64,000 bases of DNA from Octopus bimaculoides (Eukaryota), in assembly GCF_001194135.2 (NCBI RefSeq), contig NC_068987.1:3220166-3284165 (forward strand). Reading direction: 5' to 3'. Of the stretch, positions 1 to 64,000 are shown piece by piece. Numbering within the stretch: the first letter of the stretch is position 1; every line of letters starts with the position of its first letter. The notes under the pieces were generated by a model. That model had not been told where the DNA came from. It did no database searches and saw only the letters and a list, made by a program, of their open reading frames with translations. The position numbers and the translations under genes are program-made.

Positions 1-7
1 TATATAT

Positions 8-51
<44 letters not shown>

Positions 52-3000
52 GCAATTCATTTCTATTGCGACACGACTGGATGACATCCGTTGCTATTTA
101 AGTGGGCGTTTGCTGGGTCTGTGACAGCCACTTGATGTAGTGATGACAGAAGAAGAATATTCTGAGATTTTCCATTCATAACTAAACCATTATTAAACCT
201 ATTAAGGTATATGGATACTTGTTGCATAAATATGTAATATATGACCCACAAACCTTATTACAACTGCTTGTTGAACAATTCAATGTTTTTGTCCATTAAA
301 ATACAAATACACAAATATAAACCGTGTGTAAATATATTGATACTTCTAAGGAAAACTGGAAGGATATCTCTAAGAATATCATTTTTTCCGATCCAAAACT
401 GGAATCGGGAAAAGTTTTAAATTTCTAAACAAAAAGTTCGTCAAATTCCTTTTCAATATATAATCTAATAAGAATTCTTCTCACTCTTTTCGTGATCAAG
501 TCAATAAAAAGAATATGAAAAGAATTCCATCGTAATTTGTTTTGTTTTTGTCACAGAATATCTTCCATTTTCGTGTATTTTTCCCACCTTACATTTTGTG
601 TGAAAACAGGTTCTGGAAAGCGCATGGATTTACCAATTATACTGAGTAAAACGGCGACTACACATGAAAATACGCCGAAAAACCATTGAAAATAATTGTA
701 CACTGAAAAAAAATGAAATACTAACCTTTTAGCAGACATATGAAGAAAGTTCATTGAAAGCGTTAGGCTCTGTCACTTGGTGCTAAGTAAATAGGCCATA
801 AGAATATTTCTGTGGAACTTTAATTAGATACGCGTGCGCACAAAATCCACACATGCTCTTGTTTACCAACTCCCACGAGTATATTGTAGGCTATTTTCAT
901 ATAAAGATTTCACTCTTTTTGGACAAAGAAAGAAAAGAAAAAGGTAATACCTAAGAGTAAACAAACTCATTAATTGTCAAAATGAAGTTGATAACCCTGG
1001 ATGAATTTATGAGTTAAAACAGCATATAAGAAAAAAAAAAAACGAAAAGATATGAAAACGTTATTTATAACACAAGGAAATATAGATTTGCTTTAATGGG
1101 AAGAAAATTGCTCCAACATGGCCTGTTAACCTTGATGATCAAAACCAAAAAAATATAAAAATCCAAGCCCACACAATAATATTTCTTAAGTTCAATGAAA
1201 ATGAAAGAATATATTTCTTAAATTACACAGATAAAAGAATTCTAAGAAGAGGAAAAAATATTTATATACAAAAGTAAAGACGAGGAAACAGATGGGAACC
1301 GAATCTATAAACAGAAGCCATAGAAAGATAACTAATTTAAGCTGTTCTTTCTTTCTTTCTTAATTAGTCTCATGCCATGTGTTCCAAAATAGGCTGTGCC
1401 CAACATTATCATAAAGTCAGTGTGAATATCGTTCGTGAAAGAAATGCCTTGTTTAAAATATCATATATGCTACATTTACGGATAATGGAGGGAGTGAGGA
1501 AGAGATAAGAGATAACATAAGTTGAACACACGAGAGAATTCATATTTGCGAGAGAATCTAAAGTCAGTAAACTCACAGTTTTCTGTCTATGCTTAGTGAT
1601 GCATCATCAAGATTTCGGTTGATAAATTCCAGTATTTACCATATTAAGAACTTTATCTTCAACACAAGTCTTTCAAACTCTTGTTAAACTTTCTCATTAT
1701 ATAAGCGAAAAAAATTATGGAAGTTAATTATTCACCATTATTAGTTAAGCTAGTGCATTATTTTTTTTTTACATTCGACCTTACACTGTAGTCTCTACTT
1801 CGGCGAGTACAGTGAAGTTTATATGCTTTGCTAATGAGGTCTTAATATGGCCTAAACTACCCAGAGTTGTCTCCCTTTCTCATTGAAAACCATTAAGAAG
1901 CGGAGCTTTACTTCTTTCTTTCTTTTTTTTTTAGTTTGGCCTGAAGGAAGGAGTAGTGGGTTGAGGTTTCCCCCTTCTACCCAATGTTTTGAAGTGCGGG
2001 AGTACTAAAAAAAAGTGGGAGAAAATCCCGAAAGAAACGGAAAAATTCTAAAAGTCCGCCTAAAACCGACAGTTGACATTGTGGATAAGAGAGAGTTCCG
2101 TCGCCACAAGCCATGATTGTATTGACAGGAAGCTACAGATCAAAGAGCTGAGAAACGGGATGGCGCCCAAATGTGGGTTGTTCTGGTAAGTAATCCGTGT
2201 GACGGACACAATCGAAATCTTTGCTGATGTGAAGGGCAATGGCACTAATAATACCAAATTTCTCTCGGAAAAGCCCCCCCCCCGAGAGGAAGTGACTTTT
2301 TTTGTCGTTGCATTTGTTCTTTTCAGCTTTCTAATGCTTCCAGCATCAAACATTAACACTAACTCATCTTTTTTTCTTGCAGATGGCACCTAAGAGTAAT
2401 CTCTATGAACATTATTTCATCCTTACTAACCTTGCTTTATAATTAATTCATTCCTTTGGCTTAGCAAAACATTTAGTCATTCACTTATTCTTATCTTTCA
2501 ATCAGGAAAAAGAACAGAATTCATAACTTTTTCAAAACTTTATAAACTGAGGAATTTATATAACTGAGTGAAGCCTGCATTCTTGCAGGTAGATTAATGA
2601 TGATTAGAGGAGGGGTTGGGAGTTTTAGAGAGAGATGCAGTATGGTGGGGGAACGGATGGAGGGGAGAGAAATGATGAGTTGCAAGATAAAACACAGTTG
2701 GTGGTGACAGATGAAAAGAAGCGAGTACAACAAATAGATTTGGGTAATATGTAACGCTCGCCTGGCACAACTGGAATATACACCCCGCCCCCACCCGACT
2801 GCCAAATTAAGGGCATAAAAGAATTATTTGTAGAATGTTGGTGAGAGAAAATTACTTGATCGTACAAAGAGGTTCCTTCGAATTTTGAATGGTCCAGAAT
2901 GTGTATACGAACAAAGTACACTATGTATGAGTCGAGCAAACCGATCCCAGGAGTTATTCTTTGTAAGCCAAGTACTTATTCTATCAGTCTCTTTCGCCGA

Positions 3001-3941
3001 ACCACTAGGCTACGAGGACATAAACACACCAACATCGGTTCTCAAGCGATGGTGGGGGGACAAATACAGACACACACACAAATATATACGACGAGCTTCT
3101 TTCAGTTTCTGTCTACCAAATTCACTCGTAAAGCTTTGGTCGGCCCGAGGCTATAGTAGAAGACACTTACCCAAGGTGTCACGCAGTGGGACTGAACCCA
3201 GAACCATGTGGTTGGGAAGCAAGCTTCTTTATTTTATGAAATTGGCCATGAAGGCCGTACATAGAGGGGACAATATAAGGTGGAAAATAAATAGCCTCGA
3301 TTCCTGGACCGGACCATGCGTTGTCTTCTTCAGCGAAACACTTCATTTCACGTTGCTCCAGTCCACTCAGCTGGCAAAAATGAGTAATCCTACGACAGAC
3401 CGGCGTCGTGTCCAAGGACAAACATATAGACTCCCCACCCCACCCCGGGAAACTAGCACTATGCTCCTTACGGAGTTTAGATTGTATCATGGTTGTGGAG
3501 CCATCTAATGTGACTCTACTCAGAAGGCTGCAATATCATTTGACAGGAACACGGTATAAAGAAATACATGGAACAAGGTGGTAACTTTAAATACCTTTAA
3601 TGCAACCACATGTATATATACAAGCTGAATGATAAATGGAAATGGTTTGATGCTTGGAGGCCATATTCTTCTCCTGTGCGGAGATAACGGAAAATTGTCG
3701 TCTGTTCGAGAAATGCTTAAAAATTTCCAGACTTAATAGAAATAGTATCAAAATTACCCTCAAATGATAATCTTCTGTTTTCTCACTGGGATCAAAATTC
3801 CTACACGCTGCGTTTGAATTTCGACTCATGCGCTCTAGGTTCGAAATCAGCGCGCATTCTCTTCGATTTCGAATTATAAATGTATATTTAACATTTATAT
3901 AAATAAGTGCATATAAACGGCTATATGTTTATTTATTGACA

Positions 3942-4100
3942 AGGCGTGGCTGCATGGTAAGAAGCTTGCTTCCCAAACACATGGATTTGGGTTCAGTTCC
4001 ACTGCGTGGCTCCTTGGGCAAGTGTCTTCTACTATAACCTCTGGCTGACCAAAGCTTTGTGAGTGGATTTGGTAGACGGAAACTGAAAGAAGCCCGTCGT
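3942..4100 (+). mobile_element. tRNA-derived SINE, family S1. Other copies (approximate): 3085-3230, 4790-4920, 15095-15235, 29175-29340, 33090-33260, 33885-34035, 56770-56880, 62062-62220
   Basis: A/B-box-like head (tggctgcatggt...gggttcagttcc) and a shared ttgggcaagtgtcttctactatagcc core. Confidence 0.75.
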
Positions 4101-4344
4101 ATATATATATATATATATATACATGTGTATTTGTGTGTCTGTCGCTAAATCTGTCAAACAACAATTCTTTTTAGTTGCAAGTATTATTGTATATTGAATA
4201 GGGATACTGGCGGGCCTAAATTCGAATGTCAGTAACATGCCTGTTGTTCTCAACCATTTTTTTTTTTTACCAATGAACCTCTTCGATTCCTATCTTACTC
4301 GGATGGACCCCTCATAACCATTTCACGTTTAAAAATCATATTAA

Positions 4345-4677
4345 NNNNNNNNNNNNNNNNNNNNNNNNNNNNNNNNNNNNNNNNNNNNNNNNNNNNNNNN
4401 NNNNNNNNNNNNNNNNNNNNNNNNNNNNNNNNNNNNNNNNNNNNNNNNNNNNNNNNNNNNNNNNNNNNNNNNNNNNNNNNNNNNNNNNNNNNNNNNNNNN
4501 NNNNNNNNNNNNNNNNNNNNNNNNNNNNNNNNNNNNNNNNNNNNNNNNNNNNNNNNNNNNNNNNNNNNNNNNNNNNNNNNNNNNNNNNNNNNNNNNNNNN
4601 NNNNNNNNNNNNNNNNNNNNNNNNNNNNNNNNNNNNNNNNNNNNNNNNNNNNNNNNNNNNNNNNNNNNNNNNNNNNN
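4345..4677. other. Assembly gap (others at 9888-9909 and 46836-46971)
   Basis: Runs of N. Confidence 1.
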
Positions 4678-5879
4678 TTTTTTTTTTTTTTTTTTTTCAT
4701 GTTTGGTATTTATTCTATCGTTTTCTAATGCAGGAAAGCCAACACCGGTTGTTAAACGGAGGAGGGAGAATAAGTGCATACATATAAGACGGGCTTCCAC
4801 ACAGATTCCGTCTACCAAATTCACTCACATAGTAGTGGTCGGTTCAAGATGCCGTACAGTGGGACTGAACCCGAAACCATGTGGTTGCAAAGCGAGCTTC
4901 TTAATCACACAGCCATTCCTGTGATAAATATTTTTTAAAAAATTAAAAACATAAATTACATAAACACGTCTTGACTGTCCGGCTGCACTTCTTGCAACTA
5001 AACATTAAATGAGAGAGAGAGAGAGAGGTGAAGAATGGTCCCGGGACAGAATAAGACAGCCAGCGTTGCAGTTCAGTTCCAGAAAACTAAAAAAAGAACA
5101 AAAAAATGGTCTGGATTACCGAAACGAACACTTGAGAAATAAAAGTATAGCCACATAAAATAGATTGTGTGAGTGAACACCACATTCGTGCATTTGTAAT
5201 ACATTAAATATAATTATCAGTCCTAGATATGAGTTAGATTTAACTTTGATCTGAAAGACTATATAAAGAATAGTTTCGTTAGCTGTGAATTAATTTCCCG
5301 TTTCCAGTCCTAATTTTTTATCGTCCCCGTCTGCCTGGCACACAAATGGCTCAAATAAACATTAACCAAGAAAACCAGTGAGTCTATATTTAACACCGTT
5401 TCTTTCGGTCATTTCAAACATTTCTTGATTTTATTCGACTTTTATTTATTTTTCAGTTTGCTATAATGAAATTAACATTTAATCAATTATCCTTAATTTT
5501 ATATCAAGGTAAATTTTATCGACTTCATCCGTCGATCCGGTTTCTTTTCCACACCTCACCTGGCCCTTGGCATACCTTTAGCGGACACTCGGTGGCAAAC
5601 AATGATATCAAGCCTCCTACCTGGGTACAAACCTTCTCCTGTCAGTCATAGAAACCCCTGAAGGGGTTATTCACGCTACACTTACCCTGACTACGTCGTA
5701 TTTAAAAGTAAACTTGAATACTTTTTAAGATTTCTTGAAGAATCCCTTCGATATGGTTGAAGATATTCCGTTAGATAATATTTCGTTAAACTTTAATGAA
5801 GCTAATGGTTTCAACTTGTTAACCTTTATGGAGCTAATGGTTTCAAGACTTCTAAAATAAACGATACATTATAGCAAAC

Positions 5880-7252
5880 GAAAATATTCAATATCCGCTG
5901 TAGGTTCCCTGCATATTCATGTTTGTGTATAATATCAGGTAAGGTGCGAGTGCAAGGGTTCCAAAAGCAAAACCGTACAGGTATCCCATTATTTCATGCG
6001 TCCTTTTCTTATTTAAGACGATAGGTGAGTCTTATTTGAAAAGATTAGGCAGTTGTTTCTAGCACGTCCAATATGTCCTTTTCAAAAACAAACTGTTACG
6101 GTGTGATTTAAATGTTTTCCTGTCCAAAGCATTTTCGTAATTTTATCCCAACCGTGCATGCTTATTTTCAGACCTTTATTTAGCCCTCATTTCATATGTT
6201 TTGAGTAATATAAAGCTTTCCTTCCATAAGTCCCAAGCTACTCTGGTTGTCGTAAAAGAATGGGAATGAGTATCATATACGACACATGGCAACCAAGAAA
6301 CTGTTTTGTGTATCATACGTGATAGAGGGGACGGGTTTGGGATGGTGTTGGCAACTGTTTGTAGCATGTTCAGCTGCTACAAAGTGGAGTTGTCCACTTG
6401 ACCAAATAGCAGCTAACATTTCCACATGTCCTTGCATCTACTCTTTACTCCTAGGTGAACTGAAGCTCATAAAACGAAGTGCTCTTCCTTGAACAGTGGA
6501 ACTGATGTTAACCAGCAGACTAAGAGTTGATGATTCAGTACCTTATTCAGTCAGAGATTTCACTTCTACCTTGCGTTTACAATAATGTTCAGTTCAACAA
6601 ACATGATTGGTTAGTTATTATTTCTGGCAGGTTGTGCAACTAACCAGACATGTTTTTGCAGAATGTTTGAAATGAATAATCCTACTTGTATGACAGTAAC
6701 AATCATTTTACAACAATCCCGCTATGTCAAGCGAGGTGACACAAGCATACACAGCCACATATACACATGTATACATGCATATGACCATCCAGGCGTAGAA
6801 TCCATGCCAAAGCTGACATGGAACATGATGTAACCCATACCTGCATTGAAAATAAATGTTAAATGATGATGGGCTTCATTCAGTTTCCATCTACTCAAGG
6901 CTTTGGTTGACTCAACAGTTACATAACTACTATTGTCTATAAATTTAGATATTAACTTTAGATATTTCCAAGACCAATCTTCACCTGTAATCATTGAATG
7001 ATATCTCTGCTATGATTTTCTTATCTTTTTCAGGTTTAAAATCATTTCGTGACTTCTGGCTATTTTGATGGCTTAAATGTTCATAACCCACAGCTTGAAA
7101 GCTACCGATAGCTATTTCGCATCACTCTTAGTGTCAACTCTATGTCTATAACAGAAAATACTCAACTTTGGATTTGTTCTCGTAACTGGAACAAAGGGTC
7201 CACACGAGAGAAACATAAGAGTTTCAAAGAAACGTTTATAACATAGAAATTC
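5880..7252 (+). other. Probable IPP 5' UTR: upstream non-coding exon ending at 5938 (CAG|GTAAGG), spliced to an acceptor at 7033/7034 (tttttcag|G); start coordinate is approximate
   Basis: Strong donor and pyrimidine-rich acceptor upstream of the ATG; no transcript data. Confidence 0.35.
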
Positions 7253-9164
7253 ATGGCAACCTGTATGCAGGAATTACCGAAATCCAAAGCTCTGGCGCAG
7301 CGTTACCTTTCTATCCATCATATGTCTCCAAAAGAAACTAACAGCTATGCATGCCGAGTCTTGAAGAATTTATATTCTCTTTGGCAGGATCAGCTTCTGT
7401 GTGATGTGGAGATCCAAGTTGGCACCAAAACCTTTTATGCCCATCGTAATGTATTGGCTGCTGGCAGTTCTTACTTTAATGCCATGTTTACCAGTACTTT
7501 AGTAGAAAATGACCAGAAAGTCATCACATTGCAGGGATTACAACCAGAATCTTTTCAAAGTCTTCTACATTTCTTTTATACTGGTAAGTGGTCTGTCTTT
7601 TTGCTCTTCTGACCAAAATAATTTTGTTGTAATTTATTTGAAATATAAATGAAAGACCATTATATTTTCTTGTTGTTGTTTAGTATCAGGTCAACTTTCA
7701 TTGAGCAAAACTATGGCCAAAGGCATTCCAGTTGTGATCGCTTTATGCACGTGTGTGTGTCGTAGACTCTGATGATGATGATAGCATTTATTAAGGTTGT
7801 TCAGTTTTTTCCAGTTGATCAAAAGACCGATTGAGTAAACAGAACCATGAACACACCTATAATACATATCAGAAACAGCCATAAGACTGTGAAGCACTAA
7901 TAACTAAATATGGAAAGCCTATTATTTATGCCTTTTCTTGTATATCACTCTGTGTAAAAGGTAGCAGATTAAGAGGGGGATTAACCATGGATTTACAAAA
8001 TTGACTGGTGATGGACTTCAACTTTGGACCTTGCCTTGGGATTACCTGGGGTTCTATACCAATCTGAAAACCTTTTCTTAGTCTGGTGTATTTGTATTAA
8101 CAGATAGCTTGAGAATTATTTTACCCAGATTGATAATCTTTTATCAATAACTCCTCATTTTGATATTTATAGTGCATGCGGCTGTATTGATTAGATTATC
8201 AGGTGTTGTTATACACCACTGATTACAATGCCCTTCCTCGCCTTATTGTATCATTCAAATGATGCTACCTTGCTAGCTAGGTGACCAGGCCAACATTCCT
8301 CCTGAACAGAATGCTATTCCATCACAGGGTGAACCATTTGCAGGTGAGTGGACTGGAGCAATGTGAAATGATGTTTTTTTTGCTCAAGAACACAATCCAT
8401 TGCTGGTTTGGGAATCAGAAACACAGCCTTGCAGTCTCGAGTGCAATCCTCTAAATGTTAGGTCACAGAGCTTTACATACAGTTTGAAAAGTTATGAGGT
8501 TTCACACAAGTAAATTAATATAGAAAAAAAAACAAAATGAAGAAAATATTTTCAGAACTATTTTACCATGGATAAAAAAGAGAAAGTATTTACATATCTA
8601 TACATTTCATCATCATCATCATTTTAACATCCACTTTTTCATGCTGGCATGGGTCAGACGGAATTTGTCGAGGTAGACTTTCTACAGCTGGATGCTCTTC
8701 CTGTTACCAACCCTCAAATGTTTTCCTGCAGGATAATATAAGGTATATACATAAAGCCCTACTTCATCTGATGTGTGCCAACGTGGAAAAAAACAGACAT
8801 TTAATGGTGATGATGATGATGATGACAATGTTTTATAATTATATTGTTTCCTAAATATGTGTGTTTTTATTAATAATTTCAGGTCAAATTGAAGTAAGTA
8901 CTGAGAATTGTCAGGATCTCCTGTCTGCGGCTGACATGTTTGATGTCACTGAAGTGTTGGCATTCTGCTGTGAATACCTCAAACAACAATTGTCTGTTGA
9001 CAACTGCATTGGTATGTAATGGTAGTCTTTGATTTGTCTCATTCCTCTTGATGTACATCTCGTGACGTGGGGTGGCGGTAGGGGAGAAAACGGTTGGAAT
9101 TAGTGAGTGATTGAGGGACTGAGTGTTAGGGCTTGGTATAGAAATGAGGAGACCAAACCATATG

Positions 9165-9198
<34 letters not shown>

Positions 9199-9652
9199 TG
9201 AGGGCAGCAGTTTTAGGGGAGGGGATGAGTTGATTACATCGACCCCAGTGTTCAACTGGTACTTAATTTATCGACACTGAAAGGATGAAAGCAAAGTCGA
9301 CCTCGGTGGAATTTGAACTCAGAACATAGCGACAAGCAAAATACTGCTAAGCATTTCGTCCAGCATGCAATAATGATGATGATGATGATGATGATAATAC
9401 TTTCTACTCTAGAATGAATATGCATGTGTCTGTCTTGCAAGGTACTTGGTGACCCTGTCAGTGCTGGTGCCATGTAAAAAGCACCCAGTACACTCTGCAA
9501 AGTGGTTGATGTTAGGAATGGTATCAAGCCATGTGAGAACAGACAATGGAACCTAGTGTGGCTCCTGGCCTTGCCAGCTCCTAGCAAACCATCCAACTCA
9601 TGCCAGCATAGAAAAAAGATGATGATGTGTGCATACGTATGTATGAATGTGC

Positions 9653-9688
<36 letters not shown>

Positions 9689-12600
9689 TCATCATCGTTT
9701 AACTTCTGCTTTCCATGCTAGCATGGGTTGGATGATTTGACTGAGGACTGGTGAACCAAGTGGCTACACCAGGCTCCAATCTCATTTGGCAGAGTTTCTA
9801 CAGCTGGATGCCCTTCCTAACGCCAACCACTCCGAGAGTGTAGTGGGTGCTTTTACATGCCACCGGCACGAAGGCCAGTCAGGCGGTNNNNNNNNNNNNN
9901 NNNNNNNNNCAGGCGGTACTGGCAACGGCTACGCTCAAAATGGTGTCTTTTACGTGCCACCTGCATGGGAGCCAGTCCAGCGGCACTGGCAACGATCTCG
10001 CTCGAATGTCCTTACACATGCGACCGGCACAGGTGCCATCACGATTTCGCTTTCGCTTGCCTCAACAGGTCTTCGCCAGCCAAGTTTCTGTGTCCAATGA
10101 AGGAGACGTTGGCGTGGGTGCCATCCGTCGAAATTTGTTTGATTTCACTTGCCTCAACAGGTCTTCGCAAGCGGAGTTTAGTGTCCAACGTAGGAAGGTA
10201 TGCATCCTGGCAGAGGTCTTGGATTTAGGTCTCACTTGGCATCATTTAGCATCCATTTTCTATACTGGCATGGATTGGATGGTTTGATAGGAGCTGGAAA
10301 GCCAGAAAGCTGCACCAGGCTCCAGTTGTTTGTTTTGCAATGGGTTCTATGGCTGAATGCCCTTCCAAATGCCAACCACTTGACACAGTATACTGGGTGT
10401 ATTTTACATGGTGCCAGCATGGAATAACAGACATGCATCTTTAGTGAATGAACATTGTACTTGTCTGATTATTCAGCTATTTATGACAAAGTTTACAGTT
10501 TTTGCTGACATCTCCTTTCTCCTTCGTTTCAGGTATCTATATATTTGCTGAAGCACATGCATGTAAAGATGTTCTGAATGCTGCAGAGAAATATATTTAC
10601 AGCCACTTTGCAGAGGTTGAACAGTCTGAAGAATTCTTTGATCTTCCTAAAGAAACTCTAATCCATTTTTTAAGTAGTGAACACTTGCATGTAAGAACAG
10701 AACTGGAAGTGTTTCACCTGGCGCTTAGGTGGCTTCTGCATGACATCACAACTCGGAAAGTATTTATTTGGGATGTCATGTCTCCGGTTCGATTCCCTTT
10801 AATAGCAGAAAACCAACTGCAAGAATATCTTCAAAACTCTTTTGACTTAGGTGATAACGAACACGATATTTCTCTCTCTGTTATTTGCTATAAAATGTAC
10901 AAACACAACAGATTAAAGACGAGTTTAATGAGACCTAGGTTACAAACATGCAAAAATATATATATAATTGCTGGATTTTCTCGACTCCAAGGCAAAAAAT
11001 GGGCCGATGGCGAAACCCTGTCTTGTGTGGAAAAATTTGATACGTTTGAAAAGCAATGGAAAATTATGCCTGACATTGAAGATGCTCGGAGTGGCCATGG
11101 AACTGCTGTGTTTAATAAAAAGGTTTATGTTGCTGGGGGAGAGCATGAGTCATTGATTTGTGACACGGTGGAATGTTTTGATCCGACAACTGGCACATGG
11201 AGTGGAATTGCTTGTATGAATTTTCCTCGTTGTAATCTAGCATTATGTGCGGACAGGAATCATTTATATGCAATCGGAGGCTGGATTGGGAGTGAGTTGG
11301 GGGCCACCATTGAAAGATACGACTCGACACTTGATCAGTGGATAGTGTGTGGTAAAGTAAATACTCTGCGATACGCCATGGGATATGTTGAACATGAAGA
11401 AGGTGAGTGTTCGATATATTATAAGAGGTGAGCAGAAGTTATGATGGCATTAACTTACCATTTTGTCTTTGGTTCCTTCTTTTCATTATATGTAATTGTT
11501 TACATCTGAATCTTCAATTAACAGAGTCATTACTATCAACATATTCTGTGAAATTCTCTCTCTATTACATCCACAGTCTTACCCAGTCTACTTCAGGTCT
11601 CCTCTCTGCCTCTCTTAATACTCAAAACTTATCTAAACTCTTTTACTTCTTAAAATAAATGTTTCTATGCTACAAGGAGACCTTGTTTTTCTTGTTTCCC
11701 TTTGTTCTGAGCATTCTTATAGAGATCCCCCCCCCCTTGTGCTTTCTTTGTTTTGTGTAGCCAAGCACAAATTTTACAGCAACATGACTGAAACAAGTAA
11801 AAGAGTAATAAGTTATGTTTAGAATTTGTACAACGTAGAACTAATTCCATCAAATGAATACGTTTTATTTTATTTTATGGAAACACCATATTTTGTTATT
11901 TTATTTTATTTTAAAATATGATTTTAGGTTTATTCTATTTGATTGGTGGTGCTGATTATTCTGGCATTGAGTTGAAGACTACTGAGTGCTACAACCCTGT
12001 AACCAAAGAATGGACTGTTCTGAGAGATATGCCAACACAGAGAAGCCATGTCGCTGTAACCATCATTGACAACTATATTTATGCTGTTGGTGGCTGTAAT
12101 GAACATGAAGGAGCCCTGGATGTTGTCGAAAAATATTGCATTGACACTGTAAGTATAGAATGATGCATATCTTCATCCAGCCTGTTCCTTATTCATCTCT
12201 GATTCTTTGGTCTGGGATAAAACAGTTTGTTCATTTGTCGACTGTGTTACACTTCTTACTGACTGATTGTAGATCAATCTAAGATTCTGTTTCTATCATA
12301 GAAACGTGGCCCAACAACCACCTACAGTGCTCTCCTACCCATGTTTACATCACAATGCTGCATATTCCATATGGATTTATGTACTTGCTGTATCCATTAA
12401 CATGGGACCAGTGAACAGGATAAATATGGAGGCAGCTGATCCTAACAGACAATGCAAATAAGTGTTTTGTCAACAGAAAAGGGTAGAGAAAATGCGTTGA
12501 TGGTAGAAGCTTTGCTGTTGTGAGCCAGGAGTTTGATGTCAATGAACCTACCATTCATTCTATGTACAAAGTGCTGAGAGATGATTCATTTATCACCCCT

Positions 12601-13517
12601 CCCCCCTCCCCCGTGAAAAACAATCATCGTCATTTAACGTCCACTTTCCATGCTAGCATGGGTTGGACGATTTGACTGAGGACTGGTGAACCAGGAGGCG
12701 ACACCAGGCACCAATCTGATTTGGCAGTTTCTACAGCTGGATGTCCTTTTTAACGCTAACCACTCCGAGAGTGTAATGGATGCTTTTTACATGCCAACGG
12801 CACAAGGACCAGTCAGGCGGTTCTGGCTACAACCATGCTCAAAAGGTGTTTTTTACGTGCTACCTGCACAGGAGCCAATCTGTGGCCTTGGCAACAATCA
12901 CTCTCGGATGATGCTTTTAACATTCCACTGGCACTCTTGCCAATCAGCGATTTTGATTATTTTTTTTTTAATGTTTAAAATAAAGACATTGTACCTGGTT
13001 TCAATATTTTATTTTTTAAAAAGAAGTCACATCTCTAAACAACCAGTGCCCCGTCTTCATGGCCATCCCTTATCAGCTCACAATACCTCCAAGGGGCCTC
13101 TATTGCTCAGGTTCAAAGTCACTACTAGAGCTGCTCCATTTTTCTTAACGAACTTCTCTTCATCTAACACCTGACTATTTGAAACATTATCACATCTTTT
13201 TACTGTTTATAATTCAAAATATTTTCATTACTGAATTCAACTATTTTCCATTTCATTTTTATTTTGTGTTCCTTCAGGACAGCTGGAGCATTATCCCACC
13301 GATGCTGTCCAACCGAGCTGGAGCCAGTGTTGTTGCCGTTGACAACATTATTTATGTCTTTGGTGGCTGGTTTACAGAGAAGGGTCTCATTGGTCAGTAT
13401 ATGGCACCTACAACACATTACACTTCAGAATGTTACAATCCCCAAACAAACAAATGGACAGCAGGTCCTTCAATGAGGACTGGTCGCTGTGATACAGGCA
13501 TTGCAGTTCTTTTGTGA
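7253..13517 (+). CDS. IPP: Actin-binding BTB-BACK-Kelch protein, IPP/KLHL27-like; coding exons 7253-7583, 8883-9011, 10533-11402, 11928-12148, 13278-13517 (1791 nt, 596 aa)
   Basis: BTB domain (LCDVEIQVGTKTFYAHRNVLAAGSSYFNAMF), BACK domain and six Kelch repeats. FSRLQGKKWADGETLSCVEKFDTF and IGGWIGSELGATIERYD match the IPP-specific stretches of human IPP as I recall them. All introns are GT-AG with consistent phases. Confidence 0.9.
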
Positions 13518-15549
13518 TGTAGAGGAGGGCTTTTCATTTGGTTTCTTGATCTCACTGGTGTCAGAGGACATGGGCACAATTTGATCATATTTCTTCTACA
13601 TTTTGAAAGAAAATACAAGGTGTTACTTTGACTAAATAAGTTTCTTAGTCAAATTAGTCTGGATCTTGTCTGTGTTCTATCACCAACACACTAATGTCCA
13701 CTGGAGATATTATTCTGATCTCTTCCTGCTCTGCTGAATGTAGAGTCTAACAGGACAAGCAATATGTAGGATTAAGTAAAACATCATGCTACAACGTAAT
13801 CAAAATTAATATTTCAAGTTATTTTTAGCCCAACATCAGCTCTGACTATTGTTTTTTGGGGGGGATTTTTTAAAAACCTATCGAATGTGTCCCTCTTCCC
13901 CCCCCCCTCCTAAGATGGTATAATGTGCTTTGAGGAAGATTTAGCTACTACTTCTAGCAGGCTGAGCAATCATATAAAGTCTCCTTTCAACGACTGGTAT
14001 GATTACGATCTTGTGTTTTTCTGTAGGAGTTTTACTGTGATCAAAACATTCCAATGACCAGGTGTTCCAAATAAATACTTTATTTCATAAACATGGACAC
14101 ACAAGACATTGTATATCGACAACATTCCTTCCAAGATAGCTGATCATAATGTCAATGATGTTTAAGAATAAAGAAACTTTAAAAACACACAAAACAATGA
14201 ATAAATTATAAATTAATGGCTAATTGAATATTTCATCATTTAAAACAATCTGCATGTATTTGATGTAAAAATTGATTTTATTTCACTTAGATTTGTGTAA
14301 TAAGATGAAGTAGAATGGAATATTTCTGGCTGTATTCTTCATAGATGGTGAGAAGTGGTGAGTTTGTAAGATGTCCAGGTCGGTACGGTAGGTGTGTTAA
14401 TTATCACAGGAAATGACATAGAAAACAAGACAAAAAAGAACAAGAAACAAGCAAAGAGGAAGAAAAAAACTAACACTTACCTGCCACCAAGCCTAGTATG
14501 TGCATTTCTTATATTATCTCTCTCTACTTCTATCTGCTATCATTATAGAGAAATTAACATATTGCTAGAACATTCTTTAGGAACTGTTAACTAAATTCTC
14601 TGCAACATTTTAATTTGGCAGCTTCCGAAGAGATATGCGTGAACCTTCCTAGTAGCAACTGAGCGATATTTAACAGCAAGAACTGTAGCTGTAGTTTAGC
14701 AAACCCTCAATTGTAAATACTCCAGATGTGCCCTTCCGTTTTTCAAAGACAAACATTTCTATTTCATGTGCATAAAGAAGCGGGGGGTGGGGGTGGGGAA
14801 TCACTTCATAGGACACAATTTATAACCTTGTCACTAAATTCTGATTTGAAGTATTTTGTTATTTATTATTTAAAAGATGAGTTTTCAATATGGAGGTCTG
14901 TTTAGGCAAATATTTTCCAGAATCTTTGGACTGGGCCATTTGGTTTTAGAAAACTGTTGTGTAGGTAGGTTTCATATATTAGTTTCATTAAAATTTAGCA
15001 TTTAATTTTCAAATACAAAATCGACAGAAATAATGCAAAAAGCTAATGGCATAAAGAGGTCCTTCTTGGTTAACAAAAACTTTGTGATTATAGGCACAAG
15101 TACAGCTGTGTGGTAAGAAGTCTGCTTCCCAACCACAAGGTTCCAGGTTCAATCCCAACATGTAGCACCTTAGGCAAGTGTCGTCTACTATAGCCTTGTC
15201 AGGGGATTTGGCAGACAGAAACTGGAAAAGGCCTAGTTGTGTGGGTATAGGTGTAAGTATATATAGGAAAGCTGAATAAAGAGATGAACGCTCAGGATGG
15301 TGTTAAACCATTTATATCTTGAAGTTTTCTACATACGTTTCGACGGAGGGCACTCCAAAAATGTCCAACCGGATAAGTATCAGGCTTTAAAGAAAAAGTA
15401 CTGGTGTCAACTCAAATGACTAAAAGTAGTGCCCCAGCATGGCCGGTCTAATGCCTGAAGCAAGTAAAAGGTAAAAATTGTCCTTCATAGAAAAGGGGAG
15501 GTAATTAAGAAATACTTCAGAATCTTGAAGTTAATTTGAGCGTTTCGTT

Positions 15550-15916
15550 CAATGGTTCCCAACCTGTGGTCCGCGGACCCCTGGGGGTCTGTGAACAGGT
15601 TAAGCAGACAGAGGTTTCAATATCCAGGGGTCCAAGGCAGCAAGCTGGCAGAAACATTAGCACGCCTTGCGAAATGCATATCGGCATTCTGTCTTTATGT
15701 CCTCAGTTCAAATTCCGCTGAGGTCAACTTTGCCTTTCATCCTTTCGGGGTCGATAAATTAAGTACCAGTTGCATACTGGGTCGATCTAATTGACTGTCC
15801 CCCTCCCCCAAAATTTCGGGCCTTGTGCTTAGAGTAGAAAAGAATATCCTGGTGTCCATGGGAAAACTCATTTAAATAAAAGAGGTCCTTGATAGTGAAA
15901 AGGTTGGGAACCACTG
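15550..15916. mobile_element. hAT (Charlie-like) MITE with a nested SINE
   Basis: TIRs caatggttcccaacct and aggttgggaaccactg; 8-bp TSD gtttcgtt/gtttagtt. Confidence 0.8.
15636..15842 (+). mobile_element. tRNA-related SINE, family S2, inside the hAT MITE. Other copies (approximate): 9230-9410, 16940-17100, 18090-18245, 22050-22200, 24460-24600, 25105-25300, 30520-30680, 32995-33075, 34190-34400, 49659-49870, 54098-54295, 55415-55510
   Basis: Shared core ttctgagttcaaattccgccgaggtcgactttgcctttcatcctttcggggtcgat. This copy has a 17-nt TSD (15619-15635 and 15843-15859, 3 mismatches). Confidence 0.8.
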
Positions 15917-16442
15917 GTTTAGTTGGTGAGGGATTTCAACATTCGTTTCTGGATGAGGTACATATATCGATCTTTGAGACATCATCATAGTCATGTGAAA
16001 TAAGGTTTTTAGTCTGGCGATTTCAGTGTGAGCAAAAATTTAACACAATGAGAAAATATGGGTATTTTGAAGTAGTGAGGTATAAGAGATCCCTTACTTG
16101 AAAAACAGTTAAGGACTTCATATGGCTCCCATGCCTGTGGCACATAAAAACACTATCTGAACATGGTCAATGCCAGGCCCACTTGACAGACTCCTGTGCT
16201 GGTAGCATGTAACATGCACCCAACACACTCTCGTAGTGGTCGGCATTAGGAAGGGCATCCAGCTGTAGAAACATTGCCAGATCAGACTGGAGCCTGGTGC
16301 AGCCTCCTGGTTTGCCAGACCTGTCCAACCCTGCCAGCATGGAAAACGGATGTTAAACGATGATGATGATGTATTTGTGTGTATCATGCTGACACAAAAA
16401 AAAAAGAAATGTAATAACAAAAAGTATATCTGAAAGAAAATA

Positions 16443-19400
16443 TTATTCAGCTTTATTAGCATCATCAAGGACCTCCTTAGTTGAATCCCTTTCTTTTGCA
16501 GTATTAAAAACTTCATTAGTTGAATCAAGATCATAGGATTTATCCAGCTTCCGCATGTCCCGGCCAAGTTTGGCTCCAACCCTTCCGACATACTTCAGAG
16601 CACTCTGTTTATGAAGTAAACGTCGATACTGAAAAACAGAAAATACAATTCTCATCAAACTTAAAATGACCCACAAATAAAGCCATTCAAAAACAATTTT
16701 GTAATTTAAGACAATATTAAAGAATTTCATTAGAACACCTATTGAAAGTAAATTATTACTTACTTCATTTGGAGATTTATAATGAGGATTTATATACAAG
16801 CAGGATTTGCAAAAACTTCCTTCAAATATTCGGACAAGATTAAGCACAAATCGTGGACCTAAAAGAAAAAAAATTGTTTTTATAAATTACCAAAATTATT
16901 GCAATTATTAAAAGAAAGAAAAGGTAGCAAGCTAGCAGAACTGTTAGCACAACAGGTAAAACGTCTAAGGGCACTTCGTCCATCTTTACATTCTGAGTTC
17001 CATTTTGCCTTTTATCCTTTTGAAGTCAATAAAATATGGTCTGTGTAGCTGACTTACATTCCCCCACCCTCCCGAAATTGCTGGCCTTGTGCCAAAACTT
17101 GAAACCATTATTAAAATACAGAGATGTGTAAAATTAGATGAAACAACATAACACAAGAAAGTCCATTTTATAGTTCTTTCTATAAACTGAACTACTTTCT
17201 CAGTTTAATGGACTTCATTCTTTGAGATGAATAAATTACATCAGACAAGTAATTATTATTCTCACCAAAATTCTGTCAATGTCCAAGTAGAAACTAGCAA
17301 TTCTCATAAAATGGAAAAAAATCACAAGAACTTTATTTTGATGGACTTCCACCCAACCCATTTGATGGCTTTATAGACACTTCTTTCAAAATCCGTTTTG
17401 CTTTTCACACATTCACTTGTGTAGTTTGAAACTATGTCAAAGAAAGAAACCTCTGTCCCTTGCAAAACCTTACATGGACCCCTAATATATGTGAATCCCC
17501 AATTTACTATTTGGCCTGCACGGACCCTCAAGTCTTATGTGGACTAAATTAAAAATATTTCACTGGAACTTAATTGCATTTGGCTCAAAACAAGGGAATA
17601 GAACCAAACACAAGGTATTTTTAAACCAATTCCTCCACTTTTTTTGTATAAAGAAACTTTATGCAAAAATACTCACCAATTTCTACAAGTGTCCCCAGTT
17701 CATCTGTGATAGAATAATTTCTAAACCAAATACGATTGTCAAGGATTGAAAAAGAGAAAATGTGATCAATGAAAGGTTGGCTCTTTGGGTGTTGATTTGG
17801 TGTTCCAAAAATCTGAAATTCAAGAAGGAAAAGAAATGGTTAAAGATATTTAAAAAAAAAAATTCAGAATGTATATAGATTACAATTTGTCATCATTTAA
17901 CGTCCATTTTCTATGCTGGCATGGGTCGGGTGATTTGACAGGAGCCCATCAGGTTCCATACTTTGTTTTGGCATGGCTTCTACAGCTGGATGCCCTTCCT
18001 AACCAACCATACATATTAATATTTAGAACTTCAAGACAAATAAGGTTTCACTCATTAACACAGCAAGATTAATTATAATAACAGTTTCTAACATAGGCAC
18101 AAGGCCTAATAATAATGGTCTCAAATTCAGCAGTTTTTGAGGGGAGGGGTAAGTCAGTTACATCTACTCCAGTACTTGACTGGCAATTATTTTATCAACC
18201 CCAAAAGGATAGGCAAAATCAATCTTAGTAGAATCTGAACTCAGAATGTATACACACACACACACACAACTGAAGGACTTGCCCACAATTTTGCTCAATC
18301 AAAGTAGAACTAAACCAAGCCAGCCTCTGCCCCACCCCCATGCCTGCAGAAGTAAGTTGTATTATAAAAAGGAGTTGGAAAAGAATAGTAATTACTACAA
18401 TGGGAAAAGATTTTTCTGAATACAAATACATCTTAAATTCAGAGCAAAAATCCAGAGTACACACACACGCACGGAAGATGAATATTATTATAAAACATAA
18501 CTCACTTGTGTAAACAATTCTTTTAGGATTTTCCAGTGTGGTTCAGAATCAAATGTCTAAAAACATTGAAAGTAAAAAAAAAAGTAAAACCACAAATTAA
18601 AAATCCTCAAGCCCTTGATGGAACCTACATTTTCCTTAAGCCATCATTACAGATTCCCCACCCTCCTCTTTTGGGAGATTTTTTCTGTAGAATATTAACA
18701 GAAATGCTGACTCGACAGAATTAAATTAAAAACAAAGCGTCATCACAATTTACAGAGATTTATCTTAATGTTCTTATCTACCAATACCAATGATGACGAG
18801 AGATTTCCATCGATTGTTGTGTGAGAAGAAGAATTATTTAATATCAACCAGGAACTACATCTCCAGATGAAGTTGGTTGTTTAGCTTCTCAGGAATTTTA
18901 GATATGAACAAAAACAAAGATTAAAATCAAAAGCACATCATTTAACATCTGTGCTGCATGCTGGCATGGGTTGCACAGTTTGAGGATCAGATTGGAGACA
19001 AGGACTGGATCCTACTCCAGTGTCTCAAAGAGACACTGGAGTATGATGCAGTCATACTGAATGAAGTTTCTGGAGAGAGAGAGAGAGGAAGATTTTAGGC
19101 AGCAACACAAGTCCAGATTTACATTTCGTCTGAACCAATTCTGCCTTTAACACTTTCCTTTTGGCTGAAGAGGTTAAAGAATTAAACATGTTGATACAGG
19201 GAAATGATTCAGTTAACTGCATCACTGAAGTGCCAGCAGCCCACAAGGAAACCTTTGCATTTGGTGCGGAATTGTCAGGAGTTTGCATCACAGCAGATAC
19301 ATATGGGGGTAGGGGGAAACCAGTCAATGCAAGAGAGAAAAAGAGGAAATTTTTACTAATTCTGATTACACTAAAATGTTTGATTTAATGTTTAAAAGAA

Positions 19401-22400
19401 AATTAAAATTGAAAAAAGCTTAAATTACAATATTTGTATCAATAAAATATTTAATAAAACAGAAATCAATGAGATTATGAAATGTGAAAACCAGGGAGTA
19501 CTCACTTGATCAAATATCAGCAAGGGTCTTGACCCCTTCAAACAGTTCCCTGTTAATTTCAATTCACACATAGTGTGAACTAAAAACAAACAAACAAAAA
19601 AGCTTTTTAACAAAGATTGAGAAACAAACAAAACAAAATATAAACATTTTACAAACAGAGGTTGGACAAAATAATGGAAACACCTAGCACCATAATTTTG
19701 AAATATCTACAAAACTGTCAAAAGCTTGTTTTTGCTTAATATGTTTTGCTAAAAAGGCTGTTTCTTTCAGATATCATCAGAAAAAGGTAATTAAAATTCA
19801 TTAAAATGACAGATCTATCGGACTTTCAAAGAGGTCAAATTGTTGGTGCTCGTATGGCAGGCATTAGTATAGCAAAAACAGCCGAAATGTTTGGTGTAGC
19901 AAGAAGTACTGTATTGAAAGTAATGACAACCTTTGAGAAAGAGGGAAAAACCTTGTCGAAACAAAACCAAAACTTTCAGATAGGGACCATCAGACTCTTA
20001 CACGAATCATTAGAAAGGATCACAAAAGTACAGTGGAGCTTAATGACCACCTGAAGAACCCAGTTTCCAAAAAAACTGTTTGCCAAGAGCGGCACAAAAC
20101 CAGATTTCACAGGAGAGCTGCAATCAGAAAACCACTACTTTCAAAAACAAATGTTGCAAAGCATTTAGAGTGGAGTAAAAACCTACAGAATTGGTCCCTA
20201 GAGCAGTGGAAGAATGTTATTTTCTTGGATGAGTCATCCTTTACCTTATTTCCAACCACCGACCGAGTATACATGTGGAGACAGCCAAAAGAAGCATTTG
20301 ACCCAGACTGCCTTCTTCCAACTGTTAAACACGGAGGATCTGTGAACATTTATGGTGCATTTTAGAAAAACAAGTAAAGAGTTGATAGCCTCCACCATCA
20401 TCACTACAAGAACTGGAGACTTTTAGCTGAAATTCTTTTGGAAACAATTCAAACTTTGTACAAGTCCATAACTCATAGAATTCAAGCTGTAATTACTGCC
20501 AAAGGTGGTCCTACGCCATATCAAAATAAATTTGTTTGAAATTTTATGGTGTTTCCATTATTTTGTTCAATCCCTGTATGTATTTATGTATATATGTATA
20601 TCTGTGTGTGTATTACCCCACCCCACCTACAAGTACTTGATCAAATCTTATGAAACTAGAAAATCATACACACACACACACAATAATGCTTCATGATGGA
20701 ACTAAGAAGAACATTCAACCTAAAACACGTTATTCACACTGAAAATATTTACTTCAAATTTCAAGATTCTACTTACCGTTTTGTACATGAAACTTAGCAG
20801 ATGGTCCATTTGGGACGTTTGATATCCTACAGAAAGTAAAAAAAAAAAGGACATAAATTAAATGATATAGAAACACATAAAAGCTTCTATTAATATATTT
20901 TACAAAATATGCACACATAAAAAACATTTTCTCAATTTTCACGCTCTCCTGTCTCAAAGAAACTAAACTTACCACATGTATAAATCTTTCTTTTTCCTTG
21001 ATTCAAAAAGTATACACTTATTACAATTCCTCATTTCACACACCTACAAATTAAAAAAAAAAGGGGGAAATATATTACAGCAATGATTCACAGAACTGAA
21101 AGCAGAAATTTTCCAACGACAACTTAGTTTCAATTCCATAATTAAAAAAAATTTTTTTGTCATGCAGAGACAAACCAATGATAAGGGAAACTAGCAGAAC
21201 TGACCTCAGGTTGTTGATCCTCACAGAGGAGATGAGGAACAACCAAGATAATTGATGATCAACCTTGTTCCAGAAGCCCCAAGGTGCTGTGCAGTGGTCC
21301 TGAACCTGAAACCAATTGGTTACAAAGCAAACTTCTTAACCACACAGCTACGCCCGCACCTTATATAAACCATCATGAGCTGAAATCCTTGCAGTAGCCC
21401 AAGATGTCCAAGAAAACAATGTCTTTGTGCCAAGGAGACTTGCTAATCGGTCACACATTTTTTGATGCGGGGGAGGGTTAGGGACCAAAATAATTTAATA
21501 CTGGAAGAAAAACCTTGCTTTTTGTGATGCAGTCTTTTGGGTTATGCTATTTAGCTTTAAGTAAACCCTAACCAGATATAGAAGAGACATTCAAGGATCT
21601 TTTAATTTTAGTGTACTTTCACTGCACTATCCAATGTCTCTATTTCTAAATATAGTAGGATGTGCTTTGAGAGGAATTTGGCTGGTATTTCAAGCAAATC
21701 AAGTGATCGTGTACAGGCTGCCTTGTTGGCTTTGTAGTATGATAGGAAATGATTTTTGTATTTCTAAAATGTCATCAATCATAGCCGTAGAAGAAGCTTT
21801 TAAAACGTAATAGAATCTATCATCAATTAGGACACATATCTAATACAAATGCAAAATCAATAACTAATACAATCAATATGTAAATAATAAGAAATATTTT
21901 TTTACAGTTTTTCACTTACCTGATTTACTGCAGGAATATCATCTTTGCAATTCATTTTGGGTTCTGCCCAGTAAACAAAAAAATAATCTTTTTAGACAAA
22001 CCAAAAATATATGAAGTCAAAATAATAATAATTCTTTCTAATTTTTGGCACAAGGCTAGTAATTTTGAGGGCATGGAGAAATTGACTACATCAACCCCAG
22101 TGTCTCACTGGTACTCATTATATCAACCCCAAAAGGATGAAGGGTAAAGTCGACTTCAGTGGAATTTGAACTCAGAATATAACGATGGATGAAATGCCAC
22201 TAAACACATAATAATATACTGTGCAGGAAACAAACTTCAATGAATATCATCATCACCACTTAACGTCCATTGTCCATGCTGGCATCGGTTGGATGGTTTG
22301 ACTGGGACTGGCAAGTTGGAAGGTTGTACCAGACTCCAGTCTGATTTGGCATTGTTTCAATGGCTGGATGAGTGTAATGGTTGCTTTTACATGACACCTG

Positions 22401-24178
22401 TGTCTGCCACAACTACGATTTCGCTTGACTCGATGAGTCTTCTCAAGTGCAGCATAATGCCAAAGGTTTCAGTCATTCATCATTGCCTCCATGAGGCCCA
22501 AAACTTGAAAGGTGCTTTTCATGTGTCACCCTGATTTTTAATACATGCTGGTAAAAGCATAAATTAAAATATTATCTACTTCTATCAATGATATAACTTA
22601 CACAAAAAGGATATTGTCCTTGCTATTCAAGTAAATAATGGTTATATTTCCACATCTATTTTTTCCATACTGGCATGGGTGGACAAGAGTTCTTGAAGCA
22701 GTTTTCTACAGCTTGATGCTTTTCTCAACACCATTTTTATAAATTTACAATACTTTATTCCATGTCTTTACTCACTGAAACCCATCAAATTACCAGGTTT
22801 TTCCTTTATGTGGGGCCCAAACGACATCACAGCTGGTGTCATGTAAAAAGCACTTATACGGTTGGTGTTATGAAGGGCATCCATGCAAAACAATGGAGCC
22901 TAGTGCAGTTCCCAGCCTTACCAGCGTCCAACCCATGCCAGCATGGAAAACAGTCATTAAATGATGATATATCCAAGATAATACATAGTTACAAGGAACG
23001 TGAAACCATGCGGTTACAAAGTAAGCTGTTTCATCACACAGCTATATTTCCCTGACGTTGAATTAAATGATTTTAGTTCTTTAACTGTTTATTCTAAATG
23101 ACAATTCTAATTCTGCACAATAAAGAAAATAAAGTTTATCAACATCATAGTAATTAAAAGCTTTTACCTCGTTTACAGTGAGGCATTAATCTCTTCATGT
23201 CGTTCATTAAGTGACGAGCCTGGGCCATAATCCCTCGGGTGGCAAGCACCAATACCCTCTGTTTGTTTATCCATTTAGTCTGTATTAAAAAAGACACATT
23301 TCGGCAATTCAGTTACAAGAACACAAGAGAACCAGTTTGAATTCGCATTCACGTTTAAATTGAACAATAAACCCATGGTTGTTCATATTAACTGATTGAA
23401 GCGACCAGTCTATGGTTTGTATCAAAGAATAAAGATAGAAAATGACAAGTAACATTAAGTATCAGATGCCAGGTGGATCCTAAGACCATCCTAAGGACAT
23501 CGTTTTCGGTCTAAACTCGCACGGATCCGTTGACCACCAAAGGAATTTGGTAAAATTTACCAGGATTTTATTAAGTTTAACGATGCAAATGTATACAGTA
23601 AATTAAAAAAAAGACACATAAAGAACATCTGGAAATTATTTTTCACTTTTGTCCATAAATTTATTCGAAGAAAGGTGGGTAGGGAATTCAGCAATTTGTG
23701 GGTCATTAGGAAAATGTGTAGTGAGAAACTTAAATGAATGTAGAACGAATCTGCGTCATTTCACAACATCTCCACGTGAGTGAGAATAACGACTGATATA
23801 ATGAAGTCGTGAATTTCTTCGAATTGTTGGAGGAAAAACATACTTTTTATGGTTATTAACGTTTGAGAATTTTTAATTTACATTTTCTTTTATTTTTTCT
23901 TGAGTGTTCGATTTAATAAATTTTTATGAAAGATAAAAATGAACAAAATACATTTATGAAGCGAAGCATAAGGCTTACGACGCACGTGAAAAAAAAAAAG
24001 GATATCGAATTAGTTATATCGTTTTTGCTTTTTTAATTTCAATAAATTGAAACGGTACACATACCTTTTTGACGGGTGGATCATCAGATTGTATAACAGA
24101 AGGTAAAACTTCAACTTTCTCCTCTGGTTTCGACTTTTTTTTCGCAGGTTCAACACGCGACGCCTTCCTCTTCGCCAT
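16443..24178 (-). CDS. BRIX1: Ribosome biogenesis protein BRX1; exons 24065-24178, 23168-23279, 21920-21963, 20973-21043, 20777-20826, 19506-19579, 18506-18556, 17677-17812, 16764-16858, 16443-16628 (933 nt, 310 aa)
   Basis: Spliced product contains KWINKQRVLVLATRGI, VCEMRNCNKCILFESRKKKDLYMW, GPSAKFHVQN, ELKLTGNCLKGSRPLL, HPKSQPFIDH, DNRIWFRNY and LVEIGPRFVLN, the Brix-domain motifs of Brx1. All junctions are GT-AG and in phase. Confidence 0.95.
19656..20576 (+). mobile_element. Degenerate, internally deleted Tc1/mariner DNA transposon in BRIX1 intron 5
   Basis: 29-bp TIRs (cagaggttggacaaaataatggaaacacc vs cagggattgaacaaaataatggaaacacc, 26/29), TA at the right end. Frameshifted transposase pieces at 19806-20365 (DLSDFQRGQIVGARMAG..., WKNVIFLDESSF, PTVKHGG). 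Confidence 0.9.
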
Positions 24179-24971
24179 TTTTAAATTACAACGTGACGAC
24201 AGGAAGTACGAAACTATCAACGGGACAAATATATGTGCATATTTAATTAAAAACAGACGTGTTCTATTTTTAAATAATTTCGTATTAAAATATCAATTTA
24301 ATTGTAAAATAATTTATCGTCGCAAAATTTATTTTAAATGCGCCTCGGATAATGGTAAACTTGTCGAAAATGAAGGCGATGAATAGTCGACCATACTGAC
24401 CTTCATTTTCGCTTTAAAGCAGCCGACATAATATTTATCTAGACGAGAGAACAATACGTAACTTACATTTGACTTTGCCTTTCATCCTTTCGGAGTCGAT
24501 ATATTAAATACCAATTGTGTACTGGTGGGGAGGGGGTCTATGTAATCGACTGGCTCCCTCCCCCAAAATTTCGTGCCTTGTGCCTAGAATAAAAAAGAAT
24601 ATCTGCATACGACCTTCGATGTTCTGGGTTCCAATCATACCGACTGTGATATTGCCTTCCGTCCTTTCTAGGAATGTTAAAAGATAAGAACTAGTCAGTT
24701 ACTGGAGTCGATTAACCCAATTGTATCGTTTCCCCTCAAAATGAAGAAAGTAAGCGTAAAGCAGACGGAGAAATTCCAACTGTTATGGGTGTCCTCGTTC
24801 GGATTTTCTATAGAACTCGGAACCAGTACAATAAGTTACGTTTCATAAGCAAGAGAATTATGAAGTTCAACAACCGTGCAATGTATATTATTACTAGAAT
24901 GTCGTTTGTTCGAAGAAGTCAGAATATATAACGATCGACTTGAGCTTTACCAAATCAATCTTGGTCTTACC

Positions 24972-25009
<38 letters not shown>

Positions 25010-26126
25010 GTCTGGTTAGTTTGAATTTGGAAAAATAATCTGTTGAAGTTCATTAATGATGTAGCCGACCATTTCTTTTCTCATTGGATCCAATTGGGCA
25101 AATAATCTTTTCTACTCTAGGCACAGGGCCCGAAATTTTGGGGAAGAGGAACCAGTCGATTAGATCGATCCCGGTATTTCACTGGTACTTAATTTATCAA
25201 CCCCGAAAGGATGAAAGGCAAAGTCGACCTCGGCGGAATTTGAACTCAGAACGTAACGGCAGACGAAATACCGCTAACGTTTCTGCCAGCTCGCCGCCTT
25301 AATTGGGCAATAATTTGTATCAGCACTAAAGACATTACGGAAAGAGCCACGAGCTCCCCATCAATCTGCCTCTTTGTAGAGGTCTGATCTGCTTGAAATG
25401 GCACCCAAATCGCTATCAAATTACATCCTAGGGTTTTCAGAGCTGGATTATGTAACCTTAAAATATACTATTTTAAAAAAAAGTAGTGGGGTTGTCACGA
25501 CTGAAACGCTTTCGACTATAAATTTGCTCGATTAGAACAAGTGTATAAGATTGCTTAAAGTGTAAGAAGTTTAACCAAATATATCTTTATTGCTGGAATT
25601 CCAAGTTGTTCTCTGTTGTAAGTATACGCTGAAGAAACCCTACCTAAAAAAAGTCAAACTTTGGATTTATTAATACGATTCAGATTTTGACAACGATAAA
25701 ATCAAAAACAATTTTCAAATGGTTTTTAAATAATTTATGAAGTTATAGTCTTGATTGTGCATTTCGCCGTGAGTAATAACATGAAACTAAGCTTCTGGAG
25801 TAACTTGGTCATCGAAACTTTAGACAAGATTCGCCAAGAGGTTGAGACTTTCTTTTTATTCCTTATTTTCTGTTGGTAGATTTCTATAGTTAAAAATAAA
25901 ATTATTACGTTTATCTAAATTCACTAAAAATATGAAACAAACTTTTAAGATTTCAAGTCGAATTCATTTGAAGTCAATAAACGTCGTAAAGAAAGTGATT
26001 AGAAGCAGGACAGAAAATTCGATTTCAAGTTGCTTTCAACTAGTTTAATGTCAAATTATTTTTTAAAATTAATCTCTAAAAGAGAATAGGCAGGTAGAAA
26101 GGAAATAAAATTGTATTTAAAAAAAA

Positions 26127-26334
26127 TTTATTCATTTAATATTATAAATAAAAGCCATTAAAAGGACATAACAGAATAACTGGGCTAAATACAAGTTCTA
26201 AAAACAGTTAATTTCCGAGAACATGGAAATTGTTTTTAAAGATTTTAATCTAAGATTCCGTCTTGTATTTGCATATTTCGTGTGTCTGTGTATTGGAAGG
26301 AGAAAGATTAAAACCTAATGAATTAGTACTAAAT
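26127..26334 (-). promoter_or_regulatory. mos 3' UTR motifs: Musashi-type ATTTAGT (26328-26334), CPE-like TTTTAAT (26307-26313) and TTTTAT (26148-26153), AATAAA (26127-26132)
   Basis: Motifs read directly on the minus strand; the AT-rich background makes chance matches possible. Confidence 0.5.
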
Positions 26335-26337
26335 ATT

Positions 26338-27327
26338 TTATAATTTAAAAAAGGTCTTGTTAACCCAAGTATTAAAGGTTTCGACTAATCCTTCAAAAGT
26401 TGGTCTGTCCTGCGGTTTTCTATCCCAGCACTGCTTGTAGAGAGTCACATATGCCAAATCTTTCGAAGTCTTTAGAGAATCGATTTCCTTTGGACGTAGA
26501 TTGTCAGTCACCACTTTATAGATAATTACGTGCGGATTCTCATACTCAAAAGGCACTTTTCTTGATAACATTTGCCATAATATGATTCCAAAGGAATAAA
26601 CATCACATTTCTTGGTCGGTTGCTTTCCTTTTAAAAGTTCTGGGGCGATGTATGTTGCCGTACCAGACAATGAAGACGTTTCCACAACTGGCCATTTTAC
26701 ACACTGACTGCAACCAAAATCACAAATTTTACAAACATCATTATCTGTGATGATAATATTTGTGGGTTTCAAATCCAAGTGGACAACATGCTTTGAATGG
26801 ATGAATTCCATGGCCTTTGAAACTTGTAAACCATATTTCACACGACGATTATAACAGAGAACTTCTTTAGAGTCATCGATGAGACACCGTAAATTTCTCT
26901 CGCCAACATATTCCATAAGAATCAAGCCATTTTCATGACCAGTCCAAAAAGAATGGACCATTAGAGTCCTTACTATGTTGGGGTGTTCAAAATGAAGTAA
27001 ACGTTGTTCAGCTTTTAAACATTTTATCACCAAATTGTCAGGTTTGCGATGCAAAATTTTTAAGGCAAATTTTTTCGATTTCCAACAAACTAAATAAACG
27101 GTACCAAATCCTCCACTTCCAAGTTTCTTAATTATATGGAGATCTTTTCTAAGTTGCCCGTCAGCATTGTTATTAAATGGAATAATTTTATGACAATTTA
27201 TGTGTCTACATAAAGAATGCGGTGTAATAACATCCTTAGAACATAAATTGTCGGTCATTTGTTTTGTAAAATCAGAGAAGAAAGTCTTTTGGTATTTATC
27301 GTTGTGATGGGCCATGTTGAAAAGCAT
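26338..27327 (-). CDS. MOS: Mos Ser/Thr kinase (oocyte meiotic MAPKKK), intronless, 329 aa
   Basis: LGSGGFGTVY, HPNIVR, HLDLKPTNI, CKICDFGCSQ, SGTATYIAPELLKG, DVYSFGIILWQM and VVTDNLRP. The DFGCSQ motif and the single-exon structure are typical of Mos. Confidence 0.9.
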   Translation of the reverse strand: MLFNMAHHNDKYQKTFFSDFTKQMTDNLCSKDVITPHSLCRHINCHKIIPFNNNADGQLRKDLHIIKKLGSGGFGTVYLVCWKSKKFALKILHRKPDNLVIKCLKAEQRLLHFEHPNIVRTLMVHSFWTGHENGLILMEYVGERNLRCLIDDSKEVLCYNRRVKYGLQVSKAMEFIHSKHVVHLDLKPTNIIITDNDVCKICDFGCSQCVKWPVVETSSLSGTATYIAPELLKGKQPTKKCDVYSFGIILWQMLSRKVPFEYENPHVIIYKVVTDNLRPKEIDSLKTSKDLAYVTLYKQCWDRKPQDRPTFEGLVETFNTWVNKTFFKL

Positions 27328-29496
27328 TCAAGAAACAAGCATTATTGTTTATGTAACACATAAGTCCGAGGGGCATTTTTTTAAAAAACAGAAAAATATT
27401 TCTGAAATATGTTTATATTCTGTAAATAGATGTACCGAACCATTAATTTTTTCATACAAACAGGACAAATAACAAATGAACTGTTGATAATAAATGACTT
27501 TTATCCATTTCTTTCTATCACGAAACTTAGTTCACAACTATAAACTTTTTGTCCCAGGCACATTTTGGTAGATAATGGCATATATTGGTAGAAGGCGGAG
27601 ATTCGAAAACTTCACTAAAATGTATAAAACTACTAAACCATTTCACCATACTAATTGGCTGTCATACTTTCAAGAACAAACGGAGATCTATTTCTGTTGA
27701 GGCAAGACTCACGGACAGAGCTTCCGGTGAAAGAAGCCAAAATAAATGGTATCCATCCTGATTCCTTTAGGCACAGACGCATTTTGTCGAGGCGGAGAGA
27801 GATATAAATGGTTAAATTGATTTTGAAACATAACAAGTATTTATCTGCATTGACAACGCGAAAATATCGTATTCTGCCGTTTCTAATTCTTAATATCAAA
27901 TATAAAACGTGAACTGGACGGGCACAAATGATAAAATACCCAACTCTACGCTCTGAGTTCAAAAACTGTCGGAACAAAATAGATGATTGTTAAGTAGTGA
28001 AGTTGATTAAACTGACATAATGCTTTCTCCTTGCCAAAAACCAACACGACGATAAACGAGAATCAACGTTTATCCTGCAGTATTTAGTCGCATCCTTTCA
28101 CGTTTTGAGTTCAAATCTCACCGATGCCGTCATTGAATTTTTAATTCTTCCAATCAATAAAATAAATCCAAGAAAAGTTTGACGTTGTACCAAAAGCTAA
28201 GAATCAAATTTTTAACGCTTTCTCCTTTCTCAGGGCCTCGTGAAAAATATAATAAACTTCCCTTTTTTTTTTTTTTTTGGTGTGGCCTCCAAAAAAATAT
28301 TCAGGTTTTGGATTTGGCCCGGATATCAAAAAGGTTGAGAGCCACGGGGCGAGGCACCATAAAACATTCAGTGAAATATTGTCATTACTGAAGTTCGATC
28401 CAGCAAATATATTGATTACTGTCGTAATCAGCGATAGGATAACGATAGAATATTATAATTCGTAACAATTACATTCTTAATAAGGTGAGTAAAGCATGGC
28501 TTTTAACTAACCAAGGGTTAATAGAAGAAAAATTAAATTCACGAGATACAATTTTTACTTTGCTGCAGTCGACATTTTTTTTTTCTTTCAGTTTATAAAC
28601 CGAGGAACGTCTACCATATTTGATGGCATATAAATCACACCAGCTTAATAAAAAAAAATAATAATAAATCCTCAAAAATGTAATGCCGGGTCCCTATATG
28701 CCAAGTTGGGCTTCCCATCAGCTTTACTGCACTGGAAATATTTTTTCCTGAAAGTGCGACGCCAAAATGGGTAGAATGGTGGTGGTGTGGTGGGTATATA
28801 TACCCGTGCCTCTTTTATGCCATTAAATATGGTATTTTAGACAAGGAGATTTCGTCTTAAATGACCAGAGAATCACATGTTTACTGCGATTCTATATAAA
28901 TTATATTTATTACTTTGAATCATATTATATGGCAATATCATTATTATCGTCGTCGTTTAACAGCCGCTTTTCCATGCTAGCATGGGTCAGACAGAATTTG
29001 TTGACGGAGTCCTTCCTGTCGCCAACCCTTACTTGCTTCCAAGCAAACATTTCCCTATGGCCAGACCTATTTTGCATGAAAGAATAAAAATGAACAACGT
29101 CGCTTGTATAATGGTAACGCTCGTTTACAATCACCACAAGATTTCAGGACATAGGAAGGTACACACACACACACATACGATGGGCTTCTTTCCGGTTCCA
29201 TCTATCAAATCCCCAAATCCGTTCGCAAGGCTTTGGTCAGCCCTGGGGTTATAGTAGAAGACATTTGCCCCAGGTGCTACACAGTGGAACTGAACCCAAG
29301 ACTAAATGGTTGGGAAGCTCTTTAACCTCACAGTCACACCTGTAATGAATTTCCTTACAACAAAATTCTTTTAATGTTGTTTCAACAAGATAATGGCCAG
29401 GGATTAAGTAAAAAAAAAAAAAAAGATTAGAATTTCATAATAACAGACTTCGTTTTTGAATTTCGTTTGATGTGAACTTGTGTGTTGAAACAGATC

Positions 29497-29844
29497 CTGT
29501 TGTGTCTGGGGAAGGTCATCATGCGAATAACAAACACACACACACTGGTTCTATTTCACTTCTTTATTGTCCATCAATTGGTTAGTTACAAAAATAGCTA
29601 ACCAATCAATCATTAATTTGTCTCAGACTCAGGATAGGCATTGTAGAGAAAGAGCATATCATTAATGGGGGTCGCAAATAGTGATGAAAAGACTTTGACA
29701 AACAACTAATTGATTGTTTAACTAACAAACAAAACAAATGATCAATAAGTTAATTGGTTAGGTAACTAACCAATTGACTAACAAAGAAGTGAAATAGAAC
29801 CAGTGCATGTGTTTATTGGTGTAACGACCGTCCCTAGATAACAG
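29497..29844. mobile_element. MITE-like element with long (about 90 bp) degenerate terminal inverted repeats
   Basis: cactggttctatttcacttcttt...caattggttagttac is mirrored at about 29761-29804, and the similarity extends outward. Confidence 0.65.
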
Positions 29845-32275
29845 AATTTTATCAGTATTAGGGTGTGAGGGGGAAGAGTACATTATTATTTTTATTGGAA
29901 GATATCTTTAACATTTAATAAGAAATTCAAAAGTAACAAAAATAATAAAAAGGCAACTTTTTTCTTTTTTCCAGTCATAATTTATTATTCCAACATTTCT
30001 ACAAACCTGAAAACACAAGCAACCTCCCACAAGATATTAACAGTAATAATTTAACAAGAAATGTATGATATCGAAATAACAAGAAAGCACATGTTGAAAA
30101 GATAATGTTGAAAATTCCCTTGGAAAAACCTTCATAATGTCTTGGCAACAAAACTAAAATTCTAAAAAAATACTAGATTTGTCTGAGAAAATATCTAAAT
30201 ACATTGACACAAAAATATCCGAAAATTTAATTCACCATTTTATAATTTAATGTTGTAAACATGGAATATAACTACATGTTGATAATCTAATGCATTCAAA
30301 ATAATACAAATAGGCATAAATCTAATTTAACAGTTTTTTAAAAATTCAGTTTATAACAATTTGTTTTGGTTTTGTTTTGTTTTTTTGTATTTAGTTCATA
30401 ACAAAAGTTATAATGAGCAACAAATTCAGAAAATTAGAAGTCAAATATGGATTGTATACTTTAAACTTTCAATAAGTAATTATCAAATAATAGAGTTTGA
30501 AATTTTGACATAAGGCCAGCAATTTCGGGGGGAGGGATTAATTACATCAACCCCAGTATACAACTGGTACTTATTTTATTGAAAGGCAAAGTTGACCTTG
30601 GCAGAATTTGAACTCAGAATGTAAAGACAGGTGAAATGCCACTATGCATTTCGCTCACCATCCTGCCAGTTCGCTGCCTTGATAATAATCACCAAATATC
30701 AAAATTATAACAATGTTTTGAAATTTATTTTCCCATGTAAATTGTCTTATTGCTTTTGGAATTAAAATGATTGATCAGATACAACAAAATACCACGTTTC
30801 CTGTTCAAGAAACTGCACTAAATATATGGTATCCGTGTAAGGCATTGTTTTAAATTTATTGCTTTTATACTCAATATCAAATTGTATGTTTAGTGCCTAT
30901 TTTATGCATATATATTTCAGAAATATATTCCAGGATATATATATATAAGTATTTTAGAAAAAAAGTCAGACACTTGTGACAATATTATTACTTCAGGAAG
31001 AGATCAAACTCACTATTTTATCAAGATAATATTTTAATCTGCCACAGATATTTGCAGAGAATTTATGAATCACATGAAATTTAATGCTGTAAATGGTTTT
31101 CACAACAACTTGAAAATATGATTAAAAGATTAAATACTAAAGATTGATGAGTATCATAATATTATTTTGGAAGTCAAATAAAATTGGAATGTTGTTTTGT
31201 TTTTGTGAAGAAATCATGAACGATGAACTACTGTTATGGAAAATTATTGCTTTAGGAATTGAGATTACCAAACAATATTATAATACAGAGAAGTTTTAGC
31301 ATCAAGAACTTCCACTACAATGAAGCAAGTATGAGGCCCTTTGGATTCTGGCTAATAAATTCTTCAAAAATTCTTTAACACAACAAATTTTTACTATCAC
31401 TTACTAACTCTCATCTCTCTTAACCAAAATAATCTCAATGTAATGGAAACTTTTTATCAGAATCTTGTTTGTTTTTATTGCCAATGATGCTAACAAAACA
31501 GAGCACCAAACAGTAGAAAAAGAAGTATTATAATTACAAGAAAAAAATGCAAAATCTCCTTCAGAGAGTTCATAGAAGAGTTTGGTTTTTAACAAGGAGC
31601 GAAAGAGAGTCATTCACCATTTTGTAACCATGGTAACAACTGCTATATATTTTCTGTTTCAGAAGGAGAGCAAGTGCTTAAAACATTAGGTTCTTTCACT
31701 CCTCAGGACAAATAAACATACTGAATTCTTCAACAAACTCTTCTGTGGATGAATTTTTTTTGCCAACACAATTCATCAGCATTTTCATCAGAGACGTGAT
31801 TTTTACCAGAACATAACTATTCTCATTTTCTCCTTTCCAAAAGTTAATTTAAAGAAAGAAAAAAACATAATAGTGACCAATTCATCATCATTGATAAATA
31901 GAAACCTTACTTCTAGTGGAAGTTCCTTTCTGGCCAATAATTTATAAAGTGGTTGAGAGAGAGAGTAAATTAAACAAATACAATATTTGATCATTGTGAG
32001 CCGTACGAAGAGAGTATGAATGGTAATACACACTGATCTTGTTGCAAACATTTCACTTGAACAAATTCCTAATAGAATAAACATTTTTTTTTTTTTTTAG
32101 AATCCTTCAAAGTACCAAATTCTAGCAAACTAATCTTATCAAAAAGAACTTTTTTTTTTCATAAGTTGAAATATTTCACTCAGAAAACAAATTCATTCAT
32201 TAGTCTTACATATTACAAAACAATTAAATCTGAAATACCAACTATGATTAGAATAACGATATGGACTATGATTAT

Positions 32276-32311
<36 letters not shown>

Positions 32312-32392
32312 AATTTCTAGAATTGGTCCAAAATTTTCAATTTCACTTTAAATTTCCAAAGAACGTTTAAGGTGAAAAGTTCTTCAACATTT

Positions 32393-35300
32393 TTAGGCTT
32401 TTATAGTTTGGGGTCTATGCTTCAAAATCAATTCTAAGACAGATTCATCAGCAAGAGTACTTATATCACCAAAATCTGTGTCTCCAACAGCAATTTTACG
32501 AAGAATTCTCCGCATAATCTTTCCAGATCGAGTTTTAGGCAAGCCAGGAGCATATTGGATATAATCCGGTTGGGCAAACGGTCCTATTTTGGTACGAACT
32601 GAAAATAAAAATTGAAGATAAAAATATACAAATTATATCCTGGACATGTAATTTTTAACGAACAAAACAAAAGGCACTTTTGTAGTTCTGTAATTCCTAA
32701 GGTTGTTGGGAGAAGAAGTAAAAGAAAGCTAGCGTATGTGTGTTTGTGTGTGTACATATATGTTTAGACTAATGATGTGAATACATTAGGAAAGCTTTTT
32801 AGTTAATTACCTTTGCATTTCAGTTCGGTGATTAATTTCTCAGTCAATTCAAATCCCTGGAAAACGAATTGAAAAATCATCAAATCAAACAAATTAAAAT
32901 CCCAGAAAATTAAAGAAATTCTACATGTAATTCCCATGTTGAAGAATGACAGTATCAAAATTATCTGTGAAATAGTTCGTGTATATTCTTTTCTAGTCTA
33001 GGCACAAGGCCCAAAATTTGGGGGGGAGAGGGTCAGTTGATTAGATCGATCCGAATATGCAACTGGTACTTAATTAGAGCAAATATGAAAGACTCAACAT
33101 GACTGAGTGATTAAGAAACTTGCTTTCTAATCAAGTGGTTTTAGGTTCAGTCTTACTGTGCAGCACCTTAGGCAAGTGTCTTTTCTTTTATAACTCTGGG
33201 TCAACCAATGCCTTGTGAATGAATTTGGTTCGTAGAAACTGTGTGGAAGCCTGTTATGTATGTGTGTTTGTGTGTATGTATGCATATGTGTGTGTGTGAG
33301 CGCGACACCTTGATATGTGAGAATTGTAAACAAGCGTCACCATCATGCAAGCAATGTTCTATGTTTCCAGTCTTCTGTAAAAATCTGTCTAGTGATGGGA
33401 AAATATTACCTTATTTGGAAACAGGTAAGGGTTGGTGACAGGATGAGCTAACATTTCACCTTCTGCCTCAGTAAATTCTGTCTGACCCATGGAAATAAGG
33501 GAAAATGGACACTGAAACAACGATGATGATGATGATGACTGTGTTATTGTGCAAGAATGTCAGCTACTTACATCATTCAGGATGACAAAACCATAGGTAC
33601 ATTCACCCTTCACAGAATGAGGATGAGACACAACAGCTGCTTCAGCAACGGCACTGTGTTCGGCAATGGCAGCTTCCACTTCTGCGGTGCTTATCAAATG
33701 CCCAGAGACATTGACCATGTCATCAATTCGACCAGTGATCCAGATGTAATCGTCTTCATCACGACGTGCACCTAAAAAAAGAAAAAGAAAAATTAAATAA
33801 GCAATAAGAAATCACAAAATTAATTCAAGATTATGGAAGGAGGTTGACAAACAGATAAAACTTCAAAACATTGATGGAATTGGCATGGCTGGGTGGATAA
33901 GAAGCTTGCTTCCCAATCATGTGGTACTGGGTTCAGTCCCACAGTGCTGCACCTCAGGCAAGTGTTTTCTACTATGGCCCCAAGTAGCCTTGCAAGTGGA
34001 TTTGGTCGACAGAAACTGAAAGAAAGCCTGTCATATACACACATATATATATATCTGCATGTATGCATGTGTATGTGCATCCATGGGTACCCTTATCATG
34101 ACATCATGTGATGAGTGCAAATGAACATCAGCATCATCACTATCATTTAATTTCCATTTTCCATGCTGGCATGGGTCGGACTGGGCCCAAGGCGGCGAGC
34201 TGGCAGAACCGTTAGCACGCTGGGTGAAATGCTTAGCGGTATTTCATGTCTTTATGTTCTGAGTTCAAATTCTGCCGAGGTCGACTTTGCCTTTCATCCT
34301 TTCAGGGTCAATAAATTAAGTACCAGTTGTGTATTGGGGTCGATGTAATCGACTGGCCCCTCTCACCTAAAATATCAGGCCTTGTGCTGAGAGTAGAAAA
34401 GGATTTGATGGGCCCAAGGACCACATCGTGCTCCAGTGTCTGTTTGGCATGGTTTCTACAACTGGGTGCCCTTGCTAATACTAAAATATACAAGACCTAA
34501 TCCCACACTCCGTAGAAACTGAATAAATTGATCTCAGAACTGACTCAAATTCATTATAATAATTCCATTATTAGTGCCTCCCCAAAAACTACATTTTATT
34601 TCCCACACAACAATCCTGCACAAAGAGAAAAGAAGTGAATTTATAAATTTATATTTACCGTCTCCTGTACAATAAAATCCGGGAAACTTCTTGAAATATG
34701 TCGTTTCAAACCTTTCGTGGTTGCCATAAACTGTTCTCATCATACCAGGCCATGGTTGTTTAAAAACCTAATTAATTAAAGAATAATTATCATTTTTCAT
34801 TACACCGGTGTTCAATCACACTTTTTCACAAACACTCATCTAATCTTAATATAACGTTTAACCTTTTGCCATTCAGATTCCTTTGTCGATTCTAATGCTT
34901 ATTTATCCAAATTGTTGTCAATTAATCGTGCATTATCTCACAGCTTCAAGATTTTGATGATGTGATTAATTCTAGGGTGACATTGTGGGGCCTCCCAACT
35001 AACTCTGATGGAAATAAAACATTCCCACTTTTTGTGTTCTTGCACCATCATCACCACAACAACAACAGCAAAAACAGAAGTTTAAATCTTAAAAACCATT
35101 TCCTTACTAAATAGCCTTCTTCAACTGGTCCTTTTACTTCCTTCCCTTCAGCAGTTAAAATTGCAGGGCGAACTCCAAAGAATGGGAAAGTCTGGAATGA
35201 GAAATACGTTTGAAGATGATATATATATATGGCTACATTGTTTATGAATACAGCCAAAAAGGTAAAAAAAAACAAAACTGTATCAGCATTTCTTCTCACA

Positions 35301-38300
35301 ACTGATGACAAACACATTACTTAAACAGAGGAAATGGAGTTATTTCAAATAATTCTATTTAGTTTAAAGAACAACAAGAGTAGACACTGCAACTACTGCT
35401 ACTTCCACCATTTAGGGTCCATTTTCCATGCTGGCATGAGTTGGATGGTTTGACAGGAACTGGCAAACAAGAGAGTTGCACCAAACTCCAACTGTCTGTT
35501 TTGGCATGGCTTCTATGGCTGGAAGCCCTTCCTAACACCAACCACTTTTCACAGTGTATTGAGTGCTTTTCATGTGGCATCAGCACAGGTGTTTTTTTTT
35601 ACATGGCACAGTATGAAACATAAATTTTAGCTAAAATAATCTCGATATGCCTCAAGATTTCAAATGGGTTTTTTTCTACTAGCAAAATATAATTCTGTCA
35701 ATGCAATTAACTTAATCAATAAGAGAATAAAGATATTCCATTCTATATTTTTCTGGGATGTTATCAATAGAAACCTGATTATATTTTCTTCTATATCTCA
35801 CGTTTGTGTTTCTCCTTATAACTAATCTCTCCTTCGTCCTTTAGCCTGAAATTCAGACTGAAAAATGGAACAGCAAGACAATGTAATAATATCAGGTGAT
35901 ATCACCCAGGTTGGATGGCTCAAAAGGAGCTTAGCAGGCGAGAGGACTGCACCAAGCTCCAATGTCTGCTTTGGCATGGTTGTTTCTATGGCAACGATGC
36001 CCTTCCTGATATTATACTTACATAAAAGAAGAAAAAAAAACAAAAAACCCAGAGGCTTTTCTTGGAAACTGTTTAATTAAAGAAAGAGAAAATTTTCTGA
36101 AAATTTATTTTGCAGCAAAACAAAAAGAAACATTTTTATATAAAAAGTCTTTGCTACAAAACAATTATATAGTTTCCTTAATGAAATTTTACTTACAGCA
36201 GATCCTGGCTTTGTAGGAGTTGCCCCAGGTAAAGGAGTTAGCACATGGCCACCCTAGAAATAATATCAAAAGTGAAAAATTATAAATTTTAAAAAATTTA
36301 AATGTTTAAACTAATTAGACAATTAAAACTAGCTGTTTTAATTTTATAGTATGGAAAGCAGACGTTAAACAATGATGACGAAATATATATATAAATATTT
36401 ACTCTACGAGAAGGTAAATTAATTAAAACTAGAAACATTAAGTTAGATTCAGGTCATAAATATGACAATCCGAAGAAAAACCTGCATAACACAAATCAGA
36501 TTTTAAAACAAATGTCTTCTCACTGTCCGACAAAATATATACTGGGAAAATTTCACTCATTCAATATTTTATTCAGTTTTGTGGGCAAGTAAAATGTTTT
36601 GTAAAAGAATATTATGAGGAAGTGTCAGATAAATTGTTTTATGTGTGAAGTATTATGTCACAAGAAAATGTGTAAAGACTTAAGACATCCATGAAAGTAT
36701 TTGATTAGGCTTTGATATAAGATATTCATTTCCAAACAAAGAAATCTCAATTGAACTTACCGTTTCAGTTTGCCAGAAAGTGTCAACAACAGCACATTTT
36801 CCTTTGCCAACCACATTGTGGTACCACAACCAAGCCTCAGGATTGATAGGTTCACCAACACTACCCAGAACCTTCAGGGAACTCACATCATGACTAAAAA
36901 TAATCAATGAGAAAATATTTGGTTTCACCTTTTTTTTTTTTTTTTTGCAAATTATAGTATTTAGGAGGTTAAAATGAATTAATTAATCAGCTCTTACAAT
37001 CGTGACTTTCAATAATATTATGACAGAATGTGAACGGATGATATCTTACTTATTAACAAACTCATCTCCATATTTCATCAGACATCTAATAGCAGTGGGA
37101 GCAGTGTAGAATTTGGTAACTTTATATTTTTCCACAATCTCCCAGAAACGTCCAGCAGTTGGATAATATGGGACTCCTTCAAACTGTTGAAGAAAAATAA
37201 AATGAAAGTGAACAGGGTTACCAGAATAATGAGAAAAGCGAAATAAATCAGTGAAACAAGTGAATGTAATATTTATTGGAGCTGTTTTAACCATTTCATA
37301 AGCGTATTTCTAATGAAATATATTGCTTATGTGTTTCATTTAATTCTTAAAATAATTGACCCAACCTGTTTAAAAAGGATTTTGAATATCCAGGGACTAA
37401 ACATGATCAACAAGTATGACTTCATGTTGAAAATTGTTTAAGAGAACAACAGAAGATAAAATGGCAAAGTAGTTTTGGAAATAAATAAGTTGAGGGATTG
37501 CAGCCCCCACTAAAGCAGTATGAAGTACAACGAGGATGGTGCTGACCTGGAATTCATAAACCAAGTCAAAAAGATGACAGAGAAACACCTTCTGTAGAGG
37601 TATTGGCATAACTGCAAGAAAGAGGTGAGCACACCTGGAAGGAGAGGTCTTGGATGAAGACATCAAGGGAACGCTTGTTTGTGCCATGCTCGAGAAAGGA
37701 GTTAAAAAACAATAAGGGTCAGATACATGAACATCATAATCAACCCCTGGACATGACTGTCTCAAGGCCTGTAACTCAAAGGGGTCAGTTACCCAGTTCC
37801 CATGACATAGAAATCATTGAAATCACATCCCCACCCCAGAATGAGGCACCAATCCATTACAGGGGTCACTCATTTACAATTGAGTGGACTGGAACAATGT
37901 GAAATGAAGTGTCTTGCTTAAGAGTACAATGCACTGCTCAGTCCAGGAATTGAAACTACTATATTCTGATCACGAGTGCAACACCCTGACCACTTGGCCA
38001 CACACCTTCATTTATGTTTGATTACTTCTCAATAAAATATATAATTTCGGATCTTCATTAGACAAAGTTCAAGAAACAGATATGTGTGTGTGTGTGTGTG
38101 TGTCTATGTCTGTCCGTCTCCATGTGCTGTTTATAAAGAAAATATTAGCTCACAATCACACTTGTTGATCCATTAACCAAGGGTCCATAGCAGACATAAC
38201 TATGGCCTGTGATCCAGCCAATATCAGCAGTACACCAGAACACATCGTCGTCATGATAGTCAAAGACATACTTGAATGTAGTGTAAGCGTATAACATGTA

Positions 38301-41300
38301 GCCACCGGTTGTATGGAGGACACCTTTTGGTTTTCCAGTAGATCCACTGAATGAGAAAGTGAAAAAAAATAAACAAGTCATATAACACACACACACACAC
38401 ACATAAATATATCATACTTTTACAAAATGAGGGTTGAAAGTGACTCTGAAATTTTGACCTGCTAGCCTTCATCAGATTGCCTGATGAAGGCTAGCAGCCT
38501 GAAATACTTAAGTCATTGTCCCACTTGTCATTATGGTGTGCACAGATATATAGGCAGACAAACACCAGTTGTCAAAAGCAGTGGGGAACAAACACTGATA
38601 TACACATACATACAACAGGCTTCATTCAGTTTCCTCCGCAAGACACCCGATGAAGGCTGGAGAGTATATCAGCCGAAACGTTGTGTTAACAGTAAACAAG
38701 ATGAGGACAAATATCCATCAAATGTAAATAACGTACATAATTCCTCATCTCTTAAATATAGAACTGTATAAAATGTTTTCTCTACCTTGTGTATAACATA
38801 AAAAGAGGATCTTCAGCATCACACCAGACTGGGGGACATTTCTTTGATTCTTCATCAGTTTTGGTTGACAATAAGTCATGCCACCATTTGTCACGACTAC
38901 TGTCCCAATTAATCTATTAAAAACAAAACAAAATTGACATTGCAATGCTTCATTTTTTAGAAACAAATATTGAAGTTTTTTTAAAGAAATATACAAACAT
39001 ACATGATCAAATAAATGTATATACAGAGGATGACCATAAAGTCTGGATACAAAGAAATATTAAAATTTCTTGATTTTTCTTCCACAGTTTGAATATGAGT
39101 TTTTCTAAAGAAAACCCTGTACCCAGACTTTACAATCTCCCTGTGTGCGTATAAATACATCCATAAATAGCTGACAATTGGACCTTGGTGCAGCTTTCCA
39201 GCTGGCTAGCTCCTGTCAAACCATCCAACCCATGCCAGCATGGAAAACAGACATTAAATGATGATGTTGATGATGATTTTGAAGTTTATCTCAACATTTT
39301 CTATAGAATCCGGAACCAGCATTGAAAGCTCATTTTTTTGAGCAAAAGACAAAGAAACCAACGTTAACTTACTTTCAGATCATAACACGGCCGTTTCGCA
39401 GGAATTTGCTGAGTGCAACTGCTTCCGTTCCTCAACTCATTCGGATTAGGACTCAGGTGACGCACAACGATGCAATGATCAATATTGTAGCCACTATAAC
39501 AACAAAAACAATCATAGTAAAATGGTGGTGCTTCACAAAAGTATTTTGCAAACAAAATTATACTGGAGACATTTAGAAAACCTGCTGACCAAGGTCTAGA
39601 CAACAACAATAGACTCACCATTATCAGAATGAAACGTTGCTAAGCATTTTAACCACCAGGCTAATGATTCTACTAGTTTGATGCCTGTGGACAAGATATC
39701 TCAAGAACTACTGGATGGATTCGGTTGAAACTTTCAGGGATGTTTGGCCTCGTGACTGGCACAAACTGATTAGATTTGGGATTGATCTGGTACCAGACAA
39801 GGATTCTGGATTATATTTCCTCTTTTTCCACTTAATTTTTGAGAGCAGTCGGGTTCATTTTTAGTATTTTCCTCTGTGAGAGCAGTCGAGTTTATTTCAG
39901 ATATTCTCATTTTAAAAATTATCTCTGGCTAATCGTTGACAGGACATTGGTGTTGCCTTGGTGGAGGTTTGCACTCTGTGAGTGCTCTTGTTATTATTAT
40001 TATTATTAACGACTATGCTATATCATTCTTTTATTTCTTTTACTCATTCGACTGTGGACATACTGGAGCACTACCTGCATGGATTTTGTCAATAAAAATT
40101 GATCTCAGAACTTATTTTTGGAGTCTGCTACTTATTCCGTCAGTGTTAAGTTGTAAGGTTGCAAACAAAGGTGGTTCTCAGTGGTATTTGAACTCAGAAC
40201 GAAGAGAGGATCCACAATGATTACCACAAAACAATTTATCTGGTGCTCAAACAACTTTGCCAACTGGCTGCCTACACACCCACACACACACACACACAAG
40301 ATATTTATGAACCTTACTTTTCCTTGCAACGTTTGATGGCCTCATCAGCAATATTCTTCAAGTTTATTAATTTCGTTCCTCTCCACATACCATCTGAAAG
40401 CAAACATCTGAGATACTTAAAAACTATTTCACATCATGTCTGTTATATTTTAATAACAATTTACCAAGTTTCAAACAAACCACAATAGAACACATAAATT
40501 AATAATGAATATTTCATAATAGTTCTTGTTGGGGCTGAGCACCAATCCTTGGTGAACCCCTACTTGTACTCTGAATTCTTCGCTGTACTCATTGCCAACC
40601 CCCACCTTACTGGTAGCATCCTTGTACAGCTCTCATCAACCACTAATTTATCCTTAGTTTCCGTATTTACCACCAGATAAAGGATCAGGGGACCCTATCA
40701 AAGGCTTTCTCCAAGTCAACAAAAGCCAAGTACAGAGGTTTATCTTTGGTTATGTATCTCTCCTGCAGCTGCCTTACCAGAAATATAGCATCAGTGGTGC
40801 TTCTCCCAGGCACAAAACCAAATTGCATCTCATCTAAGCTAATTCTCTCCCTAATTAGTTGGGCTTTAACTCTCTCCTCAGCTTTCATCACCTGATCCAG
40901 CAATTGAATATTTTAATGTTAATAATGGTAAACAATGGCAAGAAGAATGTCAGTGGCTTTATATTGCTGAATATGATTATTTAATGGTCTAATAATAACG
41001 TGCGTGGCACAGTGTTTTCTGGACAAATGGCTGGTGTTGAGGATTGTATTTATTAATGAGAAGGTAAACTTGCGGAATAACAGATGTCAAAATCTTAGTA
41101 TACAAGAATAAGAGATAAAAGTACTTCTGAAAGAATAACAGTACTTCATCTTCATCTACTTGTAGGCTGGAAAGAATGGAAATAGAAATGATTTGATGGA
41201 TGAACAGAGTATTGTTGAGAGAGAGAGACAAAGAAGACACTGAATTGTAAAAAATGAAAGGATACAACAAGCAATGGAAACTGTGAAAAGAAATGGGATA

Positions 41301-44300
41301 AAAGAGTTGAGTCATGTACTGAGCAAAGACGAAAGTGGATGAGAGAGGTGATGGCAAGGGACATGGAAGGAAGTGGAGGAAAGGAAGCAAGAGAAAGAAT
41401 GGCTAAAAGTGGTGAAAGATGAAGCGAAGGCTCCTTGTATTCTGTGTTCAAATCCCACTGAGGTTATTTTGCCTTTTATCTTTCTGGGGCCAATAAAATA
41501 AAGCATCAGTCTAGGACAGCAGACATCAAAATTATCTGAATGTCATTCAAGATGTTTTTCAGAATTTGTACCGATGCTTTGCATTTTGAGTTCAAATCCT
41601 ATTGTGCCCTATTTGAGTGGTAGACTTACCTCATGGCCCAGTTTAATCCTACCAACCCCTGGTCTGGTTTAATGCTACCACTTTGCTCGGTTTAACCCCA
41701 CCACCAAGTTTAGGGGGCCTTGGGCACATTCAATGGAGGAATTCATTTTATGGCAAGAATTTTGACCAGATCTCTGACTGGAAGATACCTTCTGCCTTGC
41801 CCCCTCCCATTCACCTCACAACCCCTGATCAAAATTATGGGCACTACCCTTTCACCAGACTAAGCACTATAGTGCTGTGAAGAACAGTGAAAAGAAAACC
41901 AATTATGCTTTTCCCAAGAAGTTATTCAATTCGTTGTTACATCTTTTCATTATTCAGAAAACAAGAATTTTAAATTCCCAGTTTGTGAAGAAAATATTGA
42001 CAGAGTTATGAGGGAAGAAATTTTTGAACAAGAAGTTGAAGAATGAAAAAAGAAACCCAAAAACCAAAGAAAAGAAAATGAAACGAGTGAAGTGAATAAA
42101 GTAACCAGGGAGAAGAAAAATAACAAATACCCCAAAAAACAAAACCCAAACACACAAAAAAATCCAACAAAAAGCACCCGAAGCAAATTTAGGTCAAATT
42201 CGAAACAAAATCCAAGTAAATTTAATGAATGATATTGATGAGAAAAAAAAAGAAAAATCAATAATTTCATTTTTAAAAATAGTCTCAATGTAATTTTAGT
42301 TTCATATAAAGTGTACAGTTTATTGGAAGGAGATGACTGGATGTTACTGCTTCGGCATTGAATGTTTGGCATGGCTGACTGGATATTGAACCTGTTTAGG
42401 TGATAGTAGTTTTTGGCACTGGAGGAGAGCATACACACACACACACACAGAAATATACACATACAGATAACGTGAGAGAGAGACATTACAAGTGATTAAC
42501 TGAACATGGCTGACACACTTTCCTTCTCTTCATGAAGAGAAAAATGAAGAGACGGATGAATTACTGCGAAGCATTTTGTCAGGTATGCTAACGATTCTGC
42601 CAGCTCGCCACCTTATACCCTGCAAATATTCATATCCAGGACCATATGTTCCATGAGAGTTTCCGTATTCTTGGTCTGTGATTTTTGGTTGAACCAAAGG
42701 AATCACAAGATGAAAAGATCAATGTTCACAGGAAATATTTTGGGAAAAGATACCAAAATAATCACTAGAATGAACAGCATACAAAGAAGGACAAAACTAA
42801 ATTCCTTTTGCTCCAATACACAAAAACTTACCATTATGAACTCTGGTAAGACAAAACACATTTTTTTAATAAACCTATTTATTAAGAAATGCATGCACAA
42901 AACCACAAGATCTTCCAATTAATGAGAAATAGAAGTGTTAACAAACTAGAAAATGAACCAAATTAATTAGCAGTGATGAGACATTAACAATATTCAACAA
43001 ATGAAATTCATGCACAAAACACAAAAACAAATTTCAATTAGTAAAACAATTAATTAATCTTTTTGTGATCATATTTCTAATGAAATACACAACCTATTGG
43101 TCTCAATTTTGAAAATAATCAAAAGTTAAGGATTTAGTAAAAACAACCTGTTATTTTCATTAAGCTTGAAAACAGACATATTTTAATGAAGGTTTTAAGT
43201 TGATGGTTTTAAATCAAGAAGGAATCCACCTATAATTGTCCTTGGTTCTATGGATACAATCTCCTATTTAAAATGATCTAAATTAGAACCTGCTATCAAA
43301 ATTTCAAACCAATTTTCCTTCTAAATCCCAGTTTAATAATGAACAGAACCGAGGCTGTTTCAGGCAGGTTTAAACCCACCACAGAATTAAATGCTTTGAA
43401 ACCAACCTGTTTGTTGTTCTTTGATACAAAACAGTCAGTTTTAAAATGTATTTAAATGGAATCCCTTCTCCAAATTTCAGGTAGAATTTAAATCACTTCT
43501 TTAACTTTTTAAAAGACATCTCAACGCTTCTAAAAGCAAACTTCGTTTGTTTATTTACGTTTGTCGTAATTTGAATTTAACATATGAGAGCGTCTCATAA
43601 AGCGAGATTTATATATCTTAATTTGCAGAGGAATTTGTAGTGGGTAGTTTAGCTTAATCGGTCAAAGCGTCGTGACATGTAATCACGGGGAAGTGAGTTC
43701 GTGTCCACAGCTAGCCACCTACACTTTTCTCTGCAAAATAGGGGTAGTTTATCCTGCTCAGGCTATATTATTAGCATTATTCTGCGATTGAGAATTTAAA
43801 ATCACTTCTTTAACTTTCTAAAAGACATCTCAACGCTTCTAAAAGCAAACTTCGTTTGTTTATTTACATTTGTCGTAATTTGAATTTGACATGTAAATAA
43901 TTTAAAAAGGAAAGAACTCTCAATGAAGTTTTTTCTTTTTTTTTTTGCAAAACATTGCACAAATCTGTCCTGATGAGGAGGCCTGACAGGAAATAAACAC
44001 AAATTTATATAAGTTGATGATGATGATGATTTGATTGTAAAAGTTGCCCGGCAACGATGGGCTTTTCAGCCAGTTTTGTATGTGAAATGTAACATGAAAA
44101 AAGTTTCTAGGCATACATGCTGTCATTGTGCTGCTCACTGGCCATGTGCACACAGCTGACAATCATTGGAAGGCAGCCTACTGAGAGAATAGGATTTATG
44201 CAACATGTGTATCAAGAAAATCTGATAACACATTGTATCTCTCTCTCTCTCTCTCTCTCTCCCTCCCCATACACACACACACACACATACACACAATGGA

Positions 44301-47300
44301 AAAGGGATTAAAAATTCAGATGAATACTTCATAAGCATTCTGTAGGGAACAAACTTGGCTAAATTGTCCAGTAGAAGCCATTTTAATTTACATAGATCAT
44401 AAAATTTCTTTCTGCTGCCTGTCCAATATGTAAATCCAAAATTCAGATACCAAATACATTTAGTATAAGATTACAGAGTAAAGAATAGAATTACAAAGAA
44501 TGGAGAATTATATATTCTTTAATTCACTTATGTGTTTTTCAGATAATCTAGCAAATTAAAAAAATCTGTGATGCAGTAACTATGCATATTAATCAGTCCC
44601 ATTTCTGATTAACTATGATTCTACAGAGTTCAAGCATCATCCTATCCCTTTCAAAACTACACTGCATGGCTTGGAATAGAAAACGTTTCAAGGGAGATAG
44701 AAAGTAGTAAAGTTAAAAATATGTGACCAGTATAAGGCATAAGGGAAGTTATTTTAGCAGATCTGCTTAGGAAGAATATTTATTGGGTCATAGTAGAGAT
44801 GTAATATATTTTGTTTCTTAAATCATCTGTCAATTTGAAGAATGCTTATGGCAAAAATTCCTACACCGTTTAAATTATTACTGATTAATTCAAATAAACA
44901 GAGGAGGTGTGTAGAACCAAGCTGTTCAGTAGAAAATTGTTTAGGCCACAATGGAAATGTCATTTGATCAGTATTAAATCTAAATATAAACTATGAGTAG
45001 AAGACAGGAAGAGTTAATGAGAATTCAAACAGAAAATAACTTATATATTATTGACTATAGAAGATATTCAATGTCAAAAGTATTACTTTCCTAAAAAGTG
45101 TGGCTGCTAGAAGAAGAATAGCCTGGGCAAAGTTCAGAGAGCTCCTACCTCTGCTGGTAACAAAGGGCCTCTCGCTCAGAATAAAAGGTAGACTGTGTGA
45201 CTCATGTGTACGAACAGCCATGCTTCATGGCAGTGAAACATGGGCTGTGACTACTGAGGACATGCGTAAGCTCGCAAGGAATGAAGCCAGTATGCTCTGC
45301 TGGATGTGTAACGTCAGTGTGCATACTCGACAGAGTGTAAGTGCCTTGAGGGTAAAGTTGGACCTAAGAAGCACCAGATGTGGTGTGCAAGAGAGACGAC
45401 TGCGCTGGTAGGTCATGTGGTGCGAATGGATGAGGATAGTTGTGTGAAAAGGTGTCACACCCTAGCGGTTGAGGGAACCTGTGGAAGAGGTAGACCCAGG
45501 AAGACCTGGGATGAGGTAGTGAAGCACGAACTTCGACCATTAGGCCTCAGCGAAGCAATGACTAGTGACCGAGACCTTTGGAAATATGCTGCGCTTGAGA
45601 AGACCTGGCAAGCCAAGTGAGACCATAACCCGTAGCCTATGCCAGGGGCGTAACCAGCCCACTTATGCATATCTTTCCTTCATTGGACACTAAACTCTGC
45701 TTGCGAAGACCTGTTGAGGCAAGTAAATTTGAAATCAAATTCGATGACAGCACCGCATGACTGGCACCCGTGCTAGTGGAGCCCTAAGAACACCATCTGA
45801 GCGTGATCGTTGCCAGGGCTGCTGACTGGCCCCCGTGCCAGTGACACGTAAAAAGCACCATTCGAGCGTGATTGTTACCAGCCTTATCTTACTGGCACTT
45901 GTGCTGGTGGCACGTGAAAAACAACAATCAAGCAAGGTCATTGCCAGTGCCACTGGACTGGCTCCTGTGCAGGTGATACATAAAAAACACCACTTGAGCG
46001 TTGCCGTTGGCACGTAAAAGCACCCACTACACTCTCAGAGTGGTTGGCATTAGGAAGGGCATCCAGCTGTAGAAACTCAGTCAAGTCAGATTGGAGCCTG
46101 GTGCAGCCTTCTGGCTCGCCAGTCCACAGTCAAACCCATGCCAGCATGGAAAGCGGTGATGATGATGATGATGATATATAGTGTGTGTGTGTGTGTGTGT
46201 AGCAGAAGTGGAGTGACATTATTTGAAAGCAATGTAAAGTGCATTGTGACCAGTGAGGTATAGCAATATCTGATATAGTCTGGTTGATCATGTGAGATAT
46301 ATATATATATATACATATCAACAAATGTTGTCCATAAATTGCCAACCAAATGCAAGAGTTTCTTAAGTTCAACCCCCAAGTGCTGCACTCAACTCACCTC
46401 ACATAATGTTGCTCCCGCTGCTGGTCACACTCTGCTCATCAAGCATGAAAAGTACTTTTTAATTAACGATGTTCCATTTGTTTCTTCATGCATTCACTAA
46501 CACAGTCTGGTTCCTCTAAACAGAGGGAAATTTATTCCACCTCTTCCTCACCCTCAACCATTTTGTTACCTAGGGACCCCTTTGGTTCCTATTCTACTCG
46601 GATGGGCCCTCCTAGCTATTCCATACTTAAAAAAAAAAACCATATTATATTTTTCATCATCGTTTAACATCCACTTTCCATGCTGGTATGGGTTGGATGG
46701 TTTGACTGGGGACAGGCAAGCCAGGAGGGTGCACCAGGCTCCAATCTGATCTGGCAAAGTTTCTACAGCTGGTGGATGCCCTTCCTAATGCCAACCACTC
46801 TGAGAGTGTAGTGGGTGTGGTATATATATATATATNNNNNNNNNNNNNNNNNNNNNNNNNNNNNNNNNNNNNNNNNNNNNNNNNNNNNNNNNNNNNNNNN
46901 NNNNNNNNNNNNNNNNNNNNNNNNNNNNNNNNNNNNNNNNNNNNNNNNNNNNNNNNNNNNNNNNNNNNNNNAGAACTTGTCAAATACAATTTTGTTAATG
47001 TACAAACAGTTTGTTCTTTTATATAAAACAGATGTTTTTGGAGGGTTTTGTTTAGAAGAGAAAATTATTATTTTTTTTTTTTAAAGAAATAAAAGGATTT
47101 TTTTTCTCCAAAATTCTGACGACTTTTTTTCTCAATATTCAATTCTGTACATCACACCTAACACTCTCTCTCTCTCTCTCTATATATATATGGAGGGAAA
47201 GGATCTTCTGACGTTGGGCCTCACAGAGACGATGACAGGGGACTGAAACTTCTGGCAGTTTGCTATGCTTGAGAAGACACATCAAGCTGAGCAAAATCAT

Positions 47301-50300
47301 GGTTGTCCTTGCATACAGGTGTGTCCCCTGCATCTCTCTTCAGCTAAACAATCCTGGCTCGTAGGTGCTGTGTTAAAGCACTCAGTAAACTCTATAAGGT
47401 GGTGGCTATTAGGAAGGGCATCCATGCCAAAACAGACATGGGGCCTGGGCAGCTCTTCAGCTGGCCAGCTCCTGTCAAACTGTCCAACCCATGCCAACAA
47501 GGAAAACCGGCATTAAATGATGATGATGATGACATACATACATTTGTATACACACAAATGCATATATGCACACACAGACACACAAATACATATATTTATA
47601 CAAATATAAATATAAGAATATTTCTAGTAATAAAACGGTTTCAAGATTAAGAGAAAACATGCAAGTTTTATTAAGCGAAGGAATCATGGAGTCCCATATA
47701 GCTTCAGTGCAGTTAAAAACCACTTTTAACCCAGCAAGGGAACCTGAACATAACCATTCAACCTGCAGCAAATAGCAGCTAAATCCCCCTCAAATCACAC
47801 CTCAATGTCTTAAGAAAACAAAACAAAAAGCAACAAGTTGGTCAATATGGTCCTAGATAGATTAAAAACGTTGAGATTGGAGGATTATGGCAAGAGTGTT
47901 TCTAATTAGGATGCTCGTTAAGAATTAAATAACAACAGTTATCGCTCATACTGCTTCAGACCATTTCTGTATTGGTTAATATTCAGAAGAAAACTTCTGG
48001 TGGTGTAAGTTTGGCAATTAATATAGAATTAATTTATAAACTTATGTTACTTAATAGATACATACACATGTGTATAGATACGCATTAGATAATAATAAAT
48101 GCACCCTTCTAAAGCCTAGCCAGACTCATGGGCCCGGTTTCCCGGTTTCAATGGCATATGTGTTCCCCCCAGCTGGACGGGACACCAGTCCATCGCAGCG
48201 TTACTCATTTTTGCCAGCTGAGTGGACTGGAGCAATGTGAAATGAAGTGTTTTGCTCAAGAACACAACGCGTAGCCCGGTCCAGGAATCGAAACCACAAT
48301 CTTACGATCATGATGCCGACACCCTAACCACTAAGCCACGCGCCTCCACATAGATACGCATTAACACACGCATATACATACATGCATGCATGCATACATA
48401 AGAAACTAAAATGACAAAGGAATGAATAATTATGCCATGCATTCTATTAGCTTACAGCTGTTTCTGCTATAAGATTTCCTTGTCCTTTTAATTTCTTTTT
48501 ACTGCTCTGTACTCGACTGGTGTTTCGTTCTGGAGCATATGTAATATTGAGTTCTAACACCAGGTTATTAGTATTGCTATGCATAAGCAAAATGATATAT
48601 CTATATGTAAATATATATGAGGATATTATTGTTTATAATAATACCAGTGGCTTAGCATGTGAAGAAAAACCCATAATGGTAAAAAATTTATCAATTAGTA
48701 ATTAAGGGTACTAACAAGCATTTTGACTGCTATATTTAGCATGCTGGTAGCACTGCTTGTTACTTCCTTTGATTACTAATTGATACAGATATATGTGTGT
48801 GTGTGTATATATATGTGTGAATATGAACGTGTTTTCTATGTATGCACATACACACACTCAAACACACGTATGTATTTATGAAACACACATATACACACAC
48901 ACATGCAGGCATTGAGGATCCATAAGTGTATACCCATATATGTATACACTTACACGTGTGTTTGTAAATACTTTCTGTGGCTATTGTACACTGTTCTAAA
49001 TGATATTAGTTTTTAAAAAATCATTTCTGTTAAGAATTTGACATTGAAAATTTTAAAACAAAAATATCGGATGAGTTGTGCAGATTTTGTTGGTTCTGAT
49101 TTAGTGTAAAGAGAGCACCAAGCAGTTAGTGTAAAGACGCAAAGCAATGAAGAGCACTCTAAGAATCACCTGCAGTTACAATTGCACAGCACTTGGTATC
49201 AAGGATTCTATTTGTTAATGCCTCAGCGGAAAATCCAGCAAACTACAAGAAAATGGTTGCAAAATAAAAACAATGTTTAACTAAAATCTTCATTAATTTA
49301 TACCCAAGTTATTATGGCATGAAAAAAATCACATGACACAAAATGCTAAAAATTCATAATGTTAGCAATTTTTCCAATATATTTCAAACAATCTGATTGG
49401 AACTTTCAAAGGTAAAATATGAATAACCATTCCTTTAAAATGATTTGTTATATTTCTTTCCGACATAAATTATTAAGCTAAGTTTTGATACGTGCCAATG
49501 CATGAAACTCTCAGCCCTTGAGTCACTCTGTGACTTTTGCTGATTATTAATAATAGACATATATATATATATATATACACGCGATTTCAGTTCTATTTCC
49601 CTGTTTACTTCACCAGACCTAAGGCAAAAATGATTAATATATAATGTAGATTTGTATATTTTCTACTCTAGGCACAAGGCCCGAAATTTTGGGGGTGGGA
49701 ACCAGTCGATTAGATCGATCTCAGTACGCAATTGGTACTTAGTTTACTGACCCCGAAAGGATGAAAGGCAAAGTTGACCTTGGCGGAATTTGAACTCAGA
49801 ACGTAAAGACAGACGAAATACCGCTAAGCATTTTGCCCGGCCTGCTAACGTTTCTGCCAGCTCACTGCCTTAATGTAGATTTTTATAAACAATGTGATGA
49901 AAGAATGTCCTAGAGACAAACAAGTGAATCTGATATGTTGATTTTATAGCAACTCCAAACAAAAAACAGTCAGGTTTCAAAGAATAAGAATTGGTCAAGA
50001 AATGCAGGAATGGTAACTGTACTGATGTGAGCATGCATTACAGATAAATAACATAGGAAGAAATGCCAGAGATGGTGTCAAACAAACATAGCTCAAAGGT
50101 AAGGTAAAGAAGATTTCACGCAGGTAATTCTTCACAGTGGAAATAAAAATATAACTTTTTTTAATTAGCAGCAAAATAGAGCCTGATGAAGGTTAAACCT
50201 CCTCTTCAGGATCTGAAAGTGTCTCAGTCATCATCATTTGCTCAGTCCCTGCTGCTCCATTAGGGTCCCATAATACTCAATATCTGTAGCAACACTGCAC

Positions 50301-51169
50301 ACACCCCACCCCATCATACCCCAAAATATCATCCAGCTGACTGGTCAAGACTCACCGATACACAGCAACCCCTGGATCCTAGAACCAATGTTTCCTCTCT
50401 GTGTCTATTCTAATGATTGTTCAAACATGTCCTAAGGCAACCTAAAGCCCACGTCACTTCCCCTCTCACAGCCCTACTGGATTTCAAACCCACAAATTTA
50501 GCCCTTGTTTCTTCCCCACACGTACTAATGAATTCATTTGAAACTGAACTGAACTGATTAGTCTTCGAGGGTAGTACTTACCTCTTTAATTAAATACATA
50601 AAAACTGAATATAATATAACATAATGTAATGTAATGCAATATAACAAGGACATGTTGGTGTGAGGATACAAACAAACTAATAAGACAACAATGTGTTTTT
50701 CGAGTGGACAAAATTATTGTCACAAAATGTTCCCAGAAAACTGAAGAAATGGTAAAAGATTAATTGTGCTACAAGTGAAAAAATAAGCAATAGAAACAAT
50801 ATTGAAAATACACAAACATAAAAATAATTATGTGTATACATATATATATATATATACATACATATATATATGTATATATGTGTGCATGTGTGTGTATACA
50901 CATATACATATATGGCTGTGTGTGTGTGTATATACATATATATACATTTATATATATGTATATACATATATATATATATGTATATATACATGTATATATA
51001 TATATATATGCATACATATATGTATATATACATGTATATATATATATGTATGTATATGTACCATAATAAACACGTTTATTATAGTAGTTTGACCTTAGAG
51101 TCCCTCTTAGCGTGAGGCATTCTTGTATAGTAATGCCCTTATATAAATAAATATATACATATATCTATA

Positions 51170-51216
<47 letters not shown>

Positions 51217-51377
51217 ACCATAGTTAGCACATAAATGTGAAACAAAGTGGAAAAAAATAGTACTCAAACACCGGAGGTAGAATAATATGCTTTGTTAATA
51301 AAGCTGCAAAGACATCACAAAAAAACTGTTACTCAGAGTGTATATATATGTGTGTGCGTGTGTGTGTGTGTGTGTGT

Positions 51378-51434
<57 letters not shown>

Positions 51435-53895
51435 CACACACACACACCCATAATTCATAAAATAAATGATATTCATGGTTCAAATGGCAGATAAAATGAG
51501 AACGAGACTTTCCAAGCAAAACATGGCTGTGAATAGAAGAAATCAGTTAGAAAATAGATCAAAAATTTACTGCCACACAAAAACAGTATGTATAACACAT
51601 ACATAGAGTGTGCACACACACAAGATCTCAAACAATTTAAACTAATCTTTCCACAGTGAAACAGCAAAAATAAGTTTTGATCTCAAGCTAGCAAAGGTGA
51701 CCTGAATGTTGCAGATTATATTTTGGGGGGAAATCGAGTAATTAATCATCCAAAACTTAATGAGGATAATTAATCTTTCTCCAATGAAAAGCCCTCACAC
51801 CTAATTAATTAATTCTAATGAATGCCTGTCATACTTAACTAATTTATTCAATGCAGGTTCAATCCTTGCCTTAGAAAGCACCATTATGTGTTGTGTACAA
51901 ACAAAATAGCCCCGATTTACTTTGCAATAAACAAGTACCACACTAACATGGTTTAGATGGTTTACTTTTAAAATGCAGGGCCAATTTAAAACCCAATTCA
52001 TAGTAGAAAAGCAATGATAGGGGAAATCCCTATTTCATGAGATTTCTCACTTTTATAATGGTAGGAAAGCAGTAAACTCCACCACTTCACCATTTCTGTA
52101 AGATATTGGTCACGTCCATTTTTTCCTGCTAGAATGGGTTGTATGGAATTTATTGAGGCAGATTTTCTATGGCCAGAGGTCTGTCCTGTAGCCAACCCTC
52201 ATTTGTTTTCAAGTCAGGTAATTATTCCCTATGACCCAACATATTTTCTTGGAATATTGGGAATGAAGAACACCACTTGCATGCAGGTGACAATCTGCTG
52301 AGCAAAATCTTGCTATATACAAGTCCTACAAATAACCCTTCTCTATGTTTTACTGAAGCAAGTTACAGACCAAATCAAAAGAAATAAATGAAAATAAAAA
52401 TGAAATTATTAACATTTCAAGCAAATCTAATGAAACCTTCTTTCAACATTAGACTGGTTTCAGAAGACAGATGTTTCATTTCGAAATGCAAAATTCACTG
52501 TATTAATAACAGAAGAAAATATTTGAATTCAAAACAGTCAAACATAGACAATAAATACATTGTTATATTTGAAATAACAAAGAGAAACAGAAAAATAAAT
52601 TGTTAAATAACATTTAACAACAATTAATCTCACTCAAATGATTAGATTTATTTGTTTATATATATATAAATAATTTCTAAACGTTGATTCCAAAAAATGT
52701 TTTAGGCAACACCTTAGTAATAGGAATATAAAGTTTTGATGAAGATTATGAACAGCAGTTAAAAGATTCATAAACAACATTGACAGATGACAGATTACCA
52801 TTACAAAACAGTATAAACACTGCACTAATAAATACAAGATATAAATTGTTTGCATTTACAGGTAAGCTACAAATAAGCTACAACATGCATACAATATGCA
52901 AAGTATTTTTTTTTTTTGAAGACAAATTTTCATTAAAGTATAACCACTAATTCTAACAACAACACTATAAAAAAGAATAAAAGTTTATAAACAGTGTGTG
53001 TATAAATTTGCATTCATAGAAATAAAATGGCTTGTCTAATAGAAACTCATGAATTGTAAAAGAGAAACGAACGTTATTGTCCTTTACATTCACTTATTCC
53101 CAGCAGCTTTTTGCTATTGACGCCACCAAAATGAGCAAAGGCACAAAACTGTTCTGGTTTTTGAGCAATAACTGACCAGAGAAGAGCGTGTCAATGTGTT
53201 CATCATCATCATCGTTTAACGTCCACTTTCCATGCTAGCATGGGTTGGACGATTTGACTGAGGACTGGTGCAACCGGATGGCTACACCAGGCTCCAATCT
53301 AATTGTTGTCTGTGAATTTTCCATGTGTTCCTTCGTTGTCCTTCTGTGTGATTTCTTAATCATATCATAAATATAGATGAAACCCCACCCTCCGAGCTTG
53401 AAGCTGTGCAAGCCACATGGCAACCTCAATGGTACAAGTGGTATGAAAAAATCACTTGGTCACGCCTGAAAGTGGTTGGTATTAGGAAGGGAATCCAGCC
53501 ATAAAAACCATGCCAAAACAGACAGTTGGAGCTAAATGCATTTCATGAACACATCCAACCCTTGTCAAATCGCCCAACCCATGCCAGCATGGAACACGGA
53601 CATTAAATGATGATGATAATGATAATATATATATATATACATAGGCTCTGTCAGCCACACAAAGTTGCACATACGATATCACTGCATAGCAGCATAGACA
53701 AATGCTTTCAACCATAGATGTTGATGCTCATCTTCTAAATATTATGTGTGTGCATGAATGTGTCCATGTCTGTGTAGAATAAAGAATAAATAATTTCTAA
53801 AAGAGTTCACTGAAGTTTGCACCACTTGTAAGTGAAATTTGAGAGAGGGAGAGGAGCTATCTAGAAACTCATCAATTGTGTGTGTGTGTGTGTGT

Positions 53896-53931
<36 letters not shown>

Positions 53932-56900
53932 TAAATTTGCAGGTGACTCGGCAGAATCAGCAGGATGTTGAATAGAATATTTCTTATGGCATTTGGTTAC
54001 ATCTTTTTTATATTCTCAGTTCAAAAACCTGTGCTCAAGTCAACGCTGCCATTCTTCTTTAAAAGACTTATCAACTAAGTCTCAGATAAGGTAATAATCT
54101 TTTCTACTCTAGGCCCCAAATTTTGGGGGAGGGGGCCAGTCGATTAGATCAACCCCAGTACGCAACTGGTACTTAATTTACTGACTCTGAAAGGATGAAA
54201 GGCAAAGTTGACTTCGGTGGAATTTGAACTCAGAACGTAAAGACAGACAAAATACCATTAAGCATTTTGCTAATGATTCTGCCAGCTCCCTGCTTTTCAG
54301 ATAAAAGTAATCATGTGAGGAAAGGGTCAATATAGCTGAGAAAAGACCCCAGAAGGTGGCGTCTCAGCATGGCTGCAGTTAAATAACCAAAAGACAGTAA
54401 AAACAAAATATTTGCTTTCATTTTGAAAATAAAATAAAATATCAACATTTAGCCATTATTTTTAAGTTTAAGAAATAAGAATTACACGTTAAAAATTACA
54501 AATAAAAATGTCATTCCTGAAGCAGTGAGAGAGTTTGAAATATAAAAACATAAACTAGCTTTATAGAAAATGAAAGAAAGCAACACGTTCTGTTTGAAAC
54601 AGTTTTGCCACAGTGAAGTAAATAATGAAATCACAACCAAACAAAACCAACATTTAAAACTAATTACTTAAACTGAACCAATTATATAGAAAAATACAAC
54701 AACGAACAAGTAATTAACAATTACAGGGAGAGGGTAAATGCAACAGCTAGGCAGGTATATCAAATATATATAAACTGTAAGATGTTATACAGATTTGATA
54801 TAAGTGTTATGATGTGGGCTTTAAGTGCTGACCTGCAGTAATAATTAGAGAGGCTTCACATCCCATCAATCGTTCAGAAAGGGCTCTTTCTGAATAGCCA
54901 GCAAACTGCAAAAACGGCAACAAAATTTTGAGATGGATCAAAGTTTGAGAGAATAATAAGTTTGAAAGTAAAGAAAATAGAAAACAACAAATATGACAAT
55001 AGAAATGACAGCAATTGTGTTGGAGTTTGTTACAATAAATGAGAAATGAACCTCCAAAACCAACCTACAAGGCATGCTAAAATTATTTTTGACACCAACC
55101 CACATATGACCACCCCTGCTTCTATGATACAAACTGTCTTAAAGTGATATAAATTAAAATCCATCTAACCATATTCACCACCCATTTTTCCTGGAAGGAG
55201 CATCAAGGTAGCATCCTTGGGCACCTACTCCATAGGGTCCTGTTATTAAATCTTCCAACTGGATTCCCAAAAGTGACCAACTGCAACTATGGACCTTAAC
55301 CAACCATCTTGCTCTTGGGGTCTTGCTGGTTGGTTCAGCTTGAAGAATCCTTCTTGTGATCCTTTCCTGCAACATTCTAACCACAGATCCACAGCAGTGG
55401 GCCTTTTTCCAGCTCTTTATGATCTGAGTTCAAATTCTGCCAAGGCTGAATGTGTCTTTCATGCTTTCAGAGGTTGATAAAATAAAAACCAGTTGAACAT
55501 TGGGTGGGGGTCAATGCATTTGCTTTAAAATTGTTGGTCTTCTTATATTGAAAGATGTTACAGTAATACCTCACTTCACAAGGACCCGCTTTACAAGACC
55601 CCAAATTTACGAGTTTTATTTTACATCATCATCATCATCATTGTTTAATGTCAATTTTCCATGCTGGCATGTGTTGGATGGTTTGACTGAGGACTGGTGA
55701 GCCTGGAGGCCGCACCAGGCTCCAATCTGATCCGGCAATGTTTCTACAGCTGGATGCCTTTCCTAATGCCAACCACTTTGCTTTTTGCTTGTTGGCAAGT
55801 TACAGTTTCGGAGGATCATGATACAAAGCTCCCTCATCAGGCTTCTGTCATCTAAGCCTGACAAGATAGGTACATATGATGAGCCTTTAAAACTTAAAGT
55901 TGCATGGATCCAAATCAAACTGTTATTAAATAATAATATATGAAACTCCAACCAAATATGCTGAGTACCTCTTTCTTTCATTTGTCCACTACACACACAC
56001 ACACACTAAAACAAAAGATTGACAAGCAGTTACACATGGCATCAAAATCATTTGTCACGATGACACACAAACATAAACAATAATTAAGAAAAATGAAAAA
56101 AGATAGTCCTTGATCACTTTAAATTACTATTTCCCTGTGTTTCAATGTAACTTTGATGTCTTAGCCATTTTGGAGTCACTTTTTAGGCATAAATGAAATC
56201 ATCCAAGCGTAGTTTGATCTACAACATATCTTTTATTCCAAAGAAATGCCAAGCTCCCTGAGTCTTATGTTTCCAATCTACAGCCTCTCTTTATATATTT
56301 CTAAACTCTATTTTCCCTTTATTGTCTTCTCACTTTGTATTCATTTGACTTGCTTTTCACATTCTTCTCATGACTTACTGATCTGTATGCTTGGATGCCT
56401 CCAAAGTATTCAGGCTGCTAAAAACTAGAGCTGACATTTGCATGTCAAGGGACATACAATTGACTTCTTCCCCAATCGTTTTCTTCGTAACTGCTCTAGT
56501 ATGACCTTTCGTCTCCCCTCTATAATCTTCTAGCTTCATATATGACATCTCCGGTCTAGTTTGCTTATTATCATCTAAACGTTCTTTTGTCAATTCTAAT
56601 TTTTTTTTCCTTTCCTTTCTTCTCTCTCTCTATCTACCTACCCCCTACACTCTCCCTCACTTTTACTCAGATGATTTTATTTCTTACTTCTATGCTTTCA
56701 TATCACCACTGTATTACCTTTTTCTGTTTCCAATTGATGTTAGGAGGCACAAGCGCTTACACAAACATGGTCTCACATGGCAGTAACTTCTGTCCACCAA
56801 ATTCAATTACAAAGCTTCGGTCAGCCCGAGGCTATAACAAAAGACAATTGCTCAAGTTGCCACGCAGTGGGACTGATGTCTACTTATATATTGTATGTAC

Positions 56901-58085
56901 CACTACTACATTTTTTTTTGTATAACTTCTCTCTGATGAAAATGCTCAGTAATGTCACGCTTACAGCTTCAATTGATTTACATGGATTGTTACTAATAAA
57001 TCTTTACCTTTTCACTGTTTCCTGCAGCATTAGAAAAGCATCCAGCCATAGAAATCATGCCAAAAAAAGACACTGGAGCACAATGCAGACCTTGGACACA
57101 TTGAATCCTGTCAAAACATCCAGCCGATGCCAGCTTGGACCATGGATGTTAAATGAGGATGGTTTGTTTATATCCTCAAAATTTAGTGGTTCAGCAAAAC
57201 CAGACCAATAGAATAAATACCAGACTTCATAGAAGTCCATTTGTTTGACTAAACCCTTCATGGTGGTGTCCCAGCATGGTTGCAGTACAATGATTAAAAC
57301 ACGTAAAAGATAAAAGATATATATATATAAATATATATAGTCATTACTAAAGTGACGGAGGGTGTTAGTGAGCACCAGCATTGCTAGAAATAAGGGTCAA
57401 GACAAATCTTAGACACATGAGAGCACGTGCTCTGACATGGCTAAGAGTTGTTTGACTCTTATTTCTAGCAATACTGGTGCTCACTAGCACCCTCCATCAC
57501 TGTAGTGACGACTGTACTTGTTGCCTTTCGGTTGTAAATTGTGAACAGCCACCTGAATAAATTTGTATATATTTGTATATATGAAAGGGAAGAGGAAGAT
57601 TAGAATGGACAATGATAAAATTTCTCACCACAATTGAATGAATAACTCCGAGCCGAGCGCAAGCTAACATTGCAACGACCAGTTCAAGAATCATCGGCAT
57701 ATATAAAGACACCCTGTCACCTTTCTGGACCCCTGCAATCAAATAAAACAAAAACATTAATTCCCTGTCTTACAGAGACCGGGTTTCATTAGTTCATTTC
57801 ATGCAAACAAGATCTTCTTTACAAGTAGGATTTCATGGAAGAAAACGTAACCAAGTCCATGGAGCATAATGCCACATGCCAACTTTGAAATGAAAGATTA
57901 AAATCAAACAATCCTTCATAAGTATACAGACATGTAGATCATATATTCACAGAAATCATTACAAAAAAACAAAACAAAAAAAGAAATCAACTGAATGGAT
58001 GCAAGTTGCAGGATGCCTAATCTGGGTGGGGGCAACTGACCAACACCATTTAATGATTGCCTGATTTGTTACCAAAGGTGTGTGA

Positions 58086-58123
<38 letters not shown>

Positions 58124-58465
58124 ATATGCAATGTCAAGGTGACAACACAAAATCTATTTTCGAGGTATAAACCCAATGTAGCTTAATTAAAACAGTAATA
58201 GTGTGCTTGAAACTCCTCTATCGCTAGTTCCTGCATTGACCACCAGATAAGGGATCGGGGGACTCTGTCGAAGGCTTTCTCCATGTCAACAAGAGCCAAG
58301 TACAGAGGTTTATTTTTGGTTTGGTACTTCTCTTGCAGCTGCCTTACCAGAAAATAGCAGCAGCAGTGCTCCTGCCTGGCACAAAACCAAACGAAAACTG
58401 CATCTCCTCTGGCCTAACTCACTTCCTAATTAGTTGGGTTATGGCCCTCTCTCTCTCTCTCAGAG

Positions 58466-58500
<35 letters not shown>

Positions 58501-59992
58501 GATATAGATATAGATATATATATCATCATCATCATCGTTTAACATCCGCTTTCCATGCTAGCATGGGTTGGACGATTTGACTGAGGACTGGTGAAACCAG
58601 ATGGCTACACCAGGCTCCAATCTGATTTGGCAAGGTTTCTACTGCTGGATGCCCTTCCTAACGCTAACCATTCCAAGAGTGTAGTAGGTGGTTTTTGCAT
58701 GCCACCGGCACACACACACACACACACACATAAAAATAGTAAAAGCAAATAGAAAACTAGTTTCACGTTCAACGTACAAACTAAATAAATAAATGTATAT
58801 ATACATACACACACATACAGATTTTATGGGGTTAGTATGTCGGTCCAGTTATATGCAATTGACAGTAAAATAACATAACTACACATCAAAATAATTAACA
58901 TTACAAAGAGAAACTGTTGATTGGAACCGTTGTTGATTAACAGTTAGCACTCTCTGGTTCACAGCCCTCTACCAAACAGATTTACTTTTAGAAAATTACT
59001 ATTCTTAAATCTCACAACAAGAGATATTCAGCAACAGTACTTTGGAGTATTGTTTTGAGCTGAGTGGTGGGGATGGTGCTAGATTCCATCATCATCATCA
59101 TCATCGTCATTTAACATCCGCTTTCCAAGCTGGCATGGGTTGGACGATTTGACTGAGGACTGGTGAGCCAGAAGGCTGCACCAGGCTCAATCTGATCTGG
59201 CAAAGTTTCTACAGCTGGAAAACCTTCCTAATGCCAACCACTCTGAGAGTGTAGTGGGTGCGTTTACATGTCACCGGCACGAGGGCCAGTCAGGCGGTTC
59301 TGGCATCGACCATGCTCAAAAGGGTGTTTTTTACATGCTACCTGCACGGGAGCCAGTCTAGCAGCACTGGCAACGACCACACTCAAATGTTTTTCCCAAG
59401 CCACCGGCACATGTGCCAGTAAGGCGACGCTGGCAACAATCACGCTTAAATGGTGCTTTTTACGTGCCACCAGCACAGGAGCCAATCTGTGGCCCTGGCA
59501 ATGATCACACTCAGATGTGCTTTTAACGATCCACTGGCACGAGTGCCAATCAGGTGGTACTGTCATCGGCCACGTCAGTGATTTTGATTTGTCAAAAATA
59601 TAAGGACACAGATCATGTCATATAGTAAGCTGGGGATGATGTCTCCTGGGGCTAAATTACAGCAACATTCGTCCTAAACCAGGACTGCCATGTTATGTTG
59701 GCAAACAATCTTTACTCCAAATTTACTTTTGTTCTCATCAATGAATTTGTAAACTGAGATCAAACCAACACCATCACTAGTGTGTGTATGTGTTCTAATC
59801 ATAAAAAAATAAATACGACAAAATGTAGATTATGTAGTTTCAGCTCCTGGCTGAATTATTTAAAGCAGCAGAATAAAAATTTATTTTGTTGAACACTTAC
59901 CGAAGTCTTTCAAGACATTGGCAAATCTGCATACTTCAGTCTTCAGTTCAGAAAAAGTAATTTTTTTCTCATCCATAACGTCATTACCTTCC
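32393..59992 (-). CDS. ACSS2: Acetyl-CoA synthetase, cytosolic ACSS2 type, 5'-incomplete; exons 59901-59992, 57629-57732, [54833-54905 OR 49170-49242], 40318-40393, 39373-39493, 38786-38913, 38154-38346, 37050-37183, 36761-36893, 36197-36253, 35108-35191, 34659-34767, 33572-33771, 32811-32856, 32393-32598
   Basis: AMP-binding [47 protein letters not shown] and C-terminal [15 protein letters not shown] (acetylated Lys motif). An ACSS2-like insertion is present (HLSPNPN...[10 protein letters not shown]). The 1756 coding nt are in continuous phase; N-terminal exons were not found in the window. Confidence 0.93.
38459..38497. repeat. Perfect 17-bp inverted repeat with a 5-nt loop
   Basis: ctgctagccttcatcag-attgc-ctgatgaaggctagcag. 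Confidence 0.9.
38642..38687 (+). ncRNA. Degenerate minimal type I hammerhead ribozyme fold (Penelope-like)
   Basis: GACAC CCGATGA A GGCTG-10 nt-CAGCC GAA ACGT T GTGTT; one core deviation (U4 to C). Confidence 0.5.
39024..39143. mobile_element. Small degenerate mariner-type MITE
   Basis: TA-cagaggatgaccataaagtctggataca vs reverse-complement acagggagattgtaaagtctgggtaca. Confidence 0.4.
40670..40905 (-). mobile_element. RTE reverse-transcriptase fragment (a second fragment lies at about 58240-58430)
   Basis: [22 protein letters not shown]...[16 protein letters not shown]. Confidence 0.85.
43484..43892 (+). repeat. Direct repeats of about 100 bp (43484-43583 and 43792-43892) flanking a unique core of about 208 bp
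   Basis: gaattta(a)aatcacttctttaacttt...gtcgtaatttgaattt is present twice with few mismatches. Confidence 0.9.
43643..43716 (+). pseudogene. tRNA-like cloverleaf with a TGT (Thr) anticodon; probable pseudogene or SINE head
   Basis: Acceptor stem 6/7, D stem gctt/aagc, anticodon stem cgtga/tcacg with loop caTGTaa (A33 instead of U33), T loop ttcgtgt with a 1-nt deletion in the T stem. Confidence 0.55.
45098..46175 (+). mobile_element. 5'-truncated RTE-clade LINE: C-terminal ORF remnant, 3' UTR and (GAT)n tail
   Basis: [16 protein letters not shown]...MLHGSETW...RRLRW, frameshift, then GHVVRM...GRGRPRKTW; the element ends in gatgatgat. Confidence 0.85.
48088..48349 (-). mobile_element. Full-length tRNA-derived SINE, family S4, with a V-domain-like centre. 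Partial copies near 3290-3420, 8330-8460 and 37800-38010
   Basis: A box tggcttagtgg and B box ggtttcgattcc on the minus strand; gatggactggtgtcccgtccag; perfect 14-bp TSD atagatacgcatta (48074-48087 and 48350-48363). Confidence 0.8.
49170..49242 (-). CDS. ACSS2: ACSS2 duplicated exon variant B (73 nt, [25 protein letters not shown])
   Basis: Acceptor ccattttcttgtag, donor GCAG|GTGATT, phase 0 to 1. Confidence 0.9.
49659..49870 (-). mobile_element. Full-length S2 SINE with a 17-bp TSD
   Basis: taatgtagattt(g/t)tata at 49642-49658 and 49871-49887. Confidence 0.8.
50830..51450. repeat. Compound (TA)n/(CA)n/(TG)n microsatellite block; many other GA, CA, TA and CAT tracts occur across the window
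   Basis: Seen directly in the sequence. Confidence 0.95.
54833..54905 (-). CDS. ACSS2: ACSS2 duplicated exon variant A (73 nt, [25 protein letters not shown])
   Basis: Acceptor ttttgttgccgtttttgcag, donor GCAG|GTCAGC, stop-free, phase 0 to 1, same length as variant B. Confidence 0.85.
57338..57514. mobile_element. Palindromic Tc1/mariner (Tigger-like) MITE, 177 bp, TA TSD
   Basis: The whole element is a hairpin centred on gagcacgtgctc and is flanked by TA on both sides. Confidence 0.75.
59085..59590 (-). mobile_element. RTE 3'-end-type repeat, family S3, with a (GAT)n tail. More than 20 short copies (approximate), e.g. 8605-8720, 9500-9625, 9685-10190, 12625-12930, 16130-16370, 17890-18005, 22250-22530, 28945-29130, 35400-35600, 39170-39280, 46655-46820, 47380-47530, 53205-53300, 53470-53620, 55620-55780, 57025-57160, 58520-58710
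   Basis: Shared catcatcgtttaacgtccgctttccatgctagcatgggttggacg..., which matches the 3' end of the LINE at 45098-46175. Confidence 0.8.
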
Positions 59993-60201
59993 CTGGAATA
60001 ATCAGAAAAATGTAAAAATATGAGCAATTAGTGAAATTGTATGTCATTAGAAATACAACAAATTAACATTAGATCAATCTTCTATTCAACAAATTCCACC
60101 TGATCCGTGCAAACAAGGAAAAGAGGATGTTAAATGATGATGATGATGAATTCTCTAAGAGTTCAAATTTCTTTGGAATTATTTTTTACTCTTCCATCAA
60201 C

Positions 60202-60707
60202 ATTATTTACATTTGATGGATATTTGTCCTCATCTTGTTTGTCGTTAACACATTTTGGCTGATATAACCTCCAACCCTCTTCATGTGTCCTGGAGAAATT
60301 TTGAACCTGCGTTCTCGTTCCTAAGGTATTTTTCGATGTTATTATTCAGGTCACTGCCTGGAATCGAACTTAGAATCTTGGGGTTAGTAGCCCACACTCT
60401 TAACCACTATGCCTATGGGCATGTGGCATAGTGGTTAAGGCATGGGCTACTAACCCCAAGATTCCGAGTTTGACTCCAGGAAGTGACCTGAACGACGACG
60501 GCAGCGGCGACGACGACAATGACAACAACAACATCGAAAAATACCTCAGGAATGAGAACCCAGGTTTGAAATTTCCCCAGGACACATGAAGAAGGCTGGA
60601 GGCTATATCAGCCGAAACATTGTGTTAACAACGAACAAGATGAGGACAAATATCTGTCAAATGTAAATAATATACAGAATTCTTAATCTCTCAAATATAG
60701 AACTGTA
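60202..60707. mobile_element. Head-to-head inverted pair of a tRNA-headed SINE-like element with a hammerhead-like 3' part (60202-60412 minus, 60423-60707 plus); a further 3' fragment lies at about 38640-38768
   Basis: The arms are reverse complements of each other. Head tggcatagtggttaag...gagtttgactcc; tail gacac-(c/a)(c/t)ga(t/a)ga-a-ggctg...cagcc-gaaac. Confidence 0.7.
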
Positions 60708-61148
60708 TCTTCCATTTAGGTTGGAATATTCTCAATATCCACCTTATTTACTGTAGTCAAACTAAAACATTCATGTTAATCCTGAGTTGTCAATAATCGA
60801 TCCAAGATATTTTGAAGCTGTTGAAAAACTTACAGTTTTTCACTACTGAAATGAGAATGTTTGAACAAAGTACTGCATTGCTGGCATTCTTCCTAACCCT
60901 GGTTTATTCTCGAGCAATTTTCATGCTTGTTTCATTGAATAAATTAAGTGAAGTGACTACTTCATTACCCAGCCGTAGTATTTCTACTCATCCGTACAAC
61001 TGAAGACATGTAATTGTCCTACTTCCAGAAATCATTATTCAGGATTTTAAGAACATCAAACTTTAGCACACCACTAAAAAAAAATTTAGAATGCCTTGAA
61101 ATAAACTGTACACGTTTAATAGCAAGTATCATTGAGAATGGTTTACAT

Positions 61149-61772
61149 CAGTGATTCTCAAACTATCTGATGTGGTGTACCGGCAGTTTTTTTTTTTTTT
61201 CCCCCAATGTGCCAGGGACCGTTAATATTTTTTAGTAATATTAATTTATACTGGAAACAATATATATAATGAATATAATAAAAGTTAAGATTTTTGCCAA
61301 CATTACATGGCAGTCCTGGTTTAGGATGAATGTTGCTGTAATTTAGCCCCAGGAGACATCATCTCCAGCTGGCTGTACAACACAATCTGTCATATTTTCG
61401 AACAAGGGAATCTAGGACACAGATTGTATCGTATAGCCAGCTGGAGATGATGTCCCCTGGGGCTAAATTACAGCAACATTCATCCTAAACCAGGACTGCC
61501 ATGTTATGTTGGCAAACAATCTTTGCTACAAACTACTGTTGCTGAATATCTCTCATTGTGAGATTAACAAATAGTAATTTTCTATTTTATAATAAAAGTT
61601 GACAATTTTTTTCATCTTATATTTATTTTGTAAACAAAAATAATACATAAGCAATTTATAATGTTTCTTTCTTTTCTGGAAACTTGTCGCGTACCGGCAG
61701 CTGATGGCTTGTGGGCTGGCACTGATCCACAAACCAGCACCAGTCTGGGGACCACCACACTGAGTAGCACTG
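61149..61772. mobile_element. hAT-type MITE containing an internal foldback
   Basis: Ends cagtgattctcaaa and tgagtagcactg; 8-bp TSD gtttacat/atttacat. Confidence 0.65.
61287..61523. repeat. Inverted repeat with arms of about 104 bp and a loop of about 26 nt; a third arm copy lies at about 59605-59713
   Basis: aagatt...ggcagtcctggtttaggatgaatgttgctgtaatttagccccagg... and its reverse complement. Confidence 0.9.
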
Positions 61773-62221
61773 ATTTACATGACTTATCGTCTAAAACCAC
61801 TTCTCTGTTGGACTATTATTTACCATTTTTCTTTTACATGTTTCAGTCATTTGACTGCAGCCATGCTGGAGCACCGCCTTTATTCGAAGAAATCGATGCC
61901 AGGACTTATTCTTTGTAAGCTTAGCACTTATTCTATCGGTCTCTTTTACTAAACTGCTAAGTTACAGGAACATAAATGCACCAGCATCGGTTGCCAAGTG
62001 ATGGTGGTGGTGGTGGGGGGGGCAAACAAAGACACACAAATACATATATATGTGTAGGCGCAGGCACGGCTGTATGGGAAGAAGCCTGCTTCTCAACCAC
62101 ATGGGTCCAAGTTCAATCCCACGGCATGGCACTTTGGACAAGTGTCTTCTTCTATAGCCTTGGGTCGACCAAAGTTTTGTGAGTGGATTTAGTAGACAGA
62201 AGCTGAAAGAAGCCCATCGTG

Positions 62222-63650
62222 TATCATCATCATCATCATCGTCGTTTAACGTCCGCTTTCCATGCTAGCATGGGTTGGACGATTTGAGAGTGTAATGGAT
62301 GCTTTTACATGCCACTGGCAGGGGTGCCATTTGTGTGACACCACTATCTGTCTCGACTGCGATTTTACTTGGCTTGATGGGTCTTCTTCTCAAACATGAC
62401 ACAATGCCAAAGGTCTCAGTCAATGCCACCATGGGACCCAACACTTGAAAGGAACTCAGCCACTTTGCCTACATGGGGCCCAATGCTTGAAAGGTGCTTT
62501 TTACATGCCACCAGCATGGGTGCCAGTTACGTGATACCAGCATCAGCCATGATTACAATTTCACTTGGCGTGATGGGTTTTCTCAAGCACAGCACATTGC
62601 CAAAGGTCTCGGTCATTGCTTCTGTGAGGCCCAAAGTCCAAAGATCATGATTCACCACCTCATCCCATGTGTTCTTGGATCTACCTCTAACACAAGTTCC
62701 CTCCACAGTTACAGATCAGCACTTTCTTACATAGCTGTCCTCGTCCATACACATCACATGACCATACCAGCGCAGTCATCTCTCTTGCACACCACATCTG
62801 ATGCCTCTTATGCCCAACTTTTCTCTCAAGATGCTTACACACTGTTGTGCATGCACACTGACATTGCACATCCAGACTAGAACATAATCCATACCACCAA
62901 ATATTTTAAGCATCTCAGCGTTGATTCCTGAAGAGCTAGGGGCTTTCCTTGTCTTCATATCCTTAATTGCTTTATCTACCAGGGTACTGTTGTTTTGGGT
63001 AGCTGGTCCCTCAATTGGGTCAACATTTGGCAAACTCTCCTCTTCCCATCCATTCTCCATGTTCAGCAGTCTTTCATAATGGCATTTCCAAGCCTCTTTC
63101 TTTGTAGAATCATTAAATGCAAGTACACTATCATCCATGCAAACACATTTCCCTCCAATGACATCACAATTTTCTCTCACACACTGTCTTGCAATCCGAA
63201 ACACTTCAGCTCCTTGGCCCTCACATTACTGAACATAAGGCAAACTTCTTTTCTGCTACTCCCTTCACTAGATATACCTGTCTCCTAGCTTCCCTTCTGG
63301 CTATCTGATACAGTTCTCTGCTGCCCCCACTCTTCCAGGCCTGTTTCTTTACTCTGATGGCCCTGTCTACAGCATCATTCCACCACCACTTCACTCTAGG
63401 TCTGGATGAGACTTTGCACCAACTGCAGAGTCGGTCTGTGGTACTCAGCAAGCTGTCCCACAGGAATTCCCAGTTGCTCTCTATGTCACAAGTCTGTAGT
63501 TCTTTCTCCCTCTCATCAAATTTCTCAATTAGGATGTCCCTAAATCTCTAACCATATGAACGGTTCTTAAGCTTCCAAATCCTTCTTTTCCAGATTGGTC
63601 TGCTTCTTGGCAGCCTTCTGGCCTGAAGTCTATGCCGGAGCATACATTCT
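62222..63650 (-). mobile_element. Internally deleted RTE-clade LINE remnant
   Basis: WWNDAVDRAIRVKKQAWK and EAWKCHYERLLN...KAPSSSGINAEMLK are joined directly to the C-terminal VWMCNVSVH...RCGVQER; a 3' UTR and (GAT)n tail follow. Confidence 0.8.
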
Positions 63651-64000
63651 TCATTAGGGAGGGGTCTTTGTATTTAACCATTTTGTTACCATATTTAGTT
63701 TGAGATGCTCTGTGTTTCTTTCAACTAATTTAAAATATAACAAAGAATTTAGTAAAATAACTTAGTTATCATTCAGCTAGTGTTAGGAACATAAATTGTG
63801 ACTCAAGTTTGGTGGAAGATTTTAATTCAGAACTTATGAAAACAAGACGTACTACAGAGCCAGAGGCAGCTTCAGGCAGGCTGGTATCAAAAGAGTTAAG
63901 AGCAACCATGCATCCTGCTGTCTGGTGAGAATGTAATCAATCATACACACACACACACATATCAGCAAATGCGTGTTACAGTCTCTTTGCTTTCACATCA

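What the first reader, a model, noticed from the sequence alone, without database searches (positions are those of the whole stretch)
49170..54905. Tandemly duplicated, probably mutually exclusive exon pair in acetyl-CoA synthetase (ACSS2)
Seen: two 73-nt exons lie between the constitutive exons 57629-57732 and 40318-40393. Both are AG/GT-bounded, phase 0 to 1 and stop-free: A = [24 protein letters not shown] (54833-54905) and B = [24 protein letters not shown] (49170-49242). Ten of 24 residues are identical, 5 of those 10 use different synonymous codons, and many other changes are conservative. That pattern points to an old duplication with selection on both copies. Including both (146 nt) or neither shifts the frame, so only one at a time gives an enzyme. 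Established (from recall): the FGG/FAG-F-S segment lies at the CoA/pantetheine-binding surface in bacterial Acs structures. Inference: splicing switches two ACSS2 isoenzymes that differ in charge (ER/SE vs AE/TN; G vs D) and in F vs Y near the CoA site, perhaps by tissue, temperature or nutrient state. Neither exon appears in the ORF track, so one copy is easily missed. I do not know whether this pair has been reported.
Basis: partly seen in the sequence, partly recalled or inferred. Interest (0 to 1): 0.85.

Follow-up and report, generated by a model that had tools for sequence, protein, structure and literature searches.

The report
Mutually exclusive exon pair, octopus ACSS2
The octopus acetyl-CoA synthetase gene carries two alternative copies of one 73-base exon, only one of which is used per mRNA; public gene models already list both forms, but the switch turns out to be shared across molluscs, so probably over 500 million years old, and nobody seems to have studied it.

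Summary
On the minus strand, exon A (54905-54833) and exon B (49242-49170) are both 73 nt, AG/GT-bounded, phase 0 to 1 and stop-free. They share 10 of 24 residues. Using both or neither shifts the frame into an early stop.

The window matches Octopus bimaculoides ACSS2-like at 100% in the exon cores. RefSeq already models both forms: XP_014773580.1 carries A and XP_014773581.1 carries B, both 685 aa. So the pair is not unannotated. I found no paper describing it.

New here:
- The same arrangement, divergent A upstream of canonical B, occurs in O. sinensis, Argonauta, abalone, a vent snail, a clam and a chiton. An unannotated pair is present in the annelid Capitella.
- Isoform pairs differing only in this segment are also modelled in O. 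vulgaris, Patella and Mya.
- A brachiopod, a bryozoan, a millipede and a hemichordate have one copy.
- Cuttlefish mRNA-length contigs carry either A or B.
- Both exons are under purifying selection.

The segment is a strand-helix-strand unit. It starts at the CoA-adenine contact Phe163 and ends 5 residues before the CoA-phosphate contact Arg191. Exclusivity is best explained by the frame rule plus nonsense-mediated mRNA decay (NMD). The functional difference between isoforms is unknown.

The parts
57629..57732 (-). Upstream constitutive exon, 104 nt. Encodes ...[34 protein letters not shown], with donor GTGAGA.
   Evidence: The tblastn match to P0090/P0210 residues 132-170 starts here and runs 12 nt past the donor into the intron. 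The exon part equals their residues 133-166.
54833..54905 (-). Alternative exon A, 73 nt. Encodes [24 protein letters not shown]. This is the divergent copy and lies 5' in the transcript. Acceptor ...tttttgcag, donor gtcagc.
   Evidence: (100% to XP_014773580.1 residues 167-190). Orthologues in O. sinensis, O. vulgaris, Argonauta and cuttlefish mRNA.
49170..49242 (-). Alternative exon B, 73 nt. Encodes [24 protein letters not shown]. This is the canonical, ancestral-like copy and lies 3' in the transcript. Acceptor ...tcttgtag, donor gtgatt.
   Evidence: the only copy hit by E. coli Acs; 100% to XP_014773581.1 residues 167-190.
49108..49169 (-). Conserved intronic block of about 62 nt immediately downstream of exon B. 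It carries four UGCU motifs and ACACUAAC...ACACUAAA. It is a candidate splicing-regulatory element; that role is inferred.
   Evidence: the blastn block running from 26 nt upstream of exon B, through the exon, to 62 nt downstream is 84.6% identical between Octopus and Argonauta. The rest of the three introns is unalignable. Alignment, motif counts.
40318..40393 (-). Downstream constitutive exon, 76 nt. Encodes (D)[24 protein letters not shown](N) and contains the equivalent of the CoA-phosphate-binding Arg191.
   Evidence: Arg191 role from PMC10455477.
32396..59991 (-). The part of the ACSS2-like gene inside the window, covering residues 102-685 of the 685-aa protein. The first coding exon (residues 1-101) lies beyond the window end.
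   Evidence: tblastn of E. coli Acs and of P0090/P0210. Pfam ACAS_N, AMP-binding and AMP-binding_C on P0090.

Best explanation
This is a genuine pair of mutually exclusive exons made by an ancient tandem duplication of a 73-nt exon. The gene is the Octopus bimaculoides acetyl-CoA synthetase gene (ACSS2-like, 'cytoplasmic').

Each mRNA takes exon A or exon B, giving two 685-aa enzymes that differ at 14 of 24 residues (167-190). The swapped piece is the end of a beta strand, a loop, one helix and the next strand. It begins with the Phe that stacks on the CoA adenine and ends 5 residues before the Arg that binds the CoA phosphates.

The residues invariant across all variants (F1, G3, S5, R12, and nearly L9) are kept in both copies. 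B keeps the ancestral animal pattern (E7, D15, K17, C18, T23). A has lost several of these.

Exclusivity is most simply enforced by the reading frame. 73 is not a multiple of 3, so A+B or neither gives an early stop and, by inference, nonsense-mediated mRNA decay (NMD). The choice between A and B is presumably made by trans-acting splicing factors. The only conserved intronic block, downstream of exon B, is the candidate site.

Shown: the anatomy, the homology, the use of each exon in modelled or assembled mRNAs, the conservation and the purifying selection. Inferred: NMD, the regulation, and any kinetic or regulatory difference between the two isozymes.
For: - Anatomy and frame logic.
- Chance control.
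- Identity of the locus: exon cores 100% identical to O. bimaculoides XP_014773580.1 (A) and XP_014773581.1 (B).
- Equal-length isoform pairs differing only in this segment: O. sinensis, O. vulgaris, Patella vulgata, Haliotis rubra, H. rufescens, Ruditapes philippinarum and Gigantopelta aegis, and Mya arenaria.
- Genomic loci with two 73-nt AG/GT exons, divergent copy always 5': O. sinensis, Argonauta, Haliotis, Ruditapes, Gigantopelta, the chiton Liolophura and Capitella.
- One copy only: Lingula, Watersipora, Chamberlinius and Ptychodera.
- Transcript evidence: cuttlefish Logan contigs of about 3.2 kb encode full-length protein with A-type FAGYSEKALYERLTGCQASIIITA (P0366, 11 contigs) or with B-type (P0093 and others).
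- Selection, Octopus versus Argonauta: exon A dN/dS about 0.22 and exon B about 0.39, with the surrounding introns unalignable.
- Fold: AlphaFold models of both isoforms give the same strand-helix-strand with similar confidence. The A-isoform model matches solved Acs structures.
- CoA contacts: PMC6122825 and PMC10455477.
Against: - No RNA-seq junction reads of O. bimaculoides itself were examined. For this species the evidence for use of A is the RefSeq model plus orthologues.
- NMD of A+B or skip-both transcripts is inferred, not shown.
- No functional difference between the isoforms is known.
- The A copies of different classes are no more similar to each other than to B copies. A single origin therefore rests on the conserved order and a few shared derived states (Gly15, Ala18, Leu13).
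- Oysters, mussels, scallops and heterobranch snails show only B-type proteins in the database. I could not check whether A is lost or just unannotated there.
Confidence: 0.93

Rival explanations
1. Exon A is an unused, decaying duplicate (a pseudo-exon), and only B makes enzyme.
For: A is the more divergent copy. E. coli Acs finds B but not A by tblastn. A has lost the otherwise near-universal Asp15 and Cys18.
Against: - A keeps an open frame, AG/GT and exactly 73 nt in every octopod, gastropod, bivalve and chiton locus examined.
- A differs by only 2 of 24 residues between Octopus and Argonauta, against 7 of 24 for B.
- Full-length cuttlefish mRNA contigs contain it.
- RefSeq models it in several species.
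Confidence: 0.02
2. A and B belong to different paralogous genes, or the duplication is an assembly artefact.
For: Nothing specific. It is a generic concern in a gapped draft assembly; N runs exist elsewhere in the window.
Against: - Only one set of flanking ACSS2 exons exists in the window.
- The same A-then-B arrangement between the same flanking exons is found in independent assemblies of O. sinensis and Argonauta, and A then B in the same order in five more distant species.
- A and B are only 53% identical at the nucleotide level, which is not what an assembly duplicate looks like.
Confidence: 0.01
3. The exons are mutually exclusive, but the choice is enforced by competing RNA secondary structures (docking site and selector, as in insect Dscam1 or 14-3-3 zeta) rather than by frame plus NMD alone.
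For: This is a common mechanism in arthropod exon clusters. A conserved intronic block exists downstream of B.
Against: - Duplex predictions among the exon-proximal intron flanks are not better than shuffles in Argonauta.
- The one outlier in Octopus (z = -3.5) pairs a stretch of the first intron that is not conserved in Argonauta with an AT-rich stretch downstream of exon A.
- Apart from the exon-adjacent blocks, nothing in the three introns is conserved between Octopus and Argonauta.
- Only 80 nt per flank were tested.
Confidence: 0.07
4. The pairs in cephalopods, gastropods, bivalves, chitons and Capitella arose by independent duplications of the same exon rather than once.
For: A copies of different lineages share on average 8-10.5 of 24 residues with each other, about the same as with B copies. 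Lingula and Watersipora, also lophotrochozoans, have one copy.
Against: - The divergent copy is 5' of the canonical copy in all eight loci.
- Derived states are shared among A copies of different classes: Gly15 in octopus, cuttlefish, clam and chiton; Ala18 in cephalopods, three gastropod lineages and the chiton; Leu13 in the Octopus, Patella, Haliotis, Ruditapes and Mya A copies.
- Within each species A and B are already highly diverged (7-14 of 24 identical).
Confidence: 0.25

Closest known systems
RefSeq gene models XP_014773580.1 / XP_014773581.1 (O. bimaculoides acetyl-coenzyme A synthetase, cytoplasmic, isoforms X2 / X1) and their counterparts in O. sinensis and O. vulgaris
   Same: They are exactly this exon pair. 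The window's exon A and exon B are 100% identical to residues 167-190 of the two models.
   Different: They are automated models without description. Nothing is recorded about mutual exclusivity, age, distribution or function.
Tandem exon duplication-derived substitutions (mutually exclusive homologous exons) as catalogued for human genes (PMC8373072)
   Same: Adjacent homologous exons of equal length and phase, one used per transcript, very old and under purifying selection. That catalogue traces 21 events to Bilateria and notes equivalents in octopus (ATE1) and oyster (OGDH).
   Different: ACSS2 is not mentioned in that paper's main text ('acss' 0 occurrences). The single-copy state in a hemichordate and a millipede suggests this event is restricted to molluscs and possibly annelids rather than bilaterian-wide.
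Pyruvate kinase PKM exon 9/10 switch (recalled from general knowledge, not tested here)
   Same: A central metabolic enzyme whose two isozymes differ only by one of two equal-length, homologous, mutually exclusive exons.
   Different: PKM is vertebrate, and its exons encode a known allosteric and subunit-interface region with known regulators. Here neither the regulators nor the functional consequence are known.
Bacterial and fungal AMP-forming acetyl-CoA synthetases with solved structures (S. enterica Acs 1PG4/2P2F, Cryptococcus, Leishmania)
   Same: Same fold and domain set. The A-isoform model matches them with TM 0.75-0.81 at about 50% identity. The Phe163 and Arg191 equivalents are conserved.
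   Different: These are single-sequence enzymes, with no alternative version of the 163-186 segment.

Membership tests
Mutually exclusive exon pair derived from tandem exon duplication | Two neighbouring internal exons of the same length and the same splice phases | tested here: met
   Both are 73 nt, phase 0 to 1 and AG/GT-bounded, and they lie between the same constitutive exons.
Mutually exclusive exon pair derived from tandem exon duplication | Sequence homology between the two exons beyond chance | tested here: met
   10 of 24 aa and 39 of 73 nt are identical. Profile scores are 47 and 55 bits, against 5 bits or less elsewhere in the window. The next best AG-73-GT open window shares 4 of 24 residues.
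Mutually exclusive exon pair derived from tandem exon duplication | Mature mRNAs contain exactly one of the two | tested here: met
   Equal-length isoform models differ only in this segment in three Octopus species and six other molluscs. Cuttlefish mRNA-length contigs carry A or B. Raw junction reads of O. bimaculoides were not available.
Mutually exclusive exon pair derived from tandem exon duplication | Inclusion of both or neither is non-productive | tested here: met
   A+B and skip-both both shift the frame into stops within 12 codons. Degradation by NMD is inferred.
Mutually exclusive exon pair derived from tandem exon duplication | Both copies conserved in related species | tested here: met
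   Both are intact in O. sinensis, Argonauta, Haliotis, Gigantopelta, Ruditapes and Liolophura. dN/dS is 0.22 for A and 0.39 for B.
AMP-forming acetyl-CoA synthetase (ACSS2-like, ANL superfamily) | Domain set ACAS_N + AMP-binding + AMP-binding_C and similarity to solved Acs enzymes | tested here: met
   Pfam scores are 66.9, 294.7 and 79.8 bits. The PDB Acs hits reach E about 1e-225 to 1e-231. The AlphaFold model matches 1PG4/2P2F with TM 0.75-0.81.
AMP-forming acetyl-CoA synthetase (ACSS2-like, ANL superfamily) | Acetate:CoA ligase activity of each isoform | not testable with these tools
   This needs recombinant enzyme assays.
RNA-structure-controlled exon clusters (docking site and selector) | Conserved complementary intronic elements pairing one docking site with a selector per variant | tested here: inconclusive
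   No duplex beat shuffles in both Octopus and Argonauta within 80 nt of the exons. The only conserved intronic sequence is exon-adjacent. Deep-intron elements in a denser species set were not tested.
Spliceosome-incompatibility MXEs (U2 versus U12 introns) | A U12-type 5' splice site (RTATCCTT) on one of the competing introns | tested here: not met
   The donors are GTGAGA, GTCAGC and GTGATT, and all acceptors are polypyrimidine-AG.
Steric-hindrance MXEs | An intron between the two exons too short to splice (well under 100 nt; threshold recalled from general knowledge) | tested here: not met
   The intron between A and B is 5590 nt here and 787-11581 nt in the other species.

The most novel reading that the evidence does not exclude
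The A/B switch arose once, before the split of molluscan classes and possibly before the mollusc-annelid split (Cambrian or earlier). It has since been kept as a two-isozyme system for acetyl-CoA synthesis. In this reading the A isoform is a specialised enzyme with altered CoA handling, regulation or stability, deployed by tissue or physiological state. It would be a lophotrochozoan, splicing-based counterpart to the gene-duplication route (ACSS1/ACSS2) taken by vertebrates.
Probability: 0.35. Interest if true: 0.55.

Novelty: new member of a known kind. Interest (0 to 1): 0.4.

Why it matters
Acetyl-CoA synthetase feeds acetate into lipid synthesis, energy metabolism and protein and histone acetylation. 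A splice switch kept for hundreds of millions of years across mollusc classes argues that the two enzyme forms do different jobs. It replaces the structural unit between two CoA-contacting residues.

It offers a natural, minimal 24-residue swap for studying how that region tunes an ANL-family enzyme. It also adds a clear lophotrochozoan case to the short list of very old mutually exclusive exons in metabolic enzymes.

It is not a new kind of mechanism, and the two transcripts are already in RefSeq. The value lies in the comparative picture and in a testable biochemical question, not in the discovery of the exons.

Tried and rejected
1. A short 83-aa query with exon A returned only fragment proteins and no cephalopod A-type fragment. 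It did not help with expression.
2. E. coli Acs tblastn mapped the gene and hit B but not A. It was useful only as a map.
3. A profile search for a third copy or relics in the window and in the other loci found exactly two copies per mollusc locus. The chiton additionally has a tandem array of partial copies of exon A's 5' end just upstream of exon A.
4. The Patella vulgata locus could not be fetched, so Patella evidence is protein-only.
5. The docking/selector test by duplex prediction among exon-proximal intron flanks gave no signal reproducible in Argonauta. The single Octopus outlier is not in sequence conserved in Argonauta. The first attempt timed out.
6. The orthology test of A copies by pairwise identity was uninformative, with A-A about equal to A-B. 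Only individual shared derived states support a common origin.
7. Literature searches for ACSS2 or acetyl-CoA synthetase with 'mutually exclusive', octopus or mollusc found nothing relevant.
8. The motif scan for Rbfox, MBNL, PTB, CELF and STAR sites around the exons found nothing shared beyond octopods.
Full report
**Observation**

- Exon A (54905..54833) and exon B (49242..49170) are each 73 nt. Each is preceded by a polypyrimidine tract plus AG and followed by GT.
- They lie between the exon ending ...GVIHSIV (57732..57629) and the exon starting (D)GMWRGTK (40393..40318).
- Either exon joins the flanks in frame. Both together, or neither, run into a stop within 12 codons.
- The peptides share 10 of 24 residues, and five of those ten use different codons.

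As a chance control, the 17-kb interval holds 63 AG-73nt-GT windows, 24 of them open in frame. Apart from A and B, the best shares only 4 of 24 residues with B. A profile of mollusc variants, which includes the window's own A and B, scores A at 47 bits and B at 55 bits. Nothing else in the window exceeds about 5 bits.

**What the locus is**

E. coli Acs mapped a multi-exon acetyl-CoA synthetase gene on the minus strand from about 59991 to about 32400.

A protein search with the concatenated exons found O. bimaculoides 'acetyl-coenzyme A synthetase, cytoplasmic' as the best hit. The exon cores in the window are 100% identical to it, so the window is O. bimaculoides or something indistinguishable from it. 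Residues 1-101 are encoded beyond the window end.

The cluster look-up shows that RefSeq already holds two 685-aa isoforms. XP_014773580.1 carries exactly exon A and XP_014773581.1 carries exactly exon B. O. sinensis has the same RefSeq pair, and the O. vulgaris genome annotation has one too. The exon pair is therefore not overlooked in public annotation.

**Distribution**

Equal-length isoform pairs that differ only in these 24 residues are also modelled in these species:
- Patella vulgata, Haliotis rubra, H. rufescens, Gigantopelta aegis and Ruditapes philippinarum
- Mya arenaria

I fetched genomic loci and scanned them with the exon profile. Two 73-nt AG/GT exons were found in each of the following, always with the divergent copy 5' of the canonical one:
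- O. sinensis and Argonauta hians (its B copy is unannotated but intact)
- Haliotis, Ruditapes and Gigantopelta
- the chiton Liolophura
- the annelid Capitella teleta (its A-like copy FAGFSMCSLADRMIAGNMQMLIIG is unannotated)

Only one copy, with the same 73-nt exon boundaries, is present in the brachiopod Lingula. The same holds for the bryozoan Watersipora, the millipede Chamberlinius and the hemichordate Ptychodera.

So the 73-nt exon is old in bilaterians. The duplication is at least as old as the chiton-conchiferan split, that is, the crown of Mollusca. It may be shared with annelids.

The A copies evolve fast and are not measurably closer to each other than to B copies. A single origin is nevertheless supported by two things:
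- the constant order, A then B
- derived states shared by A copies: Gly15 in octopus, cuttlefish, clam and chiton; Ala18 in cephalopods, three gastropod lineages and the chiton

I put independent origins at about 25%.

**Use and selection**

A cuttlefish cluster (Acanthosepion pharaonis and relatives) contains Logan contigs of about 3.0-3.3 kb that encode uninterrupted 696-697-aa proteins. For a gene with more than 15 introns these must be spliced mRNAs.
- One form (P0366, seen on 11 contigs) has FAGYSEKALYERLTGCQASIIITA. This is clearly the orthologue of octopus A, with 17 of 24 residues identical.
- The others have the B type.

An unidentified Logan mRNA-length contig, bivalve-like by its exon sequence, also carries an A-like exon (P0104).

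Between Octopus and Argonauta, exon A differs at 2 of 24 residues (dN/dS about 0.22) and exon B at 7 of 24 (about 0.39). Apart from short exon-adjacent blocks, the three introns are unalignable. Both copies are therefore under purifying selection. In octopods A is the better conserved of the two.

**How exclusivity probably works**
- The intron between A and B is 5590 nt, and 787-11581 nt in other species. That excludes steric hindrance.
- All splice sites are ordinary GT-AG, which excludes U2/U12 incompatibility.
- Duplex predictions among exon-proximal intron flanks gave nothing reproducible between Octopus and Argonauta. There is thus no evidence for a docking/selector mechanism, although only 80 nt per flank were tested.

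The simplest mechanism is the frame rule. The exon length is 73 nt, so double inclusion or double skipping creates premature stops, and such mRNAs would be removed by NMD. This last step is inferred.

For the choice itself, the best lead is the largest intronic block conserved between Octopus and Argonauta. It is about 62 nt, lies directly downstream of exon B (49169..49108), and carries four UGCU motifs and ACACUAAC/ACACUAAA. These motifs resemble MBNL- and STAR/Quaking-type sites. That resemblance comes from recall and is not tested.

**What changes in the protein**

In E. coli and S. enterica numbering the exon is residues 163-186.
- Phe163, the first residue, lies 3.3 Å from the CoA adenine in S. 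enterica Acs (PMC6122825).
- Arg191, five residues past the exon end, binds the CoA 5'-diphosphate and 3'-phosphate (PMC10455477).
- Both are identical in the two isoforms.

AlphaFold models of both isoforms were built from the same 44 sequences. They give the same strand (162-167/168), helix (172-181/182) and strand (186-190). Block pLDDT values are 75/80/89 for A and 76/84/90 for B. The A-isoform model matches solved Acs structures at TM 0.75-0.81.

F1, G3, S5 and R12 are invariant in all variants and outgroups. B keeps the ancestral E7, D15, K17, C18 and T23, while A has replaced them.

The acyl-pocket residues, recalled from the bacterial structures, lie elsewhere in the protein. A change in CoA handling, regulation, stability or partner binding is therefore more plausible than a change of acyl substrate. 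None of this is tested.

**Comparison with what is known, and novelty**

This is a textbook tandem-exon-duplication MXE. The class is known to be old and functionally important; see PMC8373072, which traces 21 human events to Bilateria and does not mention ACSS2 in its main text.

The two transcripts are already in RefSeq. Full-text searches found no paper that describes or discusses the event.

I rate it a new, undescribed member of a known kind, of moderate interest. The additions here are its phylogenetic depth, the transcript evidence, the selection on both copies and the structural placement.

**Limits**
- No junction-level RNA-seq was available for O. bimaculoides.
- The Capitella A-like exon has no transcript support.

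Noticed in passing
L008 12240-13034 (chiton Liolophura sinensis ACSS2 locus): An 87-nt unit is tandemly repeated about 9 times immediately upstream of, and running into, exon A. The unit holds exon A's branch-point-like CTGACTAAC, polypyrimidine tract, AG and first ~33 nt. This gives a row of partial exon copies (FGGYSQSSLAD...). It is either a real minisatellite of 3' splice sites or an assembly artefact.
   Followed up: partly
L010 4664-4736 (Capitella teleta ACSS2 locus): An unannotated second 73-nt AG/GT exon (FAGFSMCSLADRMIAGNMQMLIIG) lies 926 nt upstream of the annotated one. It suggests the same mutually exclusive pair in an annelid. There is no transcript evidence.
   Followed up: partly
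window 49108-49169 (-): A block of about 62 nt just downstream of exon B is conserved between Octopus and Argonauta: the blastn block spanning exon B and its flanks is 84.6% identical. It contains four UGCU motifs and ACACUAAC...ACACUAAA. It is a possible splicing enhancer or silencer.
   Followed up: partly
window 10502-11431 (+): A 309-aa open frame with BACK and Kelch domains (Pfam 97.7 and 100.3 bits). It is probably an exon of a KLHL-type gene on the opposite strand from ACSS2.
   Followed up: partly
window 26338-27327 (-): An uninterrupted 329-aa ORF with a complete protein kinase domain (Pkinase 170 bits). It looks like an intronless kinase gene just downstream of ACSS2.
   Followed up: partly
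window ~4350-4750 and ~9880-9905: Runs of N (assembly gaps) show up as X stretches in ORF translations.
   Followed up: no
window 50835-51434: Long (TA)n microsatellites lie inside the intron between exon A and exon B.
   Followed up: no
P0092 (Pinctada imbricata, 807 aa) and P0094 (Timema cristinae, 733 aa): These ACSS2 protein models contain internally repeated segments. Pinctada has three copies of ...YDTSSLKVLGTVGEPIN...WQTET joined by odd linkers, and Timema has two copies of STFPFFGV...YCTGDG. They could be mis-modelled tandem exon duplications or assembly duplications at other exons of the same gene.
   Followed up: no
P0117 (Strigamia maritima) and P0134/P0375 (unidentified transcripts, 73% identical to Capitella): The only listed centipede protein has an A-like segment (FGGFSADSLTERLIAAQCKIIVTA, no Asp15). 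The unidentified transcripts carry FGGYSMDALAARILDSKASALIIA. These hint that divergent versions of this exon may exist outside molluscs.
   Followed up: no
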